Source of the DNA: Obrimoposthia wandeli
Lineage: Eukaryota
Length of the DNA: 64,000 nt
Reading direction: 5' to 3'
Assembly (NCBI GenBank): GCA_977020255.1
Contig: CDROCS010005463.1
Location: forward strand, 1-64,000
Below, piece by piece: positions 1-64,000 of the stretch. Every line of letters begins with the position of its first letter. The first letter of the stretch is position 1. Made by a program: the position numbers and the translations under genes. The notes below the pieces were generated by a model. That model did not search any database. It saw only the letters and a list, made by a program, of their open reading frames with translations, and was not told where the DNA came from.

Positions 1-111
1 CAACAACAACAATGTCAACAACAATAACAACAACAACAACAACAATACCAATCAATTAACAACAACAATCAACAACAACAACAAATAACAACAACAACAA
101 TAACAACAACC
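1..111. repeat. Low-complexity (AAC/AAT)n tract at the window start, probably a degraded contig or read end
   Basis: Imperfect caacaacaac...; on the minus strand it reads GTT/ATT repeats starting exactly where a prepilin hydrophobic helix should be encoded. Confidence 0.8.
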
Positions 112-204
112 CAATTCGACTAGGGTAAACCCTTGCTGCTTAACGAAAGCCTTTGGCGAAGCCGCTAAATTGGCTTTGTAGCTGTTTTTATTAGCGATTG
201 GCAT
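112..204 (-). CDS. mshO: N-terminus of an MshO-like minor pilin (partial; breaks down into the low-complexity tract)
   Basis: Manual translation MPIANKNSYKANLAASPKAFVKQQGFTLVEL shows a class III signal G|FTLVE; its ATG overlaps the mshD TGA (ATGA); position follows mshC-mshD. Confidence 0.65.
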
Positions 205-692
205 CAAGGCGCCCCTGTAAGCGTTTGCTTGTATACAACAAACTGTTGGTCAGTTGCTTGTGGGTGGCTCACTCTAATGCTTACTTTGATTAAAGACTTA
301 GGGGGGAGTGTATGTGCTAACTTGAAATCATTAGCTGCAAAGCGTGTTTCTATCGTAATGTTAAATTCTTCATAGCCAGCAATGATGTTGTTGTTAAAGT
401 CATAAGCTGGGCCTTGATAATCTTTGATTTTCGCAGCGGGTATGCGCTGAGCTTGATTGAGATAAATAGATCCCAATGTAGCAGTTTTACTCTGCCAATA
501 TGGATCTGAACTATGTGAGACAGCATTTGACCACACTGTAATGATGCCTGTCATAGCAATAGCGATTATGGCTATGGTGATGATGGCTTTAGACACGTAG
601 CCGTGTTCAGATGCATTGATTTGTAGCAATACTAGTAGAAACTCGCGCGCCTTGCTGCAAGCTGTTTTCGATAAGATCGCCATTTGCTGCAA
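204..692 (-). CDS. mshD: MshD-like minor pilin; canonical GFTLxE leader missing, true start uncertain
   Basis: IITIAIIAIAMTGII...DPYWQSKTATLG and C-terminal KLIKVSIRVSHP-like segment fit MshD; operon position. Confidence 0.65.
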   Translation of the reverse strand: MQQMAILSKTACSKAREFLLVLLQINASEHGYVSKAIITIAIIAIAMTGIITVWSNAVSHSSDPYWQSKTATLGSIYLNQAQRIPAAKIKDYQGPAYDFNNNIIAGYEEFNITIETRFAANDFKLAHTLPPKSLIKVSIRVSHPQATDQQFVVYKQTLTGAP

Positions 693-1053
693 AAGACAAG
701 GTAATCCCTAAGTCTTCTAGTGGTTGTTCATTTACTAGAATGGCGGTGTTTAGTGTTAAGGTGAACTGTTCAGCACCGAGGCGGTTATCAATAGTAACTT
801 GCCAGTTGGCTGCAGATGTTTTTTTTAATACCAAAGAGGCTGTCGCTGTCATTTCATTCCCCGGTGTTTGAGATTGAGCGATAGCAACTTGCTGGGCTAG
901 CCGTAAATAGGTTTGTATTTTTTTAGCAAAGAGTGATTGCTGGTATAGATCGTTGTCAGGAAAACGAGAAAAAGCGACTGCAGATAAAATACCGATTAGT
1001 AGAATGACCGTAATCAATTCTACTAAGGTGAAGCCGCTTTGTTCATTTTTCAT
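607..1053 (-). CDS. mshC: MshC-like minor pilin
   Basis: QSGFTLVELITVILLIGILSAVAFSRF prepilin motif; LRLAQQVA; position after the major-type pilin. Confidence 0.75.
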   Translation of the reverse strand: MKNEQSGFTLVELITVILLIGILSAVAFSRFPDNDLYQQSLFAKKIQTYLRLAQQVAIAQSQTPGNEMTATASLVLKKTSAANWQVTIDNRLGAEQFTLTLNTAILVNEQPLEDLGITLSFAANGDLIENSLQQGARVSTSIATNQCI

Positions 1054-1071
1054 GTGCTGTACGCTAAACCT

Positions 1072-1554
1072 TTACTTTAAGGTAGGTATCACGAAGCCAG
1101 TGTCTTGAGAGTACTCAATTTTTACATTACCACTGCCATCTTTGTTGTATCTAAACTCGCAAATGGGCTTTTGATAAACCACTTTAAAAGCAGCACCTTC
1201 AGAGGTTGAAACAGTGGGCGCATTGGCCTGTAATACTGCATTCCATACTTCTACACACCCAGCGGAAGAAGATTTAGGGCTAGAGGTGGATACAGGTAAT
1301 TTTTTATTGTTTATATACAATGGGCTGCCATCAAAAGCCATGGTTTTACCCGGTAGTATGTTCTGCGCAATTGCCTGCGCTTTAGCTAAGGCTATACCAG
1401 AGGCAAAACCGCCTGCAGTGCCTTGTACCGTCGCTTTATGTGCATCGGTGGATATGTCAATAAACCTCGGTAGTGCAACGGCTGCTAAGATACCTAACAG
1501 AGCGATAACCACAATTAATTCAATAATTGTAAAACCAGATTGTTGCTTTTTCAT
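1072..1554 (-). CDS. MSHA-family pilin (MshB/MshA type; ATVQGTAGGFASG looks more MshB-like)
   Basis: SGFTIIELIVVIALLGILAAVALPRF prepilin motif; two C-terminal Cys. Confidence 0.8.
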   Translation of the reverse strand: MKKQQSGFTIIELIVVIALLGILAAVALPRFIDISTDAHKATVQGTAGGFASGIALAKAQAIAQNILPGKTMAFDGSPLYINNKKLPVSTSSPKSSSAGCVEVWNAVLQANAPTVSTSEGAAFKVVYQKPICEFRYNKDGSGNVKIEYSQDTGFVIPTLK

Positions 1555-1940
1555 GAGTACATTCCTTTTTATCTATCTCTTGTAAAACCTAAGTTCAACA
1601 CTTGTGTTGTAAAATATTGTATTTGTATCTCGTTGTATTCGGTCGTATGTCATCTTATGTGGTTTTATAAAGTCGCTATAATTTTAATGAGGGTAGTAAG
1701 GAAATCCTAAACTATCAAACCTCAGTTCAGCATCGTTTAGAGGCTGTTGTAAAATTACTGCGCTCGCTCTCTTTACAAGCCCCATTGTGCGGGTAACGGG
1801 TTATAAAAAGCCTTGATCTTAATCAGTTATTGAGCAAATGATATTTATGCAATAACACGCTCTAAGCGTTAAAACGTTACTCAAACTATCTTCAAGCATA
1901 GCTTAAAATTTAGTGTCAAAGAGATGTTAGTTAAATATTT

Positions 1941-3179
1941 TTATCTGTTAACGGCTGAACTCAGTTCCCATAAAGGTAAAAATACACCTAATGCCAAAAT
2001 TAGTACTAGCCCACCAATAATTGAAATGAGAATGGGCTCAATGGCGCTGGCAAGTCCTAGCAGTTTGTACTCTACCTCTTCTTCGTAAAAGTCAGCCACT
2101 TCTGCCAGCATTTCATCAACTCTACCGGTTTCTTCACCCACTGCTAGCATTTGCATAACCAATGGGCTAAACATAGCCGTTCGCTTTGCTGCACTGCTAA
2201 AGCCTTCGCCGCGCTCAATAGCCACTCGCATTTCATCGACTTTTGCGCCAACGTAATCGTTATCAACTGCTTTGGCAACCACGGTTAAGCCTTGCTCTAT
2301 TGGCATACCAGCACTTAAGACTACACTAAAAGTGCGTGCAAATCTTGCCAATACGGCGCGATAGAAAATCCCTCCGACTAACGGTATTTTAAACTTCAAT
2401 CGATCCCAAGTGAATCTACCTGCTGGGCTTTTTTTCCATTTAAAGAATATAAATCCGAGCAGTAAACACAAGACAAGCACGTATGGCCAATAGGCGATGC
2501 TGAAATCAGAAATGTTTATCAATAAAACAGTTTGCCAGGGGAGCTGGCCCCCGATAGCATCAAACACATCTTTAAAGCTGGGAATGACAAACAAATTGAT
2601 GATGGTAATAAACACAGCAATGGCAGAAAAAACAAACAGAGGGTAGCGAGTCGCTTGTTTAAGGTTACGAATGGTTTGTCTTTCAAGATTTAAGTAACTG
2701 GCCATTTGGCTAAAAGAGTCGTCTATTCGCCCGGTATTTTCACCCACACGAATCATACTGATGTACAAATCAGAGAAAAGTTTAGGGTATTTGGCGATCG
2801 CATTTGAGAGCTCTTGGCCTTTTTCTAGATTATCTGCAACGCCTGTAAGGTTTAGTGAGATTAAATTATTTTTGACGGTGTCGGCAAGGCCCCTTAAGGC
2901 CGCAATAATTGGTACGCCTGCGCGGGTCAAGCTGGCAAGTTGCCTTGAAAGCATAATAACTTCATCAAGTGATGCTTTTTCAAGAAAATTAAAATTTACC
3001 TGATTACCTTTTTTAGCGTGCTTGCTTTTAGTCTCTGTTTTTTTTAACGCCTCAATACGCACCGGAATAATAGACTTTAGCTCTAATTGAGCCACCACCT
3101 CTGTACGACCAATCGCCTCTATCGTGCCGTTAGCCTGAGATCCATCTATGTGTCTTCCTGTGTAGGCGTATAAAGGCAT
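1941..3179 (-). CDS. mshG: MSHA inner-membrane platform protein (T2SSF/PilC family)
   Basis: QLASLTRAGVPI, GENTGRID and GEETGRVDEML T2SSF repeats; directly follows mshE. Confidence 0.92.
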   Translation of the reverse strand: MPLYAYTGRHIDGSQANGTIEAIGRTEVVAQLELKSIIPVRIEALKKTETKSKHAKKGNQVNFNFLEKASLDEVIMLSRQLASLTRAGVPIIAALRGLADTVKNNLISLNLTGVADNLEKGQELSNAIAKYPKLFSDLYISMIRVGENTGRIDDSFSQMASYLNLERQTIRNLKQATRYPLFVFSAIAVFITIINLFVIPSFKDVFDAIGGQLPWQTVLLINISDFSIAYWPYVLVLCLLLGFIFFKWKKSPAGRFTWDRLKFKIPLVGGIFYRAVLARFARTFSVVLSAGMPIEQGLTVVAKAVDNDYVGAKVDEMRVAIERGEGFSSAAKRTAMFSPLVMQMLAVGEETGRVDEMLAEVADFYEEEVEYKLLGLASAIEPILISIIGGLVLILALGVFLPLWELSSAVNR

Positions 3180-4934
3180 TTACGCAGTTCCTTCAGAGAG
3201 TGTAGATGGGCTACTGGCGGGTTCTATTATGTCTTCCAATTGCTCGGTTACCCTAAAGACTTCTTCTAAGCTGGTGATTCCATCAGCTGCTTTTTCTAAT
3301 GCGCTAAGCACCAGAGGTTGGTAGCTTTCACTGATTCTGGTTGCTTTAGCGAAGGTGCTGCTGTCGTTATTACGTAGCGCATCAGCCATATCTTCATTCA
3401 CTTCTAGTAATTCAAAAATCCCCACTCGGCCTATATAACCGGTGTTGTTGCAGCTTGTACAGCCGCCGCCTTGCTTAAAGCCAGTACAGGATAATTCTGT
3501 ATTCTGGCATTTTATATTTAACCAGGCTTGCTCTTGAGGAGTGGGTTGGTAGTCTGTTTTGCAATGCTGGCATATTTTTCTGACAAGGCGTTGTGCTAAT
3601 ACTGCGCGCAAGGCAGTGGCGACTATGTAGCCTTCGATGCCAATATCAATTAGGCGCATAGCACTAGAAATAGCATCGTTTGTATGCAAGCTCGAAAGTA
3701 CAAAGTGGCCAGTCATGGAGGCGCGCAGTGCTATTTCTGCTGTTTCTTGATCGCGAATCTCGCCAACAAGCAGTATGTCGGGATCTTGGCGTAAGCACGA
3801 TCTCAGTACTGTCGCAAAATCTAAACCAATCTTAGGGTGCACTTGGATTTGGTTTATTCTTGGCAGGCGATACTCAACCGGATCTTCAACGGTAAGTATT
3901 TTCTTTTCAGCAACGTTTAGTGCATTAAGCGCGCCATAAAGCGTGGTGGTCTTGCCGCTGCCAGTAGGGCCTGTGACCAGTAATAAACCGTTCGGTTCTT
4001 TGATTAGTTTACCTATTCGCAAACGCATTTTATCTGGGAGGCCAATACTGTCTAATTCTATTAGGCCATCCGTTTGGTCTAATAAACGCATCACTACAGA
4101 TTCGCCATTTTGAATCGGCATAGTCGACATACGCACGTCAATGCTATGGCCTTTGACGGTAATATTAAAGCGGCCGTCTTGTGGTAGGCGCTTTTCTGAA
4201 ATATTTAGCTCCGCCATTAATTTGAGGCGTAAAATTAAAGCGGGAGCTATGCGCGCATCTTTCATTACGTGCTCTTGCAGTAAGCCATCGACACGTTGTC
4301 TGATGCGCAGCACGCTTTCGTCAGGTTCTATATGTATATCAGATGCGCCGACAGAGACGGCATCTTCAAAAATACTTTTTAATAACCTTACGACCGGAAT
4401 ATCAGCATCGTCGGTTTCGGATAATTTAACGGAATCAAAGGTATCTTCGACAATTTCGTCGCTTAATTGATCCGCCCAATCGTCAATATCGCTGGTGCGA
4501 CGATACATATGATCTAATGTGCTTAACAATTGGCTATCAGGAACAACAGCAAGCTCTATTGGCTTTGGGAGTAAGCGCTGTATCTCGTCATAGGCAGATA
4601 TATCTAAAGGGTCTGTCATGCCTATCAAGAAAAAATCGGGCTCTTCTTTTAAAACTACGCAGCGAAAACGGCGCGCATGCGTTTCGGATAATTTTAGTAC
4701 ATCATTATGATTAAAGTTATATCGAGAGAGGTCTACCATAGGTATTTTTAACTGTTGCGCTAAAAAGTTAAGAAATTTTTCTTCCTTTACGTAGCCTAAT
4801 ACAACGAGTGCTTTACCTAGTTTTTGGCGAGTTTCTTTTTGACGGGCAAGCGCAGACATAAGCTGCTCTTCAGTTATAACGCCATTTTGCACCAGTAAAT
4901 CACCGATTCTGATTTTCATTTTCGGTGCTGCCAT
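3180..4934 (-). CDS. mshE: MSHA extension ATPase with N-terminal MshEN c-di-GMP-binding domain
   Basis: RIGDLLVQNGVITEEQLMSALARQ plus KLGKALVVLGYV MshEN motifs; Walker A GPTGSGKTT; LRQDPD; CxxC...CxxC. Confidence 0.95.
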   Translation of the reverse strand: MAAPKMKIRIGDLLVQNGVITEEQLMSALARQKETRQKLGKALVVLGYVKEEKFLNFLAQQLKIPMVDLSRYNFNHNDVLKLSETHARRFRCVVLKEEPDFFLIGMTDPLDISAYDEIQRLLPKPIELAVVPDSQLLSTLDHMYRRTSDIDDWADQLSDEIVEDTFDSVKLSETDDADIPVVRLLKSIFEDAVSVGASDIHIEPDESVLRIRQRVDGLLQEHVMKDARIAPALILRLKLMAELNISEKRLPQDGRFNITVKGHSIDVRMSTMPIQNGESVVMRLLDQTDGLIELDSIGLPDKMRLRIGKLIKEPNGLLLVTGPTGSGKTTTLYGALNALNVAEKKILTVEDPVEYRLPRINQIQVHPKIGLDFATVLRSCLRQDPDILLVGEIRDQETAEIALRASMTGHFVLSSLHTNDAISSAMRLIDIGIEGYIVATALRAVLAQRLVRKICQHCKTDYQPTPQEQAWLNIKCQNTELSCTGFKQGGGCTSCNNTGYIGRVGIFELLEVNEDMADALRNNDSSTFAKATRISESYQPLVLSALEKAADGITSLEEVFRVTEQLEDIIEPASSPSTLSEGTA

Positions 4935-5017
4935 TGACCTTCCTCTTTAACGATTAACTTGGATGTGTTACCAAAATTATTGTGTTTATCTAGATGTTTA
5001 TATGTTGCGCTGAATGT

Positions 5018-5650
5018 CTATTCTTTTGCTGAAAACAAATGGAAACGTATAATCATTGAAACAGTCTCTGCTCTTAGTGCTTGATACTCAAGGCTATCCC
5101 AAAAAATGGAAATAGGCAGTGATTCTAAAAACTGCAAATAGAGCATTAACGAGACGCGATCAGCTTGTACATTCAGCGTTATATTTTGCTTCACTAAAAA
5201 GATATCTGCTATATCGAGCTGCTCGTCATCTGTTGTAAACGGAGATGCATTTACTTGAAAGCTCTCAATTTTAATTAGCGATGCAGAATTAAGTATCTTC
5301 GTGAGGTAATGAGTCAGTTCACTTGCCGATAGCACACTAATACTTTGAGAGCTCAGCTGTTCTTGCAAAGCGTTGCGCTGTGACTCTAACGCTTTTACTT
5401 CTTTTTCCGCTGAAACTTGAGGATCCAATGCGAGAGACTGTTGCAGTTGCTGGTTTTGTCGTTGCAATTTTCCGCTCAAATTTTGAGTGTTTGTGTATTG
5501 GCTCTGTTGCTTTTGTAGTGCTTTATATTGCGGCTCGATCAATAATAGCAGCACAATTACACTGCTAAAGATCACGGTCGTCAATAAAATCAGTAGCTTT
5601 TCTCGGTGGCTTAATTGCTCGTACTTATGTGATAGCACAGATAGCTTCAT
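5018..5650 (-). CDS. mshJ: MshJ/PilO-like alignment protein
   Basis: N-terminal LSHREKLLI plus TM, coiled coil, C-terminal LESLPISIFWDSLEY. Confidence 0.75.
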   Translation of the reverse strand: MKLSVLSHKYEQLSHREKLLILLTTVIFSSVIVLLLLIEPQYKALQKQQSQYTNTQNLSGKLQRQNQQLQQSLALDPQVSAEKEVKALESQRNALQEQLSSQSISVLSASELTHYLTKILNSASLIKIESFQVNASPFTTDDEQLDIADIFLVKQNITLNVQADRVSLMLYLQFLESLPISIFWDSLEYQALRAETVSMIIRFHLFSAKE

Positions 5651-5652
5651 TT

Positions 5653-6246
5653 TTAATTACCCCTTCTTTCAGATAGGAGTTCAAACGAATGATTATCACC
5701 GCCATGTTGAACATTTATGCTAGAGATTTTTTGGTTATGTAGAAGGTTGTTACCACGTAGGTTATCGATTAGTTTCGGTACATCTTCTACTTTTGCGACA
5801 CTTCCTTTTAAGGATATTAAGCTTTGATTTGGGCCTACTTTAAAATGCTGGATCTGTGATTTTTCAGGCATGCTGATACGAATCGAATCGACCAAATTTA
5901 AAAAGCCAGTTGTTCTTGTTAGATCAGATTGACGGGTAATATCTACCATCTGCTGCATTGCCCGTGTTTGCTGTTGCAATTCAAAGCGTTGGTTATTTAG
6001 TTTGTAAGGTGTTTTGCGTTTTTCAAGCTGTGCAGTGAGTGCCACTAATGTTGCTTGGGTGCTTAAATTGTCATTTAATTGCTGTGCATTTAATTGCTTA
6101 ATTTGAGCGCCCTGCCACCAGAGCCCACTCCCTGTCGCAAGCAAGGCAACCACGATCAAAGTAAGGACGGTTAAAACATGGTTAAATGCTAGCCAATTAC
6201 GGACAACTTTGGGTTTAAGCGGTAATAAATTTATCGTCTGTTTCAT
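5653..6246 (-). CDS. PilN-like MSHA biogenesis protein (MshI1)
   Basis: MKQTINLL start, TM helix, coiled coil, ferredoxin-like C-terminus; between mshI and mshJ. Confidence 0.7.
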   Translation of the reverse strand: MKQTINLLPLKPKVVRNWLAFNHVLTVLTLIVVALLATGSGLWWQGAQIKQLNAQQLNDNLSTQATLVALTAQLEKRKTPYKLNNQRFELQQQTRAMQQMVDITRQSDLTRTTGFLNLVDSIRISMPEKSQIQHFKVGPNQSLISLKGSVAKVEDVPKLIDNLRGNNLLHNQKISSINVQHGGDNHSFELLSERRGN

Positions 6247-7250
6247 TTATTTACCTTGTTTTCTAAACGCAATGCACCTGAAATGGCAACCAAGCAGTGT
6301 TGTTGCGTCTCAATAGAGATATTGCTGTCAGATGTGATTAGCTCATTAATATCAAAAGTAGCTACCTCAACGCCAATGTTATTTAAAAGCGTTGCCATCA
6401 TGGCGGTATCTTGACTTTGCTGTGGAAGAACAATTACTTTTTGACAAGGGGGTTTGCCTATTTGGCTCTCGTAGTAATCCATAGAGCGTTGTAAATCGAG
6501 TACAACCGCTTCCATTCGGTCCAAATAATTATATTGAAGGGTGCGCGCTAAATACATTTTACCTTCAGACATAAGCATCAATAAGCTTTGCTCTGGCTCT
6601 AAGAAGAGTATTGAGGTGCCTACAATATCGGGGCATAAATCAGCGGCTATGTGTAACAGAGCAGTTTCGGGTATTTCAACCGTGATTGGTTTTAGACCTA
6701 GCTCTTCTGCCCAAGCAACCTTCTGCTTTACTTTGTTTTTATCGGCGACGACTGCGTATATCTTGCGCCCTTGATGCATTTGGCTGTCAGCAGGCAGCTC
6801 TAGATAATCGATTTGTGCATTGTCGATATCAAAATTGACTAAATCTTTTACCTTCCACCATAGCGCATCGCAAATCTCAGATTTATCAACTTGAGGCGCA
6901 TCTGTAAGCAGTAAGTGATACTCTTCTGGCGACAATACTAACGAGCAGTTCGAATCTTCTAATTTGTGTTCTTGAATAAAATCTTCAAGTAAATCAGGCG
7001 TATCAGAAAGAGACAGTGCACTAAAAAATTGGCAATGTTGCAACTGTAATTTAGTACCTACTAGTTTACTGACGGCAATAGAAATACCTTCCTCACCTTT
7101 GCGTAAGCAGATTCTGCCTGTATCTTTTTTATTTTTTTTACTCAGCGGTAACAAGTATATTTTCCTTACATTTAGATCTGTAAAAAACCGATATAATATA
7201 TTTAGTGATTTAACCATACTGATACTAACTAATTGATCTTTATTTTGCAT
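6243..7250 (-). CDS. mshI: MshI/PilM-like protein (start uncertain)
   Basis: YHLLLTDAPQV...ALWWKVKDL, IEIPETAL, LDLQRSMDYYESQ. Confidence 0.85.
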   Translation of the reverse strand: MQNKDQLVSISMVKSLNILYRFFTDLNVRKIYLLPLSKKNKKDTGRICLRKGEEGISIAVSKLVGTKLQLQHCQFFSALSLSDTPDLLEDFIQEHKLEDSNCSLVLSPEEYHLLLTDAPQVDKSEICDALWWKVKDLVNFDIDNAQIDYLELPADSQMHQGRKIYAVVADKNKVKQKVAWAEELGLKPITVEIPETALLHIAADLCPDIVGTSILFLEPEQSLLMLMSEGKMYLARTLQYNYLDRMEAVVLDLQRSMDYYESQIGKPPCQKVIVLPQQSQDTAMMATLLNNIGVEVATFDINELITSDSNISIETQQHCLVAISGALRLENKVNK

Positions 7251-7328
7251 TAAGAGCTGCGATAACTATAGCTTATAACGAAAATATTGAAGTCTAATAT
7301 CTTTTTTTAATTTAAATTAATTTATAGC

Positions 7329-7357
7329 TTGACTGAAATCTCTCTTCATTGTTTAAT
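7329..7357 (+). promoter_or_regulatory. sigma70 promoter of tRNA-Phe
   Basis: TTGACT-17 bp-TTTAAT followed by GC-rich discriminator ACGCGCC. Confidence 0.75.
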
Positions 7358-7379
7358 ACGCGCCGAGTTTGCAAGTAAT

Positions 7380-7455
7380 GCCCGGATAGCTCAGTCGGTA
7401 GAGCAGAGGATTGAAAATCCTCGTGTCGGTGGTTCGATTCCGCCTCCGGGCACCA
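7380..7455 (+). tRNA. tRNA-Phe (GAA)
   Basis: GCCCGGATAGCTCAGTCGGTAGAGCAGAGGATTGAAAATCCTCGTGTCGGTGGTTCGATTCCGCCTCCGGGCACCA: 76 nt cloverleaf, anticodon GAA, encoded CCA. Confidence 0.98.
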
Positions 7456-7691
7456 TCTTGCAATCAACTAAGCCTAGCCTTTCTTTATTAAAAGAGCGCT
7501 GGGCTTTTTTGTGCCTGAATGAAAACATCCACGAACTGCGCTCGCTCAACAAACACATCCCTGTTTTCCCCCTACGAGTAGTTTTCGCTGCGCAAACAAC
7601 TCTCTACTGTTTAATCCGTCTTTAGGCGCTATCTTGCAGTCAATTAAGTCTAGTCTTTCTTTATTAAAGCGCGTTGGAATTTTTTGTGTCT
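7455..7691 (+). repeat. Imperfect direct repeat of the tRNA 3' flank (7455-7516 and 7631-7691)
   Basis: atcttgca(a/g)tcaa(c/t)taag(c/t)ctag(c/t)ctttctttattaaa...ttttttgtg(c/t)ct; period 176 bp. Confidence 0.9.
7470..7510 (+). terminator. Intrinsic terminator after tRNA-Phe
   Basis: AAGCCTAGC...GCTGGGCTT stem followed by T tract. Confidence 0.7.
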
Positions 7692-8020
7692 ATTATCAAA
7701 TACAGTGTTTTAAATGATCCTTGGCACATATTGGTTGATGTTTAGCTCTGTATATCAAGCTTGTATTTAAAAATCCTTTTAACAGAGGGAGTTAGGCGTT
7801 TCTTAAATCACTAAGATAGGAGTTTTGCGATTGCCAAATCATAGCGAATAGGTATGTCGATAGCTATGCGAAAAACTCTGGTTAATCTAAGTTTGGAGTC
7901 ACGCATTCATATTTAAACACTACATAATCAGAAATTTGAACTAAGATTTGTGTAGTGCAATGATTATTAAATTCCTATCATGCAAAAATATTGGAAAGTG
8001 TTTTTATTTAAGGGACTCGC

Positions 8021-8551
8021 ATGAAGCCAAATATTAAACCACTAAACGAAGAAATTAAACTGCAAGCTGAAGAGTTTATTGTCAGTAAAACTGACACTAA
8101 AGGGCGAATTACCTACGCGAATCGCATCTTTATGAAAATAGCCGGTTATCCTGAAAATGAATTATTAGGTATTCAGCACAATATTATACGACACCCTGAT
8201 ATGCCCAGAGGAGTGTTCCAGTTTGTTTGGAGCGAACTACAAGCGGGTAATGAGTTTTTTGGTTATGTAAAAAACTTATCCGCAGATGGTCGTTACTATT
8301 GGGTATTTGCCAATATTACTCCCGATTTTGATGCCTTAGGTAAATTGATAGGCTATTACTCAGTAAGGCGAAGGCCTACTCAGCAGGCTATTGAAACAAT
8401 AGAGCCTGTTTATCAAAAAATGTTGGCCATTGAAAAAGCAAGTAAAACTTCTGAAGCGTGTGGTAAATCCATTGATTATTTACTCAGTGTATTGCAGGAG
8501 CTAAACGTAGGTTATGAAGAGCTAGTGCTCAGTTTAGACAAAGAGGTATAG
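8021..8551 (+). CDS. Stand-alone Aer-type PAS sensor protein (CetB-like)
   Basis: [33 protein letters not shown] are Aer FAD-PAS motifs. Confidence 0.85.
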
Positions 8552-8553
8552 AG

Positions 8554-10041
8554 ATGGCTAACTCAACTAACAACTCATCAGCATCTAATGCAAAAGTGCC
8601 TATGGTAAGGACCCAGTTAGATTGGGGTATCGGCATTTTCGTCATGGTTAATATAATTTTTACCTGTTACTTACTTTTTTTTGCTGGTACTTCTTGGGTG
8701 GTTATTCTCTATCCGCTGTTAAGTCTTGCGATGGGTGTGTATGCCGTTGTTATCGGTCGTAAGGCTTTATTGGTCTTATCAAAAATGACGGATGTTTTAG
8801 CTGCAACCGCTAAAGGGAATTTATATGCGCGTATTACCCATACTAAAGGCATGGGTGAATTAGGCTTAACTGCGTGGGAGCTAAACGATTTTTTAGATCA
8901 CGTAGAGACTTTCTTTAAAGAGGTTGGGACGTGTTTTAAAAGAGTCAGTGAAGGGGACCATAGTAGGCGTGCTCAACACAAGGGTTTACATGGTCAATTC
9001 AAAACGTCCTTAATGATGATAAACGAAGCGCTGGAGTCGATGAGCCAAAATGAAGCGCTATTATCTAAAAACGCATTGGCTTCGGGATTGCACGAGCTAA
9101 ATACCAAAAACCTAATTAAGAACCTTAAACAAAACCAAAATGATTTATTAGCCATCAATGATGATTTAGAGCAAGTTAGTGGTATAACGCAAACGAGCTC
9201 AGAAAGTGCAGTAAAAAGCCAAGACACAGTGAATACGATCAGCGATGGTTTGAGCTCAGTAACGGCCAACAGTGAAAATGTACTATTAGTAGTGAATGGA
9301 TTAAGTGAAGACAGTGCGAAAGTAACAGAAGTATTGAGCTTGATTACCGGTATAGCTGAACAAACTAATTTGTTGGCATTAAATGCCGCGATTGAAGCGG
9401 CTAGAGCAGGAGAGCAAGGTCGTGGCTTTGCGGTAGTTGCCGATGAAGTACGTAACTTAGCAAATAGAACCAGAGAGGCGGCTGAAGATGTTTCTGTCAT
9501 TTTAGGGCGCTTTGGTGAGCAAGTCGAAAAAATGACTCAAGAAGCGCAATCATCTTGCGAGTTTACAACCAAGATGAATGTATTAGTGGAAGAGTTTAGA
9601 GATCAGTTTCAAGAGCAAGCAGGTTCAGCTGCGCGCTCATTTAGTCTGGTTACTCAAGCTCAGCACAAAGCGTTTGGGTCATTAACCAAAGTAGATCACG
9701 TTATTTTTAAACAAAATGGCTATATTGCACTGGGTACTCAAGCAAAGGGTCCAGAGTTTGAAGCAGTGCAAGTAAATGAAACCCAATGTAGGCTCGGAGT
9801 GTGGTTGCACGAAGGGGAAGGGAAAGAGAGTTTCTCTCAGACAAACGGTTATAAGCAGCTACAAGAACCCCATAAAGCTGTGCATTATCATGTGCAACAA
9901 GCGTTACATTTGGCTGAGGGTGAGTGGCAAAAAAATGTAAGCTTAAGAGAGGAAATAATCGAGCAAATGAACCAGTCAGAGTTAGCTAGCAATGAAGTAT
10001 TACAATTTATTGATCAAATGATTGATGAAAAGCGAAACTAA
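8554..10041 (+). CDS. Methyl-accepting chemotaxis protein with C-terminal CZB domain
   Basis: Two N-terminal TMs; [34 protein letters not shown]; DHVIFK, CRLGVW, HKAVH CZB ligands. Confidence 0.9.
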
Positions 10042-10075
10042 ATCAGGTTGACTGGGTTGGGGCTGTGAAAACAAG

Positions 10076-10099
10076 CAAAGCCTTTTGAAAAAGGCTTTG
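10076..10099. terminator. Hairpin between convergent MCP and NUDIX genes
   Basis: CAAAGCCTTTT-GA-AAAAGGCTTTG. Confidence 0.6.
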
Positions 10100-10135
10100 T
10101 AGGATGTTCTTGGTTGTGGGTAGTTGTTTAAAGAG

Positions 10136-10660
10136 TTAAGAAATTAAGGAGTTTTCCTGTGCTATTAGTTGTAGCAAATATGTTTCACGCAAGATTGATA
10201 GCCCTTGCTGATCACAATTGGCTAGCGTGTTTAAATTGTGCTCAATCGCTTGGTTGATGTTAACCCAGTGTGCCGACATGCCGTTTTTAATTTCATATGC
10301 TTCTAGTTTTGGGGCCAATAATTGGCTATCTATTTGGCAGTAATAGCAATATGAGATCATGTGTATGATATCAAAATTGTCTTTCCCCCAAGGTCTTAAC
10401 TCTTCAAAACGACCGTACTCTTCTATGTGACGAACATTTTGTGCGCCAGTCTCTTCTGTTAATTCTCGTTTTAAACCTTCGATATTGTCTTCAGAATCAT
10501 CAATACCTCCGCCTGGTAGGCTATAGTCTTGATAACGCTGTGTATAAACTAGCAGTATTTTGTCGCCATTTAAAACGATGCCGCGGGCAGCTTTGCGTAT
10601 GAAAGTTGCTTTAGTTAAATCTTTTATATCAGGGTGTACTGTTGACTTTATCAGTCTCAT
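10136..10660 (-). CDS. NUDIX hydrolase
   Basis: Nudix box PGGGIDDSEDNIEGLKRELTEETG. Confidence 0.9.
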   Translation of the reverse strand: MRLIKSTVHPDIKDLTKATFIRKAARGIVLNGDKILLVYTQRYQDYSLPGGGIDDSEDNIEGLKRELTEETGAQNVRHIEEYGRFEELRPWGKDNFDIIHMISYCYYCQIDSQLLAPKLEAYEIKNGMSAHWVNINQAIEHNLNTLANCDQQGLSILRETYLLQLIAQENSLIS

Positions 10661-10783
10661 TATTTTTCTCTGTGTTAAAGGGCGACGTAAGAGTCTGAGC
10701 TAGCTTGGATAAATACTCATTATCCATGTAACTTCGGCTGAGTTACTCTAAGAGGCTCTGTGCTGATGCTATTATATTGCATC

Positions 10784-10843
10784 AATGGGCTTCTCGAGCC
10801 ATTGGACCTGCCTCGCTACGGCCCCGTTTCTGGACGAGCACTA
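10784..10843 (-). repeat. Interspersed ~60-bp element, copy A (homologous to 56997-57057)
   Basis: Exact 17-mer CGTCCAGAAACGGGGCC shared, plus CAATGG(C/T)TCGAGA. Confidence 0.85.
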
Positions 10844-10852
10844 GGTAGTACA

Positions 10853-10880
10853 TTGACATATGTTTTAAACAGTATAATAT
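10853..10880 (+). promoter_or_regulatory. Consensus sigma70 promoter of the persulfide dioxygenase gene
   Basis: TTGACA-16 bp-TATAAT. Confidence 0.8.
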
Positions 10881-10935
10881 ATCTATATTCCAAATTGTTG
10901 TATTCTTATTATTTTTTGTTATAAGGAGTTTTTAA

Positions 10936-11805
10936 GTGATGCAACCTATCATAAAATCATTTTTTGATGAAGCTACGTTCACGTTTAGTTATGTTGTCCA
11001 AGACCCATCATCCAAACACTGCGCTATTATAGACAGTGTACTTGATTTTAATTACGCCTCCGGAACGACCTCTTATACCAGTGCGAATAAAATATTGGAA
11101 TTTATAAATGCGCAAGGATTAATTGTTAAGTGGATTCTAGAAACCCATGTTCATGCTGATCATTTATCTGCCGCTCCGTATTTGCAGCAAAAAACCGGTG
11201 GGCGAATTGGCATTGGCGCAGATGTTAAAGTGGTTCAAGAGACTTTTAGCAAAGCGTTTAACGCTGAGCATGAAATGCGCTGTGAGGGAGAACAATTTGG
11301 TAAGCTATTTAGTGATAATGAGAGTATAGAATTAGGGGCTTTAGTCGGTGTTGCTATGCATACACCAGGGCACACTCCCGCTTGTATGACCTATGTTTTT
11401 GGTGATGCAGCTTTTGTAGGTGATACGTTGTTCATGCCAGATTTTGGCACGGCCCGCTGTGATTTTCCAGGTGGAGATGCCGCTCTTTTATATCGATCAA
11501 TCAAAAAAATATTTACCTTACCTGATGATACTCGGTTGTTCATGTGCCATGACTATAAGGCACCCGGGCGTGATGTTTACGCTTGTGAAACGACAGTGGC
11601 AGCAGAGTCTGTGGATAATATTCATGTAGGTAAAGGAATTACTGAAGCGGCATTTGTGAAAATGCGTTCCCAAAGAGACAGTACTTTAAATATGCCTCAG
11701 CTTATCTTGCCAGCGGTGCAAGTAAACATAAGAGCCGGGCACTTACCTGCGGCAGAAGAAAATGGGCAGGTATATTTAAAGGTGCCAGTGAATTTTTTCA
11801 ATTAA
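10936..11805 (+). CDS. pdo: Persulfide dioxygenase (ETHE1/Blh-like metallo-beta-lactamase fold)
   Basis: ETHVHADHLS, PGHT, GDTLFMPDFGTARCDFPGG, CHDY; adjacent to SQR. Confidence 0.88.
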   Translation: MMQPIIKSFFDEATFTFSYVVQDPSSKHCAIIDSVLDFNYASGTTSYTSANKILEFINAQGLIVKWILETHVHADHLSAAPYLQQKTGGRIGIGADVKVVQETFSKAFNAEHEMRCEGEQFGKLFSDNESIELGALVGVAMHTPGHTPACMTYVFGDAAFVGDTLFMPDFGTARCDFPGGDAALLYRSIKKIFTLPDDTRLFMCHDYKAPGRDVYACETTVAAESVDNIHVGKGITEAAFVKMRSQRDSTLNMPQLILPAVQVNIRAGHLPAAEENGQVYLKVPVNFFN

Positions 11806-11919
11806 ATTTGTAACGTTGAATTAGGTGAAAGTTAAGTAATTTTCAAGAATCTCGCTGCACGTGATGGAGAAAAGCTTGATTGGAACAGTTTATAAGTCTA
11901 TCCGTCACTCGTTTTATAC

Positions 11920-11939
11920 GCACTGGTCAGTGCTTTTTT
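11920..11939 (+). terminator. Possible intrinsic terminator between pdo and DUF442-sqr
   Basis: GCACT-GGTC-AGTGC followed by TTTTTT. Confidence 0.45.
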
Positions 11940-12047
11940 GGCGATCGCAGAAAAATTGTGTACAGTGGTGCCTAGTTTTCAATGAAAGAAAGCCAAAAGC
12001 TACTGCGTAGTAACTAAGAAAAATTAAAATAAATAGAGAGGTGTCCA

Positions 12048-12485
12048 ATGGAGTTACGTCAACTTACCACTGACCTTAGTGTAAGCGAGCAATTAAATGT
12101 TGAAGATATCGAAGCGGTGGTAGCCTCAGGTATCAAAACAGTAATATGTAATAGACCAGATAACGAAGGTGAGGGGCAGCCTGATAGCGAAGCTATCCGT
12201 GAAGCATGCGAGGCGCAAGGTTTAAACTGGCATTATATGCCTGTTAATCCAAAGGCGTTTACAGATGAGCAAGGGACACAATTTGGCGAATTATTAAATA
12301 CGGTTGAAGGTCCAACGTTAGCTTTTTGCCGTACGGGCACACGTTGTACAAACCTGTGGGCGCTAAGTCAGGCAGGAGATGCACCATTAGATGAAATTTT
12401 ATTAACAGCTAAAAATGCAGGTTACGATATCAGTGGTTTGAGTGAGCGAGTCACTGATTTGGCTCAAGCTAAAAAAAAACGCTAA
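12048..12485 (+). CDS. DUF442/TIGR01244 sulfurtransferase (phosphatase-like) domain; N-terminal half of a DUF442-SQR fusion
   Basis: VICNRPDNE, LAFCRTGTRC; ends immediately after an A9 run. Confidence 0.88.
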   Translation: MELRQLTTDLSVSEQLNVEDIEAVVASGIKTVICNRPDNEGEGQPDSEAIREACEAQGLNWHYMPVNPKAFTDEQGTQFGELLNTVEGPTLAFCRTGTRCTNLWALSQAGDAPLDEILLTAKNAGYDISGLSERVTDLAQAKKKR

Positions 12486-13756
12486 GCTCAAATCAAAGCC
12501 TTCAAAATCAAGACGTAATAGCCAGTCATGAGATTGTTATCATTGGTGGCGGAGCGGCTGGACTGGCAAGCGCTGCTAGCTTATTAAAGCGCCAGCCAAA
12601 TTTAGATATAGCCATTATAGAGCCGAGTACAAAGCACTACTATCAACCGGGCTGGACTATGGTTGGTGGTGGTATTTTTGAGCAGGGCGAAACAGTACGA
12701 GAGATGATTGATGTGATGCCAGATAAAGCGAAATGGTATCAGGCATCGGTTGCCTCTTTTTGCGCAGATCAAAATACAGTGGTGTTAGAGAGCGCAGAGC
12801 GAATTAGCTACCAATATTTAATAGTCGCCCCGGGGTTGCAGATAAACTGGGGAGCGATTGAAGGTCTAGAAGAAACCTTAGGCAAAAACGGTGTTACTTC
12901 AAACTATCGGCATGACTTGGCGCCATATACATGGAGCCTAGTTAAGAATACTAAAAAGGGTAAAGCGTTGTTTACCCAGCCGCCAATGCCTATAAAGTGT
13001 GCAGGCGCTCCCCAAAAAGCGATGTATTTAGCGTGTTCACATTGGCTAAATCAGGCGAATTTAAAAGATATAGATGTTGAGTTTTGTAATGCTGGGCCTG
13101 TGTTATTTGGTGTTGCTGATTATGTGCCTGCCTTGATGGAGTATGTGAATAAATACGCAATCGATCTGAGCTTTTCACACAATTTGGTGAAGGTGGATGG
13201 CAAAAATAAAATAGCTACTTTTGCAACCAGCGATAAAGACGGTAATAGCCGTTTAATTGAAAAGTCTTTTGATATGTTACATGTTTGCCCTGTGCAGTGT
13301 CCTCCAGCTTTTATTAGTTCAAGTTCTTTAGCGGATAGTGCTGGGTGGCTTGATGTAGATCCTCAAACTTTACGTCACAAAAAATACCCTAACATCTTTG
13401 GTATAGGAGATGTAAATAATTCTGCTAATGCCAAAACAGCGGCTGCTGTTAGAAAACAGGCGCCAGTTGTTGCCCAAAACCTACTATGTGCAATGCACTC
13501 CCAAGTATTTGATGCCTTTTATGATGGATACGGATCGTGCCCATTAACCGTTGAGCGCGGCAAAATTGTGCTGGCAGAGTTTGGTTACGGTGGAAAAATT
13601 CTACCTACTTTTCCGCTTTGGTTAATACAGGGGATGCGCCCTGCAAAACTATCTTGGTTGCTCAAGGAGAAAGTTTTACCTTGGGTATATTGGAATGCAA
13701 TGTTGAAAGGAAAAGAGTGGTTGGCTGCCCCTCATAAACGTGATGAAAGTAGATAA
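12473..13756 (+). CDS. sqr: Sulfide:quinone oxidoreductase (type II) domain; frame is open from the A9 run with no own start codon before the FAD motif
   Basis: Manual extension gives HEIVIIGGGAAG...HYYQPGWTMVGGG; PIKCAGAPQK; GYGSCPL. Confidence 0.9.
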   Translation, partial: KKTLSSNQSLQNQDVIASHEIVIIGGGAAGLASAASLLKRQPNLDIAIIEPSTKHYYQPGWTMVGGGIFEQGETVREMIDVMPDKAKWYQASVASFCADQNTVVLESAERISYQYLIVAPGLQINWGAIEGLEETLGKNGVTSNYRHDLAPYTWSLVKNTKKGKALFTQPPMPIKCAGAPQKAMYLACSHWLNQANLKDIDVEFCNAGPVLFGVADYVPALMEYVNKYAIDLSFSHNLVKVDGKNKIATFATSDKDGNSRLIEKSFDMLHVCPVQCPPAFISSSSLADSAGWLDVDPQTLRHKKYPNIFGIGDVNNSANAKTAAAVRKQAPVVAQNLLCAMHSQVFDAFYDGYGSCPLTVERGKIVLAEFGYGGKILPTFPLWLIQGMRPAKLSWLLKEKVLPWVYWNAMLKGKEWLAAPHKRDESR

Positions 13757-13810
13757 ACTAATAAAAGTGATTTTTTATGAGCTCAAATTTGTTAATAACA
13801 CTAAGTAAGG

Positions 13811-15523
13811 GTGGTCATGCTTAAGCGTTATTTACCGATACTAGACTGGGGGAAGAGTTACAATTGTACAATAATGGCTGATGATTTAGTTGCGGCTGTT
13901 ATCGTTACAATCATGTTGATTCCACAGTCTCTTGCTTATGCATTGCTTGCCGGGCTGCCTGCGCAAGTTGGGCTCTATGCGAGTATTTTCCCGCTTCTTG
14001 CCTATGCTATCTTTGGTTCAAGCCGGGCATTATCAGTAGGGCCTGTTGCGGTCGTATCATTAATGACAGCCGCCGCTTTAGGTAGTTTGCCGCTAGCAAG
14101 TAGTGAGGAGTACATTGCAGCGGCTGTCGCTTTAGCGTTTATCTCTGGGTTAATACTGATTTTAATGGGTGTGTTTCGCTTAGGTTTGCTGGCAAACTTG
14201 TTGAGCCATCCGGTGATTTCTGGCTTCATCACGGCAGCAGGCTTACTTATTGCAATGAGTCAGTTAAAGCATTTGCTAGGCATTACGGCTAGCGGGCATA
14301 ACTTGATAGAGATGCTGTATTCACTGAGTCTGCACTTAGATAAAATTAATTACCTAACCTTGTTAATAGGCGTTGGCTGTTGTGTTTTTTTGTTTTGGGT
14401 AAAAACTGGATTACCCAATGTTTTGCAAAGAGTGGGTATTCATTCGCATCTAGCCAGTGTTTTACTAAAAACTGGGCCAGTAGTTGCAGTAGTGGTGAGT
14501 ATTTTAGCGACCTGGTTTTTTGGTTTGAGTGATTTGGGCGTTGCGGTGGTTGGCTATATTCCTCAAGGCATACCTTCCATCGCTTTGCCTGCGTTTGATT
14601 TACAGCTATGGCAGCAGTTATTAAGCTCTGCTGTACTCATTAGTATTGTCGGCTTCGTTGAGTCTGTATCAGTAGCGCAAACGCTGGCGGCTAAGCGTCG
14701 TCAACGTATAGTGCCTGATCAAGAACTGATTGGCTTAGGGGCTTCAAATATTGCCTCATCTGTCGCCGGTGGGTTTCCTGTAACGGGAGGGTTTTCACGC
14801 TCTATTGTCAATTTTGATGCAGGAGCTAAAACACCCGCAGCAGGCGCATACACGGCATTAGGTATCACACTAGTGGCTCTTTTTTTAACCCCTCTCATTT
14901 ATTTTTTACCCAAGGCAACATTGGCTGCTACTATTATTGTTGCTGTTCTTTCTTTGGTTGATTTTAGTGCGCTAAAGCGTACTTGGTTATATTCACGTAG
15001 TGATTTTTTTGCAATGTTAATAACCATTGTATTAACACTCTCTCATGGCGTTGAATTAGGCATTTTGTTGGGGGTCAGTTTGTCGATATTGCTGCATTTA
15101 TACCGTACCAGTAAGCCGCATGTCGCCGAGGTTGGTTTAGTTGCACAATCTGAGCATTTTCGTAATGTGCAGCGTCATACAGTAACAACCGATGAGAGCA
15201 TACTAACCCTTCGTGTCGATGAAAGTTTGTACTTTGCCAATGCGCGTTATCTAGAAGATACTGTGTACGATTTAATCGCAAAGCACGAAAAAATAAAACA
15301 TTTTGTTTTAATGTGTCCTGCCGTTAATTTTATTGATGCCTCCGCTCTTGAAAGCTTAGAAGCCATTAACGCTCTTTTAAAAGACAGTCATGTGGCTTTT
15401 CATTTATCAGAAGTTAAAGGGCCAGTAATGGATAGGCTACAGCGTAGTCATTTTATTGAAGAGATGACAGGGCAAGTATTTTTGAGCCAGTTCGCTGCTT
15501 GGGAGTATTTAAGATCGCTATAA
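13811..15523 (+). CDS. SulP family inorganic anion transporter with STAS domain
   Basis: PQSLAYALLAGLP, GGFSRSIVN, C-terminal RVDESLYFANA STAS. Confidence 0.92.
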   Translation: MVMLKRYLPILDWGKSYNCTIMADDLVAAVIVTIMLIPQSLAYALLAGLPAQVGLYASIFPLLAYAIFGSSRALSVGPVAVVSLMTAAALGSLPLASSEEYIAAAVALAFISGLILILMGVFRLGLLANLLSHPVISGFITAAGLLIAMSQLKHLLGITASGHNLIEMLYSLSLHLDKINYLTLLIGVGCCVFLFWVKTGLPNVLQRVGIHSHLASVLLKTGPVVAVVVSILATWFFGLSDLGVAVVGYIPQGIPSIALPAFDLQLWQQLLSSAVLISIVGFVESVSVAQTLAAKRRQRIVPDQELIGLGASNIASSVAGGFPVTGGFSRSIVNFDAGAKTPAAGAYTALGITLVALFLTPLIYFLPKATLAATIIVAVLSLVDFSALKRTWLYSRSDFFAMLITIVLTLSHGVELGILLGVSLSILLHLYRTSKPHVAEVGLVAQSEHFRNVQRHTVTTDESILTLRVDESLYFANARYLEDTVYDLIAKHEKIKHFVLMCPAVNFIDASALESLEAINALLKDSHVAFHLSEVKGPVMDRLQRSHFIEEMTGQVFLSQFAAWEYLRSL

Positions 15524-15617
15524 ATCAGATCATATAATCAAAGAGCTCAAGGCAATACTCAATATAGCGAAGCTAGATTTCTTTTTCATAAACGTTGATA
15601 GCCTTACTTTTAAGTAT

Positions 15618-16085
15618 TTAGCATCGCTGCGCTTTCGCGATAAAGCAGCCTTGTTTAGCGTAGTGTAAATGCAAATATTCAATTGAAGGGTCATTTAGCA
15701 TCTCACTGATTTTTTGAGCAACTTGTATGCCTTGTGCTAAATCTGCTTTTAGCATCATATGTTGACTATCAAAAGCACGTAAGGAGACGCAGCGAGAATG
15801 TATTGTCTTGGGTACTACGTTAATGTCTGGGTGCGCTTGAGTGACACCTTGCCTGACATAAATTGCATGGCTAGATTGAAAAGGCGTCTCTTCGCTCTGG
15901 TGTTGATAGTTTAGTAATAATACCGTTTCACCGATATTTGCATCTTCAAGGCTAACTCTACATGGAGTGCTACCAGCTTCAGTGACTTTAACTTTAATTA
16001 TTTTTTTGTGCGCTAAGTCATCCTCGCTCAAAGAGAAAAGAGTAGTAAAAGGCGTTTGTTTCAGTGCTGAAATTTGAAAGTTCAT
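15618..16085 (-). CDS. DUF1203 family protein
   Basis: PCRVSLEDANIGE, LHLHYAKQGCF. Confidence 0.8.
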   Translation of the reverse strand: MNFQISALKQTPFTTLFSLSEDDLAHKKIIKVKVTEAGSTPCRVSLEDANIGETVLLLNYQHQSEETPFQSSHAIYVRQGVTQAHPDINVVPKTIHSRCVSLRAFDSQHMMLKADLAQGIQVAQKISEMLNDPSIEYLHLHYAKQGCFIAKAQRC

Positions 16086-16251
16086 TATAAGTACCCATAG
16101 TCTGTTAGATCAAGCATCCAGCATATGCGGTATTAGTGAGAGTAAAAACCCGATTCTTGCTCAATATAATTAAAATAAAAGGTATGTATATAACAGTGTG
16201 TTTCGGGCTTTTTAGACTAATGTGTTGCCTCGCTCGCTCACCTTGATGAGG

Positions 16252-16683
16252 TTAGATTGACTCTTTCTGGGTTGTGGGAGGTACTAGTATTTTAGGTTTC
16301 GGTATAGGTTTATTTGATAGTTGGAACACGCAATAATCCCCACCAAATAAAAAATTATTATATTTGTGCAGTAATAAATAAGCATCTGCTCCTTGTACTT
16401 TGAATTTAATAATATCCCCTTGTTTCATTGAGGTGGTTGGGATGAGTATTTTATTCTGGGACTTAAGGCTAACTAAAACTTGGCTAGCAGTAATATCACC
16501 TATATGTAAGTAAGTGTCTTGCGAGAGAGCATCTATTTTTGCGTAGCTTCGCTGCTTTATAGTGTACTGAGTAACAACGGCTTCTTTAGCAATGGTTGTG
16601 TGAATTAAAGAAAGAGATAAAAACAGTGTCATTGCTTTTAAAAGAAGGTGAAGATTAGTTTTCCCTGTGTTCATTATTTGCAT
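16252..16683 (-). CDS. Hypothetical secreted protein
   Basis: AAGGA RBS near 16683; hydrophobic signal-like N-terminus; Pro/Lys-rich tail; no family recognised. Confidence 0.55.
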   Translation of the reverse strand: MQIMNTGKTNLHLLLKAMTLFLSLSLIHTTIAKEAVVTQYTIKQRSYAKIDALSQDTYLHIGDITASQVLVSLKSQNKILIPTTSMKQGDIIKFKVQGADAYLLLHKYNNFLFGGDYCVFQLSNKPIPKPKILVPPTTQKESI

Positions 16684-16976
16684 TCCTTTAGGATGATCCG
16701 TATCAAGCGTTGATAGGACTCTTTTAGCAAATAATTGGTCAATATGTCCATAACTGAATGTTTTTAACACAGTATTATCAAGTACTGTCGTTATACTGTG
16801 ACTTTTCAGAGAGGTAAGGTGTTTTTAGGCGCGTATTAATTGAGTTTTGGTATATCATCAGGCAGGTTTGTATTGAGAGCCTATACTGATTACTAATTTT
16901 TACATAAAGTATAAATGTGTTCTAAACTCTATTGTTGATAAAGCTTATAAGTGTAATATTTGATTAAGGGAACGTT

Positions 16977-17408
16977 ATGGATAGTCTCGTAGCAGAGAAC
17001 TCAGCAGCAAGGGATAAGCTGAAAAACGAAACAGGTTTACGCAAATTGCTAGAGCGAATGCCAGAGCAAGTTCAAGACAGTTTTAGTGAGGAGCAACTTT
17101 CACATATTAAGATAGCGATAGGTGCTAGAACTTGGGGTAACCATGTAATTGATTTACGTAGCACCGTTAAATTTTTTCGCTATCGCTATTATTATGTTTT
17201 TGTCGCAGGAAGGAACCGACGAGAGCTAAGTATAAGAGAAAGACGAATTGGCTTGTTGATACAAGCTGTTGCTTTAGGACTGTTTTTACTATTCAGTACC
17301 GTTGTGGGAATTTTAGTACTGTATTTGCTTAAGTCGGCCGCTGGTATTGATATTTTTCCGAATTTCTCTTTCGGTGTTTGGGGGTGGTTCAAAGACAATA
17401 TTTTGTAA
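16977..17408 (+). CDS. Small conserved membrane protein of unknown function
   Basis: SFSEEQL...HVIDLRST...YYYVFVAGRNRR, TM, YLLKSAAGIDIFPNFSFGVW. Confidence 0.75.
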   Translation: MDSLVAENSAARDKLKNETGLRKLLERMPEQVQDSFSEEQLSHIKIAIGARTWGNHVIDLRSTVKFFRYRYYYVFVAGRNRRELSIRERRIGLLIQAVALGLFLLFSTVVGILVLYLLKSAAGIDIFPNFSFGVWGWFKDNIL

Positions 17409-17576
17409 TAAAAAGAATGCTAAACCGCCTCAGCCTCCGGTAGGCTGTCATAAAATTAATACACTCAATAATAGTGCACTAAAAGTGGCTTATCTTCACT
17501 GAGTTTTTTCGATAGCCTTTATGTAGTAAAGGGGAGCCTAATCAATAGAGTTTACTGTGGGTGAGGATGGGTCTAG

Positions 17577-18461
17577 CTAAGTTGTCTCAGCTATTTTTTG
17601 TTTAATAAAATTCGCAAACGTTTGCACTCTAGCCGTACGGTGCATTAAGACATGAGTGACTAACCATAATTGATTTTCCCAGTTCGGCCAATTACCTTTA
17701 AGTGCTATTAAGTTCGCATCGTGTTTAGCTTCCCAAGTGTTGACTAGTCCTATTCCAATACCTTGCTTTATGGCTAATAAATTGGCTTGAACAGTTGAGG
17801 TGCGGTAACTAATGTTGCGGTTGTCAATATTCTCTTCTATCCATTTAAAGTAGGCAAAGTCATTACTTGCAGAGCCCGCTATAAATTTATGATGTTGCAA
17901 TTGAGTTAATGAGGTAGGTGTCCCTGCTCTTTTTAAATAAGACATTGAAGCGTATAAGCGCATGGACAAGGGCATAATAGGTTGAGCAATGTAATCAGGC
18001 TCTGTTGGCTGGCTGCCAGGTCTTAATGCAATGTGTGCCTGGCCGTGATCTAAGCGCAGGCGCTTATTATCAAAGCGTACTTCTAGCTGGATATTAGGGT
18101 ATAACAAGCAAAACTCTGCAAACCACGGTGTAAGCTGTTCAATAAAGCCATCGACAGTGGTGATAATGAGGTGGCCAGTCATTTGCTCATCTCGGCTTTG
18201 TAGTTGACCTGTCATATTGTCTAATTGTTGCTTAATACTAGCAGCTACTTGAAATAACTCATTGCCAGACTCCGTTGGGGTATAGCCTCTAGCATGGCGA
18301 AGAAATAACCGAGTGTTTAACGATGTCTCTAATGCTGAAACTCGCCTCAGTACGGTAGAGTGATGTACTCCTAGCTGCTCTGCAGCTGCAGATAGCGTTC
18401 CTAAGCGGGCTACTTCATAAGCAATTTTAATATCATCCCAATGTTCTATCTGTGTATTCAT
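17577..18461 (-). CDS. LysR family regulator
   Basis: WDDIKIAYEVARLGTLSAAAEQLGVHHSTVLRRV HTH; divergent from FMN reductase. Confidence 0.9.
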   Translation of the reverse strand: MNTQIEHWDDIKIAYEVARLGTLSAAAEQLGVHHSTVLRRVSALETSLNTRLFLRHARGYTPTESGNELFQVAASIKQQLDNMTGQLQSRDEQMTGHLIITTVDGFIEQLTPWFAEFCLLYPNIQLEVRFDNKRLRLDHGQAHIALRPGSQPTEPDYIAQPIMPLSMRLYASMSYLKRAGTPTSLTQLQHHKFIAGSASNDFAYFKWIEENIDNRNISYRTSTVQANLLAIKQGIGIGLVNTWEAKHDANLIALKGNWPNWENQLWLVTHVLMHRTARVQTFANFIKQKIAETT

Positions 18462-18546
18462 GCACAGCAGCATTGCACAAATGGTATTCAAGTGCAATAA
18501 AGCGCAAAGTATACTAGCTGAATCTTATATGTATTGAGGAATTACT

Positions 18547-19119
18547 ATGTCTAATCCAATTAAAGTTATCGCGTTTGCAGGTAGTTTGAGAAAAGCATCA
18601 TTTAACCACGTTTTAGCTGAGCTGGTCGCTCAGCAGGCGCAAAATGCAGGTGCACAAGTAGAAGTTATTCGCTTGGATGATTTCAGTATTCCATTGTTCA
18701 ATGAAGATTTAGAAAAAGAAGGGCCAATAGCATCTGTAGAGCAACTAAAAGATAAAATTCGCTCGGCTGATGCCTTAATAGTCGCTTCTCCTGAGTATAA
18801 CGGATCGGTTAGCGGTGTGCTTAAAAATGCGCTAGATTGGTTGTCTAGGACACCAGCAGGAGAGTTGCCGGCTTTTAGTGATACAGTTGTAGCCTTAGTT
18901 GCTGCATCTCCTGGAGGCCTGGGTGGTATTAGAGGATTGTCTCAAGCGCGTGATGTATTTGTTGGGGTGGGTGCGCTGGTTCTGAGTGATCAATTAGCTG
19001 TTGCCAATGCATATCAAGCGTTTGATGATCAAGGACAGTTAACCGATGAAGACACAGCTAAACGAGTGAAAGATTTAGCCGAGAGTTTGGTTGTAAAAAC
19101 CACTAAATTGAATTCATAG
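18547..19119 (+). CDS. NADPH-dependent FMN reductase (ChrR-like)
   Basis: GSLRKASFN, SPEYNGSVSGVLKNALDW. Confidence 0.9.
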   Translation: MSNPIKVIAFAGSLRKASFNHVLAELVAQQAQNAGAQVEVIRLDDFSIPLFNEDLEKEGPIASVEQLKDKIRSADALIVASPEYNGSVSGVLKNALDWLSRTPAGELPAFSDTVVALVAASPGGLGGIRGLSQARDVFVGVGALVLSDQLAVANAYQAFDDQGQLTDEDTAKRVKDLAESLVVKTTKLNS

Positions 19120-19142
19120 TTGTTGCAGGGCTTCGTTCTATT

Positions 19143-19177
19143 GGCGGATGATTTAAATACGAACAAAATCATCCGCC
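19143..19177. terminator. 12-bp-stem hairpin between convergent genes (terminator or REP-like)
   Basis: GGCGGATGATTT...AAATCATCCGCC. Confidence 0.6.
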
Positions 19178-19194
19178 CTAGATTTATAAAGGTG

Positions 19195-20058
19195 CTATTT
19201 TGCTCTACTTTTAGTGAATAGATTTAGAATGAAACCACCTAAAAGTAGTTTGGTGATATTAGATTTTTGATAGAGGCTTTCGGGGATTTTATGGGCAATT
19301 TTTGCGTGTAATTGCGGTAGTCTTGACCAGTGAACACCCTGCTTATGGTGATGTGCAGTGTGGTAACCCAAATTACCGGTTAAAAAGTTAAAAACTGGAT
19401 TTAAATTATTGAAAGAGGCTTCAAATTCATTTTCTGTGTCTAGCCCACTATGGTGCTCATATGTCACATATGCGGTAAAAAGTAAACTGGTTGCCATAGG
19501 TAGGATGAATAAGAAAAGTGCAGCTAAAGGGTTCCAGATAACAAGTGCAATCACTAATGCCAAAGTGAGTGCTGTATAACGCACGAATATTTTTAGTTGT
19601 TTAGGGTGTCGCTTACCAACAGTGTAGCCACGAGGGTAGGCTGTCAGTGCAACATTTAAAGAGTATTCCAAAACGCCCATTTTGCTACCGTCTTTACGTT
19701 TCCATCTACTTTCATCTTTTTCTTGATCAAGAAAGTTTAAATGATGTCCTAGCACGTGATGTAGACGCCATAAATGGGTCGATACACCAGTGTGCAAAGC
19801 ATAAAAGAATTCTAAAACACGGTTTAAATTTTTATTTCGAAACGTAAAAAGATGTTGATGATGATGATTCCAGGCACAAATAACCCCTTTTGGAATGAGC
19901 ATAATTGCATAGTACGTAATAAATACAGTAATACTTGTCACAGCAAAATAAAGGATGAAATCCATAACGGTTAAGCTGAGGATGATTGCAACGGGCCAGC
20001 GATCTTCTTTAAATCTAAAGATACTATTGTTAGGTGTTACTTGAGCGCTCGCTTGCAT
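19195..20058 (-). CDS. Membrane fatty-acid desaturase/hydroxylase family protein
   Basis: His boxes NHHHQH, LHHVLGHH, HTAHH. Confidence 0.85.
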   Translation of the reverse strand: MQASAQVTPNNSIFRFKEDRWPVAIILSLTVMDFILYFAVTSITVFITYYAIMLIPKGVICAWNHHHQHLFTFRNKNLNRVLEFFYALHTGVSTHLWRLHHVLGHHLNFLDQEKDESRWKRKDGSKMGVLEYSLNVALTAYPRGYTVGKRHPKQLKIFVRYTALTLALVIALVIWNPLAALFLFILPMATSLLFTAYVTYEHHSGLDTENEFEASFNNLNPVFNFLTGNLGYHTAHHHKQGVHWSRLPQLHAKIAHKIPESLYQKSNITKLLLGGFILNLFTKSRAK

Positions 20059-20429
20059 AAAATTCCTTTCAATCTTACAGATAGGTATAAAAAGGCCAAT
20101 AATATAATAATGCTTACAACTTAGCCAGATAACATGCGTGTATGACCCCTTCATTTAAGGGGTTGGGCTTATATGTGTTGTTTTTTTACTCAACATTTAA
20201 TAACAGGGCTCGTTAGTTTTTGCCTATAATTGAATCATTAGTCATACGCCCTTGTTATCCAATTGGGTAAAGATCATTAGCCTTATTGAGAGGGTGGTTT
20301 TTAAAGTGAATGAATTAATGATGCGCAAGTGTTATCTGTGTGAGTGTGTGGCTATTTTTTCTGTATGAATACCTCGCTATTGATTTACAGTAAATCAACA
20401 GCGGTTTTATTTTAAAAGTAGTTGATCCT

Positions 20430-21347
20430 TTATTGAGATAGGTTTGACTTTTGCTCTCGTACCACACGGGCTTTAGCCAGTATTGGGTAAACTAGCATTT
20501 GATAAATAACTGGCGTAGCGACGCCTGAAATAATCAAGAGGCAGGCGATTAGCTTTATCCCTTGAATCTGCTCTTGATAGAAAATGACAGAGCCTAGCAG
20601 GGCAAACATTGGAATCAGCAGCTTTATTGGAGCCATTTGGCTCAATGGGTATTGAGTCAAAAGCTTGTTCCAAATCCAATACCCCACCACCGTCGTAGGA
20701 TAGGCTTGAAATAAGACTGAGGCAGCTGCTATCTGATTAAAGTCATTGGTTATCGATATAAAGCCAGTACTTCCATTTACGATAAAGGCAATGATAAAGA
20801 GTGGTATCGGTGCAAACAAACTAGACCATACAACAAAAGCGAACATCTCCTTTATGTTCGCTTTTTTGATGGTTAAACCCACTAAGCTTAAGCTAATGGC
20901 CCCAAAGATCGCTAATATTGCACCTGTGGTTGTGACGGAGCCATCTTCAATTTGAAAAATTAATATCAGCCCGCTAAACGAAATTAAGAGACCTGTTAAA
21001 GCGCTGTAGCTCAATTTTTCTTTGAGAATAACCACTCCAAATATGACGCTGATGAAAGCGCTCAATTCTAAAATTACACCTGCCATACCTGCAGATAACC
21101 CCTTTGCCATCGAGAGTGACATAAGACCCCAAACACCCACCCCAAACAGCATTCCGTAGCTCACTAAATAGGTCAAACTTACCTTAGGTCGCTTGATAAA
21201 GAGCACTAAAGGGAGTGCGGCGAAAGTGAACCTAAGACCTGCCAGAATGAATGGATCCATATTGTCGATGCCAGCTTTAATGACCGAGAAGTTGAATCCC
21301 CAAAGGCAAGTAACGGCAATGGCGAGTAGTAAGTGTTGAGCTTTCAT
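20430..21347 (-). CDS. EamA/DMT exporter (paralog 2)
   Basis: TCLWGFNFSVIK, 10 TM, Y..WNKLLTQYP. Confidence 0.9.
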   Translation of the reverse strand: MKAQHLLLAIAVTCLWGFNFSVIKAGIDNMDPFILAGLRFTFAALPLVLFIKRPKVSLTYLVSYGMLFGVGVWGLMSLSMAKGLSAGMAGVILELSAFISVIFGVVILKEKLSYSALTGLLISFSGLILIFQIEDGSVTTTGAILAIFGAISLSLVGLTIKKANIKEMFAFVVWSSLFAPIPLFIIAFIVNGSTGFISITNDFNQIAAASVLFQAYPTTVVGYWIWNKLLTQYPLSQMAPIKLLIPMFALLGSVIFYQEQIQGIKLIACLLIISGVATPVIYQMLVYPILAKARVVREQKSNLSQ

Positions 21348-21391
21348 TTTATGCGACCTGTTAGAGGTTTTATTTGGTTTGAATTTTTGGC

Positions 21392-22297
21392 TTAAGTTTT
21401 TGAGTTAAATTTTTGTTTAGTTAGTGATTGGATCACTGCGGCGCTTAATTTAACCAGTAATGGCAGGGCAATCCCTGTAACAACCAATACAATCGCAATG
21501 AGTTTATATAATCCTATCTGCTCGTTAAAAAATAAAATTGAGCCGATGATGCCAAACACGGGTACTAACAGCCTTATCGGACTCATAACAGATAAAGGGT
21601 AAGTTGTTAAAAGCTTATTCCACATCCAGTAACCTAATAGAGTAGTGGGGTAGGCTTGAATAAAAGCAGAGTAGATAACAGTGCTGTTTATTGAATGATA
21701 GATAGCAGAAAATGAAAGCTGTTCTTCGCTGAGTAACGCGACAAGTATCAGCGGCAATGGGGCGAAGAGGCTGGAATAAACGATAAAAGAAAACATTTCT
21801 TTTATCTGGGCTTTTTTGATTAAAAAATTAACAATACTTAAGCTCACTGCGCCGATGATGGCGAACAGAAATCCCTTTAGAGTCACAGAGCCATCTTCTA
21901 TATAAAAGACCATGGCTAGGCCAATAGAGGAGATAAAGAATCCAATAATTTGGCAGCTTTTTAGCTGCTCTGCAAAGTAAGTGGCACCTATTAATATGCT
22001 AATAAAAGCGCTGGCTTGAATTATCGTGCTGGCCATTCCAGCCGATAAGCCCTGTTCTATCGACAAAGACATCATCCCCCAAACGCCCACCCCAAAAGTA
22101 ATGCCATAGATGCTAATGTTCCACCAAGAGGTATTAGGTTTAGATACGAAGAAAACCAGCGGTAATGCTGCAAAAATAAAGCGCAAAGCGGTGAGTAAAA
22201 AAGGATTAGTTTGCTCGACGCCAAATTTGATGGCTGAAAAATTAAAGCCCCAAAGGCAAGTTATAGCAACAGCGATGAGTAAGTGCAGCGGCTTCAT
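21392..22297 (-). CDS. EamA/DMT exporter (paralog 1)
   Basis: TCLWGFNFSAIK, 10 TM, Y..WNKLLTTYP. Confidence 0.9.
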   Translation of the reverse strand: MKPLHLLIAVAITCLWGFNFSAIKFGVEQTNPFLLTALRFIFAALPLVFFVSKPNTSWWNISIYGITFGVGVWGMMSLSIEQGLSAGMASTIIQASAFISILIGATYFAEQLKSCQIIGFFISSIGLAMVFYIEDGSVTLKGFLFAIIGAVSLSIVNFLIKKAQIKEMFSFIVYSSLFAPLPLILVALLSEEQLSFSAIYHSINSTVIYSAFIQAYPTTLLGYWMWNKLLTTYPLSVMSPIRLLVPVFGIIGSILFFNEQIGLYKLIAIVLVVTGIALPLLVKLSAAVIQSLTKQKFNSKT

Positions 22298-22387
22298 GGA
22301 TTGCTTCCTGTAAAGTTATTTGACTATTATCAAGAATCAGGCAAAAATATACAGATGCAATTTTAGGTAAATTTTAGGGTACAATTT

Positions 22388-23818
22388 ATGAGCGCGCGAT
22401 ATATTCAGCTAAGTGAGAAAATAATCGATGACATTGGATTAGGTAAATTAGCCATTGGCCAGCGTATGCCCTCTATTCGCAAAATGACTCTTCAGCATCA
22501 AGTAAGCATGACAACAGTCGTGAGTTGTTATCATCGTCTTGAGGAGCAAGGTTGGCTAAACGCTAAGCCGCAGTCGGGTTTTTTTGTATCTCAGCCTTTA
22601 AATAAGGGCGCAACGCCTAAGTTTGAAACGTTTAAGGCAATGGTTACTCAGCCGAGAAACCACCAGACTTTGATACATAAAAGAAGAAATCTTGGGCCTT
22701 TTTATACCGCACAGCTCTCCCCAGATTTACTGCCAATTCAAGTGCTTAATAGAGCGCAGCAGCGTGCAACTTTGCGTGCGCCAGAGCAGATGTATCAATA
22801 CCCTGAAGTGCAGGGTAATAAGTATTTGCGAGTAGTATTGGCCGCTCATTTTACTGCGAATTATTTTTCTCTTAATGCAGAGAAACTAGTAATTACCAAT
22901 GGTTGTATTGATGCGGTACGTGTGGCGTTGGAGGTGACGAGTGATAAGGGAGATATCATTATTGTATCCTCGCCTTGCTTTAATGGGTTGTTGGACTTAT
23001 TGCAAAATATGCAACGTCTGGTGATTGAAATACCCTGTGGCGAAAACGGCTTAGATTTAGTGCAACTTGAAGATCACCTTAAAGATGCAAACGTTAAAGC
23101 GTGTCTGCTCAGTGCTAGCTTTATTAACCCGCAGGGAACGAGCTTAGCGGTGGAGCAAAAAAAACGTATTGTGGAGCTGGCAGAGCAGTATCAAGTGCCT
23201 ATTATTGAGGATGATGTGTATTTAGAGTTGGGGTTTAATAAAGTGGCTCCGTTACCGATTAAGCATTGGGATCAAAGTGGTTGGGTGTTGTGGTGTGGAT
23301 CAATCTCAAAAACACTGGGTGCTGGTTATAGATTAGGTTGGTGTGAAGCAGGGCGTTATCTTGACGAGTATCTCAGCTACTTGTCCGGCCATTCATTTGG
23401 AGTGAATAACATTGCGCAAATTACAGTGAGTGAATTAATTGCTTCTGGTCAGTATCTAAAATATTTAAAAAAACTAACGTTGTCTTTAGCTAGCCATGCT
23501 TTTGACTATCATCAATTATTACGAGAGTGTTTGGGGTCTAGTGCCAAAATTAGCGCAATTGATGGCGGATTAGTTTTGTGGGTGCAAATGGTAGGATTGA
23601 ACAGTACCAAGCTAATCGAAAGGGCGAATGATTTAGGTATCTATGTAAAAGCTGGGCAAGAGTTTACGAGTCGAAATGGCTACACAGATTGTATTAGATT
23701 GAATATAGGCTGGTCCATTACTAAGCACAAACCAGAAGAGCAGCGTCACTATCAATTGTCTGAACGAGAGCAATTAATAACATTGTGTGCTTTGGTTAAA
23801 GAATGTATAGATGATTAG
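22388..23818 (+). CDS. MocR/GabR-family regulator (GntR HTH plus PLP aminotransferase-like domain)
   Basis: RMPSIRKMT HTH; IIEDDVY; GSISKTLGAGYRLGW. Confidence 0.9.
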   Translation: MSARYIQLSEKIIDDIGLGKLAIGQRMPSIRKMTLQHQVSMTTVVSCYHRLEEQGWLNAKPQSGFFVSQPLNKGATPKFETFKAMVTQPRNHQTLIHKRRNLGPFYTAQLSPDLLPIQVLNRAQQRATLRAPEQMYQYPEVQGNKYLRVVLAAHFTANYFSLNAEKLVITNGCIDAVRVALEVTSDKGDIIIVSSPCFNGLLDLLQNMQRLVIEIPCGENGLDLVQLEDHLKDANVKACLLSASFINPQGTSLAVEQKKRIVELAEQYQVPIIEDDVYLELGFNKVAPLPIKHWDQSGWVLWCGSISKTLGAGYRLGWCEAGRYLDEYLSYLSGHSFGVNNIAQITVSELIASGQYLKYLKKLTLSLASHAFDYHQLLRECLGSSAKISAIDGGLVLWVQMVGLNSTKLIERANDLGIYVKAGQEFTSRNGYTDCIRLNIGWSITKHKPEEQRHYQLSEREQLITLCALVKECIDD

Positions 23819-23843
23819 TTGGTTTTAATGTGCCCTAAAAACA

Positions 23844-23877
23844 CAAAACCCCGACAGCTCTCGCTATTGGGGTTTTG
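23844..23877. terminator. Bidirectional terminator between MocR gene and fusA
   Basis: CAAAACCCC...GGGGTTTTG with A/T flanks. Confidence 0.75.
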
Positions 23878-23912
23878 ATTTTAAAGCCTAAAAGGCTGCT
23901 AGCAAAAACAAA

Positions 23913-26006
23913 TTACTTGTTTTTAGCTGCTTTTCTTTCTCTTTCTTCAGCAATAACTTTCTCAGATACCGAGTTAGGGCAAGGAAGGTAATGCTCGAAC
24001 TGCATAGAGAACTGACCACGGCCAGAAGTCATAGTACGTAGGCTTCCGATGTAACCAAACATTTCCGATAAAGGAACGTCTGCTTTAATACGTACGCCAG
24101 TTACGCCAGCTTCCTGATCTTTGATCATGCCACGACGACGGTTAAGGTCACCGATAACATCACCAACGTGATCATCTGGAGTGAACACGTCAACAGCCAT
24201 GATAGGCTCGATCAACTGTGGAGAAGCCTTAGGGATAGATTGACGGAAAGCGCCTTTAGCAGCGATTTCAAAGGCAACTGCTGAGGAGTCAACTGCGTGG
24301 AAACCACCATCGTACAGTTCAACTTCAACGTCAAGTACAGGGAATCCAGCAAGTACGCCTTCGTCCATCATGCTCTTGAAGCCTTTCTCGATTGCTGGGA
24401 AAAATTCCTTAGGAACGTTACCACCAACAACTTTAGATGCAAATACGAAACCAGATCCAGGCTCGCCCGGCTTGATTTTGTAGTCGATCTTACCGAATTG
24501 TCCAGAACCACCAGACTGCTTCTTATGTGTGTAAGAATCATCGATTTCAGTAGTGATCGTTTCACGGTATGCAACTTGTGGTTCACCAACAAGTAAATCA
24601 ACACCGTATGTACGCATAAGGATGTCAACTTTGATGTCTAAGTGAAGCTCACCCATACCTGAAAGGATTGTTTCGCCTGAATCTTGGTCGGTTTCAACTT
24701 TGAAAGTTGGATCTTCTGCAACCATTTTACCGATAGCAATACCCATTTTCTCAGTAGAACCTTTATCTTTAGGCGTTACAGAGATAGAGATTACTGGCTC
24801 AGGGAATACCATCGCTTCTAGGATGATTGGATCTTTAGGATCACATAAAGTGTGACCTGTTTGAACGTTACTCTTCATACCAACGATAGCGATGATGTCG
24901 CCCGCTTGTGCGCTAGCAAGTTCATTACGATCATCCGCTTGCATTTCACACATACGACCAATACGCTCAGTTTTACCTGTCGCAGCGTTAAGGATAGTAT
25001 CGCCTTTCTTCAAAGTACCTGAATAGATACGTACGAAAGTAAGTGCACCAAAACGGTCATCAGAGATTTTAAATGCTAACGCTTTGAAAGATTCATCAGC
25101 AGAAACAGTAGCAACCGCGCCAGTAGGCTCGCCTTCTTCATCTGTTAATGGCTGTGGATCAACATCAGTCGGGCATGGTAGGTAATCAACAACAGCGTCA
25201 AGGATTAATTGAACACCTTTGTTCTTGAATGCAGAACCACAGTACGTTGGGAATAACTCCATTGTACGTGTTCCGGCACGGATACAACGTTTAATGTCTT
25301 CTATAGAAGGCTCTTCACCTTCCATGTACGCTTCCATTAGGTCATCGTCTTGCTCAACAGCAGTTTCGATTAGTAATTCACGGTACTCTTCAACTTTATC
25401 AACCATGTCCGCAGGAACATCAGTGATTTCAAAGTTTTCAGGAAGACCAGTGTCATCCCAGATGTGTGCTTTACGAGTAAGTAGGTCAACAACACCAACG
25501 AAATCATCTTCGATACCGATAGGTAGAACCATGATTAACGGGTTAGCAGCAAGTACATCTTTAGTTTGCTTAACAACGCGATAGAAATCAGCACCCATAC
25601 GGTCTAACTTATTGACGAAGATAATACGAGCAACACGTGATTCGTTCGCGTAGCGCCAGTTAGTTTCTGACTGAGGCTCAACACCGCCTGATCCACAGAA
25701 AACACCAACACCGCCGTCTAATACTTTAAGTGAACGGTAAACTTCAACAGTGAAGTCAACGTGGCCAGGAGTATCGATAACGTTAAAGCGGTGGTCTTTC
25801 CAGAAACAAGTAACGGCAGCAGACTGGATAGTTATACCGCGCTCTGCTTCCTGTGTCATGAAATCGGTAGTAGATTCGCCATCATGAACTTCGCCCGTTT
25901 TGTGAATTTGGCCAGTAAGCTTCAAGATACGTTCCGTGGTGGTAGTTTTTCCCGCGTCTACGTGGGCGAAAATACCAATGTTTCTGTATTTGGATAAGTC
26001 AGACAT
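23913..26006 (-). CDS. fusA: Elongation factor G, stand-alone copy
   Basis: [35 protein letters not shown]; likely start MSDLSKY at 26006. Confidence 0.97.
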
Positions 26007-26443
26007 TGTTTTACTCGTCGGATTATTAGATAAATATATGAAAACTCCACTGCGTTTAAGCAAAAGCCTTCATGATGTTAGGAATAAATAGCGCTGCATT
26101 ATACAGGATAAAAGATAGCTTTGTGGAGAGAAACTGAAAAATATTTTTACACTATATAAATCAATAGCTTGTCTTTACGAAAAGGCGGTTGTTTTATGAG
26201 AAAGCGTAATCGGGCGCACAATAAAGATTGTTTAAATGTTAAACAGTAGCTTGCACAAGTGCTAAAACTAAAAAATTGGCGCTGTAGTATCTTGCTCATA
26301 GTGCTATTTATATGGTTAGATTCCTTCTTTTATTAATGAATTAAGAGCTCATCTAGATACTGGCTGAGTAACCGCATTACGTTAGCAGATGGCCCGGTAA
26401 TGTTTCATGGGATATCTTGAATAGAAAGCTATTGGATAAAAAT

Positions 26444-27064
26444 ATGATTGCCACAGGCACTTTATACATAATATCTGCACCATCTGGGGCAGGTAAAACC
26501 AGCTTAGTCAAAGCGCTATTGGCTAAAGATCAACAAGTTTGCGTTTCTGTGTCGGACACAACGCGCGCGATGCGTGAGGGGGAAGTAGACGGGACGGATT
26601 ATAACTTTGTCGATATGTCGACGTTTGATAAGCAAATCTCTGAAAATGTTTATTTAGAGTACGCTAATGTCTTTACCAATAAATACGGTACCTCTAAAAA
26701 ATGGGTACAAGCACAGCTTGCTCTAGGCAAAGATGTAATACTGGAAATAGATTGGCAAGGTGCTCAACAAGTTCGGGAGCATATACAAGGTAGTGTTTCT
26801 ATTTTTATACTGCCCCCATCACAGCAAGAACTGCGTTCAAGGTTGCAAGGTAGAGGCACTGATGATCAAGCAGTGGTCGATCATCGTATGGAAAATTCAG
26901 TGGGTGAAATTGAACACTACCCTGAATTTGACTATTTAGTTTTTAATGACGATTTCAATGAAGCACTGATACAGCTACAGGCGGTTTTTACCAGTAGACG
27001 ATTAACGCTTGCTCAGCAGCAGTTGCGTTATAGTGAATTATTAACCCAATTGGTTAAGAAGTAG
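26444..27064 (+). CDS. gmk: Guanylate kinase
   Basis: SAPSGAGKTSL, LEIDWQGAQQVR. Confidence 0.97.
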   Translation: MIATGTLYIISAPSGAGKTSLVKALLAKDQQVCVSVSDTTRAMREGEVDGTDYNFVDMSTFDKQISENVYLEYANVFTNKYGTSKKWVQAQLALGKDVILEIDWQGAQQVREHIQGSVSIFILPPSQQELRSRLQGRGTDDQAVVDHRMENSVGEIEHYPEFDYLVFNDDFNEALIQLQAVFTSRRLTLAQQQLRYSELLTQLVKK

Positions 27065-27155
27065 GCGCGAATAGATTGAAGTTTACCGATTGCTTCTGTA
27101 TTATTGCGCGTCCTTTGTGTATCGTTTATACCATTATTAAAAATTGAGGTTTATC

Positions 27156-27365
27156 ATGGCTCGTGTAACAGTTGAAGATTGCTTAGAAAATGTAGAGAAC
27201 CGTTTTGAGTTAGTGATGGTTGCAGCTAAGCGTGCACGTCAGTTGGCGACAGGTGGAAAAGAGCCTTTCGTAGATAAAGAAAAGGATAAAGAAACAGTTA
27301 TAGCACTTCGCGAAATTGCTGAAGGGCATGTTGATAGCACAATTCTTAATGATATCGGTGCATAG
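27156..27365 (+). CDS. rpoZ: RNA polymerase omega subunit
   Basis: [30 protein letters not shown]. Confidence 0.97.
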
Positions 27366-27437
27366 GCGCTATCCTATAGCGCTATAATGGGGCATTATAA
27401 CTGTATACCTTAATAGAATTAGTATACAGGATGAATA

Positions 27438-29552
27438 ATGCCCAATATCGACTCACTTTCTGATCGACTCGTTGATTATTTGGACCCTAAAATGGTCCAC
27501 CAAGTGCGTCGCGCATATTTTTATGCTGAGCAAGCCCACGAGGGCCAATGGCGCAAGTCAGGTGAGCCTTACGTTACCCATCCCTTAGCAGTCGCTAGTA
27601 TACTGGCCACAATGCATATGGATCATCAAAGTTTGATGGCTGCTATGCTGCACGATGTAATAGAAGATACCGAAGTAGATTTTGAGGGCATAGAAGGCCA
27701 ATTTGGCTCTGCTGTTGCCACTATCGTTGAAGGTGTTTCTAAGCTTACGCACCTGGAAGTAGAATCAAAAGCTGAAGCACAAGCAGAAAACTTCCAAAAG
27801 ATGGTTATGGCCATGGCGGAAGATATTCGCGTTATATTGGTTAAATTGGCCGATAGATTACACAATATGCGTACATTGGGCGCAATGCCTGCACACAAGC
27901 GTCGACGTATAGCGAAAGAAACCTTAGATATTTATGCGCCTATTGCCGCTAGACTGGGCATGCGCAATATTCAAATCGAACTGCAAGAACTTTCATTTTT
28001 TTCCTATTATCCAATGCGAGCAAAGCGTATTCGACACGCTGTTATTAGTGCGCGTGGTCAGCGCAAAGATTTAATTACCAACATAGAAAGCTCTATACAA
28101 GCCAGATTGAAGCAAGAAGGTCTAAATTGTATTGTGTTTGGCCGTGAGAAGCATCTATATAGTATCTATTTAAAAATGAAATCTCAACGTAAGCAATTTG
28201 TCGATATTATGGATGTGTTTGCATTTCGTATCGTCACTGAAACAGTAGATGAGTGCTATAGAGTATTAGGTTCTGTCCATAATTTATATAAACCAGTACA
28301 CGGTCGTTTTAAGGATTATATTGCGATCCCTAAAGGTAATGGTTACCAGTCTTTGCATACAGAGTTATTTGGTGCAAAAGATATAACAATTGAAGTACAA
28401 ATCCGCAGCCGAGAGATGGACGCAGTGGCCATGCAAGGTATTGCTGAGCATGGCTACTACAAAAGCGGTGGCTCTGAATCTGATATTGCGCTTAGCTCAT
28501 TTAATCGAGCGCGTAAATGGGTGCAAGACCTGCTTGAAATGCAAAAGCGCGCCGGTGATTCAATGGAATTCATCGACAACGTTAAAAAAGATTTATTCCC
28601 TGATGAGGTGTATGTTTTTACGCCTAAAGGGCAAATATACGAACTGCCACCAGGGGCAACCGCAGTGGATTTGGCTTACGCTATCCACACTGATGTCGGT
28701 AACTCTTGTATTTCCTGTCGAGTTAACCGACGTTTGGTACCTTTATCGGAACCATTAGAAAGTGGCCAAACGGTAGAAATCATCAGAACACCGAGTGCTA
28801 AGCCTAATATGGCTTGGCTCAATTTTGTTGTAACAGGTAAAGCACGTTCAAGTATTAGGCATTTTCTGAAGAATCAAGAGCGCGATGAGTCTATTAAAAT
28901 GGGCAAGCGTTTGCTTAACCAGTTCTTGAGCCAGTTTGGTATTAATACAGATGAAGTTGATAAGCAAAAAATGACTGAGTTTTTGGCAGAGTCTAACCTT
29001 GATACAACAGAAGAGCTCTTACAGGAAATTGGCGTAGGCAATTTGATGTCCTATGTAGTAGCAAGAAGATTAAGACCGCAAGAGGGTGAGTTGCCTGAAG
29101 CCAAGCTGCCGCAAAAGTCTATTGCCATTGAGGGCACTGAGGGTGTTGTCATCCAATACGCTAAATGCTGTCAGCCAATTCCTGGAGATAGCATTGTTGG
29201 TTATACCAGCAGCGGTAGAGGGTTTGTAGTACATAGAGATAATTGTAAAAACATTAGAGCAATGAAAGATGATCATGAAAAGTGCATCTTCTTAGAGTGG
29301 TCTGATGATTTAGATGATGAGTTCAGTGTAAGCCTAAAACTAGAGGTTTCATCTGAACGAGGTATCATTGCACATTTGGCAACGACAGCGTCGTCGATTG
29401 GAGCGAATATTTCCAAAATGGATTTAGGTGAAAAAGAAGGCCTACTTTGTTCTGTTGATATGGAATTGGCTGTAAAAGGCCGCATTCACTTAGCCAGAAC
29501 GATAAAGAAACTTAGAGCACTTCGCTCGGTGAGTAGAGTATACAGAGTATAG
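27438..29552 (+). CDS. spoT: Bifunctional (p)ppGpp synthetase/hydrolase
   Basis: HD domain LHDVIEDT, YQSLHT, TGS, ACT; gmk-rpoZ-spoT synteny. Confidence 0.97.
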   Translation: MPNIDSLSDRLVDYLDPKMVHQVRRAYFYAEQAHEGQWRKSGEPYVTHPLAVASILATMHMDHQSLMAAMLHDVIEDTEVDFEGIEGQFGSAVATIVEGVSKLTHLEVESKAEAQAENFQKMVMAMAEDIRVILVKLADRLHNMRTLGAMPAHKRRRIAKETLDIYAPIAARLGMRNIQIELQELSFFSYYPMRAKRIRHAVISARGQRKDLITNIESSIQARLKQEGLNCIVFGREKHLYSIYLKMKSQRKQFVDIMDVFAFRIVTETVDECYRVLGSVHNLYKPVHGRFKDYIAIPKGNGYQSLHTELFGAKDITIEVQIRSREMDAVAMQGIAEHGYYKSGGSESDIALSSFNRARKWVQDLLEMQKRAGDSMEFIDNVKKDLFPDEVYVFTPKGQIYELPPGATAVDLAYAIHTDVGNSCISCRVNRRLVPLSEPLESGQTVEIIRTPSAKPNMAWLNFVVTGKARSSIRHFLKNQERDESIKMGKRLLNQFLSQFGINTDEVDKQKMTEFLAESNLDTTEELLQEIGVGNLMSYVVARRLRPQEGELPEAKLPQKSIAIEGTEGVVIQYAKCCQPIPGDSIVGYTSSGRGFVVHRDNCKNIRAMKDDHEKCIFLEWSDDLDDEFSVSLKLEVSSERGIIAHLATTASSIGANISKMDLGEKEGLLCSVDMELAVKGRIHLARTIKKLRALRSVSRVYRV

Positions 29553-29563
29553 TTTTTATCAGT

Positions 29564-29599
29564 AAAATCAGTCGTTACTGCTAATAATTGACTGATTTT
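29564..29599. terminator. Hairpin after spoT
   Basis: AAAATCAGTC...GACTGATTTT. Confidence 0.6.
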
Positions 29600-29820
29600 A
29601 TGATTAATAATGACCATTTATACCAATGTAATACTAATGACTATTTTTTATATTTAAACTGCCGCTATACTTAAATACACTGAAACTATATTGTCGAGGC
29701 GATATTCTGTTTTTTATAATATGAATATCAACTATCGATAAATTCCCGAAGTTCGCATTATTCTTGCCAGTACATACTATTATTATTGAATAATGCTTAT
29801 ATTTTAAAAGAGGTGATCAA

Positions 29821-31167
29821 TTGGCTGTTGGAGTTCAAAGGTTGGATAACGTCAAGGAAAGCCCTAGTACGGTTCGTATAGCGCTTTTACATGATAATGA
29901 AGGTAAGGTTTTAGTAATACTTCCCTCATCACACCTATTAAATTTGGTTGTGTTATGGCGCGAATCTTCACGCCATTTACAACCTGTGCGTGCAGACAAT
30001 ATTGTTAAATTCTTCAATCAAGATGCGCTAGCGACAACGGAGGGGCAAAAAAAGTTGTTTTCTCTGCCGGTGTATTTAGATAAGTCGTGTATTGATATGA
30101 AGTCTTTATCGGTAGTTGAGCCGCACTCTGGCCTGGCGTTTGATTTACCACGCAAGTGGTTAGAAGGAGCCGCGAGTGTTATTAACGTAGGTATTAGTCC
30201 TGAGCAGATCCAAGAGCAACAACCTCAAGGAACTGATGAAGAGGTTATTGTCAAAGCGGTTGAAAAGTTTACTGCGCTGCGCATTAAACAGCGTATGGAA
30301 GATACACTTGGCTTGCCGAGTCTTGCACCTACCGCTGAAAAAATTACCGAGCTGCGTGCCGATCCTTTAGCGGGCGTTGATCGTTTGGTGCCTATTGTTA
30401 AAGTAGACCCTTCATTGGCAGCGCAAGTGATGAGCTGGGCCGCTTCGCCTTATTACGCAACACCTGGAGAGCTGCAATCAATTGATGACGCAGTAATCAG
30501 AGTATTAGGCTTTGATTTGGTGGTGAATCTTGCGCTTGGCGTATCTATGGGTAAAACGCTGACTATTCCTGATGAAGCCCCAAGAGGGCATACGCCTTAT
30601 TGGATACAGGCTATTTATACGGCGACCTTAACCGAGCGTTTGTGTAGAAAAATGCAGGTAGAAGATGCACCTAAGCCTGGTTTAGTATACTTAACGGGTT
30701 TGATCCATAACTTTGGTTATGCTGCTTTAGCGCATTTGTTTCCTCCACACTTTGCTTTGCTATCGAGGTATTTAGAAGTAAATCCTCATATGAGCATAGA
30801 ACAAATAGAGCGACATGTTCTAAATGTGACCCGAGAGCAAGTTGCATCTTGGTTGTTTCGTTGCTGGAGCCTACCTAAAGAGGTGTGCGACGGTGTTAGA
30901 TATGTAAATGCTCCAGCGCACCCTAAAGCGAATAGTCACGCCCATTTAGTGCATATTGCCACAAGAGCGCTGCGCTCAATAGGTCTTGCTGATGGCCCTA
31001 TTGAAAAGCTTGATACTCAAGTATTACAGGCGGTCGGTCTGTTAGAATCAGAGGTCATCGCTGAGCGTGATGAAATGCTGAAGAAAAGTGATGAATTACT
31101 AGAGTTAGTCAAAATATTAGAAGTGCAGCAAACACGTGAGGCATCTAGAGATAAAGAGCTGGTTTAA
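29821..31167 (+). CDS. HDOD domain protein with degenerate YbaK-like N-terminal region
   Basis: DPSLAAQVMSWAASPYY, AVIRVLGFD, GLIHNFG. Confidence 0.85.
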   Translation: MAVGVQRLDNVKESPSTVRIALLHDNEGKVLVILPSSHLLNLVVLWRESSRHLQPVRADNIVKFFNQDALATTEGQKKLFSLPVYLDKSCIDMKSLSVVEPHSGLAFDLPRKWLEGAASVINVGISPEQIQEQQPQGTDEEVIVKAVEKFTALRIKQRMEDTLGLPSLAPTAEKITELRADPLAGVDRLVPIVKVDPSLAAQVMSWAASPYYATPGELQSIDDAVIRVLGFDLVVNLALGVSMGKTLTIPDEAPRGHTPYWIQAIYTATLTERLCRKMQVEDAPKPGLVYLTGLIHNFGYAALAHLFPPHFALLSRYLEVNPHMSIEQIERHVLNVTREQVASWLFRCWSLPKEVCDGVRYVNAPAHPKANSHAHLVHIATRALRSIGLADGPIEKLDTQVLQAVGLLESEVIAERDEMLKKSDELLELVKILEVQQTREASRDKELV

Positions 31168-31171
31168 TAGC

Positions 31172-31303
31172 GATGAATTAGGCGTAGCCTAAATCATCAA
31201 AGGTAAATTCTCCGCATCGATGGCGTGAACTTATTAGTGCAAAAAGACACTAGAAGTGTCCCGCTTCACGTAATGAAGTCGAGCGTAACGAAAGGGCTTG
31301 CCC
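31172..31303 (+). repeat. Composite interspersed palindromic element
   Basis: Hairpin GATGAATTAGGCGTAGCCTAAATCATC; ATCAAAGGTAAATTC; 30-mer TGAAGTCGAGCGTAACGAAAGGGCTTGCCC matching 37730-37759 at 28/30. Confidence 0.85.
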
Positions 31304-31416
31304 TGGGTTTTTTTATTTTTAGCATTGGTAAATGAGGTAGTCCATAAAATAATAGGCCTATCTCATTTAGAGCGTCATAAATAACAGCATCTCATCCTGA
31401 TATGCTTATTATGGGG

Positions 31417-33324
31417 CTAATCAGAACTTTCTATTTCTTCCAGTTCTTCTTGTTTTTCCATCCACTGTTCTTCCGCCGTTTCTAACGCTGACTTACTCTT
31501 CGCTTGCTCTGTTAATATTTGCTTTAACTGGTTTTTTTGCTCGGCTTCGTAAATCTCGCTCGTAGACAAGCTATCTTCGAAGTCACTGAGCTGAGATTGC
31601 AGTTTCTCTATGAGCTTTTCTAAATTTGAAATACTATTTTTTAACGGACGTAGTTGAGATCGTCGCTCGGCTGCGAGCCTTTTTTGTTCCTTTTTTTGAT
31701 CGGCGCTGAGCGATTTGTTTTCTCTGGAGACCATTTTGTTTGGTGCAAGGTTACGACGCTGTTCACTCAACCAGTTTTGGTAATCGTTTAAATCACCACT
31801 GAACTCTGTCACCTTACCGTTGGCGACTAATAAAAACTCATCGACTGTATTTCTAAGTAAATGACGATCATGAGACACCAAAATTACCGCACCCTCAAAG
31901 GCTTGCATTGCCATAGTAAGTGCATGTCTAACTTCTAAGTCCAAATGGTTAGTTGGCTCATCTAGTAACAGCAGGTTAGGTTTTTGCCAGGCGATTAGAG
32001 CCAGCGCAACCCGCGCTTTTTCACCGCCAGAGAACTGCTTAACAGGGGTGAATGCATCATCTCCAAAGAAGCCGAAAGAGCCTAAATAGTTACGCACTTG
32101 CTGATCAGTAGATTTTGGCGATATGCGCATCACATGCACCATTGCCGATGCTTCTAAGTCTAATGCTTCTAATTGATGCTGTGAAAAGTAACCCACTTTA
32201 AGGTGCTCGCCACTGTTTCTCTCGCCGCATAAGTTTTCAATATCGCCAACTAATGTTTTGATTAAAGTAGACTTACCTGCCCCATTAGGCCCTAACAACC
32301 CAATTCTTGAACCGGGGGCGAGCGTAATCGACACTTGATTTAAGATAGTTGTTTGGGCGTAGCCGCAATCTGCTTTGCGAAGCGACAGTAGTGGGTTAGA
32401 GACTTTTTCATTACAAGGGAAGCTAAAAGTGAAGGGGCTATCAACGTGCGCTGCTGAAATCGTCTCCATTCTCTCAAGCTCTTTAACACGGCTTTGGGCT
32501 TGTTTGGCTTTAGATGCTTTTGCCTTGAAGCGACGTACAAACTGCTCTATTTCAGCGATGCGCTGCTGCTGCTTTTCAAACTGAACTTGCTGTTGGGCTA
32601 AGCGCTCTGCTTTCGCGCGCTCAAACGCACTGTATTGGCCTTTGTACAAATCAATTTTAGCACTGTGCATATGTGCTATATGATCTACTACTTGATCTAA
32701 AAAATCCCTATCGTGAGAAATCAACAGCAGCATACCTTGATAATTCTTAAGCCACGTTTCAAGCCATACCGTAGCATCTAAATCTAAATGGTTGGTCGGC
32801 TCATCTAGTAAAAGTATGTCCGAGCGGCACATTAATGCTTTAGCTAGGTTTAAGCGAATGCGCCAACCACCAGATAAATCACTGACGTCTCGTTGCGCAT
32901 CATCATTGGCAAAGCCCAGGCCGTTAAGTAACTGTTGAGCTCTAGATTCAGCGGTGTAGCCGTCTATATTATCCAATTGGGCGTGTAACTCGCCTATGCG
33001 CTCAGCTTGATCATTGATTTGCGCCGTGTTCAATTGCTTTTGTACTTCTCTAAGTGCAGTATCACCATCAAGTACGTAATCTAACACGGTGCGATTGGCG
33101 GCATGTACCTCTTGAGCCATATGAGCAATTGTTTGTTTGCCGGATATTTTTAGCTCGCCAGCATCCAGTTGTAGCTCACCTAACAGTAATTTAAATAAAC
33201 TGGACTTACCGACGCCATTTGCACCGATAATCCCGATTTTCCAACCTGAGTGTAAAGTTAAATCGGCACTATTTAAAAGTTGCTGAGGACCGCGAAGTAA
33301 GCTGAGTTTTAATAATTGGATCAT
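31417..33324 (-). CDS. yheS: ABC-F family ATPase (YheS-like)
   Basis: Two NBDs GANGVGKS / GPNGAGKS, LSGGWR / FSGGEK, linker FVRRFKAKASKAKQAQSR, C-terminal coiled coil. Confidence 0.9.
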   Translation of the reverse strand: MIQLLKLSLLRGPQQLLNSADLTLHSGWKIGIIGANGVGKSSLFKLLLGELQLDAGELKISGKQTIAHMAQEVHAANRTVLDYVLDGDTALREVQKQLNTAQINDQAERIGELHAQLDNIDGYTAESRAQQLLNGLGFANDDAQRDVSDLSGGWRIRLNLAKALMCRSDILLLDEPTNHLDLDATVWLETWLKNYQGMLLLISHDRDFLDQVVDHIAHMHSAKIDLYKGQYSAFERAKAERLAQQQVQFEKQQQRIAEIEQFVRRFKAKASKAKQAQSRVKELERMETISAAHVDSPFTFSFPCNEKVSNPLLSLRKADCGYAQTTILNQVSITLAPGSRIGLLGPNGAGKSTLIKTLVGDIENLCGERNSGEHLKVGYFSQHQLEALDLEASAMVHVMRISPKSTDQQVRNYLGSFGFFGDDAFTPVKQFSGGEKARVALALIAWQKPNLLLLDEPTNHLDLEVRHALTMAMQAFEGAVILVSHDRHLLRNTVDEFLLVANGKVTEFSGDLNDYQNWLSEQRRNLAPNKMVSRENKSLSADQKKEQKRLAAERRSQLRPLKNSISNLEKLIEKLQSQLSDFEDSLSTSEIYEAEQKNQLKQILTEQAKSKSALETAEEQWMEKQEELEEIESSD

Positions 33325-33667
33325 ATATAGCCGGTAAGGTTACTGTTACAAAGAATTAAGCGGCAGATTTTATCACAGTGCAGGGCATTTGCATGTAAAC
33401 CTGGGGCTAAATAAGCGCCATGTGATAAGCAATGCCTCGTACGCTTTGTAAAGTAAGATTTTTTGGTGAGTAAAAACCCCTTTATAAGCCTAAAGTGATG
33501 TAGTGTATACACTTAACAGATGAATAAGATGAGTGTTATAAAGTTAAGATGAAACAATAACTTAGTTGGCATTTTTAGCGCTCAACTACTGATTTTAGGA
33601 TAATGAGTAGGGAAGTGTTCTTGATGATTTAGGTCGTAGCTAAGTTATCTTTATAGAGGAGCGATAG

Positions 33668-34210
33668 ATGAATAAAGATAATCAACTCTGGCAATTTGCT
33701 GTGAAGTTTTATGCTGAGCCGCAAGTAGAAGAGCAGTTGTTAGATTTGCAGAATGAAAATGGGCTAAATATTAATTTTTTGATATTTGCTATTTGGCTTG
33801 CGAGCGAAAACAGTCGTCTTATGTATCTTCCTGAGCAAGAAAATAGTGTTGACTCGTGGCATACACAAATAATAAACCCGATAAGAGAAGTGAGGTACCG
33901 CTTAAAAAAACAGCGCGCAGCGAGCACAGCACTTGATCTAGCGCTAGGGGATTGTTATCAAAAATTATTAGCAACGGAGCTGGCGATGGAGCAAGTGGAA
34001 TTGATGTTGTTATACGAGGCTCGCCTGGGTTTGAGTGAAAAAAAGCCAGGTAATGCAAGAGATTCGTCTCTAGTTAAAAAAAATTTACACTTTTACTTTA
34101 AAAATATGAAATTAGAACCAATTAATACACACAGTAATCGAGTTTTCTGGGATAGATTTGAGCAACTTGTCATTTGTGCTGAAAACATATTAGATAAAAA
34201 TGTATCTTAA
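33668..34210 (+). CDS. TIGR02444/DUF2390 family protein
   Basis: LWQFAVKFY...LQNENGLNIN; located next to yheS. Confidence 0.8.
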   Translation: MNKDNQLWQFAVKFYAEPQVEEQLLDLQNENGLNINFLIFAIWLASENSRLMYLPEQENSVDSWHTQIINPIREVRYRLKKQRAASTALDLALGDCYQKLLATELAMEQVELMLLYEARLGLSEKKPGNARDSSLVKKNLHFYFKNMKLEPINTHSNRVFWDRFEQLVICAENILDKNVS

Positions 34211-34513
34211 ACCTAAAATCAGCAGTTGGGTGCTAAAATGCTAATCAAGTTATTGTTTCACCTTAACGTTATAGCACTCATCGTATTCATCTGTTGAGTG
34301 AATGCGCTACATCACTTTAGTTAATTGTTCTATTAACAAAACAGTGCAAGCTACATCGAACTTTGTTGTTAAACGCTGTCCTAGAATAGATAAGGATAAA
34401 GTGCAGCGACTCAGTAGTTAAAGTTGCAAAAAACATATAGATTACTCTATTTAATCAATCGAATATAAGCCCGTAAATTATTGTTTCTCGTGGTTTTAAA
34501 TAAGGATTTAAGA

Positions 34514-35260
34514 ATGAAGAAGACACTCTTAGCAATTGCAATGACAACAGTACTAAGTGCACCTGCAGCGTTTGCTGTAACCTTAGATAGTGATGACCAA
34601 AAATTGAGCTATAGTTTTGGTTTGATGGTTGCTAAGCAGATGCAAGGTAGTTTCCAGAAACTAGACGTTGAAGCTTTTAGCGCTGCTGTTAAAGATATTT
34701 ATAGCGAATCCGAGCAACAGCTTAGTGATGAGTTGGTTGAAGAGTCATTAAAAAAATTCCAAGAACAGCAAATAGCACTACAAAAAGTAGCGGCAGAAAA
34801 AGCGGCAGAAGTTGCAGAAGTAGCTAAATTAGAAGCAGAGAAAAAAACGCAGGAAAACATAGCGCTGGGTAAAGCGTTCTTAGCAGAAAATGGCAAGCGT
34901 GATGGCGTTGTTACTACAAAAAGCGGTTTGCAAATTGAGATGACAAGCCCTGGTACAGGCGTTAATCCAACCGCTGAAGATACGGTTATTGTGCATTATA
35001 AAGGAACGACAATAGACGGAGAAGAGTTTGATAGCTCTATTGCACGTGGTAAGCCTGCTACTTTCCCACTAAAAGGTGTCATACCTGGTTGGACTGAAGG
35101 TTTGCAACTAATTAAGGAAGGTGGCAAGGCTAAATTATTTATACCCTCAGAACTCGCTTATGGAAACAACGGTGCAGGTGGATCTATTGGTCCAGGCGAA
35201 ACCTTGATTTTTGAAGTAGAGTTAATTGAAATTACCAAAGCAGAAGTACCAAAGAAATAA
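34514..35260 (+). CDS. fkpA: Periplasmic FKBP-type peptidyl-prolyl isomerase
   Basis: Signal peptide; QKLSYSFG; VHYKGT..DGEEFDSS; VIPGWTEGLQL; IPSELAYG. Confidence 0.9.
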   Translation: MKKTLLAIAMTTVLSAPAAFAVTLDSDDQKLSYSFGLMVAKQMQGSFQKLDVEAFSAAVKDIYSESEQQLSDELVEESLKKFQEQQIALQKVAAEKAAEVAEVAKLEAEKKTQENIALGKAFLAENGKRDGVVTTKSGLQIEMTSPGTGVNPTAEDTVIVHYKGTTIDGEEFDSSIARGKPATFPLKGVIPGWTEGLQLIKEGGKAKLFIPSELAYGNNGAGGSIGPGETLIFEVELIEITKAEVPKK

Positions 35261-35313
35261 GAAACAGTTTAAGTTTAACCAGTAATAGCAAACTTAACAT
35301 ATAGCTCTACTAG

Positions 35314-35348
35314 AAAAGGATAATAGCCAATGCATTATCCTTTTTTTT
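35314..35348 (+). terminator. Intrinsic terminator after fkpA
   Basis: AAAAGGATAAT...ATTATCCTTTTTTTT. Confidence 0.8.
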
Positions 35349-35412
35349 ATGTACACGAAGTACGGTAGTAGCGGTGCCATGGATGGCAAGGAGCGATATG
35401 TACACGAAGTAC
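35348..35412 (+). repeat. Exact 16-bp direct repeat (35348-35363, 35397-35412) flanking a GCCATGGATGGC palindrome
   Basis: TATGTACACGAAGTAC twice, 49 bp apart. Confidence 0.9.
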
Positions 35413-35553
35413 TCTTAGCCTTTAAATGTTCCAGACAAAAGCTAAGTACTTACCTCCAGGTAAGCAAGTAGTCATATCATGGATCGAAAAGGGAAAGCGT
35501 TATTAATTCGACAAGCTAGTACTACAATGTTTTAGCAAAGACAAGCGTACAAA

Positions 35554-36537
35554 TTACTCAAATTCATTTAGTACGCCGTTACTCCCAAGTGCTAAATAAA
35601 TACCTGATTTTGAAAAACTAACAGCGATAACGCTCACACTATTAGGACCATAAAGGTCTTTTTTGTGTGCTTGCCAATGCTCCAACATGTTCCCATCTAA
35701 TGAGTCCCATAATTGTACAGACCCTGAAGAACTGCCCGTTAATAGCTCTGCTCCATCATCTGAAAATCTCGCACTCAAATAGCTAATGCGCTTTTGGGTA
35801 AAAGATTCATCACCTGTAATATAGGAGATGACTTCCCCCGTTTTAGGGCTCCAAATAACGCCTCTGTCTAAGCTGCTGGCACTAAATGCGAGTTCACCAT
35901 CATCACTAATAGCAACAGTGTCAATAATGTTCTCTAAGGTCATTTGGTGCAGTCGCTTACCTGTGGTTATGTCCCAAATGCTGGTTGTGTAGTCATCAGC
36001 ACCTGTTATTGCCAGCTTGCCATCTTTACTCAGAGCAACAGAGCGGACTCTGCCTGCGTGGCGTAATGTCCGTTGGATACCACCATTGACTATGTCAAAG
36101 ATTACCGCCGTGTGATTAGCTAGACCTACTAGTGCATAGCGTCCGTTGTTGGTAAGTGCTATATCTAAAATTTCCCCAGGAGAGCTCCAAAACCATTCAG
36201 GCTTACCTGTTGCAGTGTGCCACAATACCAAATCTTGTTGGTTTGCTGTTACCGCAAAATCACCTTCAGGTGAAAAGGCGGTTTTTGCGATCAGTGAGCG
36301 GGTGTTCTTTTGGTGATTCCAATCATAAAGTCGTTCAGCAGTGTCTATTTCCCACAGGCTACCACCTTCTTCTTGTGCACCAATTACTGCAAAGCGACCG
36401 TCTTTAGAGATGGCGGCACTGTACAAACCTAAAGTTGCATAGTTTTGCCAATCAAACGGTGGCTTCCCTGATTCACAAGCGGTGAGTAAAAAACTGACGA
36501 GTCCTATGAGAGATAGCTTGATCGCAACTTTATGCAT
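35554..36537 (-). CDS. WD40 beta-propeller lipoprotein
   Basis: Lipobox LLTAC; repeated WD/WN motifs. Confidence 0.85.
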   Translation of the reverse strand: MHKVAIKLSLIGLVSFLLTACESGKPPFDWQNYATLGLYSAAISKDGRFAVIGAQEEGGSLWEIDTAERLYDWNHQKNTRSLIAKTAFSPEGDFAVTANQQDLVLWHTATGKPEWFWSSPGEILDIALTNNGRYALVGLANHTAVIFDIVNGGIQRTLRHAGRVRSVALSKDGKLAITGADDYTTSIWDITTGKRLHQMTLENIIDTVAISDDGELAFSASSLDRGVIWSPKTGEVISYITGDESFTQKRISYLSARFSDDGAELLTGSSSGSVQLWDSLDGNMLEHWQAHKKDLYGPNSVSVIAVSFSKSGIYLALGSNGVLNEFE

Positions 36538-36541
36538 AATT

Positions 36542-37012
36542 TTATTTAGACACTTGTTCGCTGTGGGTTAAATGTAATAGTTCAATCATTTTATCTTCGA
36601 GAGAAAAGCGACTTTCTAGCGCTTCACCTAAGAGTGACAGCTGTTCTGCGAATTCACGAATTTCTTGAACGGTTGGATCCTGCATAGACGAGTACTTATC
36701 ATTAAAATCAAGCGCCTGATCAGTGGTAGGCTGAATTAAAGGAAACAGCAATTGAGCCTCTTCTAAAGAGCCGTCGTTAAATTCGCTGCCCTCGCGTAAT
36801 AGCTGTTCATATACTTCAAAATGGCCTGAAGATAAGTAGTCCATCAATAAGGTACAAAATAAATTGAGTCGGTCGTGTAATCCGTGAGAAATACTTTGAG
36901 AGGGTATGGAGACAAAATGGGAAATTAAAACTTGTCGGCTCTCTAACCAAGCGTCAATAATGTCACTGACACCACCCCATCTTTCTTTTGCGCCTTTGCA
37001 TTTTTCTAACAT
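36542..37012 (-). CDS. rsd: Regulator of sigma D (Rsd/AlgQ)
   Basis: ERWGGVSDIIDAWLESRQ, DYLSSGHFEVYEQL, RFSLEDKMI. Confidence 0.93.
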   Translation of the reverse strand: MLEKCKGAKERWGGVSDIIDAWLESRQVLISHFVSIPSQSISHGLHDRLNLFCTLLMDYLSSGHFEVYEQLLREGSEFNDGSLEEAQLLFPLIQPTTDQALDFNDKYSSMQDPTVQEIREFAEQLSLLGEALESRFSLEDKMIELLHLTHSEQVSK

Positions 37013-37285
37013 GATAAATTTCCTTTGTTTATAAGTGCCTATACTCTAATCTTAATCCTAAGCTTGTAAAAGGTGCAAGAAGATTAGATCAAGAAAGTAC
37101 GAGGTCGTTAAAAAATACAAAATATTGTCCGTTTTTGTTATGCTCAAACAGTTTATACCGCTAAACTTAAACTGCTGTTAATGATATAAGCATAAAAATA
37201 TCAAGCGTATACAAGTATAAAACCTAAAGATTATAGCATAATTTTGATTAAGCGCTGAATGCGTATAAAGAAGGGGTCAATAAAG

Positions 37286-37690
37286 ATGAAGTATAGAGCG
37301 CTCTTATTATTATTAATAAGTCTGTGGGTACCGTTTACTATGGCTGCAGATGACGAAGAGGTGGAGGATTACGTAGGTTATATTGAATTAAAGCCTTTTG
37401 TCGCTAACTTTGGTGGCACAGCTGAACTGCATTTTATTAAATGCGAAATTACTATCCAAGTGGGTTCAAACGCAACAGAGCTAGCAGTTGACAACCATAA
37501 AGATGCTATTCGCAATGATATTTTATTTTTACTGATGTCACAAAGCATTGAAAGTATGACAGAGCCTTTCGCACAAAAAGTACTTGCTAAAAAAGCAACG
37601 TTATTAGTTAAACAGCGTTTAGCTGATGAAAACGGTGAGGAAGAGGTGGCTATAAGTGATCTGTTTTTTGTCAGCTTTGTAGCGCAATAA
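37286..37690 (+). CDS. fliL: Orphan FliL-like protein
   Basis: N-terminal TM; PFVANF; IRNDILFLL; LFFVSFVAQ. Confidence 0.75.
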   Translation: MKYRALLLLLISLWVPFTMAADDEEVEDYVGYIELKPFVANFGGTAELHFIKCEITIQVGSNATELAVDNHKDAIRNDILFLLMSQSIESMTEPFAQKVLAKKATLLVKQRLADENGEEEVAISDLFFVSFVAQ

Positions 37691-37701
37691 ACTACTAAAT
37701 T

Positions 37702-37759
37702 ATCAAGGGTAAATTCCCACCTAACGAAGTGAAGTCGAGCGTAGCGAGAGGGCTTGCCC
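37702..37759 (+). repeat. Shorter copy of the element at 31196-31303
   Basis: ATCAAGGGTAAATTCCC...TGAAGTCGAGCGTAGCGAGAGGGCTTGCCC. Confidence 0.85.
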
Positions 37760-37863
37760 GGAGATCTTTGTTAAGTTATTCAGTAATAGATTAAAGTCTT
37801 ACGTTTTTTGCTTCACTATTAAAGCCTTAGCTTAAACCTAAGATTTTCGATTTTATTATGATT

Positions 37864-37903
37864 AAAAAAAAGCCTAGGCAAGGTAAGTTGTCTAGGCTTT
37901 TTT
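37864..37903. terminator. Bidirectional terminator between fliL and gshA
   Basis: AAAAAAAAGCCTAG...CTAGGCTTTTTT. Confidence 0.8.
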
Positions 37904-37922
37904 ATGCAACGCTGACTTTGCT

Positions 37923-39488
37923 TTAGCTTTGCATGTACTGTGCTAAAAACTCATCAAAATCTACGGTATCATTTTTTTCCATTTCACTTTGTTGTGCAAT
38001 AGATTGAGCTACTTTTTCAGATAAGTCATCACAAACCGCTGCTTCAATTTCACAAGACAGCATGTCTTCGCGATGCTGTCTGCTTACGTGTAGTGCCCAA
38101 TCTGTAAATTGTAGCCCGCTTTCTCGCAAAGAGGCTAGTACGATAGCAGAAGGCGTTAAATCGCTATCAGCCACTTTAGCTCTTTGCAGTTTTACACTAT
38201 CACAATAGTTTGAACCGCCTTTTACTTGGTCTATAACTTTAGCAACTTTTTCGACTTGATCGAGTATTTGGGTGGCTAATTGCGCTAGCTCTATTTCGCC
38301 ATCAGTCGTTAGCAGTTCAAGACCTGGTTCACGGCCTTTGTTCACCACTAAATTGTTATTGTGGCTAATACGATCGCATTCAAGCGCATCAATTTCAGTG
38401 TTATCTTGTAATAGGCAGGTTAATAAGAAGGCGTCCATAAACTGCGCTTGGCAATTGTCTATCCCAACCGGTAACAATGGGTTTATATCCGTATTGCGTA
38501 CTTCTACGTATTCAACCCCTCTATCAATCAACGCTTCTACTGGCTTTTCGCCTGAGCAAGCAACTCGCTTAGGTCGGATATCACTATAATATTCGTTTTC
38601 TATCTGCAAAATATTACTGTTTAGCTGTCGGTACTCACCGTCGACTTTAATGCCCATTTCTTCATAAGCTGGGAAAGGCGTTTTAACGGCGTGTTGTAAA
38701 GAGCTTGCATAGCTATCTAAGTAATTGAAACAGATGTCTAAGCTTTCTTGTGCTTTATTCGAATAACCAAAATCACCCATACGCAAAGAAGTAGCATAAG
38801 GAAGGTATAAGGTATGGCCATTGAGGGTTTGTAAATGGTGATCTTTATCTTTCATAAATGAATCTGAAAGCGCAGGAGATGCACCAAATAAGTAAAGCAG
38901 TAACCAAGATTGGCGTCGAAAGTTACGAATTAACGAAAAATAACCGTCAGAGCGGTAATCTTGTAACGAGCGGCTATCGCTATCAATTAGCTGAAGTACT
39001 TGCCATAACTCATTAGATAGCGAAAAATTATAGTGGATGCCAGCAATGCTTTGCATCATTTTGCCATAGCGACTAGCTAACCCTACACGATAAACGTGTT
39101 TCATTTTTCCGCTATTGGAGGTGCCGTATTCACCGATTCGAATATCATCATCACTCTCTAGGTAGCAAGGCATGCTGGCATTCCAGATGACCTCTTCATC
39201 TAAATGACGATAGGTAAAACGGTGTAAATCAGTGAGATAATTAATGGCATCTAACGAGTTTTTATAAACAGGTGTAATAAACTCTAGCAATGCCTCAGAG
39301 TAATCTGTGGTGATAACACCATTGGTAAGAGCTGAGCCCAAACCGCTAGGGTGGTCACTTTGTGACAATCTACCTTTAGGGGTGACTCTTAAACCTTCCT
39401 TTTCGATACCGTGCATGACAGCGGTTAAAAGGTTTTCTTGGCCAGCGGCTTTCAGCTTTTCCAGCTTTGATTCAAGTACTGATTGCAA
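37923..39488 (-). CDS. gshA: Glutamate-cysteine ligase
   Basis: HGIEKEGLRV, ITTDYSEALLEFITP, LQIENEYYSDIRPK, YVEVR. Confidence 0.96.
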   Translation of the reverse strand: MQSVLESKLEKLKAAGQENLLTAVMHGIEKEGLRVTPKGRLSQSDHPSGLGSALTNGVITTDYSEALLEFITPVYKNSLDAINYLTDLHRFTYRHLDEEVIWNASMPCYLESDDDIRIGEYGTSNSGKMKHVYRVGLASRYGKMMQSIAGIHYNFSLSNELWQVLQLIDSDSRSLQDYRSDGYFSLIRNFRRQSWLLLYLFGASPALSDSFMKDKDHHLQTLNGHTLYLPYATSLRMGDFGYSNKAQESLDICFNYLDSYASSLQHAVKTPFPAYEEMGIKVDGEYRQLNSNILQIENEYYSDIRPKRVACSGEKPVEALIDRGVEYVEVRNTDINPLLPVGIDNCQAQFMDAFLLTCLLQDNTEIDALECDRISHNNNLVVNKGREPGLELLTTDGEIELAQLATQILDQVEKVAKVIDQVKGGSNYCDSVKLQRAKVADSDLTPSAIVLASLRESGLQFTDWALHVSRQHREDMLSCEIEAAVCDDLSEKVAQSIAQQSEMEKNDTVDFDEFLAQYMQS

Positions 39489-39817
39489 ATCGACATCCTA
39501 ACTTCGGTTGATAATGGGCCGATTATAAACCAACATTAGCAGATAAAGACAACAACTTAGCGGAAAAAACATAAAATAATAGCAGAGAAGTAATTCGCAA
39601 AAAGTTCCATTAGTGATTGGTTATAAACTAATTATTCACAAATGCTGTTAAAGTGTTTAGTAAGGTGTTGAATTATCTGTAAATAAAAATAAGGCTCAAA
39701 CAAATAACATCATGCTTAAAGGTATTAAAATGGAACCTCATCTGATAAAAGCCAATACCATAAACCAGTCTAATCAGATGAATAACGGACGAATTTTTCC
39801 TAATAAAGATAAAAATA

Positions 39818-41743
39818 GTGAGCGCTATAGTGCAAATATATAAATTTTCGCTGTTGAAAAGGGTAGGTATAGGCGGACGCTTGCTATTAGCGTTTGTTTT
39901 AATCTCCTCTATTTCACTGGTGGTGAGTTCTTTATCTACCAATACCTATCTACAGTTATCTGAAAAGCTGCATTTGCTTAAACAGGAGTATATCCCAGGA
40001 CTAGATGCAGCGGCGAGGCTAAATGACAAGAGCCGGTTAATCGTTACAAAAGCGCCTTTGCTGGTGACTGCCAGTTCAAATGTCGCTAGGCAGCAAGCCA
40101 TGGATGAGCTCAATGTTGCTATCCAAGAGATGGACTCTTTAATGAAGAATTTAGCAGACTATGATCGCTATTTTAGGGAACTCATCGCTCAGATCCACAA
40201 CAGCCTGATTTTACTTAACCAAAGTGTTGCGCGCCGAGAACAAATACATCAAGAATTGCTCGTTGAATCCAGCCAGATACCTTCACGTTTTGATGAAGTA
40301 TTGAGTTATGTAGTCGAAGAAAAAATTAACTTAAATGGGCAAGTGCAACAGGCAGCAGTTAATCAGCTTTTTTACTTTGCTGGGCTGGTAGAAAAAGTAA
40401 AAAACGATGCAACGTTCCATGATTTAGATAACACTATTTTGCAGTTAGAGAAAATAGGTTTAAATATACAAAGGCAGTTAATACAGGGTTTTAAAGGCGC
40501 AAATAAAGCCCAGAAAAAGCGAAGAATGTTAGAGTTTTTGCGCTTTGGTCATCGAGAAGGCAAGTTGTTTTTACTCAAAAATGAGCAATTAGATCTCAAT
40601 TATCAGCAGAGCTTTTTGTTACAGAACAGTCAAAACCACATTAATCAGTTAACAGCACAAATAAATTTATATTCAGATTCTACCAACAGTCGCATCAGTC
40701 TCTCTTTACAACGCGCAATCAATTCAATTAATAGCAGTATTAAAAGTATTTTATTGTTATCTATTCTCAGTTTACTGGTAGCCGCTGCTATCTCTTGGTT
40801 TTATGTGCAGCGTAATGTGTTACAACGCATCATTGAATTACAAGATAATATGCGCTCTATCGCCTCGGCGAAGTTAAATACACGGATTCGTATTGTAGGC
40901 AATGATGAAGTCTCAAGTATGGCTAGAGATTTAAGGCACTTTCAAAGAACGGCCATTGAAGTTGAGCAAACCAATAAGCGCTTAGCGGCCGAGATTGAAG
41001 AGCGTATTTTAACTGAGAAGCAATTAAAAACGGCACAAACTGAGTTGATTCAAGCGGGTAAACTCGCAGCATTAGGCCAGTTAAGTGTCGGTATTACCCA
41101 TGAAATTAACCAACCTTTAACAGCAATTGGTAGTCACTTACATACAGCGGGTTTGAAGTTGCAAAAGGCACAATTTAGTGGAGTAGAGCAAAGTCATTAC
41201 AAAATTAAAATGCTGCTAAACAAAGTGGCAGTGATTACCCGCCATTTAAAGTCATTTGCCCGAGAAGCTGGAAGTGAAATAATACCTGTTGATGTGAATA
41301 AGGTAATTGAGGATGCAATAGAGTTAATGTCTAGTAGGCTAAACTCAGATAATTGCGAAATGCACTATGAGGCACAAGCTAAACCTTTATATGTCATGGC
41401 AGAACCCGTTAGGTTAGAGCAAGTACTGATTAATTTATTGAGTAATGGGATTGATGCCATAAAATGTGCTGAGCATCGCAAGTTGAGTATCGAGGTAGTC
41501 CAAAAGCACTCAGAAATTTGGATAGAAGTGCGAGATACAGGAGTGGGTATTGAGGCGGATCAACTAGAGTATTTATTTGATCCTTTTTATACGCAAAAGG
41601 AAGTGGGAGAAGGCTTGGGCTTAGGCTTATCGATTAGCTATAACATAGTGCAAGATTTTGGTGGGCAGATCAAAGTGACTTCGCAATTAGGCAAGGGAAG
41701 TTGTTTTATATTGGTTTTGAAAACGGCAGAAAATAATGAATAA
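39818..41743 (+). CDS. Membrane sensor histidine kinase (PgtB/DctB-like, HAMP)
   Basis: Two TMs with periplasmic domain, HAMP (GNDEVSSMA), QAGKLAALGQLSVGITHEINQPL, HATPase. Confidence 0.9.
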   Translation: MSAIVQIYKFSLLKRVGIGGRLLLAFVLISSISLVVSSLSTNTYLQLSEKLHLLKQEYIPGLDAAARLNDKSRLIVTKAPLLVTASSNVARQQAMDELNVAIQEMDSLMKNLADYDRYFRELIAQIHNSLILLNQSVARREQIHQELLVESSQIPSRFDEVLSYVVEEKINLNGQVQQAAVNQLFYFAGLVEKVKNDATFHDLDNTILQLEKIGLNIQRQLIQGFKGANKAQKKRRMLEFLRFGHREGKLFLLKNEQLDLNYQQSFLLQNSQNHINQLTAQINLYSDSTNSRISLSLQRAINSINSSIKSILLLSILSLLVAAAISWFYVQRNVLQRIIELQDNMRSIASAKLNTRIRIVGNDEVSSMARDLRHFQRTAIEVEQTNKRLAAEIEERILTEKQLKTAQTELIQAGKLAALGQLSVGITHEINQPLTAIGSHLHTAGLKLQKAQFSGVEQSHYKIKMLLNKVAVITRHLKSFAREAGSEIIPVDVNKVIEDAIELMSSRLNSDNCEMHYEAQAKPLYVMAEPVRLEQVLINLLSNGIDAIKCAEHRKLSIEVVQKHSEIWIEVRDTGVGIEADQLEYLFDPFYTQKEVGEGLGLGLSISYNIVQDFGGQIKVTSQLGKGSCFILVLKTAENNE

Positions 41744-43088
41744 AAATATGTTGGTAGCAATCATCGATGATGACACAGAAGTCGCGAGTGCTCTGTGTGA
41801 AATGTTAGAACTTGAAGGCTTTAGCGTGGCAGTTTTTAATCGTGCAGAACCGGCGCTTATGAGCTTGCATGAAGAGAGTGGCAGCGTTGTATTAAGTGAC
41901 TTAAGAATGCCGGGTATGGATGGCTTGGCGCTGTTAGAACAGGTGCAAATAATCGACCCTTCAATTCCTGTGGTTCTGATGAGCGGACATGGTGATATAC
42001 CGATGGCAATCCAAGCGATGAAACTGGGGGCACACGATTTTTTGGAAAAACCGCTAGATCCCGACAAGTTAGTAGCTATTTTACATCGGGTAGTAGAACA
42101 GCGCAGGCTAGTGCTTGAGAGCCGTCAAGCGCAACAAAACTTGAATCAACTCAGTGGTATTGAAAAGTTCATTATTGGCAAATCTGATGCGATAGAAAAC
42201 ATAAGGAAAAGCGTATTGGCTTTATCTCAAGCGAATGTCGACACTATCATTTACGGCGACACTGGTACGGGTAAAGATGTGGTTGCACAAGCATTGCATT
42301 TGTATAGCCCCAGACGTGAGCAGCGTTTTGTCGCGATTAACTGCGGCGGTATGAGTGAAAGCCTAATAGAGAGCGAGTTGTTTGGCCACGAAGCGGGCTC
42401 TTTTACTGGTGCAAACAGACGTCACATAGGAAAAATAGAAGCGGCCAATGGCGGTACACTATTTTTAGATGAAATTGAAAGTATGCCTGTAAGCGTGCAG
42501 ATAAAGTTACTCAGAGTGCTGCAAGAGCGATCGATTGAGAGAGTGGGCAGCAGTGAATTAATTAATGTTAAAATGACGGTTATTGCAGCGAGTAAAGATA
42601 ATTTAGAAGCGCTAAGTAACACCGGTGCATTTCGTAAAGATTTATTTTACCGGCTCAATGTAGCCAGCGTATCGCTGTCTAATTTGAACGCGCGAAAAGA
42701 AGATATTTTGCCGCTGTTTTCACACCACGCTCAACAGGCAAGTGTGCGCTATCATAAAAAAATACCGCAGATGTCCGCTGAATACACTAAGCAGCTTTTA
42801 TCACATACTTGGCCTGGTAATGTACGAGAGCTGAAAAATGCAGCAGATCGTTTTGTGTTGGGAATTACAGAGAGTAAATCGTTAGAGGCACAAGTATTAG
42901 ATGATACGAGTGAGAGCTATGACGAGAAAATGGACAAATTCGAGAAACAATTATTAGAAGAGGGCCTAAGAGCGGCGAATGGGCAAGTGAAAGAAACAGC
43001 AGAGCTATTAAACTTAACCAGTAAAACCTTATATAGAAAGATGAAGAAACATCAGCTAGATAAAAGCACGTTTAAAGATACCCTCTAA
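41736..43088 (+). CDS. sigma54-dependent response regulator (DctD/PgtA-like)
   Basis: REC (DLRMPG), GDTGTGKD, ESELFGHEAGSFTGA, WPGNVREL, Fis HTH. Confidence 0.93.
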   Translation: MNKNMLVAIIDDDTEVASALCEMLELEGFSVAVFNRAEPALMSLHEESGSVVLSDLRMPGMDGLALLEQVQIIDPSIPVVLMSGHGDIPMAIQAMKLGAHDFLEKPLDPDKLVAILHRVVEQRRLVLESRQAQQNLNQLSGIEKFIIGKSDAIENIRKSVLALSQANVDTIIYGDTGTGKDVVAQALHLYSPRREQRFVAINCGGMSESLIESELFGHEAGSFTGANRRHIGKIEAANGGTLFLDEIESMPVSVQIKLLRVLQERSIERVGSSELINVKMTVIAASKDNLEALSNTGAFRKDLFYRLNVASVSLSNLNARKEDILPLFSHHAQQASVRYHKKIPQMSAEYTKQLLSHTWPGNVRELKNAADRFVLGITESKSLEAQVLDDTSESYDEKMDKFEKQLLEEGLRAANGQVKETAELLNLTSKTLYRKMKKHQLDKSTFKDTL

Positions 43089-43170
43089 GCTTGTCTGTAT
43101 TAAATACTCTTCATTTTGCGCCTTAAAGCTGTTAATTGGGACTATGCTTTATGTTTTGAGTATTGTAAAT

Positions 43171-43222
43171 AAAATGGACACATATGGCTGATTCTTCTAT
43201 TTAAAATGGACATACTTGTCTG
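43171..43222 (+). promoter_or_regulatory. Candidate upstream activator sites
   Basis: AAAATGGACACATATGGCTG and AAAATGGACATACTTGTCTG repeated at 32-bp spacing upstream of the sigma54 promoter. Confidence 0.6.
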
Positions 43223-43284
43223 TTTACACATGCCATTTTCACCACACTTTTCATAATGCTATGATTTCTAAATAAAAAATAATC

Positions 43285-43301
43285 ATGGCTTTCTTTTTGC
43301 T
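43285..43301 (+). promoter_or_regulatory. sigma54 (-24/-12) promoter of the phnD-like operon
   Basis: TGGCTTTCTTTTTGCT with GG-N10-GC; directly downstream of a sigma54 activator gene. Confidence 0.75.
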
Positions 43302-43520
43302 ATTACATACTAAGAGCATAAAAACCTATATCCAACCGCTGGCATTAGGTTTAACTACAGAGCGTGTAGAACCAACTACACGGCCTATGTTTCTTTCTCT
43401 TTGCTATTGTATCGTTAAGCTACCTGAAGTGATCAGTTACGATTGATAACTACTGATTTAATTAGAGGCAGCGAAGCTTGCAAGGCATTTATAACAAAAA
43501 TCGAATATCAAGGTGCAATA

Positions 43521-44588
43521 ATGACTCAGTCTAAAATAACTAAAATATTACCAGGGATCTTCCTCGCAGGATCTCTACTATTCAGTGCAACTGCTGTACA
43601 AGCACAAGAGTGTACAAACCGAGGTGTACTTGATGATAAATTCTGTGACGTAAATAACGACTTAGTGGCAGATTCTCCGATAGATCCGGCTAAGTGGCGT
43701 GACCCAAGCACTTTGGTTTTTACTTATACACCAGTCGAAGACCCTGCTGTCTATAAAGATGCGTTTGCGGATTTTCAACAGCATTTAAGTGATATTACTG
43801 GAAAGAAAGTTGTCTACTATACCGTTCACTCTAATGCGGCTGAGGTAGAAGCTATTCGTTCAGGGCGCTTACATATAGCAGGCTTCTCAACTGGTCCAAC
43901 TGGTTATGCAGTAAATTTAGGTGGTTATGTGCCTCTGGCGGTAAAAGGAACGGCAGATGGCTTTCAAGGGTATAACCTAATTACCGTTGTGAGAAACGAT
44001 AGCCCAATTAAAACCATGGAAGATTTAAAAGGCAAAATGGTCGCACACACCTCTGCGTCTTCAAATTCTGGAAACTTAGCCCCGCGCGCGCTTTTCCCAA
44101 GTGTCGGTATTACACCGGATAAAGATTACACCGTTAAGTATTCAGGTAAACATGATCAGTCAATAATGGGCGTGTTATCAGGCGATTACGATGCAGCACC
44201 CGTAGCCTCAGATGTATTTAACCGCATGGTTGGTGCAGGGCGAATTAAAGCAGAAGACTTTCGGACTATATTCACCAGTCCGCGTTTTCCCACGTCATCT
44301 TTTGGATACGCACATGATTTAAAACCTGAATTGGTAGCCAAAATTAAGCAGGCGTTTGATAGTTTTAGATTCCCTGAGCAAATGTCTAAAACCTTTGGCG
44401 GTGCCGATCGTTTTTACCCTGTTACTTATAAAGAAGACTGGGCTGTTATTCGTGATATCGCGCATGCAACAGGCACGGCATACACAAAAAAAGGTTTGAA
44501 AAAACTTGCTGAAAAAGATGCGGCTAAAGCAGCGAAGAAACGTGCTAAAGCGTTAGCTGAAGAGGCTAAGAAAAAAGCAAACGGATAA
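43521..44588 (+). CDS. phnD: Phosphate/phosphite/phosphonate-family ABC substrate-binding protein
   Basis: Signal peptide; SASSNSGNLAP; SGKHDQS; DAAPVASD; unusual Cys/Asp N-terminal extension and Lys/Ala tail. Confidence 0.8.
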   Translation: MTQSKITKILPGIFLAGSLLFSATAVQAQECTNRGVLDDKFCDVNNDLVADSPIDPAKWRDPSTLVFTYTPVEDPAVYKDAFADFQQHLSDITGKKVVYYTVHSNAAEVEAIRSGRLHIAGFSTGPTGYAVNLGGYVPLAVKGTADGFQGYNLITVVRNDSPIKTMEDLKGKMVAHTSASSNSGNLAPRALFPSVGITPDKDYTVKYSGKHDQSIMGVLSGDYDAAPVASDVFNRMVGAGRIKAEDFRTIFTSPRFPTSSFGYAHDLKPELVAKIKQAFDSFRFPEQMSKTFGGADRFYPVTYKEDWAVIRDIAHATGTAYTKKGLKKLAEKDAAKAAKKRAKALAEEAKKKANG

Positions 44589-44651
44589 AGTATCTTTGCA
44601 CTACTCGCTGTAAAGCTTGTGGGTAGTGCGTTATTTAGCAAGGTTAAAATT

Positions 44652-45419
44652 ATGTCAGCAATGCAAAAGTTCCTGCAAGTGAAGGGATTAAAAAAAGAGT
44701 ACGTCAGCGGCAACCCTATTTTAAAAGGTGTTGATTTCACAATAGAAGAGCCTGGTCTTATTGCCATTATAGGGCCATCGGGTACAGGTAAGAGCACATT
44801 ATTGCGCTGTATTAATCGTCTGATTGATGCAACAGAAGGTGAAATTATCTTCAATGGGGTCGATATTTGCCAAACTAAGGGCGGCTCATTACGCAAATTG
44901 CGCAGACATGTAGCAATGGTTTTCCAGGAATATAATCTGGTTGAGCGTCTCAGTGTCATTGAAAACGTGTTAAGTGGGCGTTTGGGTTATATGAGCACAT
45001 GGAAAGCTTGGCGCAGAAATTATAGCCAAGAAGATATTAATAATGCTTACCAGTTATTAGAGGCGGTAGGGTTAGAGGATCATGCGAATAAACGTGCAGA
45101 TAGCCTCTCTGGTGGGCAACGCCAAAGAGTGGGTATTGCTAGAGCGGTGATGCAAAATCCTAATATTATACTAGCCGATGAGCCAACCTCGTCATTAGAC
45201 CCTAAAACAGCGGTCGAAATCATGGAATTATTAGCTAAGTTTGCCGCCGAAAAAAACATCCCTGCACTGATTAACATGCATGATGTGAATTTAGCGAAGC
45301 GCTATGCGAAACGCATCATTGGTATGTCTAACGGCTACGTTATTTATGACGGAGAGCCTGAAGGAATTACCGATGAACAGTTAAAACAGATATACGGGGG
45401 CGAGTCATGGCTGGATTAA
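44652..45419 (+). CDS. phnC: PhnC-type ABC ATPase
   Basis: [38 protein letters not shown]. Confidence 0.88.
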
Positions 45420-46204
45420 ATGGCTCGAAAAATGCCGATATAAAGAACCCTTTTCCATCGAGTAAATGGAGCAGTGCTGCCTGGGTTTTAGTCGTCGTTT
45501 ATCTCTTTTACTCAATCCAGTCTATGGGTATCAATGGAACGAGGTTTGTTGAGGGCTTAGGCCATGCGGGTAAATTACTTGATCGCATGTTTCCGCCAAA
45601 TTTTGATCGCTGGCAACTGTTGTTATCAGGTTTAGTTGAAAGTCTAGAGATCGCGATGATTTCCAGTGTTATTGGGATTTTCTTATCACTTTTTATCGGC
45701 TTACTTGCAGCAAGAAACTTAATGCCTGTGTGGGTGAGTACTCCCGTTAGAGGACTAGTTGCTATTTGCCGCTCATTTCATCCGGTGATTATAGCGATCC
45801 TTTTTGTGAAAAGTGTTGGTTTTGGCGCGCTGGCTGGCATCTTAACGTTGATTGTGGCTTCTATTGGTTTCATTGCTAAATTATTTGCGGAAGCGATTGA
45901 GGAAATATCACTCAAACAAGTAGAAGCTATCCGGGCCACGGGAGCGAATTTTAGCAGTGTGGTTATCTATGCGGTAATGCCTCAAGTCTTCTCTCGTTTT
46001 ATCGGTTTTGCTACCTATCAATTTGACTCTAACTTGCGCAACTCAACCATGGTTGGCATTGTAGGAGCAGGTGGATTAGGGGGTACATTATTTTCAGCGT
46101 TTCAACGCTTTGACTATGATTTTGTTGCCGCTATATTAATCACCATCATCGCTCTGATTTTGCTGTGGGAGTTTCTATCGACACTCGTGCGGAGGGTTTT
46201 TTAA
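45407..46204 (+). CDS. phnE: PhnE-type ABC permease 1
   Basis: [31 protein letters not shown]. Confidence 0.88.
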
Positions 46205-47001
46205 TGACACAAACAGATTATCATTGGCAGCGCTTTAGCCTCTCTCAAAAACTCGCACGCTTTAGTATCTACTTGTTCTTTATTGCTGGTTTTGTCTTCT
46301 CAGTACAAACAGTTGAGGTAATACCGGAGTTTCTTTACGACGCACCTGAGCAAATGATGGATATGTTCAATCGGATGTGGCCGATAGATTATGCTTTTTA
46401 TCCCATATCAGTGCATGCAGCGATGATAGAGACGCTCAATATAGCTACATTAGGCACCTTGGTTACATTGATTTTTGCCATACCACTGGCGTTAATGAAC
46501 GCCTCTAATGTGGTTTCCAGCCCGCTAGTGCACTGGATTGCTCGCTTCTTTTTAGTTTCATCTCGCTCGGTTAACTCTTTGGTTTGGGCATTGCTATTCG
46601 TTGCAATTTTTGGTCCAGGAGTGATTGCTGGTGTGTTGGCTATCGCGTTTAGATCCGTCGGCTTTGTTGGCAAATTGCTCGGTGAGGCGCTAGAAGAAAT
46701 CAACATGGGCTCTATTGAGGCATTGCGTGCTACAGGCGCTCCCTGGGGAGCTATCATGCTAAAGGGCTACTGGCCACAAGTGATGCCAGCGTTTTTTAGT
46801 ATCGTGTTATTTAGATGGGACATAAATGTCCGAGAATCTGCAGTGCTAGGTTTAGTCGGGGCTGGAGGAATCGGCGTAGTCTTAAATGATTCGATGAACT
46901 TGTTCCAGTGGCAAGAGGTGGCGATGTCATTAACCGCTATTTTTGCTGTTGTAGTACTCGCTGAAATAGTGGTTGTAAATATCAGAAACCGTCTGATCTA
47001 A
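46204..47001 (+). CDS. phnE: PhnE-type ABC permease 2
   Basis: KLLGEALEEI, RWDINVRESAVLGLVGAGGIG; TAATG coupling. Confidence 0.88.
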   Translation: MTQTDYHWQRFSLSQKLARFSIYLFFIAGFVFSVQTVEVIPEFLYDAPEQMMDMFNRMWPIDYAFYPISVHAAMIETLNIATLGTLVTLIFAIPLALMNASNVVSSPLVHWIARFFLVSSRSVNSLVWALLFVAIFGPGVIAGVLAIAFRSVGFVGKLLGEALEEINMGSIEALRATGAPWGAIMLKGYWPQVMPAFFSIVLFRWDINVRESAVLGLVGAGGIGVVLNDSMNLFQWQEVAMSLTAIFAVVVLAEIVVVNIRNRLI

Positions 47002-47075
47002 AGCTCAAATAGAGTGTTTATCATGGTAAAAGGCTGCTTGTGAGTATGGTTTATTGAGAAGCAGCTAGCAAAACA

Positions 47076-48005
47076 TTACAAGTTTGGTAAACACTCTTTC
47101 ATCTTCGTTTCGATAGCATTAATGCATAGCTGAACAACATAGGGCGTTGTTTGATTAAATGCATGGAGTCTATAGATAGGCTGCGCCATTAGTTGATATT
47201 GCGTGGTGATAATGGCTAGCTTTGAGCGCTCTTTTTCAGTGAGTTCACAGAGTAACAGTTGCGGAATTAATCCAACCCCTGCCCCTTGCTTTACCATACT
47301 TAATACGCCATTTACAGAGTTTGCAAAGCGGCTGGGCCGGTGCTTTAGCTCACATATATCCCTCTCTGACACATGGGTGAGTTGGTGCGTAACAACCGCC
47401 CCCTGCCATGTGTTAGCAATATAATTTAATGATAGGCTCAAGCGTGGGTCTGTTTGAATAGCTAAAACACTGATACCTTGTTGCTGTAAATACTGCTTAC
47501 TTACGCACAGATGATCAAGCAGTGTGCCAATGCGCTTTTGTTTAAGCTCGCTATCCTTTAATTGGCCGACACGAATCGCTAAATCGATATTGTCGGTGAG
47601 CAAATGAACACGTTGATCTTGGGCATACAAAGATGGAGTGATTTTAGGGTGTGTATTAACTAAAGCGCCGATTGTTGGGGCAATAATCGTATCCATTAAG
47701 GCATGAGGAGCGCTAATGCTAATGCTGCCAATCGCTTGTTCTTGTGCATTATAGGCATCGCTCCAAGCTTGTTTACCAATATCCGATATCTGTTTGCACT
47801 GTATGTAAAAGGCTTTACCTGCAGGGGTAAGTACTTGTCGTCTAGTGGTGCGTTTTAACAATTCGACATTGAGTTCTTTTTCGAGGGTACGAAGCTGCTG
47901 ACTCACAACAGATTTTGAAATGCCTAATTGCTCGGCACCCGCGCTAATAGAGCCTGCTTCTACTATCGTATTAAAAACCATCATGTGGCGTAAGTATTTC
48001 ATCAT
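47076..48005 (-). CDS. LysR family regulator
   Basis: GSISAGAEQLGISKSVVSQQL HTH; IDLAIRVG. Confidence 0.88.
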   Translation of the reverse strand: MMKYLRHMMVFNTIVEAGSISAGAEQLGISKSVVSQQLRTLEKELNVELLKRTTRRQVLTPAGKAFYIQCKQISDIGKQAWSDAYNAQEQAIGSISISAPHALMDTIIAPTIGALVNTHPKITPSLYAQDQRVHLLTDNIDLAIRVGQLKDSELKQKRIGTLLDHLCVSKQYLQQQGISVLAIQTDPRLSLSLNYIANTWQGAVVTHQLTHVSERDICELKHRPSRFANSVNGVLSMVKQGAGVGLIPQLLLCELTEKERSKLAIITTQYQLMAQPIYRLHAFNQTTPYVVQLCINAIETKMKECLPNL

Positions 48006-48115
48006 AATGTTCGTAATTATAGAACAAAGAGTAAGCTTTTTGTTCGTTTTTCTGTTCAATGTTATCGTTTAATATTCTGTCATTGGTTACTAACAGTATT
48101 TCTAAGGAGAAATGA

Positions 48116-48493
48116 ATGACAGCTCAGCAAAAAGACATAATGATTCAAGCAGTAAAAGAGGCGAGCAGCCGTTGGAAGGACGCTTTTAATTCAGGCAATG
48201 CAGCCTTATGTGCAGCGCAATATGAAGCAGAGGCTATTATGAACGCAAAGCCATTTGGCACGTTCATTGGCACAGCGCAAATTAGCGCGTTTTGGCAGCA
48301 GCTTATTGACGGTGGTTACAGTGATGTCGCATATATTGATCCACAAATTGAAGTGTTGGATGAACAACATGCGATCTTAAGTTCTGGTTGGAAAATGAAT
48401 AACGCAGCGGGTGTGATTACTCGCGAGCTTTGGGTGTTACAGGCAGATGGTAGTGCAAAATTGCGCGAAGATGATTTTGAAGCACTTGGCTAA
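48116..48493 (+). CDS. SnoaL/NTF2-like protein
   Basis: WKDAFNSGNAALCAAQYEAEA; divergent from LysR. Confidence 0.75.
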   Translation: MTAQQKDIMIQAVKEASSRWKDAFNSGNAALCAAQYEAEAIMNAKPFGTFIGTAQISAFWQQLIDGGYSDVAYIDPQIEVLDEQHAILSSGWKMNNAAGVITRELWVLQADGSAKLREDDFEALG

Positions 48494-49123
48494 AAAGAGC
48501 GAAACAGTGGCTAGTTGTTTACACTGGCCGCTTATAAAATATTAACGTAAATACACTAGACTCAATGTCTATATTAGGCTTAAAAACAGAGTGATTTTAA
48601 GCCTAATTAGCTTCTAATATTATCTCCAGCATTAGTTTTTTAGATAATTTCTTGCATAAAAACGCTCAATACTCCTTCTGAGCACCTCGTAACTCCCTAT
48701 CAAACCTGTAGAAATCGAAAAACATAAGAAAATCTGATGATATGTTAAAAAAATGCTATTTGTAATTATGTTTTTTGCAGAATATATTGAATGGACACTA
48801 CAAAGACAGCAAGCGATTTTAAAGAAGACAGCCTAACGACAGTTTTCTTGATTTGACTTACCTGTAGCGAGATACAATATTTATAGGGCACAAAGCAAAA
48901 ATAACCCCAGTAAACAATTGCTAGGGCTTGCTCTTAAGATCCTTATTATAAAAATAAATTAAAGCAAAATTGATTGATCAAACACTTATTCTGCGCATGC
49001 CATTAGCACCTATAATTGATGCACAGTAACTGTTTACTTGCATTATGCTCACAATACTTAAAGTTAAATGAGACATAATTTAAAGCTTGATCGAATCAAT
49101 GGATCACTAAAAGGGGCATATCT

Positions 49124-49600
49124 ATGGATAGTCTGGATAGAAGAAAAGTCGATGTTTTAGTTATGACGGTGCTTATCGTCGCATCTGTCGTCATATTAAC
49201 TAATGACAACTTAAGTGAAGGCGGGGCTGAAACTGATTTAGGTTCGTTATTTTTACCGCGCATAGTGGCAATTTTCATTATTATTTTCTCTTTGTTTATA
49301 GGAGCCACCTCGCTACATAAATTATTGTCAAAAAAGCAATTAGAAACCACAGAGACCATTACTTTAAATGGTTTTTTCGGGGTAAATATTTATGTGAGTA
49401 TCTTTGTACTCTATTGGTTCGTGACGCCTTACATCGGTTTTTTAATCGCAACACCCTTTGTCATGATAGGGGTTGCTATGCTTCTAGGTGGCCGTGATTG
49501 GTTGGCAATAGGCATTATGTCTGTGGTTGTGCCTATATTGATCTTCTACGGATCCAATCAATTCTTGCGGGTGTTCTTACCCACTTGGTCACTGTCTTAA
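49124..49600 (+). CDS. tctB: Tripartite tricarboxylate transporter small subunit
   Basis: Four TMs, FLPRIV, F..FLRVFLP; upstream of tctA. Confidence 0.8.
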   Translation: MDSLDRRKVDVLVMTVLIVASVVILTNDNLSEGGAETDLGSLFLPRIVAIFIIIFSLFIGATSLHKLLSKKQLETTETITLNGFFGVNIYVSIFVLYWFVTPYIGFLIATPFVMIGVAMLLGGRDWLAIGIMSVVVPILIFYGSNQFLRVFLPTWSLS

Positions 49601-49612
49601 GGAGGCGCAAAA

Positions 49613-51130
49613 ATGATTGATAATATCTTAAGTGGCTTCTCGTCAATTTTCGCAGTAGGTCCAATTTTAGGCATTATAGCCGGTGTGTTAGTGGGTATTA
49701 TATTTGGTGCGATTCCGGGTATATCGGGCATTATGGCTATCTCTATCATACTGCCGCTAACGTTTTATGTAGACCCTATCATCGGTATCACCATGTTGCT
49801 TGCTGTATATAAAGCGAGTATCTATGGCGGTTCTATATCGGCAATATTAATAAACACGCCAGGTGCAGCGGCGTCATTTTTGACTGCACTAGATGGCCAT
49901 GCATTAACCAAACAAGGGAAGTCCGGTAAAGCGCTCGATATCTCATTGTTTTCATCTGTAACGGGTGAGGCGCTGGCAACGTTAGTACTCATCTTTATTG
50001 CAGCGCCAATTTCTGCCATATCGCTACAAGCAGGACCGATTGAAAAAGTATTTTTACTGCTATTTGCCTTTACAGTAATTGGTTCTCTTGCCGGTGAATC
50101 TATCTCTCGCGGATTGCTCTCATGCTGTTTAGGTATGATCTTTGCCATGGTAGGGCTCTCATCAATCACCGGTGCTTCTCGCTTTACCTTTGGCGTAACA
50201 GAGTTAATGGCTGGCTTTACATTTATACCGATGTTGATCGGAATTCTGGTTATGCCCGAGGTGATAAATATTATCAGGCGACGCAGGCAGCCCCAACATG
50301 AGTTCGCTCTGCAAAAATCTACTAACAAGGCGGATAACCGTATAAGTTGGAGTGAGTATAAAGCGTTATTTGGAACCATTCTAAAGTCGACCGGTATCGG
50401 TACATTTATAGGGGCTTTACCGGGACTGGGTTCTAGTACCGCTGCATTTATTGCCTATGGTGAAGCGAAGCGTACCTCAAAAAATCCTGAGAAATTTGGT
50501 AAAGGTTCGGTCGAGGGAATCGCCGCAGCAGAGTCTGCAAACAATGCAGTATGTGGGTCTAGCTTAATCCCGATGTTGACCTTGAGTATTCCTGGAGATG
50601 ATGTTGCTGCACTATTAATGGGCGCTTTCTTGATCCACGGTTTAACGCCTGGGCCGATGATCTTTTTTGAACACACATCAACTATATATGCCATTTTTGC
50701 AGGCTTCTTGTTAACTGATCTGTTCTTGTTAGTCATTGCCCGCTCTGGTTTTAGATTTTTTACTAAAGTCGCTTCGTTGAAACGCCATTTTATATTCCCT
50801 TGCGTCACTGTATTTGCATTCACCGGTGCATTTACAACAGCACAAAATATGGATGACGTACTCATACTGATCTTGTTCACCATTATTGGTTATGCAATGC
50901 GCTTAATTGGTTTAAACCCAGCGGTGTTCATTATTGGATTTATTTTGACCCCGTTTTTAGAGCAAAACTTAGATCAAGCGCTGGCTATTGTCGGTGATGA
51001 TTACTATTTGTTTGTTGCCTCCCCTTTTTCATGGGTGTTCATCGCACTAGCGGTATTTTTTGTCGGCTCAAGTGTCCATATGAAAAAGAAACATGCCAAA
51101 ACGGATTCAACATCAACAGTAAAAGAGTAG
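49613..51130 (+). CDS. tctA: Tripartite tricarboxylate transporter large subunit
   Basis: GAIPGISG, YGGSISAILINTPG, AAESANNA, IPMLTLSIPGD. Confidence 0.93.
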   Translation: MIDNILSGFSSIFAVGPILGIIAGVLVGIIFGAIPGISGIMAISIILPLTFYVDPIIGITMLLAVYKASIYGGSISAILINTPGAAASFLTALDGHALTKQGKSGKALDISLFSSVTGEALATLVLIFIAAPISAISLQAGPIEKVFLLLFAFTVIGSLAGESISRGLLSCCLGMIFAMVGLSSITGASRFTFGVTELMAGFTFIPMLIGILVMPEVINIIRRRRQPQHEFALQKSTNKADNRISWSEYKALFGTILKSTGIGTFIGALPGLGSSTAAFIAYGEAKRTSKNPEKFGKGSVEGIAAAESANNAVCGSSLIPMLTLSIPGDDVAALLMGAFLIHGLTPGPMIFFEHTSTIYAIFAGFLLTDLFLLVIARSGFRFFTKVASLKRHFIFPCVTVFAFTGAFTTAQNMDDVLILILFTIIGYAMRLIGLNPAVFIIGFILTPFLEQNLDQALAIVGDDYYLFVASPFSWVFIALAVFFVGSSVHMKKKHAKTDSTSTVKE

Positions 51131-51247
51131 AAATTAACCACTGTGTAAGTTGCTCAAAGTAGTAGTGACTATGCAGGGGATTCGCAGAAAGTGATAAAGG
51201 TGAAAACTGAATATCATTAATAAATAAAAATAAAGAGGAAACAATAA

Positions 51248-52195
51248 ATGAAGCGTTTTAATAAAAAAGCAATCACTTTACTTTCAGCTGTCAGTATCAG
51301 CATAGCCTCAAGTGCAGTATTTGCTGCCTATCCAGAAAAGCCAATTAAGGTGATTGTACCTTATGGTGCGGGTGGTGATTCAGATTTAACCACACGTGTG
51401 TGGGCTGATGCGGTAGAAAAAGAACTGGGCGTACCTGTTATCGTTATCAATAAAAAAGGAGCGGGCGGCATTGTAGGCACCTCATTTGTTGCCAACTCTA
51501 AAAATGATGGTTATACGTTAATAAATGCAGGTTTGGGTAACATGTTAGTGACCCCAAACTTCAGTAAAACGCCGTATGATTTTTCAAGCTTTAAGCCAAT
51601 TTTGAAAATGACAGCGGTGCCTTTAGGCATTGTGGTTGCTAAAGATAGCCCTTACAAAAACTTTGAAGAGTTTATAGCAGGCGCTAAAGCTAAAACGCTG
51701 ACGCAAGGTTCATGGGGTGCTGCATCATCAGGCACTATATTAGCAAATATTATTGCTGATCAAGCGGGTTACAAGCCAAAGTATGTACATGGTAATACAA
51801 CGGCTGAATCTATGGTTTCAGTTGTTGGTGGACATATCGCTTCAGCCGTTTCTTTTCCACCTGCTTTTGGCCCACACGTAAAAGCTGATCGCGCTCGCTT
51901 GTTAGTGATGAACCAAAAAATGGATTTATATCCTGGGATTCCTACTTTTGCTGATTTTGGTATTAAAGGCAGCTTTGAAGGTTGGTCAGGTATTTTTGCA
52001 CCTAAAGGTGTACCACAAGAAGTGGTTGATAAGTTACTAGCGGCAACAACTAAGGCAATGAAAGACCCTAAAGTATTAAAAGCGTATGCAAATATGGGCG
52101 CGATTGTGAACTTTAGACACGGTGAAAAATGGGTATCTGATATGCAAGTAACCTATGAAATCATGAAAGAAGCATCAGCTAAAGTAAAAAAGTAA
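51248..52195 (+). CDS. tctC: Tripartite tricarboxylate transporter substrate-binding protein (Bug/TctC)
   Basis: YPEKPIKVIVPYGAGGDSD, NKKGAGG, DGYTL. Confidence 0.9.
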   Translation: MKRFNKKAITLLSAVSISIASSAVFAAYPEKPIKVIVPYGAGGDSDLTTRVWADAVEKELGVPVIVINKKGAGGIVGTSFVANSKNDGYTLINAGLGNMLVTPNFSKTPYDFSSFKPILKMTAVPLGIVVAKDSPYKNFEEFIAGAKAKTLTQGSWGAASSGTILANIIADQAGYKPKYVHGNTTAESMVSVVGGHIASAVSFPPAFGPHVKADRARLLVMNQKMDLYPGIPTFADFGIKGSFEGWSGIFAPKGVPQEVVDKLLAATTKAMKDPKVLKAYANMGAIVNFRHGEKWVSDMQVTYEIMKEASAKVKK

Positions 52196-52234
52196 GTTAG
52201 ATAGTGGTCCTTCTTATTAGGACCACAGATAGAA

Positions 52235-53167
52235 CTACCAGTGAGCGAATTGATCCGGACTTTCTATTAAAGAGTTAATTCGCTCGCGAATAAGTTGCGC
52301 AAAAACCAGTGTGATTCTCGATTTAGGGGAATCTGCAGGATACAAAATACTGACTTTTAAGTTGATATTGGGCTCAAACTTACGAAAGACGATTTTACCC
52401 GGTTGGCTATAGCTACAGTAGCTCGCGATAGTGAGTGGGTCCATGATACATACGCCTAAACCGCGCTCTACAAAGCGTAATGCAGGTATAAAAAAGCGCG
52501 TTTGTAAACGGACATTCATGTGGCTCTTGTGCTCAGAAAAAGCATTTTGTAGCGCGTGAAACGTCATGTGATCAGGGTGTAAAGTGATCATATCTATGTT
52601 GTCGAGTAATTGAGGTGTAATGATCTGGTGAGCTGCGAGCGGATGATCGGCAGGTATCGCACATAGGCAGCTAAGATCGAATGACTCACTGTCAAAGCTG
52701 TTCTCTTGAGAAGAGACTTCAGCTAGACCGATATCGTATTGGCTGGATGCAATCCACTCTTTTACGCCATCGGAGGTACGCGTTTGCATAGAAACCTGAA
52801 TCTTAGGGTGTTTTTCTAAAAAATCAGCAATTAAATCAGGCATGAAATAAGTAGAGGGGCCGGGCATACAGCCAATACGTAAAAATCCGAACTGTTTGTT
52901 TTTAATATCATTGACGGTTTGTGAAACGTCTTGAATACGGCTGAAAATAGACTCTATTTCGTTATATAAATAGTGCGCTTCAGGTGTTGGATACAGCCTT
53001 TTTTTACGTCTTTCAAACAACTGGAACCCGACAGCCTCTTCAAGCGAATTGATGAGCATGCTGACAGCAGGTTGGCTTTTATACAGTTGTTTTGCCGCTT
53101 GTGATACAGAGCCTGAGAGCATAACTGCCCTAAATGCTTCCATTTGTCTAAGGTTGATAACAGTCAC
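52235..53167 (-). CDS. LysR family regulator divergent from ridA
   Basis: NLRQMEAFRAVMLSGSVSQAAKQLYKSQPAVS. Confidence 0.92.
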   Translation of the reverse strand: MTVINLRQMEAFRAVMLSGSVSQAAKQLYKSQPAVSMLINSLEEAVGFQLFERRKKRLYPTPEAHYLYNEIESIFSRIQDVSQTVNDIKNKQFGFLRIGCMPGPSTYFMPDLIADFLEKHPKIQVSMQTRTSDGVKEWIASSQYDIGLAEVSSQENSFDSESFDLSCLCAIPADHPLAAHQIITPQLLDNIDMITLHPDHMTFHALQNAFSEHKSHMNVRLQTRFFIPALRFVERGLGVCIMDPLTIASYCSYSQPGKIVFRKFEPNINLKVSILYPADSPKSRITLVFAQLIRERINSLIESPDQFAHW

Positions 53168-53208
53168 CTTTATATAGTGTCAATTGAGTTTTAAGGGTCA
53201 ATATAAAT

Positions 53209-53223
53209 ATAAGATAAATTTAT
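53209..53223. promoter_or_regulatory. LysR-type recognition box
   Basis: ATAA-N7-TTAT (T-N11-A dyad) between divergent LysR and ridA. Confidence 0.5.
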
Positions 53224-53346
53224 GATTTGGTTTGTTTTCGATATTTATTTTATATAGTTTGAGTGGAAGAATACAGATATAGCGGTTAAAAATTAACGGT
53301 GTTGTAAACATTAATACCCGTAACAAATATAAATGAAGGAAAAAGC

Positions 53347-53697
53347 ATGACGACGCGATTAAACAAAAATCAACGTATGAGCCAAATTGTTATTCATGAC
53401 AATACAGTGTTGTTATCAGGCCAAGTAGCGAAAGATGCAACCGCTGATATTAGCGGTCAAACTCAGCAAATTTTAGCGCAAATAGATGCATTACTTGCAC
53501 AAGCTGGGTGCTCCAAGAGCGATTTGCTAAGTGCCAATATTTGGTTGAGTGATATCAGGCAGTTCCAGCAAATGAATGATGTTTGGGATGCATGGGTAGA
53601 TGTTGAAAACCCTCCTGTTCGCGCTTGCGTTGAAGCAAGACTGGCCCGCGTTGAATTGGTAGTTGAAATTCAAGTTAGCGCCGCTAAACACTCATAG
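53347..53697 (+). CDS. RidA/Rid family imine deaminase
   Basis: RMSQIV, LSGQVA, MNDVWDAW, PVRACV, VEIQVSAA. Confidence 0.9.
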   Translation: MTTRLNKNQRMSQIVIHDNTVLLSGQVAKDATADISGQTQQILAQIDALLAQAGCSKSDLLSANIWLSDIRQFQQMNDVWDAWVDVENPPVRACVEARLARVELVVEIQVSAAKHS

Positions 53698-53707
53698 GTT
53701 AAAATAT

Positions 53708-54982
53708 ATGACTAGCAATGCGCAACACAATGCCGATACAGCACCTGCAAATGTAGCGGTACTGGGAGCAGGTGTAATAGGTTTATCTTGTGCGATATGG
53801 TTACAAAAAGCAGGCTTTAAAGTCACTTTGATTGATGCCGAGAAGCCAGGTTTAGGTGCTTCTTTTGGTAATGCTGGGCTCTTTGCCGATTACGCAAGAT
53901 TACCTTTTGCAAACTTTTCAATGCTGCGAAAAGTGCCTAAAATGCTGGTGGATAAAAGTAGTCCACTGGCTATAGATCCCAGTTATTCGCCGGCTTTAAT
54001 GCGCTACGCTAAAGAGTATTTAAAAGCCTGTGGCACAAAGCGCTATGAAGCAGGTAAGCAAGGTTTACTCAACTTACATAGTATTGCCAGACAAGCAGAT
54101 CAAAGCTTAATTAAAGCGGCTAGCAGTGAGCATTTAATTACACAGCAAGGGTTTTTAGGCTTATTTTCAGACGAGGATAGTTTTCAGCAAGCCCAAGCAG
54201 GTTTTATTGAAAGAGAGCAGCAAGGGGCAAAGTTGGAGCTGTTAAATAGTGCGCAAATTAAAGCACTAGAGCCACAACTCAATATGCCATTTAGTGGCGC
54301 TGTGTACTATCCCAATACCTACCATACGCTAGACCCTCAATTGTATTGTGAATCCTTATTTACACTCTTTGTTAAGAATGGAGGAGTTTTTAGGCAAGAA
54401 AAAATCACCCAAATTGCGCCTATAAACCAGCAATCAGCGATTGAGTTGCGCAGCGTATTAGAAACGAAACAGTACGACCAATTAGTGATTGCGACAGGTG
54501 CCGCAACTAAACCTTTGGTAGAGCAATTGCGTTTAAGCATTCCGCAAGTGTGTGAGCGTGGTTATCATTTAATGCTTAAAGAGAGCGCATTTAAACTTAC
54601 CCGCCCAATCGCTTGGATGAACCATGGGGTACACATGACTCCCATGAAAAATGCAGTACGTGTGGCGGGAACAGCAGAATACACCGCCAATGACTCACCA
54701 CCTAGTGAGAAAAGAAAAGCGGTGATGTTAGCGCATGCAAAGCAAATGCTAGGCGCTGATATTGAGGTGGAATCAAGTTGGGTAGGCAGTAGGCCTACAA
54801 CGCCCGATTCATTGCCAGTTATTTCCAAAATTAAAAACCAGCCTAACGTTACCCTCGCTTTTGGGCACGGTCATTTAGGTCTCACGTTAGCGGCTACGAC
54901 GGGTAAAATAGTTTCGCAGCTGGTGTCTAACCAGCCATTGGATGTTGATATCAGCGCCTTCTCAGCCGAACGATTTAATTAA
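53708..54982 (+). CDS. FAD-dependent D-amino-acid dehydrogenase/oxidase (DadA-like)
   Basis: GAGVIG, GASFGNAG, ERGYH, WVGSRPTTPDSLPVI, AFGHGHLGLT. Confidence 0.88.
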   Translation: MTSNAQHNADTAPANVAVLGAGVIGLSCAIWLQKAGFKVTLIDAEKPGLGASFGNAGLFADYARLPFANFSMLRKVPKMLVDKSSPLAIDPSYSPALMRYAKEYLKACGTKRYEAGKQGLLNLHSIARQADQSLIKAASSEHLITQQGFLGLFSDEDSFQQAQAGFIEREQQGAKLELLNSAQIKALEPQLNMPFSGAVYYPNTYHTLDPQLYCESLFTLFVKNGGVFRQEKITQIAPINQQSAIELRSVLETKQYDQLVIATGAATKPLVEQLRLSIPQVCERGYHLMLKESAFKLTRPIAWMNHGVHMTPMKNAVRVAGTAEYTANDSPPSEKRKAVMLAHAKQMLGADIEVESSWVGSRPTTPDSLPVISKIKNQPNVTLAFGHGHLGLTLAATTGKIVSQLVSNQPLDVDISAFSAERFN

Positions 54983-55055
54983 ATGCAGCCTGACTCATCA
55001 AAGAGGCACATTCTATTCTACCGATTAAAACAGCCGTCCCTTGAGATAAAAAGCC

Positions 55056-55115
55056 TCTAGGTTTTAAACGTCTAGGTTTTAAATATTTAGGTTTTAAAAT
55101 TCTGGGTTTTAAGTA
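55056..55115. repeat. Four tandem 15-bp repeats
   Basis: tctaggttttaaacg / tctaggttttaaata / tttaggttttaaaat / tctgggttttaagta. Confidence 0.9.
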
Positions 55116-55218
55116 CCTAAAATAAGTCGCTCCATTTAACGAAAACGAGCAGACTTTCTTCAGAGGTTGTTAACCATAAACGCTAAAGCACATAAATTTA
55201 ACGAGTTGAGAGAGTAAA

Positions 55219-55938
55219 ATGACAATTATGAAAGGCGGTTTTAATTATTACAGCATTCCTATTGGAGTGATTTGCCTAGAGTCCTATTTCCCCAAGCCTA
55301 TTGGTCATATAAAACACCCGGCAGGATTCGATTTTCCAGTACTGTATAAAACAGTACAAGGTGCGACAATAGAGCGTTTAATTGGGCAGCGAGACAGACA
55401 GTTACTACAGCCTTTTATTGAAGCGGCACAAGAATTAGAGCGTGAAGGCGTTAAAGCGATTACCGCAAGTTGCGGCTTTTTGGCGTTATTTCAGCGAGAA
55501 ATAGCGGATGCTGTGGATATACCGGTATTTATTTCAAGCCTTATTCAAATACCGTTGATCTATCAGAGTTTGGGCCGTCATAGAAAAGTTGGTGTGGTTG
55601 TAGCGAACAGTGATGCCTTAAGTGCAGAGCATTTAGCAGCGGTAGGGGCTGAGCATGTGCCAATTGCTTTGGCGGGCATGCAGCATCAGCCTCAATTTGC
55701 TGATGTTATCTTAAAGAGCAATAATAACGATTTAGACTTAACAGTGTTTAGGGATGAGTTATTTAGTGTCATTGAACAAATGCTAAGTGAAAATAAAAAC
55801 ATAGGCTCAATCGTACTAGAGTGCACTGATTTATCTCATTTTGCGGTGCAAGTACAAGAGCGTTTTAAATTACCAGTTTATGATTTGACTAGCTTAACGC
55901 GTATGGTGGCCGCCACAGTTGAACGCAAAATAGCATAA
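55219..55938 (+). CDS. Asp/Glu/hydantoin racemase superfamily protein
   Basis: Two catalytic-type Cys: TASCGFL and VLECTDL. Confidence 0.8.
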   Translation: MTIMKGGFNYYSIPIGVICLESYFPKPIGHIKHPAGFDFPVLYKTVQGATIERLIGQRDRQLLQPFIEAAQELEREGVKAITASCGFLALFQREIADAVDIPVFISSLIQIPLIYQSLGRHRKVGVVVANSDALSAEHLAAVGAEHVPIALAGMQHQPQFADVILKSNNNDLDLTVFRDELFSVIEQMLSENKNIGSIVLECTDLSHFAVQVQERFKLPVYDLTSLTRMVAATVERKIA

Positions 55939-55999
55939 TTAGAGAAGACTATATAAGCCTTAATGTATGTCTACATAAGGCTTAACTTCACACGACTTA

Positions 56000-56965
56000 C
56001 TATGAAATTAAAATAGATCCATTGTTTAGCTGATCATCAATTAGTAATTGGCGGGCAGCTTTAGCAACGGGTCCAGGTTTACCGTTACCGACAGCTTTGC
56101 CTGCCACTTCAACAACAGGTAATGCATCTAAAGTAGTGCCGACCATAAATACCTCTTTGGCATTTTGTAAACCACTGGCCTGCTGCTTTTCTTCTCTCAT
56201 CTCACGAATTAATCCCTGCTCAACCAATGCAGGTGATAATTCTTGTAACCTAAGCAATGTTGTTCCCCTTAGGGTGTGATCAAAACTAGAGAAAATCAAG
56301 TCATTGTCTTGGGTTAAATACGCAATGTTTTCTGTAGGTCCTTCACCAAGATCACCTTCATCAGTCACATTAATAACAAAGTTTAGCTTGTTATCAACCG
56401 CTTCTTTGCTCATCAATACGTTGGATAAATAGTTACACGATTTAGTTTTTGCCATCCCTCCGCTTTTTACTGCAACATCGCTAAAACCAATTTTAGCGCC
56501 CTCTTCATATAATTTATCAGCAGGGTTGTTTAGTGTAGAAACGATAAGATAAAGTTGTGGGCCAATGGATGCATATGGGTTAGGTGTAAAGCCACCTGGA
56601 CCACGAGATGCGTATAATCTAAATAACGCATTGTGTAAGCCACATACTTCAATTAGCTGCTTACATATCGCCTTTATTTCGTCTTTATCGTGTTTTAAGT
56701 CGAGATAAATATCAGCGGCAGAACGCTCTAATCTTGCTAGGTGCTCATCAAATAAGAATACTTTCCCATCAACCATTTTAAAGGCTTCGAAGACGCCATC
56801 TCCACGATGCACTAAATGGTCATCTACTGGAATTGTCATTAGTTTAGGATCAGTGGTAATACCGCCAAACACGCTAGAGTACATTACGTGATAATCACCC
56901 TGTGCTTTATAGCTAGGGCAGGCGGCTACTATTTGTTCCAACGTGTCATATACCGGAAAAGTCAT
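56000..56965 (-). CDS. PLP fold-type IV aminotransferase (D-amino-acid transaminase-like)
   Basis: DDHLVHRGDGVFEAF, HLARLERSA, KTKSCNY (catalytic Lys), EGPTEN, RGTT. Confidence 0.85.
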   Translation of the reverse strand: MTFPVYDTLEQIVAACPSYKAQGDYHVMYSSVFGGITTDPKLMTIPVDDHLVHRGDGVFEAFKMVDGKVFLFDEHLARLERSAADIYLDLKHDKDEIKAICKQLIEVCGLHNALFRLYASRGPGGFTPNPYASIGPQLYLIVSTLNNPADKLYEEGAKIGFSDVAVKSGGMAKTKSCNYLSNVLMSKEAVDNKLNFVINVTDEGDLGEGPTENIAYLTQDNDLIFSSFDHTLRGTTLLRLQELSPALVEQGLIREMREEKQQASGLQNAKEVFMVGTTLDALPVVEVAGKAVGNGKPGPVAKAARQLLIDDQLNNGSILIS

Positions 56966-56996
56966 AATTAAAACCTTATTATTAATATATTGTAGG

Positions 56997-57081
56997 TAGT
57001 GTCCGTCCAGAAACGGGGCCATTGTGTGGCTGTTTCAATGGTTCGAGATGGGCACTAGGTAGATTAGGCTTCGCCTTAATC
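56997..57081 (+). repeat. Interspersed element copy B (56997-57057, with terminal inverted repeats) abutting a GATTAGGCTTCGCCTTAATC hairpin
   Basis: TAGTGTCCGTC...GATGGGCACTA; core shared with 10784-10843. Confidence 0.85.
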
Positions 57082-57415
57082 GCCGAAAAAAATGTCATAC
57101 TCTCTTGCTGAATAATTTAGCGCAGGGTGCTATAGCGGGTGGTTGACTGCTATGTTGGTCTGTTTTGGTTTGGTTTGAGCTCCCTAAGATACAATAGGAT
57201 AAACTTAAGTTACCATGATCTATCAATTTGCCTGTAGTTTTTAGAGCCAGTTATAACACGGCGATTAAACCAAATTGCGTTGTCGTTTGAATTAATATTC
57301 TCAAAAAATGTATTATTTGATATTTAACCTACGCTTAATGTCGAAAATCTTCAATAAATTGCCGTCTTTACGCTTTATTATCTACTCATACTATATCTTA
57401 AAAGAGGAAATATAT

Positions 57416-57877
57416 ATGAGTAATCGAGTAGAGTTTTACAGTGCGTCGCCAAAGATGATGGCTATTTTGTTGGAGCAAGAGCAGCAATTAGCGATACAAT
57501 TTAGTGAGTCAAATACGCTAAACCTCACTTTGCTAGAGCTCGTTAAACTGCGAGTATCACAAATAAATGAATGTGGTTACTGTATTGATATGCACACTAA
57601 AGATGCTTTTAAGCAAGGTGAAACAGCAGAGCGTATTATAGGCTTAAGTGCATGGCCACAAATGCCTTGTTACTCAAAAATAGAGCGTTGCGCTTTGCAG
57701 TGGACTCAACAGATCATAGCAGCTAAAGAGATACCACAAGCACTATACCTAAGTACAACTGATCTGATAGGAGAGCAAGGGATTGTTGATTTGACCTTTG
57801 CGATCAATGCGATAAGTAGTTGGAATAGGGTCGCTAAAGCGTTTCAGCCTGAGGTAGGTAGTTATAAAGCAAGTTAA
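57416..57877 (+). CDS. Carboxymuconolactone decarboxylase/AhpD-like protein
   Basis: ELVKLRVSQINECGYCIDMH, INAISSWNRV. Confidence 0.88.
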   Translation: MSNRVEFYSASPKMMAILLEQEQQLAIQFSESNTLNLTLLELVKLRVSQINECGYCIDMHTKDAFKQGETAERIIGLSAWPQMPCYSKIERCALQWTQQIIAAKEIPQALYLSTTDLIGEQGIVDLTFAINAISSWNRVAKAFQPEVGSYKAS

Positions 57878-57884
57878 CACTAGC

Positions 57885-58670
57885 GTGCAACGTTTTCCTT
57901 TTGGTTTAAGCTTATTAAAACCAAAGGGGAGGCTTAGCTCACATATTCAAGCACTATGGACGCTCACTATTGATGAGAGCCCGAGTGTGCAGCTGAGCAA
58001 ATGGTTACAAGGAGATGCCTGCAGTGGTATTTTGCTTAATCTAGGCGCCGCTATTTACTTAGATGGTCAGCGGTTTGATAATGAAGTGATTTTTTTACCC
58101 GTGAGTAAAAAGTCACGTATTATCACATTAAGCCCGCATACTCGCTTAGTCGGCATTCGCTTTCAGCAAGGGGTTGGCTCGCTATTGTTTGGACAAACAC
58201 CACAGGTGGCCGTCACCTTATCTTGTAGTAAAGACGAAATGCATACACAAGCTTTACTGACAGCGTTGACTCTTAATCCCAGCCATTATTATCAGCTGCG
58301 AAAGCTGTATCAGTGGGTGCTCAAAGAAGTGGACTGTTCGCTTAACTTACCACAAGGTTTTTTAGAGGCGTTGAGTATTTTAGAAAATACGCAGTCAATA
58401 CATCAGCTTACTCAGCAGGCAAGTTTGAGCCAGCGCCAATTGGAGCGCCATTATCGTAAATGGTTAGATATGACGCCTAACCAATATTTGCGATTAATGA
58501 GAGTAAATAAAGCATTGCAGATTTTAAAGTCTTTTCCTAATACAAATTTAGCGCAGTTAGCGTTACAAACCGATTTCTCTGATCAAGCACACATGACCAG
58601 AGAGTTTAAGGAAATAGCGGCGACTACCCCTTTTAAGTATACAAAGCTGATAAAAAATTCTGCTTCATAG
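57885..58670 (+). CDS. AraC family regulator
   Basis: SQRQLERHYRKWLDMTP, FSDQAHMTREFK. Confidence 0.88.
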   Translation: MQRFPFGLSLLKPKGRLSSHIQALWTLTIDESPSVQLSKWLQGDACSGILLNLGAAIYLDGQRFDNEVIFLPVSKKSRIITLSPHTRLVGIRFQQGVGSLLFGQTPQVAVTLSCSKDEMHTQALLTALTLNPSHYYQLRKLYQWVLKEVDCSLNLPQGFLEALSILENTQSIHQLTQQASLSQRQLERHYRKWLDMTPNQYLRLMRVNKALQILKSFPNTNLAQLALQTDFSDQAHMTREFKEIAATTPFKYTKLIKNSAS

Positions 58671-58680
58671 TGCGCTGGCA

Positions 58681-59637
58681 CTATAGCCCAAGGTGGGTTT
58701 TAACCGCATTTAAACCGTTCTCTCCATCGATAGTGTTCACGCCCAAAAGCCAACTGTCTAGTATATTAGGGTGTTTTTTTAGATATTGAGTTGCCGCTTG
58801 TGCAGGTTTTTGTTCGCTATCCATGATGAGGCTCATCATTTGGTTTTCCATTGCTAAGGTGAATTCTAAATTGTTAATAAATGTAGCAATGTTTGTGCAC
58901 TGTTGACGATAGCCTTTTCGAGTAAGTGTCTGGATGGTTGCTCCGCCAAAATTTTCCCCAAAAAATTTATCACCACCGCTTAAATAAACCATATCAAAGT
59001 TAGTATTCATAGGGTGCGGCTCCCAGCCTAGAAATACAATGAATTGCTGGCGCTTAACGGCGCGCTTTACTTGGCTCAACACGCCTTGTTCGCCAGATTC
59101 TACTAAGCGCCATTTAGCTAAATTGAAATCGCCACCGTCTATCATTTTTTGTAGTAACTGGTTTGCAGGCGCTCCTGCTTCAATACCGTAAATGCGTTTT
59201 TTAAATTGATCTGCGAATTTTTCTAAATCAGTAAAGTTTTTGACACCGGCATCGTATACGTATTTTGGAACCGCTAAAGTAAACTTAGCCCCTCGTAAGT
59301 TTTCTTTGACAATATCTATGTCGCCGGGGGTTGCATATTTATCGATAAATTTTTGTTGCGCCGGCATCCAATTACCCAAAAATATATCTATTTCATTGTT
59401 TTTTAATGCTTCAAACCCGATAGGGACTGCGAGTGTACTGATGTTAGTTTTATAGCCTAGGCCTTGCAGCACAGTGCTAGCGAGTGCGTTAGTTGAGGTT
59501 ATATCGCTCCAGCCTGGGTCGGTGAAATGAACGGTACTACACTGTTGCGGCTCTACAGCAAGCGCGCTTGTGCCCAGTAATGTGCTGGTAAGGCCGATGG
59601 ATACAATAGCTTTGGCTACACGAGTAAAATTGAACAT
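58681..59637 (-). CDS. choX: Choline/choline-O-sulfate ABC substrate-binding protein (ChoX/BetX family)
   Basis: DPGWSDI, DIFLGNWMP, YGIEAGA, FLGWEPHPMN. Confidence 0.88.
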   Translation of the reverse strand: MFNFTRVAKAIVSIGLTSTLLGTSALAVEPQQCSTVHFTDPGWSDITSTNALASTVLQGLGYKTNISTLAVPIGFEALKNNEIDIFLGNWMPAQQKFIDKYATPGDIDIVKENLRGAKFTLAVPKYVYDAGVKNFTDLEKFADQFKKRIYGIEAGAPANQLLQKMIDGGDFNLAKWRLVESGEQGVLSQVKRAVKRQQFIVFLGWEPHPMNTNFDMVYLSGGDKFFGENFGGATIQTLTRKGYRQQCTNIATFINNLEFTLAMENQMMSLIMDSEQKPAQAATQYLKKHPNILDSWLLGVNTIDGENGLNAVKTHLGL

Positions 59638-59799
59638 TGGATATCCTTTTTTATTTTTATAGAGAGAGTGGGTTAATAGAGATGAATTAGGCTAGCCTCA
59701 GGGGTATTTGTTTAATGTATTGTTGTGCTTAGAGTGAGCGGTAAGTTCGACAGTCTAGAAAGACAACCGTTGGTTTAGCTCAAGATCATCCGATCAATG

Positions 59800-59835
59800 G
59801 CAATCCTGTCTCTACTTCATTAGAGACAGGATTGC
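59800..59835. other. Perfect 15-bp stem-loop between betC and choX
   Basis: GCAATCCTGTCTCTA-CTTCAT-TAGAGACAGGATTGC. Confidence 0.9.
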
Positions 59836-59884
59836 GTGTGATTACATTTTTATTGCTGGTACATATCCCAGCATCTTTACCAAG

Positions 59885-61408
59885 CTACTTTTTAACTTGA
59901 GGAAAACGTGCGCGTTTTTCTAGGTCATCTAAATCTACGTTGTTGCGCATATACATAGTGCTGGCATCAAATATTGGTTGGTGATCCCACTTAGGCTCCT
60001 TTCCTTTTTTATGAGCGGCTGCTATCAGGCGACGGCGCTTTTGGCTGATAATCACATCTCTAGTGATAGCGTCTGTGTCCCAGCGTTGTGCAGCCTCTTC
60101 TTTAAAAGCAGCCAGTTGATCTGCAAATGCAGGGTCTGTGGCTAAATTGACTCGTTCTTGTGGGTCATCTTTTAGGTTAAAAAGTTGCGCAGGATCTGGC
60201 TGGCTACAAATGAACTTGTAATCACCTCGGCGAATCATGAACATAGGCGCAATAACACCTTCTCCCATGTATTCACCAATCACTTCATCGTGACCCGTAT
60301 CGCCGTTTAAATGAGGCATTAAGCTGCGACCATCAATTGGCATTGCGTATTCAGGAGCCTCTGTCTTGTTTGCCAGTTCTGCAAAAGTAGGGAGTAAATC
60401 CATAGTAGATACACTCGCTTGTACTCGCTTAGGGCTAAAGTGCTCGGGAGCACATACCACCATTGGCACGCGTGCAGACCATTCGAAATAGCTCATTTTA
60501 TACCATAGGCCTCGCTCACCGAGCATATCGCCGTGATCACCTGAGAAAACCACAATCGTGTTATCGGCTAAGCCGGTATCTTTTAGTGTTTTCATCAATT
60601 TGCCGATTTGATCATCCACGTAGCTAATTGCTCCGTAGTATGCGCGACGTGCATTGCGAATTTGTTGATCGCTTATCTCGCTACGATCCATTTGGTAAAC
60701 GTGCAATAAACGTTTTGAATGTGGGTCTTGTTCGCTATCAGCTAATTCAAAAGAGGGTAGTTCAATCTCATCATCGGTGTATCTATCCCAATATTCTTGT
60801 GGGATGGCATAAGGGTCATGCGGGTGAGTCATTGACACAGTAAGGCAAAATGGCTGGTTCTCATTATTACGAGCGCGATCATATAAATAGCGCTCAGCAT
60901 GGAAAACAACTTCATCGTCAAAATCTAACTGGTTAGTACGCAATGTTGGGCCAGCTTGAGTAACAGATGACATGTTATGGTACCAAGTAGGGCGTTTGTC
61001 AAAATCTTCCCAATCGGGGAACCAGCCGTAATCTGCTGGGTAAATATCAGTGGTTAATCTGTCTTCAAAGCCGTGTAGTTGATCGGGGCCGCAAAAGTGC
61101 ATTTTACCGGACAGTGCGGTTTTATATCCCTGTGCCCGCAGGTAATGGGCAAAGGTTGGGATATCAGCAGGAAACTCTGCCGCATTGTCATACGCGCCAA
61201 TCTTGCTGGGTAATTGCCCGGTCATTAAAACGTAACGGCTAGGGGCGCACAGCGGACTATTACAGTAGGCTGAATCAAACACGACCCCATTTTTTGCTAA
61301 TGTATCAAGATGCGGCGTTTTAGCGGTTTTACCGCCATACATCGACAGTACAGGTGCTGCTAATTGGTCTGCCATAATAAATAAAATATTGGGTTGATCT
61401 TGGCTCAT
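59885..61408 (-). CDS. betC: Choline-sulfatase
   Basis: PNILFIMADQL, NSPLCAPSR (CxPxR), DFPADIPTFAH, YMRN tail; start MSQDQPN at 61408. Confidence 0.95.
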   Translation of the reverse strand: MSQDQPNILFIMADQLAAPVLSMYGGKTAKTPHLDTLAKNGVVFDSAYCNSPLCAPSRYVLMTGQLPSKIGAYDNAAEFPADIPTFAHYLRAQGYKTALSGKMHFCGPDQLHGFEDRLTTDIYPADYGWFPDWEDFDKRPTWYHNMSSVTQAGPTLRTNQLDFDDEVVFHAERYLYDRARNNENQPFCLTVSMTHPHDPYAIPQEYWDRYTDDEIELPSFELADSEQDPHSKRLLHVYQMDRSEISDQQIRNARRAYYGAISYVDDQIGKLMKTLKDTGLADNTIVVFSGDHGDMLGERGLWYKMSYFEWSARVPMVVCAPEHFSPKRVQASVSTMDLLPTFAELANKTEAPEYAMPIDGRSLMPHLNGDTGHDEVIGEYMGEGVIAPMFMIRRGDYKFICSQPDPAQLFNLKDDPQERVNLATDPAFADQLAAFKEEAAQRWDTDAITRDVIISQKRRRLIAAAHKKGKEPKWDHQPIFDASTMYMRNNVDLDDLEKRARFPQVKK

Positions 61409-61544
61409 GATCTTGTATCCTCTGCAATAGGGTAAATAGTAACGACTAAATCTATTCATGATTTTATTCAATACATGTGATTCTTAACTTAAAAATGTAG
61501 TGTGTAAACGGGGCAAATTTTAATGACAAGCATAAGTATAGCTA

Positions 61545-62456
61545 ATGTTACTTTTTGAAAAGATACCCACCTCTCAAAGTTTGCTTATCTTTGAAGCGGC
61601 CGCTCGTCATAAAAGCTTTACGGGTGCAGCGAGAGAGATAGGGTCAACTCAATCAGCGATAAGCCAGCAAATAAAAGGCTTAGAAGCGAGCTTAGGGCTC
61701 GTGCTTTTTCAGCGGGTTTATCGAGGAGTGTCTCTCACCGAAGAGGGGCACTCGCTGTATGAAGCAGTACAAAGCGGGTTTGGCCAAATAGCAACGTGCT
61801 TAGATAAGTTGCAAAAAAACCATGCCCACCAAGTGGTAAATGTCGCAACTGACTTTGCACTTGCCGCATATTGGCTATTACCTAAGCTGCCGCGTTTTCG
61901 GGAATTACACCCGAAAATTGATGTGCGTATTATTACTTCACAGGGCCAGCATGATTTTTTTGGGCAAAACGTAGATATAGCGATTGTGTTTGCTGGGCCC
62001 AAAACGTTACCTGATTATGCGTTTAAGCTATTTAATGAAGAGGTTTTCCCTGTTTGTAGCCCGGCGTTTTTAGCGGCAAATGCACCAGTGAATAGTCATA
62101 AAAAGCTGGCCACACTGCCGCTGTTAAAACTGGGAACAGATGCCGGGCAAGGGTGGTTTGATTGGCATAGTTATTTTCAGGGGCGGCGCAGTCAAATGTT
62201 ACCGACTGAACCGGTGCTTACCTTTAATAACTATACTTTACTCATTCAAGCGGCAATTGCAGGGCAGGGAGTTGGTTTAGGTTGGTCTACATTGGTAGAT
62301 GATTTAATTGATAGTAAAATTTTAGTAGGGCTAAGGGAGTTTAGCTTGAACTCTGATAATGGTTATTATGTCGTTGAGCCTAAGCCAAATGAGCAAGTAC
62401 TTGCCAAACAGCACTTTATGGATTGGTTATTACAAGAGAGCTTGTTGATGCAATAG
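61545..62456 (+). CDS. LysR (GcvA-like) choline-sulfate utilisation regulator
   Basis: FEAAARHKSFTGAA, ATDFALAAYWLLPKL; divergent from betC. Confidence 0.88.
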   Translation: MLLFEKIPTSQSLLIFEAAARHKSFTGAAREIGSTQSAISQQIKGLEASLGLVLFQRVYRGVSLTEEGHSLYEAVQSGFGQIATCLDKLQKNHAHQVVNVATDFALAAYWLLPKLPRFRELHPKIDVRIITSQGQHDFFGQNVDIAIVFAGPKTLPDYAFKLFNEEVFPVCSPAFLAANAPVNSHKKLATLPLLKLGTDAGQGWFDWHSYFQGRRSQMLPTEPVLTFNNYTLLIQAAIAGQGVGLGWSTLVDDLIDSKILVGLREFSLNSDNGYYVVEPKPNEQVLAKQHFMDWLLQESLLMQ

Positions 62457-62672
62457 ATTAATGATTTAGCCCGGATATTGCATGTAATGCCGTGATGATA
62501 GCGCCGCTAGTTGTTTTTACAGGCTTTTTTTCGTTTGAGCGCCGTACGGGTGCGTCCGGTTGATTGAGAAAGAAAAGTCAGTAAAAACAAAGGGCAAGCT
62601 AGGACACGAGCAATTGGGTGCAGTATTCGGGTTAGGGGCTTCCTAAACCATTAACCTACTCGTGAAGGGAAA

Positions 62673-62993
62673 TTAGAGACCTAGGCCAAACCTGAGTAGC
62701 CCAAATGACAACATGCCTACCACAATCGTGGTTAATAAGTCTTTGCGAACAAATGCCGTGATAGTGGCGATAAACGATGCAAGTAACCAAGGGTTGTCGT
62801 ACGCGAGCCAAAGTTCTCCCTTAGGCATCGTCACACTAGGGGCAATAATTGCCATTAATACAACCGGTGGGACAAATTCGAGCCCTTTATTTAGCCAAGG
62901 CGGAAAACGCACTTTTCCAGCGACTGCAAATAGCACATACCTAACACTAAAAGTGACAGCAAACATCCCTGAAATGAGTAGTGTTTCATTCAT
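62673..62993 (-). CDS. azlD: AzlD family membrane protein
   Basis: VTFSVRY, LEFVPPVVLMAIIAP. Confidence 0.85.
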   Translation of the reverse strand: MNETLLISGMFAVTFSVRYVLFAVAGKVRFPPWLNKGLEFVPPVVLMAIIAPSVTMPKGELWLAYDNPWLLASFIATITAFVRKDLLTTIVVGMLSFGLLRFGLGL

Positions 62994-63757
62994 GATGCTT
63001 CCTCCTGATTGTTTTTTTGTAAGCGGCTCTCTAACATCATTAAAGACACACCGACGCTGATCCCCGAGAACGCAGCAAACAATAAACCGAGTTTGTGTGG
63101 AAAGTCATAACTGACAATCGAGAGCACAGAGCAGACGAGCACAGCGACGACAATTGGTTTGTTTTTTAAGTAAGGCACTACCATACCTAAAAAGGTGACA
63201 GACATCGCAAAATCTAATCCCCAGTTTTGCATTTGCGGAAAAATATTACCCAAGGTTAGCCCGATATACGTGCACAGTATCCAATTGCCGTACATTGCTA
63301 AAAACGAGCCTAAGTAGTACCAGTGGGCATTGTCTAAGTTTCCCTGTTGCATATAGCGGTTATTAACAGCGGCAAAGGTTTCATCGGTTAAGCCAAACGC
63401 CATAATGGCCCGCCAGTGCTGGGGCAAATGCTTCACTTTTGGCAATAGATTCGCTGAATATAATATATGCCTAAAGTTAACGATAAAAGTGGTGGCAATT
63501 ATAATAGGCACGCTAGCACCGGCTGCTAATAAACTTAAGGCGATAAACTGGCTGGCACCTGCAAATACAATCACTGACATTAACATTGCACCAATGGCAG
63601 ATAACCCGTTAGGTTCGGCTAATGTACCAAAAATTATTCCAAACGGAGCCGCTCCAACAAGTAGTGGGAAAGTAGCAATGACACCTGAAAAAAACTCTTT
63701 TGAACGCTTGGTTTGTAATGGTTTTTGCACGGTTGTGCTTGGTTGATAATTACTCAT
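62990..63757 (-). CDS. azlC: AzlC family branched-chain amino acid exporter
   Basis: FAGASQF, VNFRHILYS, GLTDETFA. Confidence 0.9.
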   Translation of the reverse strand: MSNYQPSTTVQKPLQTKRSKEFFSGVIATFPLLVGAAPFGIIFGTLAEPNGLSAIGAMLMSVIVFAGASQFIALSLLAAGASVPIIIATTFIVNFRHILYSANLLPKVKHLPQHWRAIMAFGLTDETFAAVNNRYMQQGNLDNAHWYYLGSFLAMYGNWILCTYIGLTLGNIFPQMQNWGLDFAMSVTFLGMVVPYLKNKPIVVAVLVCSVLSIVSYDFPHKLGLLFAAFSGISVGVSLMMLESRLQKNNQEEAS

Positions 63758-64000
63758 ATATTTAACTCCATATAGATATCTGAGCGTGGAAAATTTGAGA
63801 CCCCATTGGGATGACAGGTTTGTTTAAATCCCATATGTTGATACAACGTAAGTGCTCTAGGTAATAAGCTGGAGGTTTCAAGATAGACATTATTTGCGTT
63901 TAATTGCCTAGATTTATCCAGTGCAATCAATAACATTTTTCTACCGATACCATAGCCTTGATATTGCTCATCTACTGCCATTTTGGATATCTCATAGCCA
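63754..64000 (-). CDS. GNAT acetyltransferase, 5' part outside the window
   Basis: YEISKMAVDEQYQGYGIGRKM, VYLETSSLLPRALTLYQHMGF. Confidence 0.85.
   Translation of the reverse strand, partial: GYEISKMAVDEQYQGYGIGRKMLLIALDKSRQLNANNVYLETSSLLPRALTLYQHMGFKQTCHPNGVSNFPRSDIYMELNI

What the first reader, a model, noticed from the sequence alone, without database searches (positions are those of the whole stretch)
49124..56965. Candidate undescribed D-amino-acid / imino-diacid catabolic system fed by a tripartite tricarboxylate transporter
Seen: tctB-tctA-tctC, a LysR divergent from ridA plus a DadA-like FAD dehydrogenase, a two-Cys racemase-superfamily gene and a convergent fold-IV aminotransferase. 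Established: DadA-type enzymes oxidise D-amino acids to imino acids that Rid proteins hydrolyse. Fold-IV enzymes with Arg in the first motif are typically D-amino-acid transaminases. TTT systems are known for carboxylates (citrate, terephthalate, sulfolactate), not amino acids. Inference: uptake and stereo-inversion/deamination of a carboxylate-rich D-configured substrate such as D-Asp/D-Glu or a marine-invertebrate opine (strombine, alanopine, octopine). The LysR looks to me like the OccR/NocR opine-regulator class. I know of no described pathway with this gene set.
Basis: partly seen in the sequence, partly recalled or inferred. Interest (0 to 1): 0.75.

Follow-up and report, generated by a model that had tools for sequence, protein, structure and literature searches.

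The report
Conserved racemase–D-amino-acid dehydrogenase uptake cluster
A seven-gene block (carboxylate importer, regulator, imine deaminase, D-amino-acid dehydrogenase and an uncharacterised two-cysteine racemase) is kept together in dozens of marine bacteria and most likely imports and deaminates an acidic amino acid such as D/L-glutamate; it extends known D-amino-acid pathways and is not an opine system.

Summary
Comparison with 80 related loci shows that seven form a real unit: tctB-tctA-tctC, a LysR regulator, a Rid2-type imine deaminase, a DadA-like FAD dehydrogenase and a two-Cys racemase of the uncharacterised PRK07475 subfamily. In 31 of 37 relatives with enough flank all seven co-occur, in two different gene orders and with unrelated flanks. 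The fold-IV aminotransferase occurs in only one relative and is not part of the unit. A palindromic LysR-type box (ATAAG-N5-YTKAT) has just two matches in the 64 kb window, one before tctB and one before rid, and it recurs upstream of rid in 29 of 45 relatives. The Rid protein is about 50% identical to PA5083, which lies in the Pseudomonas aeruginosa D-glutamate locus dguRABC. The TctC is closest, among solved structures, to the glutamate-binding BugE. More distant racemase/dehydrogenase pairs use TAXI-TRAP or polar-amino-acid ABC importers instead. Best reading: a dad/dgu-like racemise-then-oxidise route for an anionic amino acid, with glutamate first and aspartate second. The substrate is unproven. 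The opine and OccR ideas, and the claim that TTT systems are unknown for amino acids, are not supported. This is a new variant of a known kind, of moderate interest. The scan's earlier notes hold no similar finding.

The parts
48724..48738 (+). Putative LysR-type (T-N11-A) box ATAAGAAAATCTGAT, about 400 bp upstream of tctB
   Evidence: One of only two matches to ATAAG-N5-YTKAT in the 64 kb window. The identical 15-mer lies upstream of rid in L014, L019, L037 and L043.
49124..49600 (+). tctB, small membrane subunit of a tripartite tricarboxylate transporter
   Evidence: PF07331, E 2e-13. Conserved next to tctA in 33 of 37 full-flank relatives.
49613..51130 (+). tctA, large permease subunit
   Evidence: PF01970, 455 bits. 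80-93% identical in relatives.
51248..52195 (+). tctC, periplasmic solute-binding protein with a signal peptide and the AGGxxD carboxylate 'pincer' loop
   Evidence: PF03401, 155 bits. Best solved matches are 2dvz BugE (2.4e-37), 4x9t and 2f5x BugD. The sequence PYGAGGDSD matches the Ala15-Gly16-Gly17-Asp20 loop of BugD (PMC5812351).
52235..53167 (-). LysR-type transcriptional regulator of the cluster
   Evidence: HTH_1 plus LysR_substrate domains. Conserved in 36 of 37 full-flank relatives. 28% identical to E. coli LysR.
53209..53223 (+). Putative LysR box ATAAGATAAATTTAT in the lysR/rid divergent promoter region
   Evidence: Conserved block in the alignment of the four closest relatives. The box class is enriched upstream of rid: 29 of 45 loci against 0.03 expected per 500 bp.
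53347..53697 (+). Rid2-subfamily imine/enamine deaminase
   Evidence: PF01042. Best solved match is PA5083 (9bjv), E 4e-25, about 50% identity over 112 residues, with the catalytic Arg retained (PPVRACVEA).
53708..54982 (+). DadA-like FAD-dependent D-amino-acid dehydrogenase, a divergent member
   Evidence: PF01266 at 210 bits. PRK00711 at 211 bits, below its 383 cutoff. 26% identical to E. coli DadA over the full length. GxGxxG motif near the N-terminus. Adjacent to the racemase in 46 of 48 close relatives.
55219..55938 (+). PLP-independent two-Cys racemase/epimerase of the uncharacterised PRK07475 subfamily
   Evidence: PF01177. PRK07475 at 263 bits against a 231 cutoff. C85 and C202 are invariant. 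AlphaFold model pLDDT 81. Foldseek top hits are aspartate racemase 1jfl, hydantoin racemase 2eq5 and arylmalonate decarboxylase at 20% identity or less. No sequence-level PDB match.
56000..57022 (-). Fold-IV aminotransferase; a neighbour, not part of the conserved unit
   Evidence: PF01063. Found beside the racemase only in the window and L002.

Best explanation
This is a self-contained, LysR-controlled module for uptake and deamination of an alpha-amino acid that is recognised through a carboxylate. D/L-glutamate is the best candidate and D/L-aspartate the second. TctC binds the substrate in the periplasm and TctAB import it. The two-Cys racemase interconverts the L and D forms. The membrane-linked DadA-like flavoenzyme oxidises the D form to the 2-imino acid. 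The Rid2 protein hydrolyses the imine to the 2-oxo acid (2-oxoglutarate or oxaloacetate) plus ammonium, and the oxo acid enters the TCA cycle with no further dedicated enzyme. The LysR regulator, acting at ATAAG-N5-YTKAT boxes before tctB and before rid, induces both transcription units. Shown here: gene identities, conservation of the unit, the two boxes, and the family relationships. Inferred: the direction of flux, the substrate, and the regulator-box interaction.
For: Gene families were identified. The unit is conserved: among 48 loci whose racemase is at least 60% identical, 46 have the dadA-like gene within 400 bp. Of the 37 loci with at least 7 kb of upstream sequence, 31 carry all six partner genes. 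Two gene orders exist (tct divergent in 33 loci, co-directional in 6). The loci span Oceanospirillaceae, Oleiphilus, Halopseudomonas and Azoarcus; Thauera has a partial locus. The flanks differ (GNAT, LysE, Ogt, MFS, AraC, RarD), so no further catabolic enzyme is linked and the product should be a central metabolite. The Rid protein is about 50% identical to PA5083. PA5083 lies in PA5081-5086, a cluster linked to D-Glu/D-Gln utilisation (PMC11324955), whose regulator DguR is LysR-type (PMC10926688). TctC is closest to the glutamate-bound BugE and keeps the carboxylate pincer loop. In more distant racemase/dehydrogenase pairs the importer is swapped for TAXI-TRAP (the one solved TAXI protein was described as glutamate/glutamine-binding) or for a polar-amino-acid ABC system, while the enzyme pair persists. 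Gamma-glutamyltransferase follows the racemase in three loci (L067, L073, L078). The box occurs only twice in 64 kb, at the two promoters, and is enriched in relatives. The logic mirrors E. coli dadA-dadX.
Against: No experiment or expression data exist; no RNA run holds this DNA. The substrate is inferred from weak indicators. TctC is only about as similar to BugE as to 4x9t, whose ligand is unknown. TTT binding proteins also take monocarboxylates such as nicotinate. The window Rid matches other Rid2 proteins almost as well as PA5083. The ABC binding protein in distant loci is nearest to LAO/GlnH models, not to a Glu/Asp model. The dehydrogenase falls below every curated cutoff and is 26% identical to E. 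coli DadA. I could not obtain DguA or DguR sequences for direct comparison. D-Glu oxidation alone, as in the dgu system, needs no racemase, so the racemase's role is assumed by analogy with dadX.
Confidence: 0.55

Rival explanations
1. The mechanism is the same (import, racemise, oxidise the D form, hydrolyse the imine), but the substrate is a non-proteinogenic or sulfonated amino acid. Candidates are D/L-cysteate, 2-aminoadipate, 3-hydroxy- or 3-methyl-aspartate, N-methyl-D-aspartate and meso-diaminopimelate released from peptidoglycan.
For: The racemase belongs to no characterised subfamily and has only a weak superfamily-level hit to cysteate racemase CuyB (28 bits). A TTT system for sulfolactate is known (PMC5812351). 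Two paralogous racemase/dehydrogenase clusters coexist in single genomes (L048/L080 and L043/L053), so the family has more than one specificity. The regulator's nearest curated model is PRK11013, and by direct comparison it is 28% identical to E. coli LysR. From memory, E. coli LysR senses diaminopimelate.
Against: No sulfopyruvate, sulfolactate or other downstream enzyme is linked in any of about 45 loci. The CuyB score is far below its 190 cutoff. Identity to E. coli LysR is only 28%.
Confidence: 0.22
2. One reading: the cluster takes up and cleaves an opine-type imino-diacid (strombine, alanopine, octopine). The DadA-like enzyme acts as an opine oxidase or dehydrogenase and the LysR is an OccR/NocR-class regulator.
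For: DAO-family flavoenzymes can oxidise secondary amines, and TTT suits dicarboxylates. In Desulfobacterales the racemase homologue sits beside an OCD/mu-crystallin enzyme whose nearest models include SbnB, which cleaves an opine-like intermediate, together with an SBP_bac_8 ABC system. MmgE/PrpD proteins, a family that from memory includes iminodisuccinate epimerase, follow the racemase in three Hyphomicrobiales loci.
Against: OccR is only the 13th solved match of the LysR, and no opine-regulator model ranks among the top NCBIfam hits. There is no second oxidase subunit and no Occ/Noc-type ABC importer in the window. A racemase has no obvious role in opine cleavage. The Rid2 match to PA5083 and the gamma-glutamyltransferase neighbours point to free amino acids.
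Confidence: 0.07
3. The unit is not primarily catabolic. It balances or detoxifies D-amino acids taken up accidentally, or it supplies a D-amino acid for another process, with the dehydrogenase removing the excess.
For: Racemases run in both directions. Rid proteins are often described as damage-control enzymes (PMC5619798).
Against: A dedicated high-affinity importer under the same LysR box argues for deliberate acquisition. No biosynthetic consumer is linked.
Confidence: 0.08

Closest known systems
Pseudomonas aeruginosa dguRABC (PA5081-PA5086 region), D-Glu/D-Gln utilisation
   Same: Both have a LysR-type regulator (DguR) controlling an operon that holds a D-amino-acid dehydrogenase (from memory) and a Rid2 protein. 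The window Rid is about 50% identical to PA5083.
   Different: The dgu locus has an ABC-type binding protein (DguC) and no racemase (both from memory). Here the importer is a complete TTT system and a PLP-independent racemase is always attached. Orthology of the dehydrogenase and regulator to DguA and DguR could not be tested because their sequences were not obtainable.
dadAX / dadRAX (E. coli, P. aeruginosa), L-alanine catabolism through racemase plus D-amino-acid dehydrogenase
   Same: The two-step logic is the same: racemase, then a membrane FAD D-amino-acid dehydrogenase. The genes are adjacent in both cases.
   Different: DadX is a PLP-dependent alanine racemase, whereas this racemase is a two-Cys cofactor-independent enzyme. 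The dehydrogenase is 26% identical to DadA. The regulator class differs, and here an importer is included.
Bordetella pertussis BugE and BugD (TTT solute-binding proteins)
   Same: They are the best and third-best solved matches of this TctC, with the same carboxylate pincer loop. They were crystallised with glutamate and aspartate bound.
   Different: The Bug proteins are orphan binding proteins without a linked catabolic operon. Similarity is modest (E 1e-37 to 1e-32), and ligand-specific residues were not compared.
CuyB/CuyA cysteate racemase plus D-cysteate sulfo-lyase (Bilophila wadsworthia)
   Same: An Asp/Glu-superfamily racemase feeds a D-specific catabolic enzyme (PMC11193023).
   Different: The window racemase scores 28 bits against the CuyB model (cutoff 190), and no sulfo-lyase or sulfite-handling gene is linked.
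DgcN/DgcA N-acetylation route for D-glutamate in marine Proteobacteria (Yu et al. 2023, cited in PMC12363236)
   Same: It occupies the same ecological niche: marine bacteria recycling D-Glu.
   Different: The chemistry is entirely different (acetylate, racemise the N-acetyl form, deacetylate). No acetyltransferase or deacetylase belongs to this unit. The paper itself was not readable here.

Membership tests
Tripartite tricarboxylate transporter (TctABC) | Three components: TctA large permease, TctB small membrane protein, TctC periplasmic binding protein | tested here: met
   PF01970 at 455 bits, PF07331 at 51 bits and PF03401 at 155 bits, all above their cutoffs.
Tripartite tricarboxylate transporter (TctABC) | Conserved beta1-alpha1 loop (AGGxxD) that holds the waters bridging the ligand's proximal carboxylate | tested here: met
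   PYGAGGDSD follows the signal peptide, matching BugD Ala15-Gly16-Gly17-Asp20 (PMC5812351).
dguRABC-type D-glutamate locus | Rid2 protein of the PA5083 (DguB) type | tested here: met
   Best PDB match is 9bjv PA5083, E 4e-25, about 50% identity, full length. PSPTO_0102 scores equally, so the match is at subfamily level.
dguRABC-type D-glutamate locus | LysR-type regulator next to the dehydrogenase operon | tested here: inconclusive
   A LysR-type regulator is present and conserved. DguR is LysR-type (PMC10926688).
dguRABC-type D-glutamate locus | DguA-type D-glutamate dehydrogenase and D-Glu specificity | not testable with these tools
   Only family-level assignment was possible (PRK00711 at 211 bits against a 383 cutoff). 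No DguA sequence or assay was available.
dguRABC-type D-glutamate locus | ABC-type periplasmic binding protein DguC | tested here: not met
   The importer here is TTT. SBP_bac_3 ABC systems appear only in distant paralogous clusters (L053, L054, L056).
dadAX alanine catabolic pair | DadA orthologue plus PLP-dependent alanine racemase DadX | tested here: not met
   26% identity to E. coli DadA. The racemase is PF01177 with two Cys, not an alanine racemase.
Asp/Glu/hydantoin racemase superfamily | Pseudo-symmetric two-domain fold with one catalytic Cys at the N-terminus of a helix in each domain | tested here: met
   PF01177 at 40 bits against a 31 cutoff. C85 and C202 are invariant in 13 sequences and each follows a strand and opens a helix in the model. 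Foldseek probability is 1.00 to 1jfl and 2eq5. ECTD aligns with the GCTE motif of YgeA.
Characterised racemase subfamilies (aspartate racemase TIGR00035, cysteate racemase CuyB, EutA) | Score above the curated cutoff | tested here: not met
   TIGR00035 scores 21 against 93 and CuyB 28 against 190. There is no EutA hit. Only PRK07475 'hypothetical protein' passes.
Opine catabolic regulon (occ/noc) | OccR/NocR-class LysR, two-subunit opine oxidase, Occ/Noc ABC importer | tested here: not met
   OccR is the 13th PDB match at 5e-13, against 2e-28 for a CbbR. There is a single DAO-family gene and a TTT importer.
Canonical D-amino-acid transaminase (fold IV) | Score above the DAAT model cutoff; RxH carboxylate-binding motif (recalled from Bacillus DAAT) | tested here: not met
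   TIGR01121 scores 95 against 277. The best model is BCAT-like PRK08320 at 130 against 363. The second motif reads FRLYASRGPGGF, without RxH. The motif comparison was made from memory.

The most novel reading that the evidence does not exclude
The PRK07475 racemases are a new catabolic, cofactor-independent amino-acid racemase family that is obligatorily paired with a dedicated D-amino-acid dehydrogenase. The window cluster would then be the first TTT importer genetically tied to (D-)amino-acid catabolism. Its true substrate could be a marine or peptidoglycan-derived D-configured amino acid other than Glu, for example D-aspartate, N-methyl-D-aspartate, D-cysteate or meso-diaminopimelate. The two racemase clades that coexist in single genomes would have distinct specificities.
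Probability: 0.25. Interest if true: 0.6.

Novelty: new variant of a known kind. Interest (0 to 1): 0.45.

Why it matters
D-amino acids from peptidoglycan are a sizeable, slowly recycled part of marine dissolved organic nitrogen, and few bacterial routes for D-Glu and D-Asp are known. This cluster offers four things. It is a compact, testable candidate route that is widespread in Oceanospirillaceae and present in cultured strains. It gives a genetic context for assigning a physiological amino-acid substrate to a TTT transporter, a family whose members are still mostly without an assigned substrate. It gives a first functional handle on the PRK07475 racemase subfamily, which has no solved structure and, as far as I could find, no characterised member. 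It also supplies a candidate LysR operator for building a biosensor. If the substrate proves to be plain glutamate, the advance is incremental.

Tried and rejected
- Literature: searches combining TTT, racemase and D-amino-acid dehydrogenase, or TctC, D-amino acid and racemase, found nothing relevant. The dguRABC paper and the DgcN/DgcA paper are not held.
- Expression: no RNA run holds the region.
- An apparent NAD-glutamate dehydrogenase next to the cluster in L053 is a 166-aa fragment beside a phage integrase. I rejected it as evidence for glutamate.
- The racemase has no sequence-level match in the PDB. Foldseek places it only at superfamily level, so no substrate could be read from structure.
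- OccR-like regulator: rejected.
- The aminotransferase as part of the pathway: rejected on conservation.
- CuyB membership: rejected.
- E. coli LysR/YgeA as a parallel: the regulator is only 28% identical and the racemases are not significantly similar.
- I could not obtain PA5084 (DguA) or PA5085 (DguR).


Full report
**Observation**

- tctB is at 49124-49600, tctA at 49613-51130 and tctC at 51248-52195.
- A LysR-type regulator lies on the minus strand at 52235-53167.
- Diverging from it are a Rid-family gene (53347-53697) and a DadA-like FAD oxidoreductase. The dehydrogenase ORF runs from 53663, but the likely ATG is at 53708. It ends at 54982.
- An Asp/Glu/hydantoin-racemase-superfamily gene is at 55219-55938.
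- A convergent class-IV aminotransferase is at 56000-57022.
- The surrounding genes are unrelated. Upstream are a PhnD-type ABC system, a second LysR and a SnoaL-like gene. Downstream are CMD, AraC, OpuAC, a choline sulfatase and a further LysR-type regulator gene at 61545-62456.
- GC content is even across the region.

**Is the grouping real?**

I used the racemase, the most specific gene, to pull 80 loci with up to 10 kb flanks from one genome per species. I mapped the window proteins onto them by tblastn and clustered all ORFs.
- 48 loci have a racemase at least 60% identical to the window's. In 46 of them the dadA-like gene lies within 400 bp.
- 37 of those loci have at least 7 kb of upstream sequence. 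Among these, 36 have the LysR, 33-35 have each tct gene, 33 have rid, and 31 have all six partners.
- The block exists in two arrangements. In 33 loci tctBAC-lysR diverges from rid-dadA-rac. In 6 loci, including the window, tctBAC is co-directional and lysR is flipped between the two groups. Linkage therefore survived rearrangement.
- Carriers include Motiliproteus, Amphritea, Neptunomonas, Neptuniibacter, Marinobacterium, Pontibacterium, Oceanospirillum, Oleiphilus, Halopseudomonas and Azoarcus; Thauera has a partial locus. With a more divergent racemase, Cellvibrionaceae also carry it.
- The flanks are unrelated from genus to genus: GNATs, LysE, Ogt, MFS, AraC and RarD.
- The fold-IV aminotransferase accompanies the racemase only in the window and its closest relative, L002. 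It is a neighbour, not a member.

**Regulation**

The lysR-rid spacer of the four closest relatives shares a block containing ATAAGATAAATTTAT.
- Generalised to ATAAG-N5-YTKAT, a T-N11-A palindrome of the LysR type, the box occurs in the 500 bp upstream of rid in 29 of 45 relatives. The background is 0.03 per 500 bp in the same loci.
- In the whole 64 kb window it occurs exactly twice: at 53209-53223 (lysR/rid spacer) and at 48724-48738, in the 630 bp spacer before tctB.
- The count of two is not above chance. The placement is. The tctB site is an independent test, because the pattern was derived from the rid side and from relatives.
- This supports one regulon of two transcription units.
- The generic promoter and terminator scans were uninformative.

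**The parts**

- *TctC.* It has a signal peptide and the AGGxxD loop. In BugD this loop holds the two waters that bind the ligand's proximal carboxylate (PMC5812351). Its best solved matches are BugE (2dvz, crystallised with glutamate), 4x9t (ligand unknown) and BugD (2f5x, aspartate). TTT binding proteins for amino acids are therefore already known.
- *Rid.* It keeps the catalytic arginine. Its best solved match, full length at about 50% identity, is PA5083 of P. aeruginosa, a Rid2 protein with demonstrated imine deaminase activity (PMC5619798). PA5083 lies within PA5081-5086, which is linked to D-Glu/D-Gln utilisation (PMC11324955). Its regulator DguR is LysR-type (PMC10926688).
- *Dehydrogenase.* It is DadA-like over its full length but divergent: 26% identity to E. 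coli DadA and below all curated cutoffs.
- *Racemase.* It passes only the uninformative PRK07475 model. It has invariant SCGF and ECTD cysteines and no sequence match in the PDB. The model (pLDDT 81) matches aspartate racemase, hydantoin racemase and arylmalonate decarboxylase at 20% identity or less. Two cysteines argue against a decarboxylase and for a racemase or epimerase.
- *LysR.* Its nearest curated model is PRK11013, and it is 28% identical to E. coli LysR. OccR is an unremarkable 13th among solved matches.

**Distant relatives as a guide to substrate**

A quick maximum-likelihood tree splits the racemases into two clades. Clade A has 42 rows, is almost all TTT-linked and contains the window. 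Clade B has 22 rows.
- In clade B the racemase/dehydrogenase pair persists, but the importer changes. Some loci have a TAXI-TRAP system (TIGR02122 and TIGR02123, above cutoffs). Others have a polar-amino-acid ABC system (SBP_bac_3, nearest to LAO/GlnH). Three Cellvibrionaceae-type loci have TTT.
- Those three loci also carry a gamma-glutamyltransferase directly after the racemase (TIGR00066, above cutoff).
- Desulfobacterales lack the flavoenzyme. They pair the racemase with an OCD/mu-crystallin dehydrogenase, an SBP_bac_8 ABC system and a GntR regulator. This is a plausible anaerobic substitute for a quinone-linked dehydrogenase.
- Single genomes can hold both clades (L048 with L080; L043 with L053), so the two clades probably differ in specificity.
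- An apparent glutamate dehydrogenase next to L053 is only a gene fragment beside an integrase, and I discarded it.

**Mechanism**

The unit contains an importer, a regulator and three enzymes, and nothing else is linked. The end product should therefore be a central metabolite. The chemistry of the three enzymes fits the dadAX logic: racemise, oxidise the D enantiomer with a flavoenzyme, and hydrolyse the released imine with Rid.

Five observations make an anionic amino acid the best candidate, with glutamate ahead of aspartate: a carboxylate-dependent importer, TAXI or polar-amino-acid alternatives in relatives, a Rid2 of the DguB type, gamma-glutamyltransferase neighbours, and an Asp/Glu-superfamily racemase. 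I put about 0.55 on this reading as stated, and roughly 0.35 on glutamate specifically.

The main rival (0.22) is the same mechanism on another amino acid, such as cysteate, aminoadipate, hydroxyaspartate, NMDA or diaminopimelate. The opine reading (0.07) lacks any positive marker and leaves the racemase without a role.

**Comparison with known systems and novelty**

The cluster works like dadAX and dguRABC but is a member of neither.
- The racemase is cofactor-independent, not PLP-dependent.
- The importer is TTT, not ABC.
- The dehydrogenase is a separate branch of the DadA-like family.
- No paper in the searchable library describes the combination. That library is incomplete, and the key dgu paper could not be read.

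I rate it a new variant of a known kind. Its value lies in giving a TTT system and an uncharacterised racemase family a testable physiological role in marine D-amino-acid recycling.

**Limits**

- There is no expression or biochemical evidence.
- Substrate assignment rests on weak, convergent hints.
- The tree is the quick version; the careful search did not finish.
- The motif reading of the aminotransferase and some facts about dguRABC gene functions come from memory.

Noticed in passing
window 55056-55112: A 15-bp tandem repeat (consensus TCTAGGTTTTAAAAA, 3.8 copies) sits in the unusually long 236-bp spacer between the dehydrogenase and racemase genes. Relatives have much shorter spacers (about 10-90 bp in the loci whose ORFs were listed). 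There are no other exact copies in the window.
   Followed up: partly
L027:5800-10000 (Aliamphritea spongicola JCM 16668, AP025283.1): tctA, tctB, lysR and the dadA-like gene are each split over several reading frames, while tctC and the racemase are intact. This is either indel errors in the assembly or decay of the cluster.
   Followed up: partly
for example L018:10800-11800, L034 and L037 (22 Oceanospirillaceae loci): A RarD-type EamA transporter (TIGR00688, above cutoff) lies downstream of and co-directional with the racemase in many Oceanospirillaceae relatives, but is absent from the window. It could be an exporter linked to the pathway or simply inherited synteny.
   Followed up: partly
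L053:9479-11796: A 166-aa fragment of the large NAD-glutamate dehydrogenase, followed by a phage-type integrase, abuts the rid gene. The racemase of this Motiliproteus MAG is nearly identical to Burkholderiaceae copies (L054, L056), which suggests transfer or mis-binning.
   Followed up: partly
L057, L062, L071 (Hyphomicrobiales), downstream of the racemase: An MmgE/PrpD-family protein follows the racemase, and a universal stress protein sits between the TAXI permease and the dehydrogenase, in three loci. The role is unknown.
   Followed up: no
window 47076-48493 and L001:2149-3566: A second LysR with a divergent SnoaL/DUF4440-like gene lies immediately upstream of tctB in the window and in L001 only. 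It is not conserved with the cluster.
   Followed up: partly
L082:5022-6636 (E. coli K-12): E. coli lysR is adjacent to ygeA, an Asp/Glu-superfamily amino-acid racemase. This superficially parallels the LysR-plus-racemase pairing here, but the racemases are not significantly similar.
   Followed up: yes
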